From contig OZ249436.1 of NCBI GenBank assembly GCA_965235115.1, positions 19,470,001 to 19,534,000 of the forward strand: 64,000 nucleotides of DNA, given 5' to 3'. The notes below the pieces were generated by a model. It was given only the letters and a program-made list of their open reading frames with translations, ran no database searches and had not been told where the DNA came from. Within the stretch, counting starts at the first letter, position 1; the number at the start of each line of letters is the position of its first letter. Origin of the DNA: Laetmonice hystrix (lineage: Eukaryota). Shown here piece by piece: positions 1-64,000 of the stretch. Position numbers and translations under genes: made by a program.

Positions 1-240
1 CACAACATCCGCAGTTAGTAACAACATGCACACATTTCATTAATCTGGTAGAAATAAACAAATAATTATTAATAAGATATCTCACAGATTCTTAAGTCTT
101 TTTGGGTTTTTTTCGTTGTTTTTTTTCTGTTTTTTTTTTTTTTTTTTTTTTTTTGGGGGGGGGGGGGGTTGTGGGTGGGGACATGCATGATGAAGGATTT
201 CTATGTTCATGTTGCCGCTGTGTGGCGCTGTTGTACGTAC

Positions 241-370
241 CTGCGTTCTTAGCGATAGCTCCGATGATTACTGCAGGGATAGCCATCACCACACAGCCGA
301 AGGCTGCGATATATGAGAGGAGCTGGGCTCTCAGTGCCGACTTGGACGACAACACACGCTGGAAGTATAC
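241..370 (-). CDS. SLC5A7: CHT1-like coding exon 6 (gene continues beyond the left edge of the window)
   Basis: [43 protein letters not shown]. tttcag| acceptor, G|gtacgt donor, 130 nt, phase 0-1. The remaining C-terminal half of CHT1 is not in the window. Confidence 0.94.
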
Positions 371-780
371 CTGAAACACCACCAGGGGGCAGGCCAATCG
401 GCATCAGTCACGTCTTTATACAAACAGCGCGGCTTGGGCCTACAGGGGTGTCAGAAAAAGGGGCAGGGCAAGGGGGTATGCCTGCCACAAATATTTGAGG
501 TGCCCCCAATTAACTAGGTATTTTAAGACACTTTTTAAACCTCTTGAAGTAGGCCCCTAAAACACTTATCTTCAGTCGTACTCTGCTTCATATTTTTGGT
601 GAATTGTTCTAACAGATTACCCACATTTTCTAATATGGTGGTCCCATAATCTGCTACTGGCTGGTGAGGGATGTGGTGTGGGTGTGGGGTGAGGGGGTGG
701 GTGTGAGGTTGAGGGTTGGGGTGAGGGGGTGGGGGTGGGGTGAGGCGGTGAGGGTTGGGGTGAGGGTCTGGGGTGGGTGT

Positions 781-1100
781 ACTAACCTGCCACGGTATCC
801 CCCCCAAAGATGAGCAGTAGTGCCGTGTCCAGCCAGGTGTCGGTGTGAGTGACGAGGTTGGGGTGGGGTGTGGGTGTGGGGTGAGGGGATGGGGTGGGGG
901 TGAGTACTAACCTGCCACGGTATCCCTCCAAAGATGAGCAGTAGTGCCGTGTCCAGCCAGGTGTCGGTGTGAGTGATGAGGTTGGGGTGGGGTGTGGGTG
1001 TGTGTGGGGTGTGGGTGTGGGGTGAGGGGATGGGGTTGGGGTGAGTACTAACCTGCCACGGTATCCCTCCAAAGATGAGCAGTAGTCCCGTGTCCAGCCA
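781..1100 (-). repeat. Triplicated exon-5 3' end plus splice donor (periods 141 and 125 bp)
   Basis: Three copies of the WLDT(A/G)[17 protein letters not shown] segment followed by CAG|GTTAGT (GT at 1051-52, 910-11, 785-86), separated by G/T-rich spacers. Confidence 0.9.
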
Positions 1101-1202
1101 GATGCCCGTGTCGCTTACATTCAGTTCACCGATCCATTCCGTGGCGTTAAACCGGATGTCCTGAACCAAAGGGTTCACCATAGCAAACGGCACGGTCAGC
1201 CA
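1053..1202 (-). CDS. SLC5A7: CHT1-like coding exon 5
   Basis: [50 protein letters not shown]. attcag| acceptor, CAG|gttagt donor, 150 nt, phase 0-0. Both junctions lie inside tandem repeats. Confidence 0.92.
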
Positions 1203-1932
1203 CTGAATCCGAGACAAACAACGTGAACAACACAAGTCATTTAGGTAATCGTGAGATATAGCAAACGGCACGGTCAGCCACTGAATCCGAGACAAACAAC
1301 GTGAACAACACAAGTCAGGTAATCGTGAGATATAGCAAACGGCACGGTCAGCCACTGAATCCGAGACAAACAACGTGAACAACACAAGTCATTTAGGTAA
1401 TCGTGAGATATAGCAAACGGCACGGTCAGCCACTGAATCCGAGACAAACAACGTGAACAACACAAGTCAGGTAATCGTGAGATATAGCAAACGGCACGGT
1501 CAGCCACTGAATCCGAGACAAACAACGTGAACAACACAAGTCAGGTAATCGTGAGATATAGCAAACGGCACGGTCAGCCACTGAATCCGAGACAAACAAC
1601 GTGAACAACACAAGTCAGGTAATCGTGAGATATAGCAAACGGCACGGTCAGCCACTGAATCCGAGACAAACAACGTGAACAACACAAGTCAGGTAATCGT
1701 GAGATATAGCAAACGGCACGGTCAGCCACTGAATCCGAGACAAACAACGTGAACAACACAAGCCAGGTAATCGTGAGATATAGCAAACGGCACGGTCAGC
1801 CACTGAATCCGAGACAAACAACGTGAACAACACAAGTCATTTAGGTAATCGTGAGATATAGCAAACGGCACGGTCAGCCACTGAATCCGAGACAAACAAC
1901 GTGAACAACACAAGTCAGGTAATCGTGAGATA
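1180..1932 (-). repeat. 74/78-bp tandem array spanning the exon-5 splice acceptor, 10 copies
   Basis: Unit = intron end + CAG + first ~23 nt of exon 5. Acceptor AGs at 1203, 1281, 1355, 1433, 1507, 1581, 1655, 1729, 1803 and 1881. Confidence 0.95.
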
Positions 1933-2219
1933 TCTAAATCTGGCTGCTATTACAAGGTGATCACAGTTCTCACAGCAAGTGTACGCTCTTCTCTCGCCTT
2001 CTTCAACTCTTACGTTTTCTTTTCAAGATGCGAACTCCAAAATCATTACAATTTTTATAGAGAAGAGTGAGCACACATATTAAGCAGCGAAAAGGATCCC
2101 TTATGGATGTTTTCTTGCGATCTACTTGGATCTCAACGTGTATTATGTGGTGTGAAAGTCCTAGAGTTGTAATCAGATTGCCCACTCAGACCATAACGAG
2201 ACGAGGATGGTGTACTGAC

Positions 2220-2368
2220 CAGGCCGACGAAGATACAGAAGAGTTGGATGACGTCAGTGTAGGCCACCGAGTAGAGACCTCCAAACAAGGTGTATGTGAT
2301 GGCGATACAAGCCGAGATGATGACAGCTGTCGTGTTCCCGAGGTCAATGATCACTGACAGTGTCGCTC
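2220..2368 (-). CDS. SLC5A7: CHT1-like coding exon 4
   Basis: [49 protein letters not shown], containing the SSS-family [12 protein letters not shown] motif. ttatag| acceptor, |gtcagt donor, 149 nt, phase 1-0. Confidence 0.95.
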
Positions 2369-2592
2369 CTATAACCAAAACACAACAATCAATCACATAT
2401 AATGGCGGGGACTAATAAGTGAATGTATGATTTTAATTAGGAGTTGCTAAAGGTATTTATTTTAGCATTAAACCATACCGATTTGGGGGTTGGATGTTGG
2501 GTGAGTGGCAGAGATATAAGATATATTTAGTGGCTGAGAACAACATAAGTTTGTTTTCCTGTACAAGATATACAAACAATGTCAGGTCTCAC

Positions 2593-2748
2593 CTAAAGCC
2601 GAGAGGATGGCAGCAGACCAGAACACTTCCCCTAGTAACGCTGGGATGTAGAGCAGGCCGCCCATACGCTCGCCGTACTTACGCTGGAACGGGTCTAACA
2701 TAGTCACGTACCCTTCGGATCTCATCTTGCTAGCGAAGAAAAAACCTC
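2593..2748 (-). CDS. SLC5A7: CHT1-like coding exon 3
   Basis: [51 protein letters not shown]. tttcag| acceptor, |gtgag donor, 156 nt, phase 1-1. Confidence 0.95.
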
Positions 2749-3053
2749 CTGAAACACAAAATGGTGGTTGCCATGGTTATCAGCAGTGATTTCTCCATTC
2801 AATTGTTAAGGTATTTTTGTTCCTATAATGAAAAAGTAAAACTCTTTTATTATTTTTTGTTGTTTTTTGCAAGCCTTTTCTAAGTAGGCTATAATCTCAA
2901 CAATAGCTCAAGAAGTCTACCTATTATTCAGTTTTTAAGTAAAAATCTTTTAAGTAGGTCAGCCGAAAGTAAACTCAAGGAGAACATTACAGAATCCATG
3001 TTCAAACAGACGCGGTCTGTTTTGTTGGGTTGATTTGAGAGAATGCTACTTAC

Positions 3054-3161
3054 CAAAGACAAGACTGAGGGCATATCCGAAAGGCGCTTGGCACCAAACG
3101 AGACCGGATGAAAATATGATTTCTGCTGTACCATTTATGTATCCACCACCCACCCATGTAG
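3054..3161 (-). CDS. SLC5A7: CHT1-like coding exon 2
   Basis: (A)[35 protein letters not shown](G), containing the diagnostic [13 protein letters not shown] motif. ttccag| acceptor, |gtaagt donor, 108 nt, phase 1-1. Confidence 0.95.
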
Positions 3162-3620
3162 CTGGAATAAAAATCAGAACACAATTTCTGTGAGTAAAAT
3201 ACGATTCTACCTCAGAACCACCAAGGTCATTGCGGAGAAAGCATATTGCACCAGTTTGCCGCTAGACGGCAGCACATTCCCCCATGTGCCGACCGCCGTC
3301 GGCACCGCCACACAATGCGGGGATCTCAACATTCATCAGGACGACGTCGTTCCGGTTCTAACGAGCTCTAATTGAAGGGTTGGTCGGGAAATCACAAACC
3401 TCAACTCCTGAACGACTCACACGGACAATTTCTCATTGACAAGTCGACAATCTATGGTCGTAGTCGGAAACTTAATGCACAGTTGGAGGGCCGTGTACCG
3501 TGAAAAGTGGCTGAGAAATCGGTCGTAACGAAATTTACGGTCACTCAGACAGGGGAAGGAAGGGACGACGAGGGTTAACATGGGTTCTAACAACAGCGGA
3601 ACAGAACAGCTATTTCTCGA

Positions 3621-4205
3621 CACAACCTGAGGCAGACCGCGGGGATCTCAATCAGCTAGCCTAGACAACCTGAGACAGACCACGGGGATCTCAATCAGCT
3701 AGCCTAGACAACCTGAGGCAGACCACGGGGATCTCAATGAGCTAGCCTAGACAACCTGGGACAGACCACGGGGATCTCAATCAGCTAGCCTAGACAACCC
3801 GAGGCAGACCACGGGGATCTCAATCAGCTAGCCTAGACAACCCGAGGCAGACCACGGGGATCTCAATCAGCTAGCTTAGACAACCTGAGACAGACCACGG
3901 GGATCTCAATCAGCTAGCCTAGACAACCTGAGGCAGACCACGGGGATCTCAATGAGCTAGCCTAGACAACCTGAGGCACACCACGGGGATCTCAATCAGC
4001 TAGCCTAGACAACCTGAGGCAGACCACGGGGATCTCAATCAGCTAGCCTAGACAACCTGAGGCAGACCACGGGGATCTCAATCAGCTAGCCTAGACAACC
4101 TGAGGCAGACCACGGGGATCTCAATCAGCTAGCCTAGACAACCCGAGGCAGACCACGGGGATCTCAATCAGCTAGCCTAGACAACCTGAGGCAGACACGG
4201 GGATC
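3621..4205. repeat. 43-bp minisatellite, ~13 copies (CHT1 intron)
   Basis: Unit gacaacctgaggcagaccacggggatctcaatcagctagccta. Confidence 0.95.
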
Positions 4206-5320
4206 CCAAACAGTTAAAACTCTGGTAAAATGATGTTGAAAATAATTATTCTCAAACAAATAGGCTAAAGCAATTATATAAACTTTGAATTGGTCTGAAA
4301 CCTACGGCACATCCAGGAAGGGGGTGGGATTCGGTATGAAGCCAGACCTCGAACTTCACTAACTGTCGAGGAGTCACATCCATTTTTCTCCCGCTCGATC
4401 CACACATAATTATGCCAGCATGTGATGGCTACGACTAAATAATTCTTCATTTTATTTTGGTTGGCTCTAGAAGATGCTGATTGGTTCAATCTCATGTTAA
4501 CCAAAATTTAATGGTGGCTTCAGACAACGCGAGATTCAGTGAGAATCATGATCTCGGTATGACGCTCGCGGAGAGTTATGGAGAGTTATATGCTGGTTAC
4601 GGGAGGCCTAGGCTGGTCGCTGGGGGTGGGGTGGGAGGTGGGGGGTGATACTCAGCCAGAGAGCCAAACGGCCGGTCATGCTACATGTCCATTGTCCCAG
4701 ACAACTGAGCGAGGGACACGAGAGCCTCTCTCTGGATCTACGGCGAACACGGGTCACGTGACCATCAGTGAGATTACGTGACGGGTTATCGCAAGTTTCC
4801 AGACTGGTCATTCTCCCTAACTCTCGAACTCTCGGCGGGTCAGCGGTGGGGTGGGGAGGTCAATACAGGATCTCACGCTTCTGTCATTTCTATTCTACCA
4901 CTCTAATAGGGAGCGTCATGTCATGTCATGTGAACATACACCTCTCCAAAATATTTCTTTTGACAATTAATCAAGGTATAACAAGGTATGAAATGTATTT
5001 TTATAACATAAGAGATGTTGGTTCTGCTGCATAGTAAGTTTGATAAGAAAGAGAACAATAAATCTGGACGGGTTGAAGTTGAGAGGTTTCTTTTCAATGG
5101 CCATATACCAATGCTAAATGACCGGAACCGGAATTTGTCTGTCGCCAGTTTGCGCCTCCAAACCGCATTTCTCGTCGAATCGCGCATTGTAACGTGACAT
5201 ACTAAACTCGGAAACCACTTCTCCCCTTACATTACTTCTCTGTAATTGGTGTCATTCGTATATTAATATCACCACTCCCGACTCCACCGGCATATCCAAT
5301 TCATTGTCTTCAACCCTCAC

Positions 5321-5486
5321 CTGTCATAGTGAATACTCCCACGATCATTCCGATGTTTCTCCCTGCTAGCATCACATCCTCGCTGTCCGGTTCACCGCGA
5401 GACTTCCTGGCCGCCCAGCATCCTACCAGCAGGATGAGGAGGTAGAAGAAGACGATAGCGATCAAACCACCAATGTGAACTCCCAT
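5321..5486 (-). CDS. SLC5A7: High-affinity choline transporter 1 (SLC5A7/CHT1-like), coding exon 1 (exon starts at 5512, 26 nt before the ATG)
   Basis: Translates [55 protein letters not shown], closely matching the CHT1 N-terminus (GLIAII.FYLLIL.VG.WAA...GR.IG..VG.FTMTA). Acceptor ttgcag|GC at 5513-5514, donor G|gtgag at 5319-5320, phase 1. Confidence 0.93.
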
Positions 5487-6103
5487 CCTGCGTCTGGGGT
5501 TGTACAACGTGCCTGCAACACACAAACCACCAATGTCAACTCCCATCCTGGGTGTACAACGTGCCTGTAACACACAAACCACCAATGTCAACTCCCATCC
5601 TGCGTCTGGGGTTGTACAAAGTGCCTGTAACACACAAACCACCAATGTCAACTCCCATCCTGGGTGTACAACGTGCCTGTAACACACAAACCACCAATGT
5701 CAACTCCCATCCTGTGTCTGGGGTGGTACAACGTGCCTGTAACACACAAACCACCAATGTCAACTCCCATCCTGCGTCTGGGGTTGTACAAAGTGCCTGT
5801 AACACACAAACCACCAATGTGAATTCCTATCCTGGGTCTGGGGTGGTACAACGTGCCTGTAACACACAAACCACCAAGGTGAACTCCCATCCTGGGTATG
5901 GGGGTGTACAAAGTGCCTGTAACACACAAACCACCAATGTGAACTCCCATCCTGGGTGTACAACGTGCCTGTAACACACAAACCACCAATGTGAACTCCC
6001 ATCCTGGGTATGGGGGTGTACAAAGTGCATGTAATATACAAACCACCCCATCCGGGGCCTAGGGGTGTAGGCTACAACGTGCCCGTAACACACAAACCAC
6101 CAA
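5463..6103 (-). repeat. 52/60-bp tandem array spanning the first coding exon acceptor and start codon, ~10 copies
   Basis: Each unit carries tgt(g/t)t(a/g)cag|GCAC...ATGGGAGTT(G/C)ACATTGGTGGTTTG (MGV[DH]IGGL). ATGs at 5486, 5546, 5598, 5658, 5710, 5770, 5890, 5950, 6002; the copy at 5830 is ATA. Confidence 0.93.
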
Positions 6104-6496
6104 CTCTCTAAAACTGTGTTATCATCTCAGCGTTCACACACACATACACTGTGCACACATGAACAACGGGCCAAAAATTATTTAAAACCACGCAACAACA
6201 CAGTAGTACGAGCCGAGAAATTGATGAAGGGGGTCGGTTGATGATATTTTTTGCGTCACGGTGGCCAACATCTCAAACAACCTTCATGAAGGAGGGGCAA
6301 TGGTAACATTCAGCTTTTGAAATCTTTTAATATCAGCTCGTCATTCTAAGAGATAACAGACTTGAAATAATTGGTTATGGCACTGAGTGGAAGCCTAAAT
6401 AATGAGTGAATTGGTTATGCCTCTGAGTGAAAAACTACATAATTGGTCGACTGGTTGTTGTCAGAAATTCAATGTCAGATAGTCAGTGGCCCTGCC

Positions 6497-6795
6497 GGAC
6501 TGTGACGTTAAACGGTTAGCGACCTTGACCGACGTGTGACGTCAAAATCAGTCACGGACTGACTGTGACGTCAAATATAGTGGCCCTGTCTGACTGTGGC
6601 GTCAAATATTCACTAGCCCTGACTAACTGTGACGTCAAATAGTTAGTGACCTTACCTGACTGTGACGTCAAATAGTTACTGACTGACTGTGACGTCAAAT
6701 ATAGTGGCCCTGTCTGACTGTGGCGTCAAATATTCACTAGCCCTGACTAACTGTGACGTCAAATAGTTAGTGACCTTGCCTGACTGTGACGGCAA
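6497..6795. promoter_or_regulatory. Degenerate ~30-bp repeat carrying six perfect CRE palindromes (TGACGTCA)
   Basis: TGACGTCA at 6537, 6566, 6630, 6663, 6690 and 6754, plus variants TGGCGTCA x2, TGACGTTA and TGACGGCA. ~124-bp higher-order duplication. A regulatory role is only inferred. Confidence 0.5.
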
Positions 6796-8171
6796 CTAGG
6801 GGATTGGCTATGGTGATAAGCTTATCAGATGAAACATGACTCATTCCGGATCATCCAGGAACACTGCCCTTATATGGGTTTATCTCATTACCCTTAAAGA
6901 AGTTGAAACCAGCTCATCCTTATATTCCCTGCAGTCACTGGTATTGGCCAGTCGATATCACCATGGCAACTGTAACCATGGCGACGCTATACGTGCTTTG
7001 ATGATGCGGTCCGCTATGTGGACTGTACATTTGTTCTCTTCTCTCAAGACAGACCCAGATCAATACAGTAGGGGGGTGCGATGGGGTGGGGATGAGAGGG
7101 GTAGCTGAGCTGACCCCGTGAGAAGGGGTGGCCCTTGCCAAGCTTGCTCTCCCCTGATATCAGGGGTCTGACAGCGGCGTGTCACCGACCTGCAGACGAG
7201 GTCACCAGCCAACACAACCATTAGCATGATGCCGCTGTAAACATATTTTATCTAACATCCCAAGCTCGTACGTAGCCTTCACAAATTGCCATACCACTTC
7301 AAACAAAGGTTATCCAGCCTACCAAACATTTAACTGACGGAATGGGGTGACTACCTTATAATCTGATCGCGTCTCCTTCCACCAGTTTCAGACACGATAT
7401 TCCTGTTTATTTCCACGGTAACACTGATGATTTGATCTTCCTGCTCACGCAGGAAGACACATCACAGACCGTGTTCCCATGTGGTCAGTTTGAATGCCCA
7501 CTGAATCAGTGACCGGTGAGTGACCAGTGGGTTCCCTGGTCTGTGGCACCAGTGACCAACGTCGTCTATCGGCAGGTTCCGGGACCACGGCCCACCGGGC
7601 GTGTATTTATCACTCACTCCGCCAGATGTCGCTGTTGTAAACAAGCCCACCATTTACTTAATGGTTCCTGGTGATCGGTCACTGCCCGGGGGGTGGGATG
7701 GCCGGGGGGGGGGGGGCACCTGACTAATCAACCAGCAGGCAGGAGGGCACCTTGCCCCAGGGGCACCTTGCCCCAGACTGAAAGGTACATCTCCACACCT
7801 TGAATCAAAATAGATAAACCATTTATTTGTTTTGACCTAAAAATTTAGAAGGGCTACACTGAATGCTCATTACTCTAGGTATCTGAGCTCTCTTAGCTGA
7901 ACTCCACCGCCATCCACCAATGAAACACCCCCTCCGGGCTCAGCTCGCATCTTCTGCCGTGTCTTGAATTCCTAGATGTTCTACTACATGTCTCAATCAG
8001 GATAATAACCAGTAATTCCTGGCTTCAATTAGGATCCTCTTGTCTGTGTCTATTGTATCTGTATCTGGCTGCGTGTACTCAGTGTCCTCCCCCTCCCCAT
8101 CCTGTACGGTAGCACGCGTGGGAACGTGATCACCTGGGATACAGAAAGTGTTTTACTTCGTTATTTAAAAA

Positions 8172-8636
8172 TGTAGGAGGCCGTGGTTCCTGTCAGTGTC
8201 GTTAGGTGACGTTAGTAAAACATGATGTAGGCCTACTGTGGTAGCCTTGACAGGTGAGTTGTGTAGGAGGCCGTGGTTCCTGTCAGTGTCGTTAGGTGAC
8301 GTTAGTAAAACATGATGTAGGCCTACTGTGGTAGCCTTGACAGGTGAGTTGTGTAGGAGGCCGTGGTTCCTGTCAGTGTCGTTAGGTGACGTTAGTAAAA
8401 CATGATGTAGGCCTACTGTGGTAGCCTTGACAGGTGAGTTGTGTAGGAGGCCGTGGTTCCTGTCAGTGTCGTTAGGTGACGTTAGTAAAACATGATGTAG
8501 GCCTACTGTCGTAGCCTTGACAGGTGAGTGGTGTAGGAGGCCGTGGTTCCTGTCAGTGTCGTTAGGTGACGTTAGTAAAACATGATGTAGGCCTACTGTG
8601 GTAGCCTTGACAGGTGAGTTGTGTAGGAGGCCGTGG
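8172..8636. repeat. 90-bp tandem array, ~5 copies
   Basis: Near-identical units gtgtaggaggccgtgg...ccttgacaggtgagtt. Contains CAG|GTGAGT on +. Confidence 0.95.
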
Positions 8637-11600
8637 GAACCAGATGAGTGATCAGGTGGTCATAGAACGTGTAGATCAGGTAATATGATTAAATGTGACG
8701 TGTAGTATCTGAGATCTAACTTTAATTAGATTGTAGTAGAACATTGACTGACAGTAACCTAATACGGACACGAGACGCCCTCTAGTGTAGGCCTCCGGAC
8801 CTGAGGAGCGGCCCATGATATGGGTGGGGAACATTAACTTGGGCCGAACGAGAGGGTTCCGTGTTTCCCCCCCGACAGGTGTTTCAGGTATAGGTCTGGA
8901 GATTGAGTTGTCTCTCATTAAGAAGAGCTCATGTCTTTCATACAGATATTACGTACAGACATTACGTCATGATGACGTCATACTTTATTATTGTCAAGGT
9001 CAACCAATGACCTCACGTATGCTCTACGAGGTCACCGCTTGGGAGTCGGAGGGTCTCGTTTACAGTATTCTTGTTTGTGATATTGGTACTACTTATGCCC
9101 CTTAAATTAATGTACCCCTTTTTATGCAGAGAATAGCTTCTCTTCGGCAAATCGCGGCACCCTCTGTTTTGAGTGGGCGATAATGAGTGACTTGGCCATA
9201 GACGTCGACTTGGATGACACAGTCTGTAATTAGGTCAAACCTTCCCATGTTGCCTGATCACCAGTTCGGTTTCGCCACAGGAAACGGGGCAGTGAGAGCC
9301 TCATGCTCTGAGGGACCTCATGTCCTGATAGACCATGTCCTAATGGACCTCATGTTCTGTACGTCATATCTTAAGCCGGGAACCAGATGGTACCTCAACG
9401 TTACGTGAAGGGATGACGTTACTGAACATATACCCCCCCCCCCCACCACCACCACCCACGTATGGACTCCAAGTAATCGTCATTGTTGACCCCGGCCCTT
9501 GAGTGGAGCACCGACAGAGGGAGTTCGAGGAGGGCGCTAGGGGGCGCTACCAATCGATGGCGGCCTGGAGAGGGCGCCACTTGAGACAAGGGGACGAGAC
9601 GATTAATGATTCTACAACTGAAGGGGTCTGCCTTGGAGTGTAGAGGGGGAGTAGAGATGTGTTACCGGCTCCGCTGTCTACCCCACAGAGAGATTACATT
9701 ACACAATCAACAACTGAGGGCAGACTGAGGCACGGGCCAGGTTGATATTGGCCCTTACATCATGTTTCTGTGTGACACCGGTTATAATGCTGCAGCTGGG
9801 GGAACTAATATATACCCGTTACCGGTAAAAGGGTTGTACCACTCCCCCTGCCAGTAGGCCTAGTTTTTTAAAACAAGGAGATGTCTTTTGAATCAATAAA
9901 CATTATGCCCTACTGCCCTCTAGAATATGGTCCTCGCTATTCTTGGCGGCGTGTGGTCCTGGTAATTGTTGTAAGCACCTCTGCTATACCTGTTCTGAAC
10001 ATGAGACCTAGGCTTTCTTTAATCAATATTAATGGACAGTCTTTCAGGCTATGACAGGCGGTCCCAGTGCAGCCCCAGGTGTAGGCCTACCCAAACCGCC
10101 ATTAACCGAGAGATAGCTAGCATAACACCGACTCCATCTTACGTCGTCATGATATATTCACTGTCGTGCACTGCTGCAGTGTTGCAAGATTTGGGCCCGT
10201 TTACTAAGACTGCATGCTTTATGCATTAATAATTTAACTTTTATTTAGTGGCGTCAGTTTCTACTGAACAAGGTCCCTAAACCCGCGACATAATCGACCG
10301 TTTTCATGACATCGATAGGAGTCTATCTACAATTCACAACTGGCTGACCCCCTCCCGGCCCTGTGTCTGGCCCTGCTGTGTCAGCGTGTGATCAGAGCCT
10401 GAACAGACACGGACCAACAAGGCAATGACGCCTGACAACATGAAAGTAATCTGAAATCGTTAATTGAGGACCGCCCTAATTAAACCAGCCACCATTAACA
10501 AAATGTCGAACCGTGATTTCTTTGATTAAAATCTTTTCCTAGGCATCAGAGGTTCGATCCTAAAATAAAAGACGCTTTAAAAGTAGCGACATGTTCAGTT
10601 CCGTCAACGGCGCTGCTTCAGATGTTCTTGTAGTCGAGATTGAGGGGAATAAAAAAATCATGTTAGTACACCTACTGACCGCCAGGGGCCCGGTGTGACG
10701 TACGTTGCTATTTTGGTGTTTTGGTGTCGCCTGACCTGAGGGTACCAACAAAAGGACCGTGGAATTGACAGGCGTGGTGTGACTGACGGCTGACGGTGAG
10801 TTTTGTCTCGAGACAGATGATCCTGCCCACCTGCTGAAGGCTCAGACCCGGCGGTCTCTCTCTACCTGAGGCCCGACTCGGCCCTAATGGCGATCGCGTG
10901 TAACACGCAGCGTGCACGCGCAGTCGTCAGGTCAAGGTCACGACGCTGACAACGCGCTGCCAGGAAACCAACACCAGATGGCGTTCTGATTGGATGTCAC
11001 TCCTCGACGTCCAACAATCAGCGGCCAACAATCGTTGACAGGAGCTAGACGGGGAGGGTTCGTCAACCGTCAGGCTTTACGAGTCGACACAGCAGGCTTA
11101 AGGATCCTTCAATATTGGTCATTTGTCGAGATCAAAAGCTGAACTCGACGTGCACGTCAACCACCAGGAATAGACGGTGAACTACGCATGCGTGTTTCCT
11201 GCCCGTACAGACGGCCAGCGCGCAGAGCCAACATGGCGGACGGGGGGGGGGGGCCGCAAATCACGTGTCTCACTCAGTCACAATCAGGACAAATCACCAA
11301 AAGGATGAATCTTGATGAAGGCTAATTAATGAGTCAAATTAAAAGGGATCCTGGCCCTTCTCTCCTTTCCGTTGATTCCATTATGTTTCTCCGGTTGACT
11401 CGGCGTGTTTTAGTTTCAATCTAGGAACCGGCTGCAGCATGCAGCGGTGCAATCTGCAATTTATGGGGGCCCCTCTATGGGTCCCGACGATGGAACATTG
11501 CGTTTTAGAACAATTATTTCAATTGATACTAATAGGGATTCTAAGGATGATTAGGTGCACTGTGTGGGATTGCAAACTGATTTCAAGCGCCATTTTAAGG

Positions 11601-12837
11601 ATTTAATTGTTTGTGTGCTGCATTTTTCATGACTGTTCCACTCCTGTCCCCAATAACACTCACGACCTAACTGAAGTCATGTTGTTTTGTGTCATTTCGT
11701 TTTGTATTTCTCCAGAATAACGCTGGCATCACGGAGCAGAGTCCCCTCAGGCAGCCCTATAGATGTAGAAGATGACAAGAGCTAAGACAGTGTTATCAAT
11801 AACCTGGGTACATCAAGGGGTTGGTAGCCGGTCTGAAGTATGTCCTGTCTGAGTAGCCAGGTCCGAGCTAATAAAAATCCCACCCGAACACCGCCACTGG
11901 ATGGCGACATGTGAGACGGGGTTGTCCACGAGATGGCGCTGCAGGTGGGCCACTCACCGCCGGGGCCGGACCATACGAGACGGGCCACTTACCCTGCAGT
12001 GTACACTATGGAACTCGGCGCTATTATATGTACAGGGTTATTGGCTTCCTCCATGTTCGCCACCTACCCCCCACTCAACTCACGAACCAAACTTTGCCAC
12101 AACAACAGCAGGAAGACGGCTGCACTGACACTAGTGACAGCTTCAAGAGGCTTACAAAGTCTTGGAACATCTTTGCTAAAGGACTCTAAAACTTGTGCAT
12201 CTGCGCCTCTAGCCGAGATCCCGAAAATTAACCGAATCAGGTAGTACTCAAAGAGCGTCACAGACGGTTCAATGGACTTGTAGATTAGGGGCTTCCTACA
12301 ATCCACCTCTGAGGTAATTTTACATGGAGTGCGGATGGGATGTGTACAGATTATCGGACCTCGCCTAACTACTGCTGGGCAATGCGGAAACACTCTGATC
12401 CCCGACCAACCTTCCTATGTATTATCATTAAAACTAGCATGATTACAATACATTTGTACTGTACGTGAAGCTCATTCCATCACACGCCTACGGACATGAC
12501 AAAAACAAGACTCCACTGAATCCTTAAACCAAGCCACGCCCCCATTTCTCCAACCCATCGATCCTCTTACCATTCCTTCATCTATTCCACCCCCAGACTC
12601 CCACCCTCACCCCCACCCCATCACCCCCCCACCACCTACCCCAAACAACAACCCTGAGGCTCACCATATCCCCTACCTACCCCCAACAACAACCCTCACC
12701 GTATCCCCTCATCCAATTCCCCCATTAATTCCTACGGACAGGGACCGTCTGCAGGCTGACCCCGGCCGACCGACGTACGTCTTTTTCTCGGTCCCTGTCC
12801 CCAGTGTCCGTCACACGTCCCCGGTCCCGACGTCCTC

Positions 12838-13570
12838 TACCCGGTCTGTGTAGACTTACCCCGACAGAACCACCTTCTGTCCCCGGTCGTCTGTGTAAAC
12901 TTACCCCGACAGAACCACCTTCTGTCCCCGGTCGTCTGTGTAAACTTACCCCGACAGAACCACCTCCTGTCCCCGGTCGTCTGTGTAGACTTACCCCGAC
13001 AGAACCACCTTCTGTCCCCGGTCGTCTGTGTAAACTTACCCCGACAGAACCACCTTCTGTCCCCGGTCGTCTGTGCAGACTTACCCCGACAGAACCACCT
13101 CCTGTCCCCAGTCGTCTGTGTAGACTTACCCCGACAGAACCAACCCTGTCCCCGGTCGTCTCTGTGGACTTACCCCGACAGAACCACCTCCTGTCCCCGG
13201 TCGCCTCTGCGGACTAACCCCGACAGAACCACCTCCTGTCCCCGGTCGTCTCTCTAGACTTACCCCGACAGAACCACCTCCTGTCCCCGGTCGTCTCTGC
13301 GGACTAACCCCGACAGAACCACATCCTGTCCCCGGTCGTCTCTCTAGACTTACCCCGACAGAACCATTTCCTGTCCCCTGTCACAACCATCTCCTGCCCC
13401 CGGTCGTCTGTGTAGACTTACCCCGACAAACCACCTCCTGTCCCCTGACAGAACCATCTCCTCCCCCGGTCGTCTGTGTGGACTTACCCCGACAGAACCA
13501 CCTCCTGTCCCCGGTCATCTGTGTAGACTTACCCCGACAGAACCAGCTCCTGTCCCCTGACAGAACCATC
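12838..13570. repeat. ~45-bp minisatellite, ~16 copies
   Basis: Unit acttaccccgacagaaccacc(t/c)tctgtccccggtcgtctgtgtag. The minus strand reads GGG|GTAAGT in most copies. Confidence 0.93.
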
Positions 13571-13719
13571 TGCTGTCAGACTCTACTGGCACCTGCTCCA
13601 CAATGTCCAGCTGTTGACACCAACAACACCTGTCGGTCTGTGGGATCTGCTTCCTTCTCTTCGACAGCAGCTACACGCCAAGCTTCCCCAACTTTCACCC
13701 ATGCCTTTCCCGTTCGTGC

Positions 13720-13900
13720 CTTCCCCCAACCTCCCTCACCCCCTGCCTTCCCCCACCCTTCCTCACCCATCCCTCACCGCCCTCCCTGCCTTCCCCCACC
13801 CTCGCTCACCCATCCCTCACCCTCTCCCTGCCTTCCCCCAGCCTCCCTCACCCATCCCTCACCCCCTGCCTTCCCCCAACCTCCCTCCCGCATCCTCCAT
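13720..13900. repeat. Pyrimidine-rich degenerate repeat (cctcacccatccctcacc/ctgccttcccc)
   Basis: Recurrent C/T-rich motifs visible by eye. Confidence 0.75.
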
Positions 13901-16507
13901 CCCCCGGACGTTTCAAGAGTCGACGCTTGCTATAGGCGACAATTGTACCTCTGACGCCTGTTGTGTTTGTGATAGATTTGTCTACTTTTGTCAAAGTAAT
14001 TGCAGCTCTTGCCAGTTTGATTCATTTCTTGCCAGTTTGATTCATTTCAGACATTAATTGATTCTACCATTCACTTGACTGCAGCTCTTGCAACTCTTGC
14101 TCTTATCAATTCATTCAAAACCACATTTCATTTGCCTGAATTGCTGGATGGAAATGTGGCACTCAATAAGATTTACTTCTTAATTGATCCGGGAAGGCTG
14201 TCAGAACTGTTAAATCTGTAAAGATTTTTTTACTACTGAATCTTAGAGTGGGTAAAACGTGTGGAGACAGCTAAATCTGCCAAACCGTTACTCGTTCTTC
14301 AGCTGACAAGACCACATCACCTCTCAGAGACGGTGTTTGGAGGTCAGTTTGAAATCACAGACTGCTCCTGCCAAGGGAGACCCTAATAAACTGTGACCCT
14401 CGGATACATATAGTGATGCAGTATGCATATTCCAGTAATGTAGGCTTTCTGACAAAAGTCAAACAAGGATATCGGAAGTGATGTAATTAGGCCACCAAAG
14501 TGGGTCATAGCCGTACCTAAATGGGTCGTGTGACATAGGACAGCAATAGTCTCAATCATCAGACCTTTTTTCCCGCTAGAGGCTGCTCGTCGCTCGAAAA
14601 AAGGGCCTGGACGTAAACGCCTATCTAGGTTACACGAACACGGTGAACATGATAGAAAATGATCATCGGCGCTGATTGGACGAGCGCGGCATTGTGACCT
14701 AGAAACCACGACCTCACTCTGGTAGGCCACATCCAAATCACTCTCACCCGCAAGACGTCACTGCTATCTGGACATAACATCACTGTCACCGTTTGATTTA
14801 AATATTCATGAACTGGCGGCCTACTTGAATTTCATCCAATAACATCTCTTGTTTTTTTTAATGTTTAACAGGTGTTTTTCATCATGACCCAGAAAATCCG
14901 GGCCGCGGTGATCACACTGCGGTGTCTCCCTGTCGAGGTAATCCCGGCAAATTACACCCACCATCGTTCAGTAAATACGACGTATGTCTTAATACTTGCC
15001 AGGCGTCGAGTTTAACATGTTTTGCGACTATCCAGAAAGTTTGAGACATTGATCTTGTGTCACAGTGGCGAAATGTCGGAAAGTCCCCTTGCTTCGGTCA
15101 CGTGACTAAACACCCTAATTACACCGATCGTAAACAATGGATAACTGCGCGCAAAAAATAGTTCCACTATCCTTCAATAGTTCATTTCGCATTTGGGGTA
15201 TATCTGAATTGTAAATCAATGTGTTGCACCCTTCAGACCTTTCTCTATTTACATATGGTAGCTGGGTATACATAAGTAGTAATTAAGAAAGTTGGAGAAA
15301 TATTGTGATATATGTGAGGAATCGTCTCGTAAAAAGGCAATGGTGGCAGAGACATTTGTGCAATGGCTCATGGGAGAGTGCATCCAAAGGTGGGAAGGCA
15401 GGTCAGGGTGCTGACATTTTGGTGGCATCAGCCCGCAGATCTGTATGTATTTGCGTCCAGTCCGTATATCCAGCTTGCGGATAGAACTGGTGGTCGAGTC
15501 TAGGTCAGCGAAAGATAAGGTTTAGGATTCCCTTACAAAGGGGAAAATGTCCGGGTATTTAATCTACATTTTCCTTCTAATGGTCTACTAGACTATAAGA
15601 GTAACACTGTCTACTATGATATATTATAGGTGAACCTTGGCTCTCTATTGAACGTTGCCCCCTCTCTATTTAAAATGCTGCTCTGGCGTTGAAACCATCC
15701 AATACTCCTTTAATTCCCCCAGTGCCTGTTGTTCACTCTGTCCTGAGTCCCAGCGCTGCCGCTGGCACTGCTGTTCTGGCAGTCGGTGGCTGCATTCTGA
15801 GGCTGCTTCCTGATCACATTGCCAGCTGGGGAATTGTTCAGCTGATCTGATTCAGGAAGGGGCCAACCCCGCCACATCTCCTGTAATGTCACTACACAAT
15901 GGTCACACTCAGTCCCTTTAGTGTCGTTTACTCAGCTTGCCGTGCGCCTCCTCCCTCCACCGTCCTTCCAGCCGGAGACTGACCAGCAGAACCACAGCTG
16001 ATTCAACACAATCCCTGGCGTTACATCCCCCACACCCTCCCACCAACCAGCCAGTTTGTCACGCCTTGTCGCGGAATTCCACCAGCGCAGAATACGTCGT
16101 TAATTCGTCTAAACTGAACTCAAATTAATGTTCGTCATTTACACGCTGAGCCTGACGGCCGGCGGTCTGAGAGACTGGCTGGGGGAGGGTGGGGGGTTGG
16201 GGGGGGGGGTGAGTCACACTCACAGTCACACCCAGCGTGTCGGGGCGTTCTCCCAGGTCCGCGCGACGCGGCGTCTCATCCCTAATGATGGTTAACGACA
16301 CCTGAATGAATGCCCACCGTTACGATCCTGTCTCCGCCACCTTGCCGCCCTTACGGCGCCAACCAGTCCTAATCTGTCACACTCTGTGTGCCGTCAAACA
16401 CGTACTGTCTACATAAATCCAATCAAGGATACGGAGCTGTAAGGGGCCGACGTGGGGTGGGTGTGGGTGTGTGGGTGTGGGGTGGGTGTGGGGTGGGTGT
16501 TCGTTCT

Positions 16508-16658
16508 GAGGGGCCAGGGTGGGGATGTAAGGGGCCGGGGTGGGGATGTAAGGGGCCGGATGGGGATGTAAGGGGCCGGGTGGGGATGTAAGGGGCCGGG
16601 TGGGGATGTAAGGGGCCGGGTGGGGATGTAAGGGGCCGGGTGGGGATGTAAGGGGCTG
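16508..16658. repeat. 20-bp G-rich minisatellite, ~7 copies
   Basis: Unit ggggccgggtggggatgtaa. Confidence 0.92.
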
Positions 16659-17384
16659 GGCCGCGGGTTGGGGAAGATTTATCTATGTCAAGGAGACAAC
16701 CCTTGGGCCTCGTGACCCGTCGGTGCCACCATGTCCTTGCCACACGTGTCATTGGAATGGTCATTTGCCGGCGAGTCTGAACGAGCCCGGAAATGACCAC
16801 TAATGTCCTCTGACAAGGGTTGTGACCGCCGACCATTCACAAACGTTGTAGAATGACTGAAAGGAAGCTGAATGAACTGGATTTCTTCTTCCCAGTTTTT
16901 CAAGCTAACTCTTCGAAGCGCGATAAAAAAATAGATAAATAAATAAATAAATAAAACAAATAAATGAATATGAAGACGGCCTGTGAGTTTTTAAGAGGTG
17001 CTATAACCTGTCGTTTGTGGAGTTTGTACGTAGTTATGTGACCTTTATGTGACCTTCAACGTCGTAGTCAGCCTACGGTCTCCTGAATTCTCCCCTCCTT
17101 GAAGCGTTTCTCGCTGTACTTAGCCTAGTCGACACATGACAATCGCTGTTTACGACTGAAGTGACAACAGAAGGTGGGTGACAAGCTGGTCAAGTTGTTA
17201 GCTAAAAGTAGTCCTTGTATAACTGGAGATGATGCGCTCAATCAATCGATCAGCCGGTCGATCATCTAGTCGATAGATCAGTCGAACAGAGAGAAGGTGT
17301 GAGATGGCCTTGGTATGGCCTTCTCTAATGAGGCTTACAGAACTGGCTAGCAACCCGACATTCTGAAATCTGCCCGGACTGTAA

Positions 17385-17651
17385 ACAGGTCTAGGTTTAG
17401 ACAGGACGTAGGTCTAGGTCAAGACAGGGTTCAGTTCTAGGTCTAGACAGGGTGCAGGTCTAGGTTAGGGTTAGGGTGCAGGTCGAGGTCTAGGCAGGGT
17501 GCAGGTCTAGATCTAGACAGGGTGCAGGTCTAGGTCTAGGTCTAGACAGGGTGCAGGTCTAGGTCTAGACAGGGTGCAGGTCTAGGTCTAGACAGGATGC
17601 AGGTCGAGGTCTAGACAGGGTGCAGGTCTAGGTCTAGACAGGGTGCAGGTC
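17385..17651. repeat. ~23-bp minisatellite
   Basis: Unit ggtctagacagggtgcaggtcta with variants. Confidence 0.88.
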
Positions 17652-19084
17652 CAAGCCAAGCGCCGGCTTTGATTACCAATTGATTGGCTTGAAATTAGGT
17701 GATAAGACGCGAGATGGTAATTGGATTGTCAGATAAACTGCTGACAAATTGTCTGAAAGCAGGACCTCTTTCATGATGTGTCCGGCAGCGGGTGAGGCGC
17801 TGCCTTGACAACCATCGCCAGCCTACCCGGCATGCAAAGCAATTTTCTAGCACAAGAGAGCGACTGGTTTTCGCCTTTCAATACGTGCATGTATCATACA
17901 GTATCTGTCCAATACTACATAGACTTGACATGATTATGTCCTTGGTACTTTTGTTAAGGCACGCCGTGTGACCAGTCATCACGGACTTCTGTGTTATTTT
18001 CTAATCTCCACAGCAGACTGCATTTTCTGTTCAGACTTCAATGATGAACGAACAGAATTTCCATATGTCCTGTATAATCGAGTGTCGCCCAATGTCAGAC
18101 TATAATTCGATAAAAGAAGTAGCCTGCCATGTGAATAAAGCAAAATTAAATCTGTATCCATAGAAACACTGTCACCATGGATCACTTGCTATTCCACCCA
18201 CTGGGAGATGGTGGCAGAGACAACAAGCAGTTCCCACGGGGCAAACACTGGACGGATCACCATGTAATGCTACCCTGCCAAATCGTCCATTAATTGTTGA
18301 CTTTTTAAAAACAAATTAAGGTAAACAAGAATAAAATACTTACTTGAATATGGAGGGATGGACTGAGCTATGGACTGGTTATCAAACAGGTTTGGCGGGG
18401 ACTCGGGGTTGGACGATTTGAGTTGCTGGTGTAGACAAGGGGGGTGGTTACTGCACACAGCGACGATGACGCCCTCTACCGACACACTCACCCACCATAC
18501 CTGAAAGAGACGAGTAAACATTGAGACTCAGGTAAGACGATAATAAACCGACTCTCTCATACCGGCAGGTCCTCAACGTCTGCGGGTAGAACGTCTAATT
18601 AACCCGCCTTGAAATGATATCATGTCATCTTCACATCTTGAGGATTCTCCAGAAATGAGGTCACACATGCGCATGATAAAGTAGTTCTCAAGCCTGAAAC
18701 AAAGTGGTCTATATATCGGAAACAAAGTGGTACCTGACATTTGGATTATATTATATTCTGTCTCATGAATGTAATTTACCTGCTCCAAATGTTTGTTTCC
18801 ATAGACTACTTTCTTTGACTATACTGGACACTAGACTTGATTCGCGACATGAGTACGTGTTGTATCTGTCTGTAGCACGGAGTCGCCAACTGTGTGTAGA
18901 TTATCAATCTACACAGAACCCACAGACATCAGCTCGGACAATCCTGCACAGAAATCAATCTGTAGAAAATGAAGAGCGGGGCCATAGGAAATCAATCAGC
19001 ACCAAGTGAACCCGCTACACCCACCTGGCATATTAAAACCGTCACACAAACGTTTTATTCGCATGAAGTAGGGTGTCCCAGTCT

Positions 19085-19499
19085 AACTAACCTGACATAT
19101 TCTGACAGATGGCGCTGAAATCATACCCTCAACTAACCTGACAGATCCTGACAGACTGCACTGAAATCATACCCTCAACTAACCTGACAGATCCTGACAG
19201 ACTGCACTGAAATCATACCCTCAACTAACCTGACAGATCCTGACAGACTGCACTGAAATCATACCCTCAACTAACCTGACAGATCCTGACAGACTGCACT
19301 GAAATCATACCCTCAACTAACCTGACAGATCCTGACAGACTGCACTGAAATCATACCCTCAACTAACCTGACAGATCCTGACAGACTGCACTGAAATCAT
19401 ACCCTCAACTAACCTGACAGATCCTGACAGACTGCACTGAAATCATACCCTCAACTAACCTGACAGATCCTGACAGACTGCACTGAAATCATACCCTCA
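19085..19499. repeat. 46-bp tandem array, ~9 copies
   Basis: Unit gaaatcataccctcaactaacctgacagatcctgacagactgcact. The minus strand contains CAG|GTTAGT. Confidence 0.95.
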
Positions 19500-19699
19500 G
19501 CTGACAATTTTGTTATTTGGAAAGATTTGTTATGGAGTCGACGCGCATGTAAACGGCAAGAAACAAAATGACAATTTCGACAAGACTTCATTTGGTGATG
19601 GTGACACGGGGTACTGGGTGGTTTCTGGGGATACGGGGGGAGGGGTTATGGGGGTTTCTGGGTGCACTGGGGGGGGGGGGGGGGGTTACGGGGGATTTA

Positions 19700-19865
19700 G
19701 CGGGGCTAGAAGTCTATATCAGCATAAAATTGGCAATTAGCGGGACTAGAAGTATATAGACCAGCATAAAATGGGCAATTGACGGGGCTAGAAGTATACA
19801 GACCAGCATTTAAAATGGGCAATTGACGGAGCTAGAAGTCTAGACCAGCATAAAATTGACAATTA
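19700..19865. repeat. Degenerate ~42-bp repeat, ~4 copies
   Basis: cggggctagaagt...accagcataaaat(t/g)ggcaatt repeated. Confidence 0.8.
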
Positions 19866-20259
19866 TCGGGGATAAAATCGTGTAGATATTAGTCACATTG
19901 TGGAGATTTAGATGAGCTGAATGTAAATCCACCCCCTCCGTCATCCCGAGTCTGAGAGGAGCGACGGTTGTAAAATAAATCAGAATATTTCCACACCCTC
20001 TGTGTCCTCTTGAGACTGCATGGATTTATTCACAGGCCCGGGTATAACTTATACTGTAAAATCAATATAGGGATGCATTTTATGGAATCAAAGGCTCCTC
20101 CGACTCTCTTCAAATACAATGTCTCCAAATGGAATTGATAGAAGCTATTTTCACTTTAGAAGCCTTAAATGTGTTATACCCAGCTGTTACCCTGCGAAAT
20201 TGCTTTCACGCGGACAGAATTTAAACATTCATTGAGTCAGAATAATATCATCCCCCCCC

Positions 20260-20640
20260 CATAGGCGCCAGAAGCGGGGGGCAGGGGGGGGGGGCGACCG
20301 CCCCCTCAATAAGCTGGTGGGGGGGGGGGGGCCCCCCCCAATAATCTGTGATCATGAATTTAAAAAAGCAGGTTTTTCCACATACAGTAGGCCTGTTGAA
20401 ACCATGACTTGGGTGCCTCAAAGACTGGGCCGATTGTCCTAATGATACATTGTAACCTATTCATTCACGCCTTCAAAACATAAAAAATCCTGCCTCAAAA
20501 CGGTGTAGAAAAGCGTTTTAGGGTGTGTAGTTTTCAAAATTTTCTCGGGGAGGGCCTCCGACCTAAACATGTTGTAGCCTATGACTTTCGTTTCAGCTCT
20601 CTTGCCCCCCCCCAATAACAATTTGCTTCCGGCGCCCCGG
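20260..20640. mobile_element. Putative non-autonomous DNA transposon (MITE, possibly hAT-type), ~380 bp
   Basis: Imperfect terminal inverted repeats ggcgccagaagc (20264) / gcttccggcgcc (~20625-20636) and subterminal gcccccccaata motifs at both ends. A TSD is not clear in the poly-C flanks. Confidence 0.45.
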
Positions 20641-20655
20641 AACCCCCCCCCCTGT

Positions 20656-20985
20656 TTATTGCATGAACGTTTGTGGTGCAATGTGAATTCTTTCTGCTGC
20701 GATTCTGAATGTTGGAATTCGGGATCTATCGGAAACACGGAGGCAATGAGCCACAAACGTTCCAGTCCACCCCACCCCCCTCCACGTATGCCGGTTGTGG
20801 ACGGGGCCATAAGATTCAATTTCCCTCTGCATGAGTGTGGCGTGTAACTTCAAGGTTTGAAGACAGTATGTCTCCCTGCAATGTTGACTGTCTGCTTCCA
20901 CGACGGTTCCACGCCTGCCAGGAGTCGGCAGAGTGTCTAGGCTAACACACCGCGCTGTACGGTTTCTCTCCTCAGTAAACAAAAC
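20656..20985 (-). CDS. Candidate terminal exon of the same unknown protein (speculative)
   Basis: Acceptor tgaacgtatttacag|GTT. Only the phase-0 frame stays open (VLFTEERNRTARCVSLD...APQTFMQ*), matching the phase of the 23266 donor. Confidence 0.22.
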   Translation of the reverse strand, partial: VLFTEERNRTARCVSLDTLPTPGRRGTVVEADSQHCRETYCLQTLKLHATLMQREIESYGPVHNRHTWRGVGWTGTFVAHCLRVSDRSRIPTFRIAAERIHIAPQTFMQ

Positions 20986-21039
20986 CTGTAAATACGTTCA
21001 ATGTCACATGGTACACTGACCGGTCAACAATGGCGTCAG

Positions 21040-23290
21040 AAACTCTAGCAGTGAGATGGCGACCAACCAACAGGGGCTTTGGAAACTCTAGCAGTGAGAT
21101 GGCGTACTGACCAACCAACAGGGGCTTTGGAAACTCTAGAAGTGCATGAGATGGAGACCTAACCAGCCAACAAAGGCTTTGGAAACTCGAGAAGTGAGAT
21201 AGAGACCTAACCAGCCAACAAAGGCTTTGGAAACTCTAGAAGTGAGACGGAGACCTAACCAGCCAACAAAGGCTTTGAAAACTCTAGAAGTGAGACGGAG
21301 ACCTAACCAGCCAACAAAGGCTTTGGAAACTCTAGAAGTGAGACGGAGACCTAACCAGCCAACAAAGGCTTTGGAAACTCTAGAAGTGAGACGGAGACCT
21401 AACCAGCCAACAAAGGCTTTGAAAACTCTAGAAGTGAGACGGAGACCTAACCAGCCAACAAAGGCTTTGGAAACTCTAGAAGTGAGACGGAGACCTAACC
21501 AGCCAACAAAGGCTTTGGAAACTCCAGAAGTGAGACAGAGACCTAACCAACCAACAAAGACTTTGGAAACTCTAGAAGTGAGATGGAGACCTAACCAGCC
21601 AACAAAGGCTTTGGAAACTCGAGAAGTGAGATAGAGACCTAAACCAGCCAACAAAGGCTTTGGAAACTCTAGAAGTGAGACGGAGACCTAACCAGCCAAC
21701 AAAGGCTTTGGAAACTCTAGAAGTGAGACGGAGACCTAACCAGCCAACAAGCTGCAGAGTTACATGGCGCACTGGCCAGTAAAATTGAGATGGCACCCTG
21801 ACGATAGCCAACAAAGGGTTTAGATAATTAAGATGGCACCCTGACGATAGCCAACAAAGGTTTTAGATACTCTAGAATTGAGATGACACCCTGACGATAG
21901 CTAACAAAGGTTTTAGATACTCTAGAATTGAGATGACACCCTGACGATAGCTAACAAAGGTTTTAGATACTCTAGAATTGAGAGGGCACCCTGACCAGCC
22001 AACAAAGGGTTTAGATAATTAAGATGGCACCCTGACGATAGCCAACAAAGGTTTTAGATACTCTAGAATTGAGATGGCACCAAGACGATAGCCAACAAAG
22101 GTTTTAGATACTCTAGAATCGAGATTGCACCCTGACGATAGCCAACAAAGGTTTTAGATACTCTAGAATTGAGATGGCACCCTGACGATAGCCAACAAAG
22201 GTTTTAGATACTCTAGAATCGAGATGGCACCCTGACGATAGCCAACAAAGGTTTTAGATACTCTAGAATTGAGATGACACCCTGACCAGCCAACAAAGGG
22301 TTTAGATACTCTAGAATTGAGATGGCACCCTGACGATAGCCAACAAAGGGTTTAGATAATTAAGATGGCACCCTGACGATAGCCAACAAAGGTTTTAGAT
22401 ACTCTAGAATTGAGATGGCACCCTGACGATAGCCAACAAAGGGTTTAGATAATTAACATGGCACCCTGACGATAGCCAACAAAGGTTTTAGATACTCTAG
22501 AATTGAGATGACACCCTGACGATAGCTAACAAAGGTTTTAGATACTCTAGAATTGAGAGGGCACCCTGACCAGCCAACAAAGGGTTTAGATACTCTAGAA
22601 TTGAGATGACACCCTGACGATAGCGAACAAAGGGTTTAGATACTCTAGAATTGAGATGACACCCTGACGATAGCTAACAAAGGGTTTAGATACTCTAGAA
22701 TTGAGATGACACCCTGACGATAGCTAACAAAGGTTTTAGATACTCTAGAATTGAGATGACACCCTGACGATAGCGAACAAAGGGTTTAGATACTCTAGAA
22801 TTGAGATGACACCCTGACGATAGCGAACAAAGGGTTTAGATACTCTAGAATTGAGATGACACCCTGACGATAGCGAACAAAGGGTTTAGATACTCTAGAA
22901 TTGAGATGACACCCTGACGATAGCCAACAAAGGTTTTAGATACTCTAGAATTGAGATGACACCCTGACGATAGCGAACAAAGGGTTTAGATACTCTAGAA
23001 TCGAGATGGCACCCTGACGATAGCCAACAAAGGGTTTAGATACTTTAGAATTAAGATGGCACCCTGACGATAGCCAACAAAGGTTTTAGATACTCTAGAA
23101 TTGAGAGGGCACCCTGACGATAGCCAACAAAGAGTTTAGATATTCTAGAATCGAGATGGCACCCTGAGCAGCCAACAAAGGGTTTAGATACCCCGAATGT
23201 CACATGGCCTACTGACCCCGCCAACAGAGGCTTTAGATACTGTCAATGTGAAATGACACCCTGACCAGCCAACAGAAGCCGGAAATACTG
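21040..23290. repeat. Compound tandem array: 48-bp units (21040-21750) grading into related 50-bp units (21785-23290)
   Basis: 48-mer aaccagccaacaaaggctttggaaactctagaagtgagacggagacct; 50-mer ccctgacgatagccaacaaaggttttagatactctagaattgagatggca. Shared core gccaacaaagg...actctagaa.tgaga. Confidence 0.95.
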
Positions 23291-23493
23291 TTTTGTTCCT
23301 CTGTGCTAATCTCATTCTCCGCTGGCCAGTATTGATTGCCATATCTTTGGGCCCGTTGGGGCCTTGGCATGTTCAGCAGATTGGGATATTCTTCAACTCG
23401 AACTGTGTGCGTCTTGCCGATAGCAGCAACCGCAGCCAGGGGCATAGCCAGAGTCAGAGTCATGACCAAAACCATAACCATGGCCGCGGCCAT
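23266..23493 (-). CDS. Candidate exon 1 of an unknown secreted protein (speculative)
   Basis: MAAAMVMVLVMTLTLAMPLAAVAA (signal-peptide-like) followed by IGKTHTVRVEEYPNLLNMPRPQRAQRYGNQYWPAENEISTEEQNSISGFCWL, then CTG|gtcagg in phase 0. No recognisable homology. The hydrophobic stretch is encoded by a degenerate hexamer repeat. Confidence 0.25.
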
Positions 23494-25261
23494 GGCCAAA
23501 CCACGGCCTGCTGGTCTGTTGAAATTGGATTCCTTGGTGATGCAGGTCCTAGGTCAACAACTTCGTGGTATAAGACAATATAATTAAGAAAATACAAATG
23601 GATTAGGGTTAAGGTTAGGATTAGGGATAGGATTATGAAGAAATATTGAAAATATAATACATTACGAACTTCAGGTCCTAAATGTCAAAATATTACCTGA
23701 CGAAACACAAAAGATTTTATGAGATTCCAAGAGACTGAAATGAAAACACAAGAAAAATTTTTAACGCGGTGGAAATATTTCCAGTTTTTCTGCCTTCTCA
23801 ATTGTTAAGTGAAAGTAAAAACCCGAAAAATCTATAGTGATTTCCGAGGAAATAGCAAATGACACATGCATGCATGATATAAGGATATGATATAAAACTC
23901 CTGTATACAAGGACAGGGAATAATTTCATTGAATCAGATATTGTGATAACTTGATTTCACTGCGTCATTCCACACGGCTCCCTGCTCGACCAGCGCAGAC
24001 AGTCAATGTTCTGAAGATAACCTTCAACTCTGAGAGATTGGCCGTCTCATCTCTGATCACACGACCCGCTGACTCAATAGTCTGCTCTCACATTCTCAGC
24101 TTGGTTTGATTCCAGACAGAGTCACACGGAGGTAAGAATAAAGAAAAGTTTGATAGGCCCATGTCATTATTGGACTACTATTTTTAGGTTGGCTTATTTA
24201 ATTCCTAATGTTTAAATCACGATTAGATCTTACGTAAAACCTCAGCTTCAGTTGACACCTGCTCCAAAGTAAAGAATCAGCTATGGGAAATCAGCTATGG
24301 GAAATCAGCTATGGAAAACAGCTATGGCATAGGAAATTTACGGTAATAAAGAAAGTCAGGTTTAGTATGTGAAATCCCCCCAAGACGCCCCTCGGTGCCG
24401 ACCTACCTGAATCAGCAGTATATATAGCACCCTCATATCTAACTAGATCCCATTCGTCATCTATTCGCTTCACACAGGGCCACCAGTAGAGAATCATTTC
24501 CCACGCCAGAGTCTGATGTCTTGTGAAGTCCTCCGACCACGGCTCTCTGCCCCAGCCTCCTGACGGCAACGTCACCTTTGGTAGCGTTAACTAAACATGT
24601 CGACTCGCCGTCATGTACATCAACCATCTCTCATCGCCACTCAAAACGATACCACGTCACCTCGATTTCCGGGCCCGGCTCCACCGTCCGCGCTCGTTAT
24701 TTGCAATGTTCACTGAAATGCTGTCATTCTGTGCTTGGCCTGCTGTCCAGCGCCTTCATAAATCAGGGTTCACAGAATATTGGTGTGGCGGTAGAGATGG
24801 CTTTCAAGTGGGTATTTCAGCAGACATCAATGTATTATTGATATGCTCACGTGTTACGTGAGGTCTATTGGATCGTATGAAACCACCAGATGAATTAATT
24901 TCCCCTTTGACCTCTGTCCTTTGACCCTGTCAAAGAGATACGAGGAACAGTGCATAATTCACTAATCCACCCGTCATTTTATGCGAAGCATACATCCAAC
25001 TTCTGAGGGAGTGTCTGGGTCCCCATTCTTCATTGTTCTACCACTCCGAGCAACTGATGGGATCATTTACTGACGAGACACACCTCACATCACGCTCTCC
25101 ATACAAATGAGACAAGCTTTGGCAGTTCTCACACCAAGCCTGATCATATCCCACTTTGTTATAACGAGGCGGCGAAGCTTTCGCCAGCCGAGCTCATACT
25201 GAGATGTGTGTTAAAATGTGCACTGACTTTTTGCTAATTACGTAATTACGTCGTTGCGAGG

Positions 25262-25408
25262 TTCCGTCGATTGTGGCGGTCCGTCGATTGTGACGTTCCG
25301 TCGAGTGTGACGTTACGTCGAGTGTGACGTTCCGTCGAGTGTGACGTTACTTCGAGTGTGACGTTACGTCGAGTGTGACGTTCTGTCGAGTGTGACGTTC
25401 CGTCGAGT
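25262..25408. repeat. 16/17-bp minisatellite, ~9 copies
   Basis: Unit gtcgagtgtgacgtt(c/a)c. Confidence 0.9.
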
Positions 25409-28134
25409 GTGTGTTTATTTGTCAGCAGTGGTTGTTGCTCGTGTCCCCGTTGTTGCTCGTCCAGCAGTACTATACGATGTTACTCGGAGTTACCAATCAG
25501 GGGACGTCCCCATGTCTTCGTCCAACGTGCCCGTAGGATCCCAAACCAGGATCATTACGTGGTAGTCGACCCTCATGACCTGCAGCTTTGCCACTCATAT
25601 ATCTGGTTTATATCCGGAATGTTCTATTCCTGGTCGCTGCGCAGATCAACGTGTTGGTGTAGGTTGGATTGTTATAGAAATGAAACCCTTGTCCTGTATA
25701 CAAGAGCTCTAGTTCCTTCTCTGTATGGTATATGTATTGTTCTTTCTACTGCGTGGAGCGGACTTCCTGTGGTCTGCCTTCTATCGTTGTCAGACCTCAT
25801 GTAATTTCCACGTGATCGATTCCTTCGGGCGCCGTGCTTTCTTGCCTGGGCTGAGAAAGGAAATTCATTGGATGAAGAAATGCACACGGGTTTTACTGTT
25901 ATCTCAAGCTTTTCTGATTCTGTCGTATTCCCCATCAATCACGGCCTTAAAGGAACGCTACACGATCTCAAAGGATGGCTAGACTTGGAACCTCGGGTAA
26001 ACCAGCCAGAGTATGCTGGTATATAGTGGTGCTGGGGCACAGACCAGCACTGCAGTCTTTCCAGTCGGGTGCTCCGGGATCTATGTGGTATCCTCAGGGA
26101 ACCAGCTCTATCCTGGAGATAAATCCAGTCGTTTGAATGTCGACATGCTTCAAACATGTACATGTGGTGAGCTGACTGCACAAGTCCTTCTCTGGAGCCG
26201 AGACCAGTAATTATTGCCGTTATTGGCTCAGTGTTCTTGCTGCTGATTCCGTGTAGAGCTGGGATAGCACAACAATACCAGTGCTGCTGGTTCACAGGAT
26301 ATAATAATATAAGTGGTGATCTCCAGTTTACCGAGAACAAGTCGGTAGTCGATTGTCAATCCTGATAGGTGGTGGCGTGCAGCGAGTCCTCTGTGCAGCC
26401 CGGGTGGCGTTGTGGGGTGGGTGGGAGTGGGGGTGAGTAGCCGGATAACATGGCGGGTGGGGTGGGGGTAAGTACCCCGCTGGGTGTCTAGGCGCCTGGT
26501 GGGTGCCTTAACCGGTTGCGGGCTGTGGAGGCATTGTCAGCCATGTGGTGCCTGGCTGACGGATGGTTGACGTCCTGGCGGCGGGCCAGTGCCTCCCGTC
26601 CTGTCAATGTCGGTCTGTCCTCCACGCCCGTCCTCCCAGTGACTGCCTCTCCACTCAATAAAGATTGTCAAGCGGTTCCTTCCAACAAAAACAGCATTGT
26701 AATCTCATTGCATCAATCCTGTGAAAGCAGGCCAAGCACAACGCATTGACTGCTATATGGAAGTCATGTCTGTGACTTGAAGTCATGAGGTTTTTATGGA
26801 GGGAACTTTAAAGAGCGACATAGCAACTCGAGTTCTCCAAGAGGAAGGTCCTGGATTCCGGCCTAAAGGACCCCGAGAGACGCAGCATGTGCAGTGGTAG
26901 CAATCAGTCAAGCAGTCCTAATTACAGGCCCGTATACGTCTGTCAAGTTGACCTCGATGGGTGTGCCTGGTCGGCATGAAGAGAGTGTGAACCATTGGTA
27001 GTACTCGTGGTCAAACTAAATACACGCGTATGCCAGTCCACACCCACCAGAAGCCACAGACTGACGTGCAGCTGAACCACCAGCTTTCCTTTTGAACAGC
27101 CATGCAGCCTCCACCAACCAAAGAGCAGTGCCCTGTCGGAACACTAGAGGGGCGAGTTCTACCAACCCCAGCTCACGTTTTCTGCTGCACCCGTATTGTC
27201 TTATTCTGCTGTCGGTAAGGATCACTACTTGATCTTGTCACGTGACTGCCTTGTGAAGGGGGCGGTGGCGCTCGGTGACATACCAGCCCGAGGCTCGGTC
27301 TCAAACTGCCTCCGATCAATTGAAGTTTTCTGTCGGACTGGAGCCCGACTGGCACAAGGACAGAATATGGAGCGGTTCAGGCTGTGTGTGCGGGACGGGG
27401 GGTGGAGGAGGAGGAACCAAGTCATCTTTCTGGTCGACTGGTAGAGAAATGGGTCCACCGTGGAGCTAAAGCGAGCAGGAAATTCACAAAGGAGGCGGAC
27501 CCACTAAAACCAGACCCTTACTTAATAACTACCCAATCGGGTCCCTGACGTAGACTGCGTTAAACGGAGGGTGAGCAACATCTATTGTGACTGAGAGTTA
27601 GCCCAGAGCGACGTTAGGAATTGTTTCTTTGCCTCCGCCTGTGCTGGGCTGGGTGGAAGCTGCCGCCTCGCCTCGCCTCACACGAGGCTCGAGTCGTGCA
27701 TCGATGCATGAGGTTGTCTATTGATCTGGCACGGCACAAGTCCTCCTCTGCATACACGGCCGGGTTGATTGTGCCCCACTCTGGTGGGGTGTTCGGGGTA
27801 GAAGGGTGGTGGTGGTGGTGGGGGTGGGGTTGGGGGGGCTGAGAGTGGGGTCTGCTACTCCTGCATGGTCAACGTCAGTAATAACTGGTCGGCTACAGAG
27901 GGAGAACATCGGTCATAGTTACCCCCTGCCTCTCTTACCCCCCGCACCCCCAACCCCTCACGACGCTCTTACCCCAGTTCCAACCCCTTCACTCTAAACT
28001 TGATGCATGAGGATACTAGGCACTTTCGTGTTCCTTCCTACTAGTCACTTTGATATCGACCCCCCCCCCATTTTTCATAATTCTTTTATTTTACTTCAGA
28101 GCATGTGGGCCAAAATATGTCGTCATCAGCGGGA

Positions 28135-29190
28135 CGAGAGGTCCTTACTGCGTCCGCACAGCCATCCTTGTCCCATCCTCACTCTGATACACTGATCATT
28201 ATAGCTATCCGCTGGGTCATCATTAGGGGCCGAGAGGTCCTTACTGTATCCGCACAGCCATCCTTGTCCCATCCTCACTCTGATACACTGATCATTATAG
28301 CTATCCGCTGGGTCATCATTAGGGGCCGAGAGGTCCTTACTGCGTCCGCACAGCCATCCTTGTCCCATCCTCACTCTGATACACTGACCATATCCTCTGT
28401 CCCATCATCAGGGGCCGAGAGGTCCTTACTGTATCCGCACAGCCATCCTTGTCCCATCCTCACTCTGATACACTGATCATTATAGCTATCCGCTGGGTCA
28501 TCATCAGCGCGCCTAGAGGTCCTTACTGTATCCGCACAGCCATCCTTGTCCCATCCTCACTCTGATACACTGACCATAGCTATCCGCTGGGTCATCATTA
28601 GGGGCCGAGAGGTCCTTACTGTATCCGCACAGCCATCCTTGTCCCATCCTCACTCTGATACACTGACCATAGCTATCCGCTGGGTCATCATTAGGGGCCG
28701 AGAGGTCCTTACTGTATCCGCACAGCCATCCTTGTCCCATCCTCACTCTGATACACTGACCATAGCTATCCTCTGTCCCATCATCGGGGGCCTAGAGGTC
28801 CTTACTGTATCCGCACAGCCATCCTTGTCCCACCCTCACTCTGATACACTGACCATAGCTATCCTCTGTCCCATCATCAGGGGCCTAGAGGTCCTTACTC
28901 TATCCACACAGCCATCCTTGTCCCATCCTCACTCTGATACACTGACCATAGCTATCCGCTGGGTCATCATTAGGGGCCGAGAGGTCCTTACTGTATCTGC
29001 GCAGCCATCTTTGCACATCAGCGGGTCAACAGGTCCTTACTGTATCCGCACAGCCATCCTTTTGTCCCCCCTCACTTTGATACACTGACCATAGCTATCC
29101 TCTGTCCCATCATCAGCGGGCCTAGAGGTCCTTACTGTATCTGTACAGCCATCTTTGCACATCAGCGGTCCTCACTGTATCCGCACAACC
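28135..29190. repeat. ~93-96-bp tandem array, ~11 copies
   Basis: Unit gagaggtccttactgtatccgcacagccatccttgtcccatcctcactctgatacactgaccatagctatcc...; degenerates at the right end. Confidence 0.93.
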
Positions 29191-29390
29191 ATCCTACTTC
29201 AACGCTCAGTCCGATTCACTGACCTCTGCTATCCCCTGGGCCATCCCCACGACCCCCACGACCATAAAGCGTGTTTGGTAAACAGCTGAAAGTTATAAGA
29301 TCCGTTGATTTATGGTGTACATAATGATGTTTCCCTCTACCAGTAGAAACTGTTTTCTAGAGTTTCCCTTATCTGCCTCCAATAGGTTAA

Positions 29391-29561
29391 AGGCCCATGC
29401 TCACGAAGGCGATTGGCCTTGTGACGGCCACGCGATTTTTGATTTAATGGTGGAATTTCACTCTGTTTAGTTTTTCTGGATGACCTTCACAGTAAAGTAA
29501 AAGGGTGATGTCAAAATCGCATGGGCGTCGCAAGGACAATGGCCTATGTGGGCATGGGCCT
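29391..29561. mobile_element. MITE, probably PIF/Harbinger (Tourist-like), 171 bp
   Basis: ~50-bp imperfect TIRs (aggcccatgctcacgaaggcgattggccttgtgacggccacgcgatttt vs the reverse complement of aaaatcgcatgggcgtcgcaaggacaatggcctatgtgggcatgggcct). Flanked by TAA / CAA, compatible with a TAA TSD with one change. Confidence 0.7.
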
Positions 29562-30051
29562 CAATTCTGTCTCACGTCTCGCTTACTGTAATACTGTGAG
29601 TTGATTTCCACAAGCAGTTTACACTCTATCACACGGCAGTCTGTCCGAACCACCTCGTTTATTTCCGGCTTTCCTCGGGTTCTGCTGCTCAGACATGAAG
29701 AAAACGTCCTGACACTCTCCTACACGACTTGTCGGTTGTATGACAGGAACTGGCTGCCAGTCTTCCATCAGAGCAGTTCGGTAAATCACACCACTAACGA
29801 CCCCTGGTGGCTACTCCCCGCAGCTCTTGTCGCTCTCATTCACACGTGGCGTGCCGGAGACCCGGATGTTGGAGACCGACTTAACGACTGACTCTTCATT
29901 ATTTACCGCCGGTCACGTGGGGGGCAGCTCCCCAAGGTAACAGTCCCACGAACATATCGGGTGAGAACTGAGAATATTATCACCATTCCTGACTGACACG
30001 AGACTAACACATTATACAACAACCTGTGTTATCAACCCATGATTGGCCAGG

Positions 30052-31840
30052 TAACACATCACCTTAGGACGCTGACGGCAGTGGTTGTTAGGAAAGGTTT
30101 GGTCCAGACACGAGACTATAACACATCACCCTAGGACGCTGACGGCAGTGGTTGTTAGGAAATGTTTGATCCAGACATGATACCATGACACCACCCTAGG
30201 ACGCTGACGGCAGTGGTTGTTAGGAAAGGTTTGATCCAGACACGAGACTATAACATACCACCCTAGGACGCTGACGGCAGTGGTTGTTAGGAAAGGTTTG
30301 GTCCAGACACGAGACTATAACACACCACCCTAGGACGCTGACGGCAGTGGTTGTTAGGAAAGGTTTGATCCAGACATGAGACTATAACACACCACCCTAG
30401 GACGCTGACGGCAGTGGTTGTTAGGAAATGTTTGGTCCAGACACGAGACTATAACACACCACCCTAGGACGCTCACGGCACTGGTTGTTAGGAAAGGTTT
30501 GATCCAGACACGAGACTAACACATTATACAACAACCTGTGTTATCAACCGATGGTTGGCCAGGTAACACATCACCCTAGGACGCTCACGGCAGCCACTGT
30601 TAGGAAAGGTTTGATCCAGACATGATACTATAACACACCACCCTAGGACGCTGACGGCAGTGGTTGTTAGGAAAGGTTTGATCCAGACATGATACTATAA
30701 CACACCACCCTAGGACGCTCATGGCAGTGGTTGTTAGGAAATGTTTGGTCCAGACACGAGACTATAACACACCACCCTAGGACGCCCACGGCAGTGGTTG
30801 TTAGGAAAGGTTTGATCCAGACATGAGACTATAACACACCACCCTAGGACGCTGACGGCAGTGGTTGTTAGGAAAGGTTTGGTCCAGACACGATACTATA
30901 ACACACCACCCTAGGACGCTGACGGCAGTGGTTGTTAGGAAATGTTTGATCCAGACATGAGACTATAACACACCACCCTAGGACGCTCACGGCAGTGGTT
31001 GTTAGGAAATGTTTGGTCCAGACATGAGACTATAACACACCACCCTAGGACGCTCACGGCAGTGGTTGTTAGGAAATGTTTGGTCCAGACATGAGACTAT
31101 AACATACCACCCTAGGACGCTCACGGCAGTCACTGTTAGGAAAGGTTTGATCCAGACATGATACTATAACACACCACCCTAGGACGCTGACGGCAGTGGT
31201 TGTTAGGAAATGTTTGATCCAGACATGATACTATAACACATCACCCTAGGACGCTCACGGCGGTGGTTGTTAGGAAAGGTTTGATCCAGACATGAGACTA
31301 TAACACATCACCCTAGGACGCTCACGGCAGTCACTGTTAGGAAAGGTTTGATCCAGACATGAGACTATGACACATCACCCTAGGACGCTCACGGCAGTGG
31401 TTGTTAGGAAAGGTTTGATCCAGACATGAGACTATAACACATCACCCTAGGACGCTCACGGCAGTCACTGTTAGGAAAGGTTTGATCCAGACATGAGACT
31501 ATGACACATCACCCTAGGACGCTCACGGCAGTGGTTGTTAGGAAAGGTTTGATCCAGACATGATACTATAACATACCACCCTAGGACGCTGACGGCAGTG
31601 GTTGTTAGGAAATGTTTGATCCAGACATGATACTATAACACATCACCCTAGGACGCTGACGGCAGTCACTGTCAGGAAAGGTTTGATCCAGACATGATAT
31701 AATAACAGACCACCCTAGGACGCTGACGGCAGTGGTTGTTAGGAAAGGTTTGATACAGACACGAGACTATAACACACCGCCCTAGGACGCTGACGGCAGT
31801 CACTGTTAGGAAAGGTTTGATCCAGACATGACACTAACAC
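30052..31840. repeat. 67-bp tandem array, ~26 copies
   Basis: Unit ccctaggacgct(g/c)acggcagtggttgttaggaaaggtttgatccagacatgagactataacacacca. Confidence 0.96.
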
Positions 31841-31999
31841 AGATACGTCATTATTGCCAGATGGTCTCTTGTTTTCCCCACAGAGGGGGGAAATCCTGAC
31901 ATTGAATGTCTTCTGGCTTGGTTTGCTGGTATGTATTTTCAGCTCTTTCAACTGATTCATTGTTCGGTTACTCACGAGTGTGAACCTAACGGGATCATA

Positions 32000-32700
32000 C
32001 CTCGATTCCACAGAACTGATGACCGACTACCTTGCCCCTCGATTCCACAGAACTGATGACCGACTACCTTGCCCCTCGATTCCACAGAACTGATGACCGA
32101 CTACCTTGCCCCTCGATTCCACAGAACTGATGACCGACTACCTTGCCCCTCGATTCCACAGAACTGATGACCGACTACCTTGCCCCTCGATTCCACAGAA
32201 CTGATGACCGACTACCTTGCCCCTCGATTCCACAGAACTGATGACCGACTACCTTGCCCCTCGATTCCACAGAACTGATGACCGACTACCTTGCCCCTCG
32301 ATTCCACAGAACTGATGACCGACTACCTTGCCCCTCGATTCCACAGAACTGATGACCGACTACCTTGCCCCTCGATTCCACAGAACTGATGACCGACTAC
32401 CTTGCCCCTCGATTCCACAGAACTGATGACCAACTACCTTGCCCCTCGATTCCACAGAACTGATGACCGACTACCTTGCCCCTCGATTCCACAGAACTGA
32501 TGACCGACTACCTTGCCCCTCGATTCCACAGAACTGATGACCGACTACCTTGCCCCTCGATTCCACAGAACTGATGACCGACTACCTTGCCCCTCGATTC
32601 CACAGAACTGATGACCGACTACCTTGCCCCTCGATTCCACAGAACTGATGACCGACTACCTTGCCCCTCGATTCCACAGAACTGATGACCGACTACCTTG
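32000..32700. repeat. 37-bp tandem array, ~19 nearly identical copies
   Basis: Unit cctcgattccacagaactgatgaccgactaccttgcc, with no spacers. Confidence 0.97.
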
Positions 32701-33607
32701 TCCCATTGTGAAGAATCAACATTATGGAGGCAATACCATAATAAAGTCCTAGTCGATGTCTTCTTGCTTAATCCGCGTGATTGTCTCAATACTTCCTTAC
32801 CTGAGGCTGTCCAATTAGGATAATCCCGGGACCAGGTCAAGATCAGCTTTAATTGCTCATCTACAGATGGCTCAGAGTTAGACGTTATCCTAGCTAGTAT
32901 ATGATAGGATTAGCTCGAGGTCTCGGGTCTGGGAGTCTCGGGTCTTGGAGTCTCGGGTCTTGGAATCTGAGGAGGACCATGTCAATCCGACCCAGCATAC
33001 TCTGGATGTCCTTATTTATTTTCGTTTCCTGCGAATTCAATATTAATAGGGAGACTGGTCCCTTCCCCCTTACCATTATATAGGCCTACACCCCTATACA
33101 CAGCTGTCCATCATATCGTATGTCCCTAACCGAGCTGTCCATGATATACCCCCCAACCTAGCTGTGAATCCTGTATGCCCATACCTTTAGCTGCCCATCG
33201 CACCAACGCACCTGAAGCCTTCTATACCAAACAAAACGCCCAGTCATCTTCTTTTTCTGAACCGCTTCAATTACACGACAGTAACTCCCAGCGCCCGTAG
33301 CGGGAGGCATCTCAACTCCAGGCATTGGTAATCTCTATGTTTGACAGTGACTTAAACGGATTAGGACGTTACAGCTCCACTTGTATTGATTAAGTCAATC
33401 TAAGTGATGGCTCAAGCATCCATTTCTTTGATTCATTAAATCAGCTTCATTTTTTTAATCTATCGTTCCTTCTTTCATTGAATATGATTTTTCCTTGATT
33501 TCGAATTCACTATAGATGTGCCCATTCCAGCATCTACAGCTACAGCTTCACCGAATCGTGTACATCTAAATCACGGAGGATATTTGATTGATTAAAATAA
33601 TATAATC

Positions 33608-34175
33608 TCGGGATATGATGGACCAGAATGTAATGTTTGTGGACATGCTCGAGATATGAGGGACCAGAAATGTTTGTGGACATGCTCGAGATATGAAGGA
33701 CCAGAATGTAATGTTTGCGGGCATGCTCGAGATATGAGATACCAGAATGTAATGTTTCTGGACATGCTCGAGATATGAGGGATCAGAATGTAAGATTTGT
33801 GGACATGCTCGGCACATGAGGGATCAGAATGTAAGATATGCTGGACATGCTCGGGAAATGAGGGATCAGAATGTAATGTTTGTGGACATGCTCGGGATAT
33901 GAGGAACCAGAATGTTGGACATGCTCGGGACATGAGGGATCAGAATGTAATGTTTGTGGACATGCTCGAGATATGCGCGACCAGAATGTAATATTTGTGG
34001 TCATGCTCGGGACATGAGGGATCAGAATGTAAGATTTGCTGGACATGCTCGGGATATGAGGGATCAGAATGTAAGATTTGCTGGACATGCTCGGAATATG
34101 AGGGATCAGAATGTAAGATTTGCTGGACATGCTCGGGATATGAGGGACTAGAATGTAATGTTTGTGGACATGCTC
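33608..34175. repeat. ~42-bp minisatellite, ~13 copies
   Basis: Unit gggatcagaatgtaagatttgctggacatgctcgggatatga with variants. Confidence 0.92.
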
Positions 34176-36287
34176 TACGTAACCAACCAATGACTCATGA
34201 GAGCATCTTTGACAGGTGTCTCCCATTGTCATGACAACCACTGCATACAATAAGACCCCTACGTCGGGGGGGGGGGAGGTGATGGAGGTAGGGGGTAGTC
34301 CACCCCGTAGTCGTATTTAAGCGTCTTATACTTGATGCAAATTTCCGATGCTCATTATAACGCGGATTCTGTGGTACACAGATATGTTTTTCTATCAAGA
34401 TTTTACCTGAGCTGCTGGCGAGTCTGCCATGGCCTGAAGCGGGGATCTAATAGACACACCCCCCGCCCCCGCACCAACCCAACCCCCACCCTCACCCACA
34501 GCACCCACCCCCTTTCCTACCACCAAACCTTTAAGGACCATTGATTTATCCGGGCTCTTAATGAGCCAAACGTCCTTTAGAGTGTGTCACTTCAAATGTT
34601 GTTCAGTGCTGGCAGTGAATAGAGCAGGAGAAGGGATGGAGTAATAAGGTTTATAACCTAACGGAGGATGACGAGACAGGCGTCTACACTGGAGGAACCG
34701 CTCCTCCTCCAGACAGTTCGGTCCTGGAGGACGTCAGTGTCATTTGTTATCTGGTGCTAGCACAGACACAGCTCAAAATATAAATATATCATTAATGTGA
34801 ATGGAAATCATGGATTAGCACAAAACGAGCTGCACAAAATGACTGCTATATATCGTGTTTAGAGAAAGTGGTTTAATTTGTTGTCGGCATTGATACAGTG
34901 CCTAGCCATGTCCAAGAAAGTCGGCAGTAGTCGAAAATAGCTGACTGTACATACGTATGTGTATCTAGGTAGATCTTTTACCGGTACCCGTTGGAGAGAG
35001 AGAGAGAGAGAGATACCGACAGACAGACAGACAGACAGACAGAGACAGGGACAGAGAGAATCACAAGTTATTGCTCGTTAGCTTGAGCAGTTATTTTCGA
35101 CACCAACTCCAGAAAGAAACTGGTCTCAGGTCTGCAATGGCTGCCGTGTGTTCCCGACCTGGCATTGAGCCCTTCCCCAGAAAACGAAATTCCCAAAACT
35201 CCCATTTTCTTTGCAGGGCTCCCAAAACTCTCGAACACATGAGCGCGGTGGGCCCTTGGGGTTATCTTTAAGATGTATCTCTGGAAGTGGTCATTCTTTA
35301 GATTGATTCAGATTCATTGAGAATAGCTAAGTCAGTATATTGGAGGGGGGGGGGCTGCAGATGCCAGCCATGTATATCATCCAGGCAGTGGTTTTTTCCA
35401 TACTTTTTTCCAAATTTCCCATTCCCATGCCTGTTTATATTCTAGTCATCAGGTATGTTTCACGATAGCTAGTCACTATCAGGTGTGACAAAAGTAAATG
35501 GAAGTCCCAGATTTCTTGCCGGGCTCCCAGATGTCAAATTCTGGGAGCCCGGCTGGCTCCCCGATTTTTGGCCTAACTTCTGGCCCCAAGCCATCCTGCC
35601 CAGCCATGTCTCGGTCGGGCTGTCTGCCGTGGATCCCGGCCTGACGTTCGTCTTGAACCCCTCCTGTCTGATCCCAGTGACCGACGCGCCAGTCAGAGAC
35701 CGTTTGACGACATCTCAATGACCGCTGCTATCTGGGGGTCAATACCCACGAACTAGCCAAGAACGCCCCCCCCCCGATGCGTTTATAGAACCGCTGATTG
35801 CAAGAATAGATACAGCACAGAGACTGTATCAAAGAGGTCTGTCTTGGCAAGGAGACAAACGAGTCAATGAGAGACAAACAGGACTGTAGAGGGAAGACCT
35901 TGTTATTCTCTCGCTATCCTTCGGCTCAAGTAAGTAATGTCTACCCAACCAAACCATAATGCCTCTGAGGCGATTTTCCTTAAGCGTGTAAATATTCGAG
36001 TACGTGTTAACCCTTCATTTGATCAAAGATCAGAGGAAGTTCTTTCTTATCTTATTTCTCTAAAATAATCAGAAAAGGCACGCTCCTCGGCTCAGCGAGC
36101 TCCTCGGCTTAGCGAGTCGAATACACTGCTGGACGTGAGTGGTTGGTTCGGTTTTACTACTGTGTCATACTATTCAGTCACACTGGTCTTTTAAACGGTT
36201 CGGTCACACTGCCTCTACAGACTGTGTCGTCACAATGCATCATCAAATCATTTCGCCAAGGTTTTGTCGTTATAATCCTGCATGCAT

Positions 36288-36690
36288 AGTCACAGCGGAT
36301 TGTCACACTGTGCCGTCACAAAGTCCGTTAAAGTGTCAGTCACAGCGGATCGTCACACTGTGCCGTCACAAAGTCCGTTAAAGTGTCAGTCACAGCGGAT
36401 CGTCACACTGTGCCATCACAAAGTCCGTTACAGTGTCAGTCACAGCGGATCGTCACACTGTGCCGTCACAAAGTCCGTTAAAGTGTCAGTCACAGCGGAT
36501 CGTCACACTGTGCCGTCACAAAGTCCGTTAAAGTGTCAGTCACAGCGGATCGTCACACTGTGCCGTCACAAAGTCCGTTAAAGTGTCAGTCACAGCGGAT
36601 CGTCACACTGTGCCGTCACAAAGTCCGTTACAGTGTCAGTCACAGCGGATCGTCACACTGTCCCATCACGAAGTCCGTTACAGTGTCAGC
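36288..36690. repeat. 50-bp tandem array, ~8 copies
   Basis: Unit gtcacagcggatcgtcacactgtgccgtcacaaagtccgttaaagtgtca. Confidence 0.95.
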
Positions 36691-37320
36691 CCCACCACCC
36701 TCAGCCCCACCAACACCATCAGCCCCACCACCCTCAGCACCACCACCTTCAGCAGCACTACCCTCAGCCCCACCACCCTCAGCACCACCAACACCATCAG
36801 CCCCACCACCCTCAGCACCACCACCCTCAGCCCCACCAACACCATCAGCCCCACCACCCTCAGCCCCACCACCTTCAGCAGCAGTAGCACTACCCTCAGC
36901 ACCACCATCCTCAGCCCCACCATTCTCAGCCCCACCACCCTCAGTCCCACCACTCTCGCCCCCCCCCCACCCTCAGCCCCCCCCCCCCACCCTCAGCCCC
37001 ACCACCCTCAGCCCCACCACCCTCAGCCCCACCACCCTCAGCCCCACCACCCTCAGCCGCACCACCCTCAGCCCAACACCTTCAGCCCCACCACCCTCAG
37101 CCATACCACCCTCAGCCCAACACCTTCAGCCCCACCACCCTCAGCCCCACCACCCTCAGCCATACCACCCTCAGCACCACCACCCTCAGCCGCACCACCC
37201 TCAGCCGCACCACCCTCAGCCCCACCACCCTCAGCACCCAGCACCACCACCTTCAGCACCGTGCACCACCATCAGCACCACCACCACCATCAGCAGCAGC
37301 AGCACCACCAGCAGCAGCTG
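36687..37320. repeat. 15-bp C-rich minisatellite (cagccccaccaccct)
   Basis: Degenerate 15-mer, ending in cac/cag triplets. Confidence 0.9.
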
Positions 37321-37711
37321 GCGGATTGCTCAGTGAAGCGGAAGGCTGGCATGCTTGATCAAATCCCATATTTGCTCACACATGTCAAGGACTAGGCTCT
37401 TCAGACGTTGAAGTACTCACAGCGTGCAGCTGTGAAAAGCCAGGTCAACATCACCTCTGAAACATGACCCAGTCAAACTGTACACGGAATACTCGAAAAG
37501 ATTCCTCAGATTAACAATGTTATCGTCCATTTATCGCAGGATACTTTATACCATCAAATATCGACTGACGTGTTCGTTTTTATGATTCGCAAATTTCTGA
37601 CGAGCAATGAAACGGATTATATTGTAGCAATATTCTTGTGTCAACCATTCAGAATGTCTGGTGACCCTGAAAGAATAATGCTAATGAATATACTAATCAG
37701 CTGAAGGAAAT

Positions 37712-38449
37712 TCGTCATCAATCTACAACCCCTGTTGTATACAGTCTCACTCATTATAACATTCTGATCTCTACACACCCACCTCGGCGTCTTCATCAAT
37801 CTAAATCTTGCTCACAGATGTTACAATCCCTGTTGTATACAGTCTCACTCATTATAACATTCTGATCTCTACACACCCACCTCGGCGTCTTCATCAATCT
37901 AAATCTTGCTCCCAGATGTTACAATTCCTGTTGTATACAGTCTCACTCATTATAACATTCTAATCTCTACACACCCACCTCGGCGTCTTCATCAATCTAA
38001 ATCTTGCTCCCAGATGTTACAATCCCTGTTGTATACAGTCTCACTCATTATAACATTCTGATCTCTACACACCCACCTCGGCGTCTTCATCAATCTAAAT
38101 CTTGCTCCCAGATGTTACAATTCCTGTTGTATACAGTCTCACTCATTATAACATTCTAATCTCTACACACCCACCTCGGCGTCTTCATCAATCTAAATCT
38201 TGCTCACAGATGTTACAATCCCTGTTGTATACAGTCTCACTCATTATAACATTCTGATCTCTACACACCCACCTCGGCGTCTTCATCAATCTAAATCTTG
38301 CTCACAGATGTTACAATCCCTGTTGTATACAGTCTCACTCATTATAACATTCTGATCTCTACACACCCACCTCGGCGTCTTCATCAATCTAAATCTTGCT
38401 CACAGATGTTACAATCCCTGTTGTATACAGTTTCACTCATTATAACATT
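37712..38449. repeat. 98-bp tandem array, ~7 copies, containing a + strand acceptor-like site
   Basis: Unit ...ctaaatcttgct(c/a)(a/c)cag|atgttacaatccctgttgtatacagtctcactcattataacatt... Confidence 0.95.
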
Positions 38450-38934
38450 ACGAACTCCTTATACTGCGCATGTCCGGAGTACATGGTAAGTAAACATTGT
38501 ACCTGATCACTGAGATTAGTTATCCCAAGGTATCCGCAGTATCCATGGTTCGTACGATGTTGTAGACACAGTATCTACAGTATCCTGAATATCCATGAGA
38601 TAAAATCGTAGTTTGAGCGCCCCCCCCCCCCCCCCTCCAGACTGATGCTAGTCTCCACCAGATAAACCTGTCCGTTTTGGAGACCCGGTGTCTAACAACC
38701 ACCACTGGTCAATTACAGAGAGAGAAAAACCGCACTGCTCAGCAATTTGTCGGATTGTACCCGGCATGGCTGTCATGAATTCCCTGCCCGGTCCACAGTG
38801 GGACATCGTACATAACAGACAGGAATCAGTTAATGTAAAGCCATCCTCACTGTGTCCTCCACCCGGCCGGAGCCGTGGAAGGGGGGGGGGGGCTGGTCCA
38901 ACTGGTCCTTGCCCACCTTGCCGACCGACCCCCC

Positions 38935-40340
38935 CCCCCTCGGCTCCCCCCGCCCCCGGCCCTCCCCCCCACCCCGTCCACAAACCTGTGCTCCACTCCC
39001 CCCGCCCCGTCCACACCCCTGTGCCCCACTCCCCCCGCCCCCGGCCCTCCCCCCACCCCGTCCACAAACATGTGCTCCACTCCCCCCGCCCCTCCCCCCG
39101 CCCCGTCCACAAACCCGTGCTCCACTCCCCCGCCCCTCCCCCCGCCCCGTCCACAAACCCGTGCTCCACTCCCCCGCCCCTCCCCCCGCCCCGTCCACAA
39201 ACCCGTGCTCCACTCCCCCCGCCCCCGCCCCCCCACCCTGTCCACAAACCTATGCTCCACTCCCCCCGCCCCCCAGCCCTCCCCCGCCCCGTCCACAAAC
39301 CCGTGCTCCACTCCCCCGCCCCTCCCCCCGCCCCGTCCACAAACCCGTGCTCCACTCCCCCGCCCCCGGCCCTCCCCCGCCCCGTCCACAAACCCGTGCT
39401 CCACTCCCCCGCCCCCAGCTCTCCACCCGCCCGGTCCACAAACCCGTGCTCCACTCCCCCCGCCCCGTCCACAAACCCGTGCTCTACTCCCCCCGCCCCC
39501 GCCCCCCCCACCCTGTCCACAAACCTATGCTCCACTCCCCCCGCCCCCCGGCCCTCCCCCGCCCCGTCCACAAACCCGTGCTCGACTCCCCCGCCCCCCA
39601 GCTCTCCACCCGCCCCGTCCACAAACCCGTGCTCCACTCCCCCCGCCCCGTCCACAAACCCGTGCTCTACTCCCCCCGCCCCCGCCCCCCCCCCACCCTG
39701 TCCACAAACCTATGCTCCACTCCCCCCGCCCCCCGGCCCTCCCCCGCCCCGTCCACAAACCCGTGTTCCACTCCCCCCGGCCCTCCCCCGCCCCGTCCAC
39801 AAACCAGTGCTCCACTCCCCCCGGCCCTCGCTCCGCCCCGTCCACAAACCCGTGCTCCACTCCCCCCGCCCCCGACCCTCCCCCCACCCCGTCCACAAAC
39901 CCTTGCTCCACTCCCCCCGGCCCTCCCCCGCCCCGTCCACAAACCCGTGCTCCACTCCCGGGGCTCACCAATCGTCCCGCCCCGTCCACAAACCCGTGCT
40001 CCACTCCCCCTGCCCCCGCCCCCCACCCTGTCCACAAACCTATGCTCCACTCCCCCCGCCCCCCGGCCCTCCCCCGCCCCGTCCACAAACCCGTGCTCCA
40101 CTCCCCCCGCCCCCCCCACCCTGTCCACAAACCTATGCTCCACTCCCCCCGCCCCCCGGCCCTCCCCCGCCCCGTCCACAAACCCGTGCTCCACTCCCCC
40201 CGCCCCCCCCACCCTGTCCACAAACCTATGCTCCACTCCCCCCGCCCCCCGGCCCTCCCCCGCCCCGTCCACAAACCCGTGCTCCACTCCTCCCGGCCCT
40301 CGCTCCGCCCCGTCCACAAACCCGTGCTCCACTCCCGGCG
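38935..40340. repeat. C-rich ~35-50-bp minisatellite
   Basis: Core ccccgtccacaaacccgtgctccactccccc with variable poly-C linkers. Confidence 0.95.
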
Positions 40341-40545
40341 CTCACCAATCGTCCCAGTACCATGGGACTCGTATGGATTTATTGATGGCCTTTTACCAAG
40401 TAAAACATCAGCCGGCGGGGACTAAAAACACAAGGTGACTGATTGGATTATTGGGGGCTTCACTTGTAAGAAGTCAATTGAGCTGCACCGAGCGAGGCTA
40501 CTTGAGAACTGAGGCAATAATTGAATTGGCCTATCGGAATACTAG

Positions 40546-41165
40546 CCCCCAGTCCTGATAGCCCCAACCAACACAATCCCCAGTCCTGATAGCCCCAGCC
40601 AACACCATCCCCAGACAACACCAGCCCCAGTCCTGATAGCCCCAGCCAACACCATCCCCAGACAACACCATCCCCAGACAACACCAGCCCCAGTCCTGAT
40701 AGCCCCAGACAACACCATCCCCAGACAACACCATCCCCAGACAACACCATCCCCAGTCCTGATAGCCCCAGCCAACACCATCCCCAGACAACACCATCCC
40801 CAGTCCTGATAGCCCCAGCCAACACCATCCCCAGACAACACCATCCCCAGTCCTGATAGCCCCAGCCAACACCATCCCCAGACAACACCATCCCCAGACA
40901 ACACCAGCCCCAGACAACACCAGCCCCAGGCCTGCCAGCCCCATGCAGCCAAAACCATCCCTTCCTGCGAGCCCCAGCCAAAACCATCCCTTCCTGCCAG
41001 ACCCAGTCCTGCCAGACCCAGCCAAAACCACCCCTTCCTGCCAGCCCCAGCAAAAACCATCCCTTCCTGCCAGCCCCTGCCAACACCAGCCCCTGCCAAC
41101 ACCAGCCCCTGCCAACACCAGCCCCAGACAACACCAGCCCCAGTCCTGCCAATCCAAGCCAAAAC
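40546..41165. repeat. 15-bp-subunit minisatellite (ccccagacaacacca / ccccagtcctgatag)
   Basis: Mosaic of related 15-mers. Confidence 0.9.
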
Positions 41166-42002
41166 CAGGCAGCTTTCGTGGGAACCCAGAAGAACACTCG
41201 GTTGAACTTGGCCCGGTTGAAGGTGTTCATGAGAAACGGCTGACAAACGACCTCAGTACCAATACGCAGGGATCGGTGGCTGGGATAGACATCCCTAAAC
41301 CGGTCGAGGTGAGGGAGCACTTACAGGAACCAAGGGTACCTCAAAGTTTTGTTTTGTTGTTTTATAAATATATTGTATTTATTTTTAAAACTTGACCAGG
41401 TCTGACAGTGTCGGACATGACCTAGAAACAGCCGATGTAAGCGTCCACACCTATACCAAGGGACCCTTCTCTCCCGTTCACCCCTAAAGTTCCCCTTTAA
41501 GAGACAAGCACTCAGTTATCCCTGTCACCCCATTCCTATTAACTCCCCACGGCCTAACCAGCCGGCTGAGTGGCTTAACACAAACAAAAAATGGGATGTT
41601 GACGAATTGTGTTTATTTTAACAGGAAACCACCAGGGCGACAGCTGCCTGCTCTCCCACGGCCGCGCTTTGCTGTGTTTTAATTTTCTTGTGTCAAACCT
41701 GTTTTAGACATTCAAATTTACAGCCAAACCAGATACATTAAAATCCCTATAAACATAAGGACCCATTATGACGGGCCTGAACGGGGAAGAATTTATCGTG
41801 TATACGGATGGCATTAATGGCTTGACAGCGCCAAACAATGCCATAACTACCGTGTCATGGGATGTGAATGATGCGACATGGATCTAATGGAAGGTAAGAG
41901 AAACAACGTTTTATGTTCTGAGCGCAATGGGAACAGTTTATACGATCTCCTTTGTTAGAGGAGTAGAAGAGTAGGGTGTGATATGTGTTTCTCTTTGTTT
42001 AA

Positions 42003-42270
42003 GGTTGACTTCAAGAACAGAGTAAAAGATGCAGAGTGCTATACGTCTTGTCCTTTGTTAATTAAAGGATGACTTCAAGAACAGAGTAAAAGCTGTAGAG
42101 TGCTATACGTCTTGTCCTTTGTTAATTAAAGGATGACTTCAAGGACAGAGTAAAAGCTGTAGAGTGCTATACGTCTTGGCCTTTGTTAATTAAAGGATGA
42201 CTTCAAGAACAGGGTATATACATACATTGTAAAGTGTTGTAGTCTACTTATTGTCCTAAAGGATGACTTT
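42003..42270. repeat. 64-bp tandem repeat, ~3.5 copies
   Basis: Unit gacttcaagaacagagtaaaagctgtagagtgctatacgtcttgtcctttgttaattaaaggat. Confidence 0.88.
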
Positions 42271-42459
42271 AAGGATGTCGGCACGACAGTCCCTTCATCT
42301 GGCACTAAGAACTATGAATCATCTTGCTTGACCCCACACATTAGATAAGGCCCAGTGTATACATGCTGGTAGGTCACGTCAATTACATCTACCACCCCCT
42401 CATGTAGAGCTCATCATAAATTGTCGGATTCGAGACATTCAAAAATCTTTGTCTCCAAA

Positions 42460-45284
42460 TAGTCCAGGCAAAAAATGCCAAAATTAGGGTTGTCTGGGAA
42501 AAATGTGGTACATAATTTTTTTCAGTGGATTTTAACCCTCTGAGGGGTCCTTATTAAGAATCCGATGGGTGTGGTCGCCACACCCTTGGGCATTTTGAGA
42601 AATCCAAGATGGCCGCCAAGATGGCTGCCATTTCACTAAAATGGCTATAACTTCCTTTCTATTTGTCACAGAAGGTTCATTTTTTCACCTATCCCTATGT
42701 TTTTGGGGTCAGGCAATCCATTAAAGGTGTTTTTAATTCCATTAAACAATGACGTCACCGGAAAATCCAAGATGGCCGCCAAGATGGCTGCCATTTCACT
42801 AAAATGGCTGTAACTTCCTTTCTATTTGTCACAGAAGGTTCATTTTTTCACCTATCCCTATGTTTTTGGGGTCAGGCAATCCACTAAAGGTGTTTTTGGT
42901 TCCATCAAATGATGACATTAACCGAAAATCCAACATGGCCGCCAAGATGGCTGCCGTTTCACTGAAATGGCTGTAACTTCTTTCCTATTCATCACAGAAG
43001 GTTAGTGTGAAAGGTGTTTTTAATTCCATTAAATGATGACGTTACCCGAAAATCCAACATGGCTGCCGAGATGGCTGTCCTTTCACTGAAATGGCTGTAA
43101 TTTTTTTCTATTCGTCACAAAAGGTTAATTTTTGCACCTATCTCTATGTTTTTGGGGTCAGGCTATCCTAGAGATATATATTTGGTGTCTATCCAGAGAA
43201 TTTTCGGGTTGCTGAATACATTGCCAATCATTGGGACAACTTCTACTGCAATTGGATGGCAAGGTCCGACCACCACCTGCCATGGTCCGACTATCTGGTA
43301 ACCAGTCTCTGCCAAGGTTTGACCCTTGCCAGTCCCTGCCCATACCCCACCACCAGCCACTGCCAAGGTCCGACCACCAGCCCTTGCCAAGGTCCGACCA
43401 CCAGCCACTGCCAAGGTCCGACCACCAGCCACTGCCAAGGTCCGACCACCAGCCACTGCCAAGGTCTGACCACCAGCCCTTAACTAGGTCCGACCACCAG
43501 CCACTGCCAAGGTCCGACCACCAGTCCTTGCCAAGGTCCGACCACCAGCCACTGCCAAGGTCCGACCACCAGCCCTTGACAAGGTCCGACCACCAGCCCT
43601 TGCCAAGGTCCGACCACCAGCCACTGCCAAGGTCCGACCACCAGCCACTGCCAAGGTCCGACCACCAGCCACTGCCAAGGTCCGACCACCAGCCACTGCC
43701 AAGGTCCGACCACCAGCCACTGCCAAGGTCCGACCACCAGCCACTGCCAAGGTCCGACCACCAACTCGGGCTGCCCATACCGCACCACCAGCCAAGGCCC
43801 GACCACAAACCTCTGCCCATATCGCACCAGTGATCACCAGCCAAGGTCTGACCACCAGTCCCTGCAAAGGTCTGAACACCAACACCATTTCATACTGCAC
43901 CACCCGCCAAGGTTAAACCACATCTTCCCCTACCACCAGCCAAGGTCCAACCACCAGCTGTTGCCCATACCCCACCACCAGCCAAGGTCTGACCACCAGC
44001 CGCTGCCCTTACCCTACCACCAGCCAAGGTCCAACCACCAGCTGCTGCCCATACCCCACCACCAGCCAAGGTCTGACCACCAGCCGCTGCCCTTACCCCA
44101 CCACCAGCCAAGGTCCGACCACCAGCCGCTGCTCTCACCCCACCACCAGCCAAGGTCTGACCACCAGCCGCTGCCCTTACCCCACCACCAGCCAAGGTAA
44201 GACCACCAGCCGCTGCCCTTACCCTACCACCAGCCAAGGTCTGACCACCAGCCGCTGCCCATACCCCACCACCAGCCAAGGTAAGACCACCAGCCGCTGC
44301 CCTTACCCCACCACCAGCCAAGGTAAGACCACCAGCCGCTGCCCTTACCCCACCACCAGCCAAGGTCTGACCACCAGCCGCTGCCCATACCCCACCACCA
44401 GCCAAGGTAAGACCACCAGCCGCTGCCCTTACCCCACCACCAGCCAAGGTAAGACCACCAGCCGCTGCCCTTACCCCACCACCAGCCAAGGTAAGACCAC
44501 CAGCCGCTGCCCTTACCCCACCACCAGCCAAAGTCCGACCACCAGCTGCTGGTCCGACCACCAGCTGCTGCCAAGGTCCGACCACCAGTAGCTGCCAAGA
44601 TCCGACCACCAGCTGCTGCCAAGGTCCGACCACCAGTAGCTGCCAAGGTCCGACCACCAGCTGCTGCCAAGGTCCGACCACCAGCTGCTGCCAAGGTCCG
44701 ACCACCAGTAGCTGCCAAGGTCCGACCACCAGCCCCTGCCCCTTACCCCACCATCAGCCAAGGTTCAACCATTAGCTGCTGCCAATATCCAGTGAAACGG
44801 CAGCCATCTTGGCGGCCATGTTGGATTTTCGGTTAATGTCATCATTTGATGGAACCAAAAACACCTTTAATGGATTGCCTGACCCCAAAAACATAGGGAT
44901 AGGTGAAAAAATGAACCTTCTGTGACAAATAGAAAGGAAGTTACAGCCATTTTAGTGAAATGGCAGCCATCTTGGCGGCCATCTTGGATTTTCCGGTGAC
45001 GTCATTGTTTAATGGAATTAAAAACACCTTTAATGGATTGCCTGACCCCAAAAACATAGGGATAGGTGAAAAAATGAACCTTCTGTGACAAATAGAAAGG
45101 AAGTTATAGCCATTTTAGTGAAATGGCAGCCATCTTGGCGGCCATCTTGGATTTCTTAAAATGCCCAAGGGTGTGGCGACCACACCCATCGGATTCTTAA
45201 TAAGGACCCCTCAGAGGGTTAAAATCCACTGAAAAAAATTATGTACCACATTTTTCCCAGACCAACCCTGTTTTGCCTAGACTA
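42460..45284. mobile_element. Non-autonomous DNA transposon with ~500-bp TIRs, Academ-like
   Basis: 42460-42964 is a near-perfect inverted copy of 44790-45284. Termini TAGTC(C/T)AGGCAAAA at both ends, AAA on both flanks (42457-59, 45285-87). The TIRs contain ~163-bp internal repeats with aaatccaagatggccgcc. No transposase ORF. The superfamily is inferred from the TAG...CTA ends, long TIRs and 3-bp TSD. Confidence 0.85.
43259..44765. repeat. 24-bp and 39-bp minisatellites inside the transposon
   Basis: gccaaggtccgaccaccagccact (24-mer) blocks flank gccaaggt(c/a)..accaccagccgctgcccttaccccaccacca (39-mer) blocks. Confidence 0.93.
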
Positions 45285-46745
45285 AAAGTTATGACATAAA
45301 ATGAATTATCACACATGCCCAGATATCTAATCTTCATGCCTGATGTGGGTGTAAAAGGAGAAGCAGAAAAGTCACAATAATCTTACGTATTTGACCTTCT
45401 TAACGTAGTTTATAACGTCCGTATGGACTGATCCTTCACGCGAGGCGCCTGGGTGAGACAGCAGGATCTGATGACGTCATCAGAAATCTCCTCCCATCAC
45501 GCCCGGGTAGCGGAACTACCCGGTTCGTTCGAAAGGTCTCTAATAACACTCGGACAACGCGAGGTCCACGCAAACCATTCCAGTCCGAAGGTTAATGAAC
45601 GCCACCTAGCGGTGGTAACAAGAGTTGATGGCGGGTAGGAGGTCAGTAAGATGAGGTCAATGGATCACTCGGCGGCCGGGTCAGGAAGGTGATGGCCACT
45701 TCCCTCAGACAATTCTCCGTGGGAGCATTTTTACAGAATAGCGAGTGCAAGTCTCGAGTCCTTGACATGTAAATGAGCAGAAACAGCCTCGAAACGCGTC
45801 ACTTTGGTCCCTAAACGATTGTTACGTCACAATCTCTCCATTGGTTTAAGATAGGATGAGAAAACACACTTTCAAACATAGACCAAAAAAATGAAAGCGC
45901 CCTAACTATGAAATAATACTATTTAGAAGTTAACAGTTGCCGGCTCCTGTGGGATTTGCAATGCTAAAGTGAGGAGATTACGTCCACGTTAGGACCAAAC
46001 TCGGCTGTTCTCGTGTTTTCTCATGTTTTCTCTTGTTCGGGTTGAGGGACTAGAGCTACAGACAGAGGTTGTGGAGGTCTAAGGACCGGCAGGATTGGAC
46101 GTAGGGGTTGTGGAGGTAAGGACCGGCAGTATAGATATTAGCGTTAGGTTTGGGGCAGAATTGGAGGAAGGGGTTGTGGAGGTAAGGACCGGCAGTAGGT
46201 ATTATGATCAGGTTTAGGGCGGAATTGGCGGTGTTGTCCAGGGATCAGCCACACATTCAACTCTCCATAGGTCAGGTGGTGCGTACACCCCATTTTCCCG
46301 ACTCCACAAAAGGCCGGGGACATTTAAAAAGGTGTAATTTGAAACGATCTGGCGGCTGAAATCAAATTTATTTAGTTAGTGGGCGAGTCTCGCGCTGAAT
46401 GCCCGAATCCTGTCTGGTCTGATGGTATTTCCCTCAACAATTCCAGGCACAATAAGAGCCAGACCTTTTTCGTCCCATTGTAGTACTTCCAGGTGGTGCT
46501 TTTAGTTCCCTAGTCAAGCTATTTGTTAAAATTCTCTGCATTCAAACCATAAATAAACCATAAAAACACAGACGATTGCAGCGATTATTTCAATCTGTGA
46601 GTCTAAATAAATTTCTAAATCTGCTTGTACATGTTAATAACATCATTGTGGATAAAGGGGGAGAATCGTTTATGAACAATCGTTCAGACACTCGTATTAT
46701 TCTTCTGGAAGAATATTTTTTGATATAAAATGATTTATCATTCAA

Positions 46746-46774
46746 CTCTCTCTCTCTCTCTCGTTCTCTCTCTC

Positions 46775-46828
<54 letters not shown>

Positions 46829-47009
46829 TCTCTCCCTCCCTCTCTCTCTCCCTCTCGCTCTCTCCCTCTCTCTCTCCCCCTCTCCCTCTCCCTCTCTCCC
46901 CTCTCTCCCTCTCTCTCTCTTTGGTTCTCTCCGTCTCTCTCCCCCTCTCTCTCTCTCCCTCTCTCTCTCTATCTCTCTCTCTCTCTCTCTCTCTCACTCT
47001 CTCTCTCTC
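46746..47009. repeat. (CT)n microsatellite
   Basis: Long imperfect CT tract. Confidence 0.97.
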
Positions 47010-47572
47010 ATCAACTGAATTATCTGTCATCGTATCACAAATTAATTGAGACAGTGCCACTGGGACACTAATAACATGCAAGGATGTCATAGAGCCAGGG
47101 CATATGTTTGTAACTACACAATTCCTGTGTAATTATCTATAATTCAGGAGTGTAAGCACACTGCAGCCACTCAGTATGACTCTATTACAGTTTCAGGCTA
47201 ACTGGTCGTCCACTGATAATCATGAATTACTGCTTTAGGTTTGTCATATCAGACTTTCGGAGAGAAAAAAAAACCTATCGGTAGATATTTACATACAGGA
47301 AGTGACTGTCCCTTGAGGCCGGTAATTGAAACTCAGAAGTGAAATCCTCCGTTCGAGGATACATGGTGACTTCCGGCCCGCTGGGAGTATCGTCAATGTA
47401 CGGAAGGGGTCCTTGTCTAGCCGATGATGTACACAGGAGGATTGTATGATCGTGCTCACATAGTCGCCATGGCCAGGTCAGGCCTGGACCACGGACCTGG
47501 GACCCGGGTCAAATGTTTACTCTGCTACCACAGATGACAGATGACACAGATGACGTACAGTCACGACAGAAA

Positions 47573-47613
<41 letters not shown>

Positions 47614-47644
47614 TAGACAGACAAATAGACAGACAGATAGATAG
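47573..47644. repeat. (GACA/GATA)n microsatellite
   Basis: Visible tetranucleotide run. Confidence 0.9.
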
Positions 47645-48125
47645 GCGGGTAAATTATACCACACAAATGAAAAAAATACCTTGAGGTTGACAGGCTACGG
47701 AGGGCTGACAGACACAATATAGACCCCAGAAGGTTGAAAATACACAGTAGGAAAAACAACTTTGTCAGAGATGTATCAGGAATGACAAGTAACCTACCGC
47801 AGGGCTGGGGGACATGGACTACGGTCATCAGGGAGTGTATCTATGACGTCATGCTTCCGGGGCCTGGTGATTTAAGTCACGCCATGTGCCACACAAGGGG
47901 GCGCCACTGGTAGTCCATCTTAAAGTGACTCGAGACTGAACTCGTCCAGCGGTCAGAAGATTCTTCAGATTGTTTAGTACTTTAAATACATATCGCTGAA
48001 GTGACTGTTGACGTCAAGTTACTATGGTTACCACAGGCCTCAACGTTAAAGGTGACGTCGTCAACGTCACACTCACTAGGTTATTGTTTTATATTTTGCA
48101 TACGTATCGATGGATTGGTTTCACT

Positions 48126-50583
48126 CTACCCCCACGTCAGACACCACCACCTCACCCCCACGTCAGACACCACCACCCCACCCCCACGTCAGACACCACC
48201 ACCCTACCCCCACGTCAGACACCACCACCTCACCCCCACGTCAGACACCACCACCCCACGCCACATCAGACACCACCACCCCACCCCCACATCAGACACC
48301 ACCACCCTAGCCCCACGTCAGACACCACCACCCCACCCCCACGTCAGACACCACCATCCCACCCCCACGTCAGACACCACCACCCCACCCCCACGTCAGA
48401 CACCACCACCCCACCCCCACGTCAGACACCACCACCCCACGCCACGTCAGACACCACCACCCCACGCCACGTCAGACACCACCACCCTACCCCCACGTCA
48501 GACACCACCACCCCACCCCCACGTCAGACACCACCACCCCACCCCCACGTCAGACACTACCACCCCACGCCACGTCAGACACCACCACCCTACCCCCACG
48601 TCAGACACCACCACCCTACCCCCACGTCAGACACCACCACCCTACCCCCACGTCAGACACCACCACCCCACCCCCACGTCAGACACCACCCCCCCCACGT
48701 CAGACACCACCACCCCACCCCCACGTCAGACACCACCACCCCACCCCCACGTCAGACACCACCACCCCACCCCCACGTCAGACACCACCACCTCCACCCC
48801 CACGTCAGACACCACCCCACCCCACGTCAGACACCACCACCCCACGCCACGTCAGACACCACCACCCCACCCCCACGTCAGACACCACCACCCCACCCCC
48901 ACGTCAGACACCACCACCCCACCCCCACGTCAGACACCACCACCCCACCCCCACGTCAGACACCACCACCCCACCCCCACGTCAGACACCACCCCACCCC
49001 CACGTCAGACACCACCACCCCACCCCCACGTCAGACACCACCACCCCACCCCCACGTCAGACACCACCACCCCACCCCCACGTCAGACACCACCACCCCA
49101 CCCCCACGTCAGACACCACCACCCCACCCCCACGTCAGACACCACCACCCTACACCCTCGTCAGACACCACCACCCCACCCCCACGTCAGACACCACCAC
49201 CCCACCCCCACGTCAGACACCACCACCCTACCCCACGTCAGACACCACCACCCCACCCCCACGTCAGACACCACCCCCCCCCACGTCAGACACCACCACC
49301 CCACCCCCACGTCAGACACCACCACCCCACCCCCACGTCAGACACCACCACCCTACCCCCACGTCAGACACCACCACCCCACCCCCACGTCAGACACCAC
49401 CCCCCCACGTCAGACACCACCACCCCACCCCCACGTCAGACACCACCACCCTACCCCCACGTCAGACACCACCACCCCACCCCCACGTCAGACACCACCA
49501 CCCTACCCCCACGTCAGACACCACCACCCTACCCCCACGTCAGACACCACCACCCCACCCCCACGTCAGACACCACCACCCTACCCCCACGTCAGACACC
49601 ACCACCCCACCCCCACGTCAGACACCACCACCCTACCCCCACGTCAGACACCACCACCCCACCCCCACGTCAGACACCACCACCCTACCCCCACGTCAGA
49701 CACCACCACCCCACCCCCACGTCAGACACCACCACCCCACGCCACGTCAGACACCACCACCCCACGCCACGTCAGACACCACCACCCCACGCCACGTCAG
49801 ACACCACCACCCCACGCCACGTCAGACACCACCACCCCACCCCCACGTCAGACACCACCACCCCACCCCCACGTCAGACACCACCACCCCACGCCACGTC
49901 AGACACCACCACCCCACCCCCACGTCAGACACCACCACCCCACCCCCACGTCAGACACCACCACCCCACGCCACGTCAGACACCACCACCCCACCCCCAC
50001 GTCAGACACCACCACCCCACGCCACGTCAGACACCACCACCCCACGCCACGTCAGACACCACCACCCCACCCCCACGTCAGACACCACCACCTCCACCCT
50101 ACCCCACGTCAGACACCACCACCCCACCCCCACGTCAGACACCACCACCCCACCCCCACGTCAGACACCACCACCCTACACCCTCGTCAGACACCACCAC
50201 CCCACCCCCACGTCAGACACCACCACCCCACCCCCACGTCAGACACCACCACCCTACCCCACGTCAGACACCACCACCCTACCCCCACGTCAGACACCAC
50301 CACCCTAGCCCCACGTCAGACACCACCACCCCACCCCCACGTCAGACACCACCACCCTAGCCCCACGTCAGACACCACCACCCTACCCCCACGTCAGACA
50401 CCACCACCCTAGCCCCACGTCAGACACCACCACCCTACCCCCACGTCAGACACCACCACCCTAGCCCCACGTCAGACACCACCACCCTACCCCCACGTCA
50501 GACACCACCACCCCACCCCCACGTCAGACACTACCACCCTACCCCACGTCAGACACCACCACCCTACACCCTCGTCAGACACC
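48126..50583. repeat. 26-bp minisatellite, ~95 copies
   Basis: Unit ccccacgtcagacaccaccaccccac with 21-29-bp variants. Confidence 0.97.
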
Positions 50584-51254
50584 CATAGCCCCGTGACTAC
50601 AGCCTGTCTCTGACAGATCTCCTAGCGGCGATTTGCTTTGAGATTCTTATCACTATTTTTGATTTCCTATTTTTTCAAACAGCCGACGTCTCTACTAGGC
50701 GGTCTCTCAGCGTCTCACTTAGCGTCACCCTGGGCTGTAATTAGCGTGGCGTCTCTACACATCAAGAGACATAAAATCAATTGTTATCTTCTTATGTTTG
50801 TAATCACTGCCTCGCTCTCATAGAGATAGACGACTGCTTCTACAACGCTTCATAATTATGATGTCAAATTTGATTTTTTAAAAAGATAGTGGAGAAATAC
50901 CAACCTCAGTCAGTGAAAATGTACTATGCCTACGACAATAATTCGAACCCTTTTTATCGTCCCTAGAATATTTTATTGTCCGCCTGTTACATAATACTAG
51001 ACATACAGGTTCTCTGTACAAGGTACATGGGACCAAAGTCCGACGTTATGATGGCAAAGATATTTTATTTATTTCATTGCCTCGAATGTCATCATTATGT
51101 AGGTCAGAGCACACTGGAATATTGCCCATGAAAGCAGCTGCAATGTGGCTGATTTACAACTGCACAGTTTCAATTTACAACTGGTCTGCAAAAATATCTG
51201 GCCTTGTCCGGCGCAGGTGGTGTAGCCTGCGCAATAAGTTGTATACTGCAAGGT

Positions 51255-51802
51255 GTTGCAGGAGGAGTTTTCCTGCTGCAGCTGCTGTTTGTTGCAGTCC
51301 ACGAGCAGTTTTCCTGCTGCAGCTGCTGTTTGTTGCAGGAGCAGTTTTCCTGCAACAGATGTTGTTTGTTGCAGAAGCAGTTTTCCTGCTGCAGCTGCTG
51401 TTTGTTGCAGGAGCAGTTTTCCTGCAACAGATGTTGTTTGTTGCAGGAGCAGTTTTCCTGCTGCAGATGTTGTTTGTTGCAGGAGCAGTTTTCCTGCAGC
51501 AGATGTTGTTTGTAGCAGGACCAGTTTCCCGGCAGGAGATGATGTTTGTTGTAGGAACAGTTTCTTGTTGCGGGTGTTGTTTGTTGCAGGAGCAGTTTCC
51601 CTGCTGCAGCTGCTGTTTGTTGCAGTTTCCCTGCTGCAGATGCTGTTCGTAACAGGAACAGTTTTCCTGCTGCAGATGCTGTTTGTTGCAGGAACAGTTT
51701 CCTGCAGCAGATGTTGTTTGTTACAGAAGCAGTTTTCCTGCTGCAGCTGCTGTTTGTTGCAGGAACAGTTTCCTGCAGCAGCTGTTGTTTGTCTGCTGCA
51801 GG
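51255..51802. repeat. 33/36-bp minisatellite
   Basis: Unit tgtttgttgcaggagcagttttcctgc(tgc)agctgc. Confidence 0.92.
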
Positions 51803-52790
51803 TGCTGTGTGTATCACACGCCATCGGTGGGGTTGCCTCTCGACCTTGCTAATTTAGTCCCCTCCACGGGTACTTATGTGTGTCACTGATTCAAGTCCTA
51901 TCCCGGTCTCCTCCACCGGTCCTTGTGCGTGTCATTGATTCTATCCTGGTCAACCCATTCAGACCCGCACGGAACACCTGGCTATAAGGGGCGTCCCCTC
52001 ATTGTGGCATTCCCATAAAATTGGGAGTAGTGGTTGGGATTACGGGCAGGATCGGGGAGAGAGATACATTTTAGGAGAAGACAGGGTTTATGGTTAGGTT
52101 CGGAGCTAGCAGTACTGACTGGTCCCCTGCTCACTCCTCCCGCCCCTCGGAGATTGAGACAGGTACACACCAAGCAAAACGGGCAGATTTCTGCCCGTTT
52201 GGGAGTTGTGACGTCAAAAAACAGACAACCGGAACGACAGATCACTAAGCAACAGGCCGTACGACCATGGTGATATTGTCACGTCACAGTCAGTAGACTT
52301 AGGAACCATGGTGATATTGTCACGTCATAATCTGTAGACGTAGAAAAAAACATTTAGCATCGGTGTGCGCCAATGAGAGCAAGTCGCTCTTCGGCCAATG
52401 AAATGGGCTAACGCGCTGCTGTGTACCTGTCTCTATCTCCGATAGGAGTTGAGCAGGGAAGCAGTCAGCTAGCAGTAGTGATACATTTTTTGTTCTGATC
52501 CTCACGGCCAGCGATAGTGATACATTTATTTGTTATTACCCCCAAATTCCGTGAAGATCTGACCGCAGTGAGCATCTTGCTACAGGTGTATATTGTGCCA
52601 GTGGTAAGCAGAGATTACTGCCCCGGTATGTTTGATTAATCTGAAGAGGGTCTCACCTATAGATGCTCCATTTACCTGTTTGTCAGCCTCAAGTGGTCTG
52701 TAACTGATCGCCCACGGAAAAATAGGGCTAAACTTAATCCGTTACAATCAGACAGGTGACTATAGCCACCTGGGGTGAACAGGTGGGGAG

Positions 52791-53780
52791 AACAGGTGGT
52801 GTCAGATGGTCAGTGGTCAACAGAAGGGATTGTTCATAACGCGGTAACAGGTGGTGTCAGATGGTCAGTGGTCAACAGAAGGGATTGTTCATAACGCGGT
52901 AACAGGTGGTGTCAGATGGTCAGTGGTCAACAGAAGGGATTGCTCATAACGCGGTAACAGGTGGTGTCAGATGGTCAGTGGTCAACAGAAGGGATTGTTC
53001 ATAACGCAGTAACAGGTGGTGTCAGATGGTCAGTGGTCAACAGAAGGGATTGCTCATAACGCGGTAACAGGTGGTGTCAGATGGTCAGTGATCAACAGAA
53101 GGGATTGCTCATAACGCGGTAACATGTGGTGTCAGATGGTCAGTGGTCAACAGAAGGGATTGCTCATAACGCGGTAACATGTGGTGTCAGATGGTCAGTG
53201 GTCAACAGAAGGGATTGTTCATAACGCGGTAACAGGTGGTGTCAGATGGTCAGTGGTCAACAGAAGGGATTGCTCATAACGCGGTAACATGTGGTGTCAG
53301 ATGGTCAGTGGTCAACAGAAGGGATTGCTCATAACGCGGTAACATGTGGTGTCAGATGGTCAGTGGTCAACAGAAGGGATTGCTCATAACGCGGTAACAT
53401 GTGGTGTCAGATGGTCAGTGGTCAACAGAAGGGATTGCTCATAACGTGGTAACAGGTGTCAGATGGTCAGTGGTCAACAGAAGGGATTGTTCATAACGCG
53501 GTAACATGTGGTGTCAGATGGTCAGTGGTCAACAGAAGGGATTGCTTATAACGCGGTAACATGTGGTGTCAGATGGTCAGTGGTCAACAGAAGGGATTGC
53601 TCATAACGCGGTAACATGTGGTGTCAGATGGTCAGTGGTCAACAGAAGGGATTGCTCATAACGCGGTAACATGTGGTGTCAGATGGTCAGTGGTCAACAG
53701 AAGGGATTGCTCATAAGGCGGTAACATGTGGTGTCAGATGGTCAGTGGTCAACAGAAGGGATTGCTCATAACGCGGTAAC
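52791..53780. repeat. 55-bp tandem array, ~18 copies
   Basis: Unit ca(g/t)gtggtgtcagatggtcagtggtcaacagaagggattg(t/c)tcataacgcggtaa. Confidence 0.96.
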
Positions 53781-56700
53781 CTCCGCTGGTCAATGCCTTG
53801 GGTACTACTGGCCACGCAGGGGTACCCTTCCTTGTATTAAGGTGGCTGCCTGTTTTAAAATCAAAGCGATGAAGAAATATGAAAACGGACTTTTCTAAAT
53901 AGATGACTTTTCAATTACGAACTAAACAAACAATTTTTAAACAAATCACTTGAGTTAATCTTTTCTGGCTCAAAAATCGGGAAATAATCCTTTTTTCCCC
54001 ATCTAACCGTCCAGCACAAAGTAACTATTGTGCCCTACTAAACCATCTAACCAGTCAGGGGGCAGCAGGGTGAGCAGCTCATGAAGCCAGTCCGAATAAT
54101 CGAAACTCAGTGTCCTTTGACCAGTAACAGAAACAGAAGGACTGTTCTCCTTCCTCCACAGAAGCACACTGCCTGCTGCACGACGCGCGTGGAGATCGAC
54201 AACCCTGCCCGTGGATTACACCATGTAAGCCCCATGGACCGTCACCCGCTGAGCTCACTGACTGAGGCCGTCAGTATCGACGACCAATCCATGCCCCACT
54301 GACGCCACTAATGAGACCTGGCACTAAGTCAAGGGGATTATCAGATTAGCATATCATTAGATTAGCGGTTTAGATTCTGTAGAAGCTAACCATGAACAGC
54401 CAATTAGCATTATTGGCTCTGGTAGATTGCACCTATTTAACCCGGGTCATCCATTGAAGGCTAACCAATAAGGTATTATCAAGGTCAGCGGGCACGGACG
54501 ATCTCAATAAATTCCGTTTTGATGAACAGAACGGTAGATATAATTCATCGTTACTTCTAGAATATTACACTTCTCCCCTCCAAAGAGCATTAAGTGACTG
54601 ATCTTTTATAACTCCCACTAGGTCAAAGTTGGGGACAATCCTGGCCGGCCCACATGTAGGCCGACAACCTCTGACCTGTGAGATTACTACGCCACAGAGG
54701 GGCAAAGACTGGCGGAGAGGCACAATAGTCGTCATTATGTAATAACACCGAACACAGTTCCCGACCGGTGGAAGCCCATCACCTGCCGTTACCATGACAA
54801 CCCAGGATACCGACATCAACACCCACCAGTGATTCGGGATTCGTCGTCCAGGGGTTCTCGGGGTTTAGTAACCGGGAAAAGGTAGCAGCGATGTCACTTC
54901 GCGTATACTCTATATTACACTCACTTGGCTCGCTGCCGCCAGATGTCGCCCTTAGAACCAACCATCCGAGCAGTACAAAGCACGGTGGCCGTGGCTTGGC
55001 TTGACGACCTTTGCTCAGGTCTTAATTAGAAGACGCATGTCGCATCTCCGTAACATTATGAAGAATTTGGGTCCCGGTGAGGATAGAAACTCTCATAGAG
55101 GTAGACTAGGGGTGGGACATGTCGTCCTAAGTAGCACGTCGTAGAATGAATGATTAGTCTTAATTAGAGCCTGACCTGCGAATATCTTAGTACAAGGAGT
55201 CTCCGAGTGGCTCATGGCCCATCAGGGATCCTCCAAGTTCACAGAATAATAAAGGTCTTCTGCCCACGAACTATTGCAGATGTAATGTCGTAATCACAGT
55301 CCGCCCTGTTCTGCGACATTTTGTCTCAATCTCAATGATACCGTCCCGGGAACTACTTTTGGACTTACCTCCTTCCGTGAGGCGACAAACGCTGCCAAGT
55401 GGCCTCGTTATTGAGATAGTTATCTGACCCTTCTTCCATTATTATACAGGTTGGGCGTCATTGGGGTAACTGTGACGTCACAATCCTTTATTAATCGTTA
55501 GGGTTTATGTCAATTATTTTATATAGATTTTACAAATTGGCGAAAATACTGCTTGTATATAGTCTGGTAATTATGTTCCATAGCACTGCCTACTTGCCGG
55601 ATTGGATTTCGTGAATATGTTTTAAAAATATTTTGAAAAACCAGCAAAACACGTTTTCAATATTTTATTACGTAAATGATACTACTAAAACTGTACAGTT
55701 AGGGTTATTGTGTTATCCTTTCTTCAAGTTTTTCATCGGATCAAGCAGTTTTACATGAGCTTACAGGGGCTTGAAGTTGGCTCTACAGATCGTAACTCTC
55801 ACGTCACAATCCTTCATATGAGCTGTGAGGACTCTCCGTTTCGTTCATAGCAAGCACCATTTTACAGCGTCCCTATCCACCCCCTCGAAATACCCCCTCC
55901 CTCCCTACCATGTCCTTCCACTCGGTTCCCTTGATCAGTGTGCGGGGGTGGACGTTTATAACCCCACCCCCGCCATCATTACCCCTGTTGTCGTCCAACA
56001 CCCTCCAATGAAGCGTCCAGAGACGCCTAATCAATCCATAACTTGGATAGAAAGATTTTGGTGGGTTAAAAACGTTGCTGACTCCACAGATTCTGTGATC
56101 TTACAACTTATTACGCCGGTTGTCATCCGATAGCTCATATAGACCTTCCTTCCTGGTGTCAAACTTGATGCCTTCGTTAGAGTCGACACTTTTCCTCCAG
56201 TCACAGAAACCCTTATATTTTCTAACCACATGACATCAGTCATCACACATATAGTAGCTTTCCCATTTTCCCCTTTTCTGAGGTTTCGCCATTTCTGGCA
56301 TATTTCAAGTGCACATTTTCCCTCAATTATTAATTGAAATTTTCTCCCACGGATTCTAAAATATCTTCCGGTACAGATTATCCCGTCACATACAGTGACC
56401 TAAGACGCCCGTCATTTAAGGTCCGTCACACAAGACAGTCCGTCATAAAAGACATAAAGCTTACTATTAGTCCTATCCTAGTATTTTGATGGGAATAATT
56501 AGGGCAAATCATCTGATTAACCAGAGATATATATCATACACAGAGTATTATATTACAAGTGCGAGTATATAGAATCCGTACATGTACTGATTGACCCTGC
56601 AGATCTGGCCAGGACCTGAGATTAATGACAGCTAACGAGCCGTCTGACAGCGTCGGTACGTTACCATGGCAACGAAGACAGGGGCAGAGGGCTGAACCCC

Positions 56701-58289
56701 ACCCTTGGTACCGAGGTTTTTTTTTTAACTTCGTGAGGCCCCTACAAATATCATGGATTGTTTCTTGGACTGACAGTGTTGTTGTGTGATCCTCAAGTTA
56801 AAACTGGTGGGGGGGGGGGGGGGGGGCTGTCCATCCTGTATTACATTCAATCAGTAGCAGCATTTTATTCAAACTAAATCACTTTCTGCTAATCATAGCC
56901 CCTACTAATAGGTCACAGAAAGTGTATACTAGATTTATAGATAGACCTAGGATTTGTTAGACCTACAGTTGGAGCTCAGAATAACAACACTTTGAAAACG
57001 AAATGTTATAATGTCTGAGCAATGCACCCTATGCTTGATTACATATATGGCAGACCCTACCAGAAAGGAACACAGGTCCCGAAACCTATGCATGGAGACA
57101 CCCAGTTTACACAAACCTGATTTCTCTATCCCGGCAATCTGTCTGCTAGTAGAAACAGTCGTCCCTCACTCGGTCTCCATGGAAACAAGGCAGCACCAGG
57201 GTAATTTGTTCGTATCTTTCCCAGATAAGTCTGTGTGTCCCCGGCCGCCCGGGGGGCGCAGACGACCAGACCATAATGATTCAGGGGTTCTTCACGTGAA
57301 CACACAACTTCTGACAAACAACACGTCAGACATCGCCCCCTTGTGGCCAGACGAGGAATCAACGTTAGAAAACCCCCCGCCACTGACTGCGATCTAAATA
57401 TTGCAAGGCGAGATTCAATGTGGCGAGAACAACGTCCCCATTATATTCGTCACCTGACAAGTCCCCTATATTTTGGTGTGATTGTATATGGCTAGTTGGA
57501 GTTTTAAATTGTGAACACAGACGTTAGTAGATTTATTCAAGAGATAATATCTGTACACCAGTTAGTGATATGTTATAGGTGTTTGTATATGGCTACTTGC
57601 CACTTGAACACATTAGGGTTTAATTTTATTTATAAAGATAAATAAAATATATTGTCACCACATTAGTTGGTATCTTGTTTGATTATGTCCCTGTCCTAGT
57701 CATTATTTGTGATGGTTTGTGATAAATGATCGATGTTTGTATGTAGCCAGTTTCTAATGCCAACTGTGTGTGGCTAATCCATATTTGGTCAAATTAATTA
57801 GCCACAGTAGCTAAGACCTATTAACTCCCAGCGCCAGGCCAGGATGATCTCTCTGGCGCAGCAAGGGAAATGATACTAAATTTAGGTTTACCGTGAATAT
57901 TTTACGAAGATCTAATAGAGCCTTTTAAACAGGCAAGACTCCCATTATTTTCTAAAGGCTACTTTTATTGGCGAGGTGGCAGCAAAACTAGTGGGTCTAT
58001 GAATGCTGATAACTTTGCCGGACCCGCTGCTCATGTCGAGTGTGGGGTAATCATTGTTCATTCATATGACATGGTTCACGCACAATGAACCCTGACTCGG
58101 CCTGAACAAACACGATATGGAAACGGTTCCCCTGGCGTTCGTCAACGCCCCCTGGTGGTGGGAGGTTTATTAACGGCAGTGACCCGGCGGAGAGAGTCAG
58201 CTCCGGCTGCTGGCAGGGGGGAGGTTGTTCGGAGGGCCGTGGGCGCCGCTGGTACCGGGAGGCCGGGCAGGCGGCGGGTCATCGTGGGA

Positions 58290-58400
58290 GCCGGTGCCGA
58301 CCGGGCGGCCGGGCCGGGGACGGGCCCGACCGGGGCCGACCGGGCGGCCGGGTCCGGGGCCGACCGGGTCCGGGGCCGACCGGGCGGCAGGGGCCGGGGG
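58290..58400. repeat. GC-rich short repeat (ggggccgaccggg)
   Basis: Several degenerate copies inside a CpG-rich patch. Confidence 0.75.
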
Positions 58401-58607
58401 CTTACCGACACGTCAGCCTGGTGCATACAGACTGGTGCCTAGGTGTAAGGCGACCTGCACCCTTTATACACGGATCTAGCAGGATTTCAGAGGGATCCAA
58501 TTAGGTAACACCACAGCCCAGACGTCACCCGACTGTCTGGGGATGGGGGGGGGGGGTCTGTGACTGGCCAGGGACTGTCGATTTGACCACGGAAAGCAGA
58601 CTCGTTT

Positions 58608-58749
58608 TAACACACATATCATCGACTCTGTTATAATGGTGGTAACACACAGATATCATTGATTCTGTTACAGTGTTGGTAACACAGATATCATTGACTC
58701 TGTTACAGTGTTGGTAACACACAGATATCATTATCTCTTACAGTGTTGG
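58608..58749. repeat. ~34-bp repeat, ~4 copies
   Basis: taacacacagatatcattgactctgttacagtgttgg repeated. Confidence 0.85.
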
Positions 58750-60390
58750 GAGCGTTTATGATGACCTAACTAAGATAAGTGTAGTGTAGCGTCGAATAAT
58801 AGAAAGTCTCGATAACAACTCAAAAATGGAGTAATGCAGAGCAATATCAGGAGCCAGACTAGACAAAGAAATCAGGGGCAGACGACAGTCAGAACATAAT
58901 ATTATCAGTGCTGGGATGATGGGCGCATAGCGCGCTGCTTGAGACAGCCTCAGCCGCCCAACATTACATTATCTCACGACGACCTTGGCAAAACTGTCCC
59001 AAGGTTAGCGCCAGGATCCATAGTGTGCCTTACAACTTCACGATCTCTCCCTGGTATAGTGTATACTGGTTAAGTATACACTGGAGGAAATCCTCAACTT
59101 ACCTGGTTACAGTGTATTACATCCTGTGACTGGGGACAATTATAACGGAATGGATGAGAAAACATTCTCCGTCTTTAGGAGTAGGAGTATATAAACTAAT
59201 AGAATTGATGTCAATATTTTCTCCCCCCCCCCGTTCCTCAATGTCGGCTGACTAGTTTGACACCGTACGACAATAATGACAGGAAACAATCTTACAATAA
59301 TACAAATGTTCGTATGTTACATTTCGCTTTGAACAAAGAATATCCCAATGAAACAGCTAATTTCTCGACGCTACAACAAAAACTCACAGAACTGTAATAT
59401 TCTGAATATAAAAAAGTGGTTTACAGTTATTTAAGGAGCTCTATAGTACCTTAGAGGTTCTGACTCTTTGATCTTCAAATATAAAAGTTGTGGTCATATA
59501 AATTGGGATTGTAGGGTTTATGTACGTGCCTTACTTTTTGTGGCCTCTTTATGACATTTTCTCAAGTGTAACTATGTAAGGATGATGTAATATTATGTAA
59601 AAATGATTGTAATCTAAATAATATGTGAGGAAGATGTAATCTTATGTAAGGATGATGTAATTTTGAGAGAGTTCCGGTTGTTACGACGCATGCGTAAGGT
59701 GGACTAAAAGATAGTTTTCCCATGATGCACTCTGACATGAATATAAAATGGCGGCGACGTCCGGATATCTGGACAGAGTGCCAGCGGCAAACCTAATCAC
59801 CTGCACAAATCATCGCTTCTCTGCCGAATGGAAATAGACCAGCCATGTCTCTCCCACAGGGGGCGGGTTAGTTTAATTTGGCTAACCTCTGCCCATCACT
59901 ATAAACAATGGTGAGCATGTTGGAGCAGATTGTGTCGTAATACACCAGCCAACCTTCCAGAGCTCATGTGTCCTGCTACAAATTGATCTATTTAAATCAA
60001 TCAATAGATCCTGTGGGATGCTCACATACATCGGTAGTCGGTGAATGTGGCAGTCGACGGTATCCAACACGGCCGGCGCTGTTCATCAGGACGCGGGGAA
60101 TCAACGCCCCCTGGTGGACAACAGGGGCGGCAAGGGGTGATTAATTAAACTGGGGTCAGGGAAACTAGGTCTGATATGGTCGTCAACTCACCCAAACACC
60201 ACCCTCCCGGCTCTCATTGTGCCTGGAGTGTCTGCACTGAATATTTCTACTTTGGAAAGGGACTAGCACTCGTGTAAATTGGCAGAATTCAGTGGAGTTT
60301 ATCTCTGCATCGAAGTTAGGCCTATATCCTGCGGGTTGCTTTGTTCTGACTCAAAGGAAACTCACGGAGCTCACGTTTCAACATACACTT

Positions 60391-60777
60391 ACAAAGTACA
60401 CTTTTCATATACTTCTATCGGTATCACTGATACATACACTGTAGTCGCTGCCAAGTACCTGGTACAAAGTACACTTTTGATATACTTCTATCGGTGACAG
60501 ATACATAGTCGCTGCCAAGTACCTGGTGCAAAGTACACTTTTCATATACTTCTATCGGTATCACTGATACATACACTGTAGTCGCTGCCAAGTACCTGGT
60601 ATAAAGTACACTTTTGATATACTTCTATCGGTGACACGGATACATAGTCGCTGCCAAGTACCTGGTACAAAGTACACTTTTGATATACTTCTATCGGTGA
60701 CACAGATACATAGTCGCTGCCAAGTACCTGGTACAAAGTACACTTTTGATATACTTCTATCGGTATCACTGATACAA
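60391..60777. repeat. ~64-73-bp tandem array, ~6 copies
   Basis: aagtacactttt(g/c)atatacttctatcggt...tagtcgctgccaagtacctggtaca. Confidence 0.92.
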
Positions 60778-60827
60778 TGCCTGCCACAACGTACACATTC
60801 CATCTACTACTTACAGGATGGAAGTGG

Positions 60828-60840
60828 GAGAGAGAGAACC

Positions 60841-60903
<63 letters not shown>

Positions 60904-60950
60904 ACCAGAGAGAGAAACAGACAGACATACATACAGACAGACAAAGACAG
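60828..60950. repeat. (GA)n microsatellite
   Basis: Visible GA tract. Confidence 0.95.
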
Positions 60951-62850
60951 ATCGAGAGCGAGGGGGGGGGGTGTAACCTTTATTTTAAAAGATCCATACG
61001 ATTATTAGCATCGGAAAGACGTCAGAGCTACGCTTAGAATGGGCGCATTGGATGATCCATAATCACACAGATAGATAATATCATGGATTGTTAAATCATT
61101 GCGTCGTGTTTACTGATTACAAAAATCTCAAGGGCGGGTCGATATGGCTCTCATACATCACTTCACGCACTCATATAATATAACTGAGAAGTCATTGATT
61201 AACACTGATCAGAGCGTACACTTATCGTATATCATATGACTATATCCGGCTAAATATGTAAACCATTTTGTTTTGTCTGGCAACTTGCGATGTTGTTACA
61301 TCGATGGCCGTCAGTAAACAAACCAATTATAGAAAGACTCATGACTCCATCCCCCGCACCAATTCCACGTCCCTGCTGCCTGTGTTCCCGCCAGGATGTC
61401 ACCCCCCCTCCTCATCAGCCCCCCTCCCCCTGTGGCCGTCACCCTCCCAACTTTCACTCGCTACCCGCCAGTGTCTGGTAAAATTCCACGCAGCACGCCC
61501 CGCCCCGCACTGATGACGTCCGACTCGTTGTCCGCTCTCACTGGTAGAGGGCGCCTCCGTCGGTACGCAGCGTGCTACCACAGCGGCCAGCGTAAGTAGA
61601 TGGCGAGAGACGTCGGCTGTGATTGGTCGGGGACCTGATGGATGGACTGTGACGGCAATAGAGGGGAGGGTAGTTTATGTGGTCATGTGGATGTGAGTGA
61701 GGGGTAGGGAGGGGGTGCAGGGCTGGCGGTGGGTGTTGGCTTGACTCCTACGGATTTGAAGGTCGTACAAGCAGCAGGGAGCGGAGTGGTCAAGCGGATG
61801 GCGACGCCGAGTCAGTGGTATAGCGTCCAAGGGGAACGTTCAACTCGAGCACCGAACTGATAAATAATTCACATTTACCAAACATATCACTCCCACCTTG
61901 TCGGTGGAAACATAATGTGCTCCCTCCGCCAGTTTGTCATGGCTGAGGTTTTGCTCAGTGCCTGCTCACAGCCAGTGCCGCTGTCAATCATGAATGAAAA
62001 CAAGGACCTTGTTAGCAGGCACAGCCACGCGGTTGTCGCTAAATCCGGCCCCAAATATCGATCCACGTTTTCGGTGTTTAAAATAGACGCCACCAGCCTC
62101 CTACAACGCTGAGTGACACAACCATGGACGGTACTATGTATACATGCCGTACTTAAACGTTGGAGATAACAGTTTACTGATTGTTTAAATTAATATCAAT
62201 CTCGACTCAGATGCGGGTAAACAATGGTGGAAGTGCATAATTATATTCTGAGAACTTTGTAATTATATCAGATGAGTGCGACATTTTAGACTCGCACACT
62301 TTATGGAGTTATGTGTCGTGATATCAAAACACGCACAAAATGTTTTTTAAAAGCCTTCAGGGAATGATTTCCAAATGCTGTATCAATAATTGCCAAGAGT
62401 TTCCCATGTCATTGAATATGAGTCGAGGGGTTCCAATTTAATTTCAGAGTGTCGGCTTATGAATTAATACCTTTCTGCCAGTAGACGAAACCTACCAAAA
62501 ACGTTTACCTCCACCGTTGGGTTGTAATACTGAAATAAATCCATTTAATCGGTGTGCCCCTAGTGAGACTCTACCACTGTGTACTCGGTCCATGTCTAGG
62601 TTTAACGAAATCAATCGATCTGCCCCATTATCACCGCTCTCCACGTCAAACTGTTATAACTCAGCTTTCACTTATTTAGACATAGTATTTCTTTCAAATA
62701 TTCCTTATATTTGGCAAATGTAATGAGTGGAGCCTTGTCACAGCCGTCTTCAGACACACACACAAAGACAGTAATCATATCAATGTTCTCTCAGACCCTC
62801 AACTCGCAGTCAGTTAACATCAGGTCTGTGTCTGTACCGTCTCCGGCGGT

Positions 62851-63484
62851 CGGTCTCCGCTCATCATTCCCAAACTATGAATACATTACTAAACCTGCAA
62901 GGATCCATATAGGTGGTCCATAACACCCGAATAGCCTGACTCAGTCTCTGCTCATCATTCCCAAACTATGAATACATTACTAAACCTGCAAGGATCCATA
63001 TAGGTGGTCCATAACACCCGAATAGTCTGACTCGGTCTCCGCTCATCATTCCCAAACTATGAATACATTACTAAACCTGCAAGGATCCATATAGGTGGTC
63101 CATAATACCCGAATAGCCTGACTCAGTCTCCGCTTATCATTCCCAAACTATGAATACATTACTAAACCTGCAAGGGTCCATATAGGTGGTCCATAACACC
63201 CGAATAGCCTGACTCAGTCTCCGCTCATCATTCCCAAACTATGAATACATTACTAAACCTGCAAGGATCCATATAGGTGGTCCATAACACCCGAATAGTC
63301 TGACTCGGTCTCCGCTCATCATTCCCAAACTATAAATACATTACTAAACCTGCAAGGATCCATATAGGTGGTCCATAACACCCGAATAGTCTGACTCGGT
63401 CTCCGCTCATCATTCCCAAACTATGAATAGCCTACATTACTAAACCTGCAAGGATCCATATAGGTGGTCCATAACACCCGAATA
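62851..63484. repeat. 91-bp tandem array, ~7 copies
   Basis: Unit ctccgctcatcattcccaaactatgaatacattactaaacctgcaaggatccatataggtggtccataacacccgaatag(c/t)ctgactc(a/g)gt. Confidence 0.95.
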
Positions 63485-64000
63485 TTCTGACACAGTTACT
63501 GACCTTTTGATGAATAACGGCAAAGGGCGTTGGAAGATGGAACCATGTAGAGTCTGTTAAGGTAATTTTGGTAAATATGAACATAATCAAATGAGCACAT
63601 CTTTTTCGAGTAATGTTTGAGCAATATCTTATTGCGTACATTTCGGCATGCTATCGTTTTCGTTGAATATAAAGGCTCCTCGACAGTATGACGGAAAGTT
63701 GTTTCTCTAAACTTATTAAACAGAATCAGTATAGAAATTTTTGTAAGACGTTAACTGGATCTCATTATTCAGGAGGTCAATATTAAAACGCCGTTTTATT
63801 TTCTGTAAGTTTATAGATTGCAGCCAGTATCTATCGGCGTGTCTCTATGCACGAGATGAGGTCAGACATCAAATGCTGATTACCAAATTAGCGGATCCAA
63901 TAATCATTAGATTGACCTGAAGGACAGAAAACTCCCGCAGGCCAGTCGGCGTCATGTCTGTATCCGACCGCTGGGGGGCGCTGATATAGATCGACCAACA

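What the first reader, a model, noticed from the sequence alone, without database searches (positions are those of the whole stretch)
781..6103. Splice junctions of the choline transporter gene are themselves tandemly amplified
Seen: three separate, unrelated arrays each straddle a CHT1 exon-intron boundary (exon 5 donor x3, exon 5 acceptor x10, first coding exon acceptor plus ATG ~x10). Each unit is part exon and part intron, and the extra copies extend only into the intron, so the coding exon stays intact. Inference: either duplication is biased toward junctions (e.g. transcription/R-loop or splicing-linked repair), or arrays form everywhere and only this geometry survives near exons. Either way the spliceosome must choose among many identical sites, which is a natural experiment in splice-site choice and a possible source of new exon ends.
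Basis: partly seen in the sequence, partly recalled or inferred. Interest (0 to 1): 0.75.

Follow-up and report, generated by a model that had tools for sequence, protein, structure and literature searches.

The report
"Mirage" minisatellites in annelid choline transporter
Three short stretches that each span an exon edge of a choline-transporter gene, in what is probably an annelid worm, are copied head-to-tail 3 to 11 times; this oddity is already known from lancelets ("mirages") and a human clotting-factor gene, and is likely a harmless by-product of a repeat-packed genome.

Summary
A CHT1/SLC5A7 gene on the minus strand has three unrelated arrays that straddle 3 of its 12 splice sites in the window: fifth coding exon donor x3, its acceptor x10, and the ATG exon's presumed acceptor x11 (9 keep AG). 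Read-derived contigs of one sample break at the array edges, which argues against an assembly artefact. The protein groups with annelids. These are "mirage" minisatellites, published for amphioxus (Adh3, globins, troponin C, PGBD5); the human F7 intron-7 repeat is the same design, and the splice-choice experiment was done on it in 2006. The window is 38% tandem repeat. Its array density predicts 0.5 straddling arrays against 3 seen (P about 0.015), but the gene was picked for showing them, so junction-biased mutation is not established. The intact exon follows from geometry alone. The exon-adjacent site is most likely used (smallest exon, first donor); no RNA could be laid. One oddity: in all three arrays the nearest extra site gives an in-frame, stop-free product (chance 0.04-0.11). 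The scan noted the same pattern before in this genome and in others.

The parts
5321..5512 (-). First coding exon of CHT1/SLC5A7; ATG at 5486; most likely acceptor at 5512 (inferred), donor at 5321
   Evidence: tblastn of Capitella CHT1 residues 1-59, 80%; sites read from sequence
5463..6103 (-). Array C: 11 units of 52-60 nt, each about 10 nt of intron end, 26 (or 18) nt of presumed 5' UTR, ATG and codons MGVH/DIGGL; 9 keep AG; the two outermost units are degenerate
3622..4213 (.). 43-nt minisatellite x13.8 wholly inside the first coding intron; no junction in its unit (internal control)
3054..3161 (-). Second coding exon; both junctions single-copy
2593..2748 (-). Third coding exon; both junctions single-copy
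2220..2368 (-). Fourth coding exon; both junctions single-copy; Pfam SSF PF00474, E 4e-06
1180..1933 (-). Array B: 10 copies of the last 51-55 nt of intron 4 plus the first 23 nt of the fifth coding exon; acceptors at 1202, 1280, 1354, 1432, 1506, 1580, 1654, 1728, 1802, 1880; 9 of 10 identical over 59 nt around the AG
1053..1202 (-). Fifth coding exon, 150 nt, intact, flanked by arrays at both ends; flanking introns 1017 and 682 nt
781..1101 (-). Array A: 3 copies of the last 49 nt of the fifth coding exon plus a C/A-rich intron start; donors at 1053, 912, 787 (spacing 141, 125)
241..370 (-). Sixth coding exon; both junctions single-copy; the gene continues beyond the window's low end

Best explanation
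These are three mirage-type minisatellites, tandem copies of junction-spanning pieces of the CHT1 gene, that likely arose by the same local duplication and slippage or unequal crossing-over that fills this genome with arrays, and likely persist because the spliceosome would still pick the site next to the whole exon. Shown: the anatomy, the intact reading frame, the array density, multi-copy state in reads of one sample. Inferred: a founder duplication of 50-140 nt that happened to span one junction; later expansion; removal by selection of arrays that break coding sequence; use of the exon-adjacent site, because it gives the smallest exon (150 nt against 228-828) between long introns and, for the donor, is the first met. 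Rare use of distant copies would mostly give frameshifts and early stops.
For: Anatomy matches the published mirage definition. 38% of the window is TRF-masked; 28 arrays lie outside the gene, 0.69 per kb of collapsed sequence, and 4 arrays in the gene compare with 3.0 expected. Only the exon-adjacent sites give the conserved protein without insertion. 8 of 9 extra acceptors of array B, 1 of 2 extra donors and 7 of 8 extra AG-bearing acceptors of array C lead to early stops. Human data: the smallest exon is preferred when flanking introns exceed about 250 nt (PMC9225289, passages); identical downstream donors in F7 intron 7 stay silent (PMC1557585, abstract). Amphioxus mirages were reported not to disturb splicing. 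Contigs of three runs end at the array edges (833, 1904, 5507, 5999).
Against: 3 straddling arrays against 0.50 expected (Poisson and simulation P about 0.015; 3 of 4 arrays, P 0.03), so chance plus filtering does not comfortably explain this gene alone. The splice-choice rules cited come from mammals; the classical intron-proximity rule would favour the wrong copies. The nearest extra site is in frame and stop-free in all three arrays, which a purely neutral model expects only 4-11% of the time.
Confidence: 0.68

Rival explanations
1. Founder duplications are biased towards exon-intron junctions, through polymerase pausing, R-loops, nucleosome or GC steps at exon edges, or repair templated by partly spliced RNA; arrays are then tolerated as in the best explanation.
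For: 3 of 12 junctions hit against 0.5 expected. Many other genes of this genome were noted with such arrays (unchecked AI notes, themselves picked for the pattern). Ebner et al. call the generating mechanism unclear.
Against: The gene was selected because it shows the pattern; for the internal arrays alone, 2 of 3 straddling has P 0.11. No clear splice-motif excess in 26 other array families: donors 8 vs 5.9, 3 vs 1.0, 1 vs 0.05 at three thresholds (P 0.22, 0.08, 0.05), acceptors none. Units are colinear genomic exon-plus-intron pieces with no exon-exon joins, so no spliced template is needed.
Confidence: 0.2
2. The nearest extra site of each array is used at a meaningful rate and yields CHT1 isoforms with +20 residues at the N-terminus, +26 or +47 residues around the fifth coding exon; unit lengths next to the exon are kept in frame by selection.
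For: Acceptor 1280 (+78 nt), donor 912 (+141 nt) and ATG 5546 (+60 nt) are all in frame and stop-free. Two of the three longer exons (228, 244 nt) are still under 250 nt.
Against: Post-hoc pattern; chance 0.04 (random frames) to 0.11 (given the unit mix in each array). The insertions would fall in a conserved membrane protein that aligns to Capitella CHT1 with 3 gap positions in 289. F7 and amphioxus precedents report silent copies.
Confidence: 0.08
3. The arrays are assembly or long-read artefacts and the animal has single junctions.
For: No contig spans an array, so copy number was not measured. All three runs are one sample, possibly the one assembled.
Against: Contigs break at the array edges in the listed pieces and peak bins inside arrays B and C are 4-9 times flank depth (the tool warns that this is no copy number). 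Units differ by structured variants (74/78, 52/60) and array C decays outwards.
Confidence: 0.03

Closest known systems
'Mirage' minisatellites of amphioxus: Adh3 (Canestro et al. 2002, cited in PMC3087553, itself not readable here), globins BflGb6 and BflGb9 (PMC3087553, abstract and passages), troponin C and PGBD5 (PMC3902484, passages)
   Same: Tandem units that span one exon-intron boundary, at 5' or 3' ends of exons; unit sizes inside the reported 10-160 bp; many but not all copies keep AG or GT; several arrays per gene; edge copies less homogenised.
   Different: Host is most likely an annelid, not a cephalochordate; one array includes the start codon; one exon carries arrays at both ends. 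Silence of the copies and length polymorphism were not shown here.
Human F7 intron 7 (IVS7) 37-bp VNTR (PMC1557585, abstract and section list)
   Same: First unit spans the exon-intron boundary and the true donor is followed by identical pseudo-donors, as in array A.
   Different: F7 copies were shown to be functional but silent, with a 5'-to-3' scanning rule; it concerns donors only. Arrays B and C here are acceptors, where the last, not the first, copy must be used.
Internal tandem repeats at exon-intron boundaries of human segmental-duplication genes (PMC2812944, passages)
   Same: Variable tandem repeats at boundaries that can alter splicing.
   Different: There new introns or alternative transcripts were supported by RNA; here no new intron or exon is evident and the gene is a conserved single-copy-type transporter.

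Membership tests
Mirage minisatellite | Tandem repeat whose unit spans an exon-intron boundary | tested here: met
   Arrays A and B by protein homology and GT/AG; array C with an inferred acceptor
Mirage minisatellite | Minisatellite-size unit (10-160 bp in PMC3087553) | tested here: met
   125/141, 74/78 and 52-60 nt
Mirage minisatellite | Many, not all, copies keep the splice dinucleotide | tested here: met
   3 of 3 GT, 10 of 10 AG, 9 of 11 AG
Mirage minisatellite | Normal mRNA is made; extra sites are silent | not testable with these tools
   No RNA run was listed for this stretch
Mirage minisatellite | Copy number differs between haplotypes or cells | tested here: inconclusive
   Contigs show two alleles in the flanks but collapse the arrays
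Mirage minisatellite | Homogenised inner units, divergent edge units | tested here: met
   Array B 9 of 10 identical around the AG; array C outer two units lost AG; array A outer unit has an indel
F7 IVS7-type pseudo-donor VNTR | Identical donor copies downstream of the true donor | tested here: met
   CAG/GTTAGTAC at 1053, 912, 787
F7 IVS7-type pseudo-donor VNTR | Pseudo-sites functional when the first is lost, silent otherwise | not testable with these tools
   Needs minigenes or RNA
CHT1/SLC5A7 high-affinity choline transporter | Sodium:solute symporter domain and closest homologues annotated as CHT1 | tested here: met
   PF00474 on exon 4; top named hits are CHT1-like, 77-79% over 286 aa

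The most novel reading that the evidence does not exclude
In this annelid genome tandem duplication is truly drawn to splice junctions, and the unit next to each exon is kept in frame because it is used at low rate, so mirages act as a standing, copy-number-variable supply of alternative exon ends and N-termini in essential genes.
Probability: 0.08. Interest if true: 0.7.

Novelty: new member of a known kind. Interest (0 to 1): 0.2.

Why it matters
As it stands this is a tidy further example that extends mirages from lancelets to a probable annelid; my searches found no paper on annelid mirages, though the library lacks most subscription papers. Its practical value: such arrays mislead gene prediction, and arrays of ten identical acceptors allow a test of 3' splice-site choice that F7 (donors only) does not. 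It would matter more if a genome-wide count showed a real mutational bias to junctions or regular use of the nearest copy, as the origin of mirages is stated to be unclear (PMC3087553) and they were proposed as a route to intron gain.

Tried and rejected
No whole genome is held, so the genome-wide enrichment test could not be run. No RNA holder listed. Pfam scan of 267 stop-to-stop frames of 50 aa or more outside repeats in 6.1-64 kb: 0 of 267 passed a curated cut-off, 4 weak hits below it; the scan is insensitive, as only 1 of 6 true CHT1 exons hit, so other short exons may exist. A first motif test gave donor-like motifs in 6 of 28 outside arrays against 2.0 expected (P 0.016), but its pattern was written after I had seen the units, so I rejected it; the fixed consensus score (26 families; 30564 merged with 30052, 42600 dropped as a dispersed element) gave P 0.05-0.22 for donors and nothing for acceptors. 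The 43-nt array has no similarity to CHT1 exons. A shared mobile seed for the three arrays is rejected: no cross-hits. A lancelet host is unlikely: the protein falls with four annelids (95/94) inside protostomes (96/99), though no lancelet sequence was among the 207 proteins. The original mirage paper (Canestro 2002) was not held. Contig depth was not used as copy number. Supplements of the papers were not read.

Full report
THE GENE. The low end of the window holds the first six coding exons of a high-affinity choline transporter (CHT1/SLC5A7) on the minus strand: 5321-5486 (from the ATG), 3054-3161, 2593-2748, 2220-2368, 1053-1202 and 241-370. Spliced at GT/AG sites they give 286 codons without a stop (one search had exon 4 one base short). 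The best of 207 fetched proteins are Capitella (78.9%), Tubulanus (79.4%) and Lamellibrachia (77.4%). In a tree of 30 rows the window's protein joins the four annelids (95/94) inside protostomes (96/99); the gar row is a long branch and no lancelet row was available. The host is therefore probably an annelid. No whole genome is held.

THE ARRAYS. Array A (781-1101) has three copies of the last 49 nt of the fifth coding exon plus a C/A-rich intron start; donors read CAG/GTTAGTAC at 1053, 912 and 787. Array B (1180-1933) has ten copies of 51-55 nt of intron end plus the first 23 nt of the same exon, spaced 74 or 78 nt; nine are identical over 59 nt around the AG. Array C (5463-6103) has eleven units of 52-60 nt with about 10 nt of intron end, the presumed 5' UTR, the ATG and eight codons; nine keep AG and the two outermost have lost it. 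Its acceptor is inferred from motif only. The units hit nothing outside their own arrays. A fourth array (3622-4213) is wholly intronic. So 3 of 12 junctions and 3 of 4 arrays are involved. Short repeats near the break points (11 nt shared by intron end and codons 5-8 in C, 5-6 nt in A, 2-3 nt in B; read) may have seeded the founder duplications; that is inference.

ARE THEY REAL? Three runs of one sample hold the stretch. Their listed contigs end or begin at 833, 1904, 5507 and 5999, at the array edges, and peak bins in arrays B and C are 4-9 times flank depth. This is what collapsed repeats give. It is not a copy number, no contig spans an array, and the sample may be the one assembled.

MORE THAN CHANCE? 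The window is 38% TRF-masked. Outside the gene there are 28 arrays (period 20 or more, 2.5 copies or more, score 150 or more), 0.69 per kb of collapsed sequence, mean period 61.5. At that rate 0.50 arrays should straddle one of 12 junctions; three or more has P 0.015 by Poisson and by simulation. The total number in the gene is ordinary (4 against 3.0), and 1 intronic array compares with 1.8 expected. Given four arrays, three straddling has P 0.03; for the three internal ones, two straddling has P 0.11. The gene was singled out because it shows the pattern, so these values overstate the case. A fixed splice-consensus score on 26 other array families gave donors 8, 3 and 1 against 5.9, 1.0 and 0.05 expected (P 0.22, 0.08, 0.05) and no acceptor excess; an earlier pattern written after seeing the units gave P 0.016 and is discounted. 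No other coding gene was found (0 of 267 frames above Pfam cut-offs, a weak test). Junction bias is neither shown nor excluded.

HOW IT LIKELY WORKS. A tandem copy of a piece spanning one junction always leaves one whole exon, so the 'intact exon' needs no special mechanism. What must be explained is site choice. The conserved protein needs the first donor (1053) and the last acceptors (1202, 5512), which give the smallest exons: 150 nt against 228-828 or 291-416, and 192 against 244-648. The fifth exon lies between introns of 1017 and 682 nt. In human data, competing sites in long introns (over about 250 nt) resolve to the smaller exon, while short introns follow the opposite rule (PMC9225289, passages). 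In human F7 intron 7, identical downstream donors are functional but silent, the most upstream being chosen (PMC1557585, abstract). I infer the same here; it was not tested, as no RNA run was listed. Most wrong choices end in early stops: 8 of 9 extra acceptors in B, 1 of 2 extra donors in A, 7 of 8 extra acceptors in C.

ONE ODDITY. The nearest extra site is in frame and stop-free in all three arrays: +78 nt (26 residues), +141 nt (47 residues), and an ATG 60 nt upstream (20 residues). Chance is 0.04 with random frames, 0.11 given each array's own unit mix. I noticed this after the fact; it is a lead for a genome-wide count, not a result.

WHAT IS KNOWN. Tandem repeats spanning exon-intron boundaries were named 'mirages' in amphioxus Adh3 and described in globins BflGb6 and BflGb9: units of 10-160 bp, many keeping AG/GT, no disturbance of splicing seen, length instability, unclear origin, and a proposed route to intron gain (PMC3087553, abstract and passages). 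Troponin C and PGBD5 are further lancelet cases (PMC3902484, passages). The original paper could not be read. Human boundary repeats that alter splicing are described in PMC2812944 (passages). Searches listed no annelid case. I had the mirage match before consulting the scan's notes; those notes list many such arrays in this same genome and in other annelid and urchin windows, and gave the F7 lead that I then checked. They are unchecked notes, not support.

VERDICT. Real, correctly described, and a new member of a known kind. Best explanation (0.68): by-products of dense minisatellite formation, tolerated because the exon-adjacent site is likely chosen. Rivals: junction-biased duplication 0.20, functional use of the nearest copies 0.08, artefact 0.03. 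Interest 0.2.

Noticed in passing
window 787-1280 and 5486-5564: The nearest extra splice site or ATG of each of the three arrays gives an in-frame, stop-free product (+141, +78, +60 nt); chance 0.04-0.11.
   Followed up: partly
window 4892-5299: A very high-copy interspersed repeat in the first coding intron: summed contig depth 5,000-62,000 against about 50 in the flanks, with many loose ends at 5106-5203; SINE- or MITE-like.
   Followed up: no
window about 42480-43100 and 44790-45275: Two long inverted copies of a 163-nt-unit repeat flank the 43349-44783 minisatellite, like a foldback or non-autonomous DNA transposon carrying an array (read by eye).
   Followed up: no
window 6474, 8172, 12844, 19085, 60390: Array units with donor-like motifs (CAG/GTGAGT at 8172 on +; CAG/GTTAGT at 19085 and G/GTAAGT at 12844 on -). 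They could be mirages of unannotated non-coding exons, such as CHT1 5' UTR exons; the excess over chance is marginal.
   Followed up: partly
window 18344-18501, minus strand: A stretch bounded by a good acceptor and a GTAAGT donor, without a Pfam hit; possible non-coding exon.
   Followed up: partly
protein P0001 (Paragonimus kellicotti): A predicted protein holding the whole first coding exon of CHT1 twice in tandem; a larger exon duplication or an assembly or annotation artefact.
   Followed up: no
window 2024-3457 and 4169-4538: Contigs of the one sample differ from the window at 40 listed places (14 more not shown) plus small indels, some of them in the high-copy repeat, which points to high heterozygosity.
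   Followed up: no
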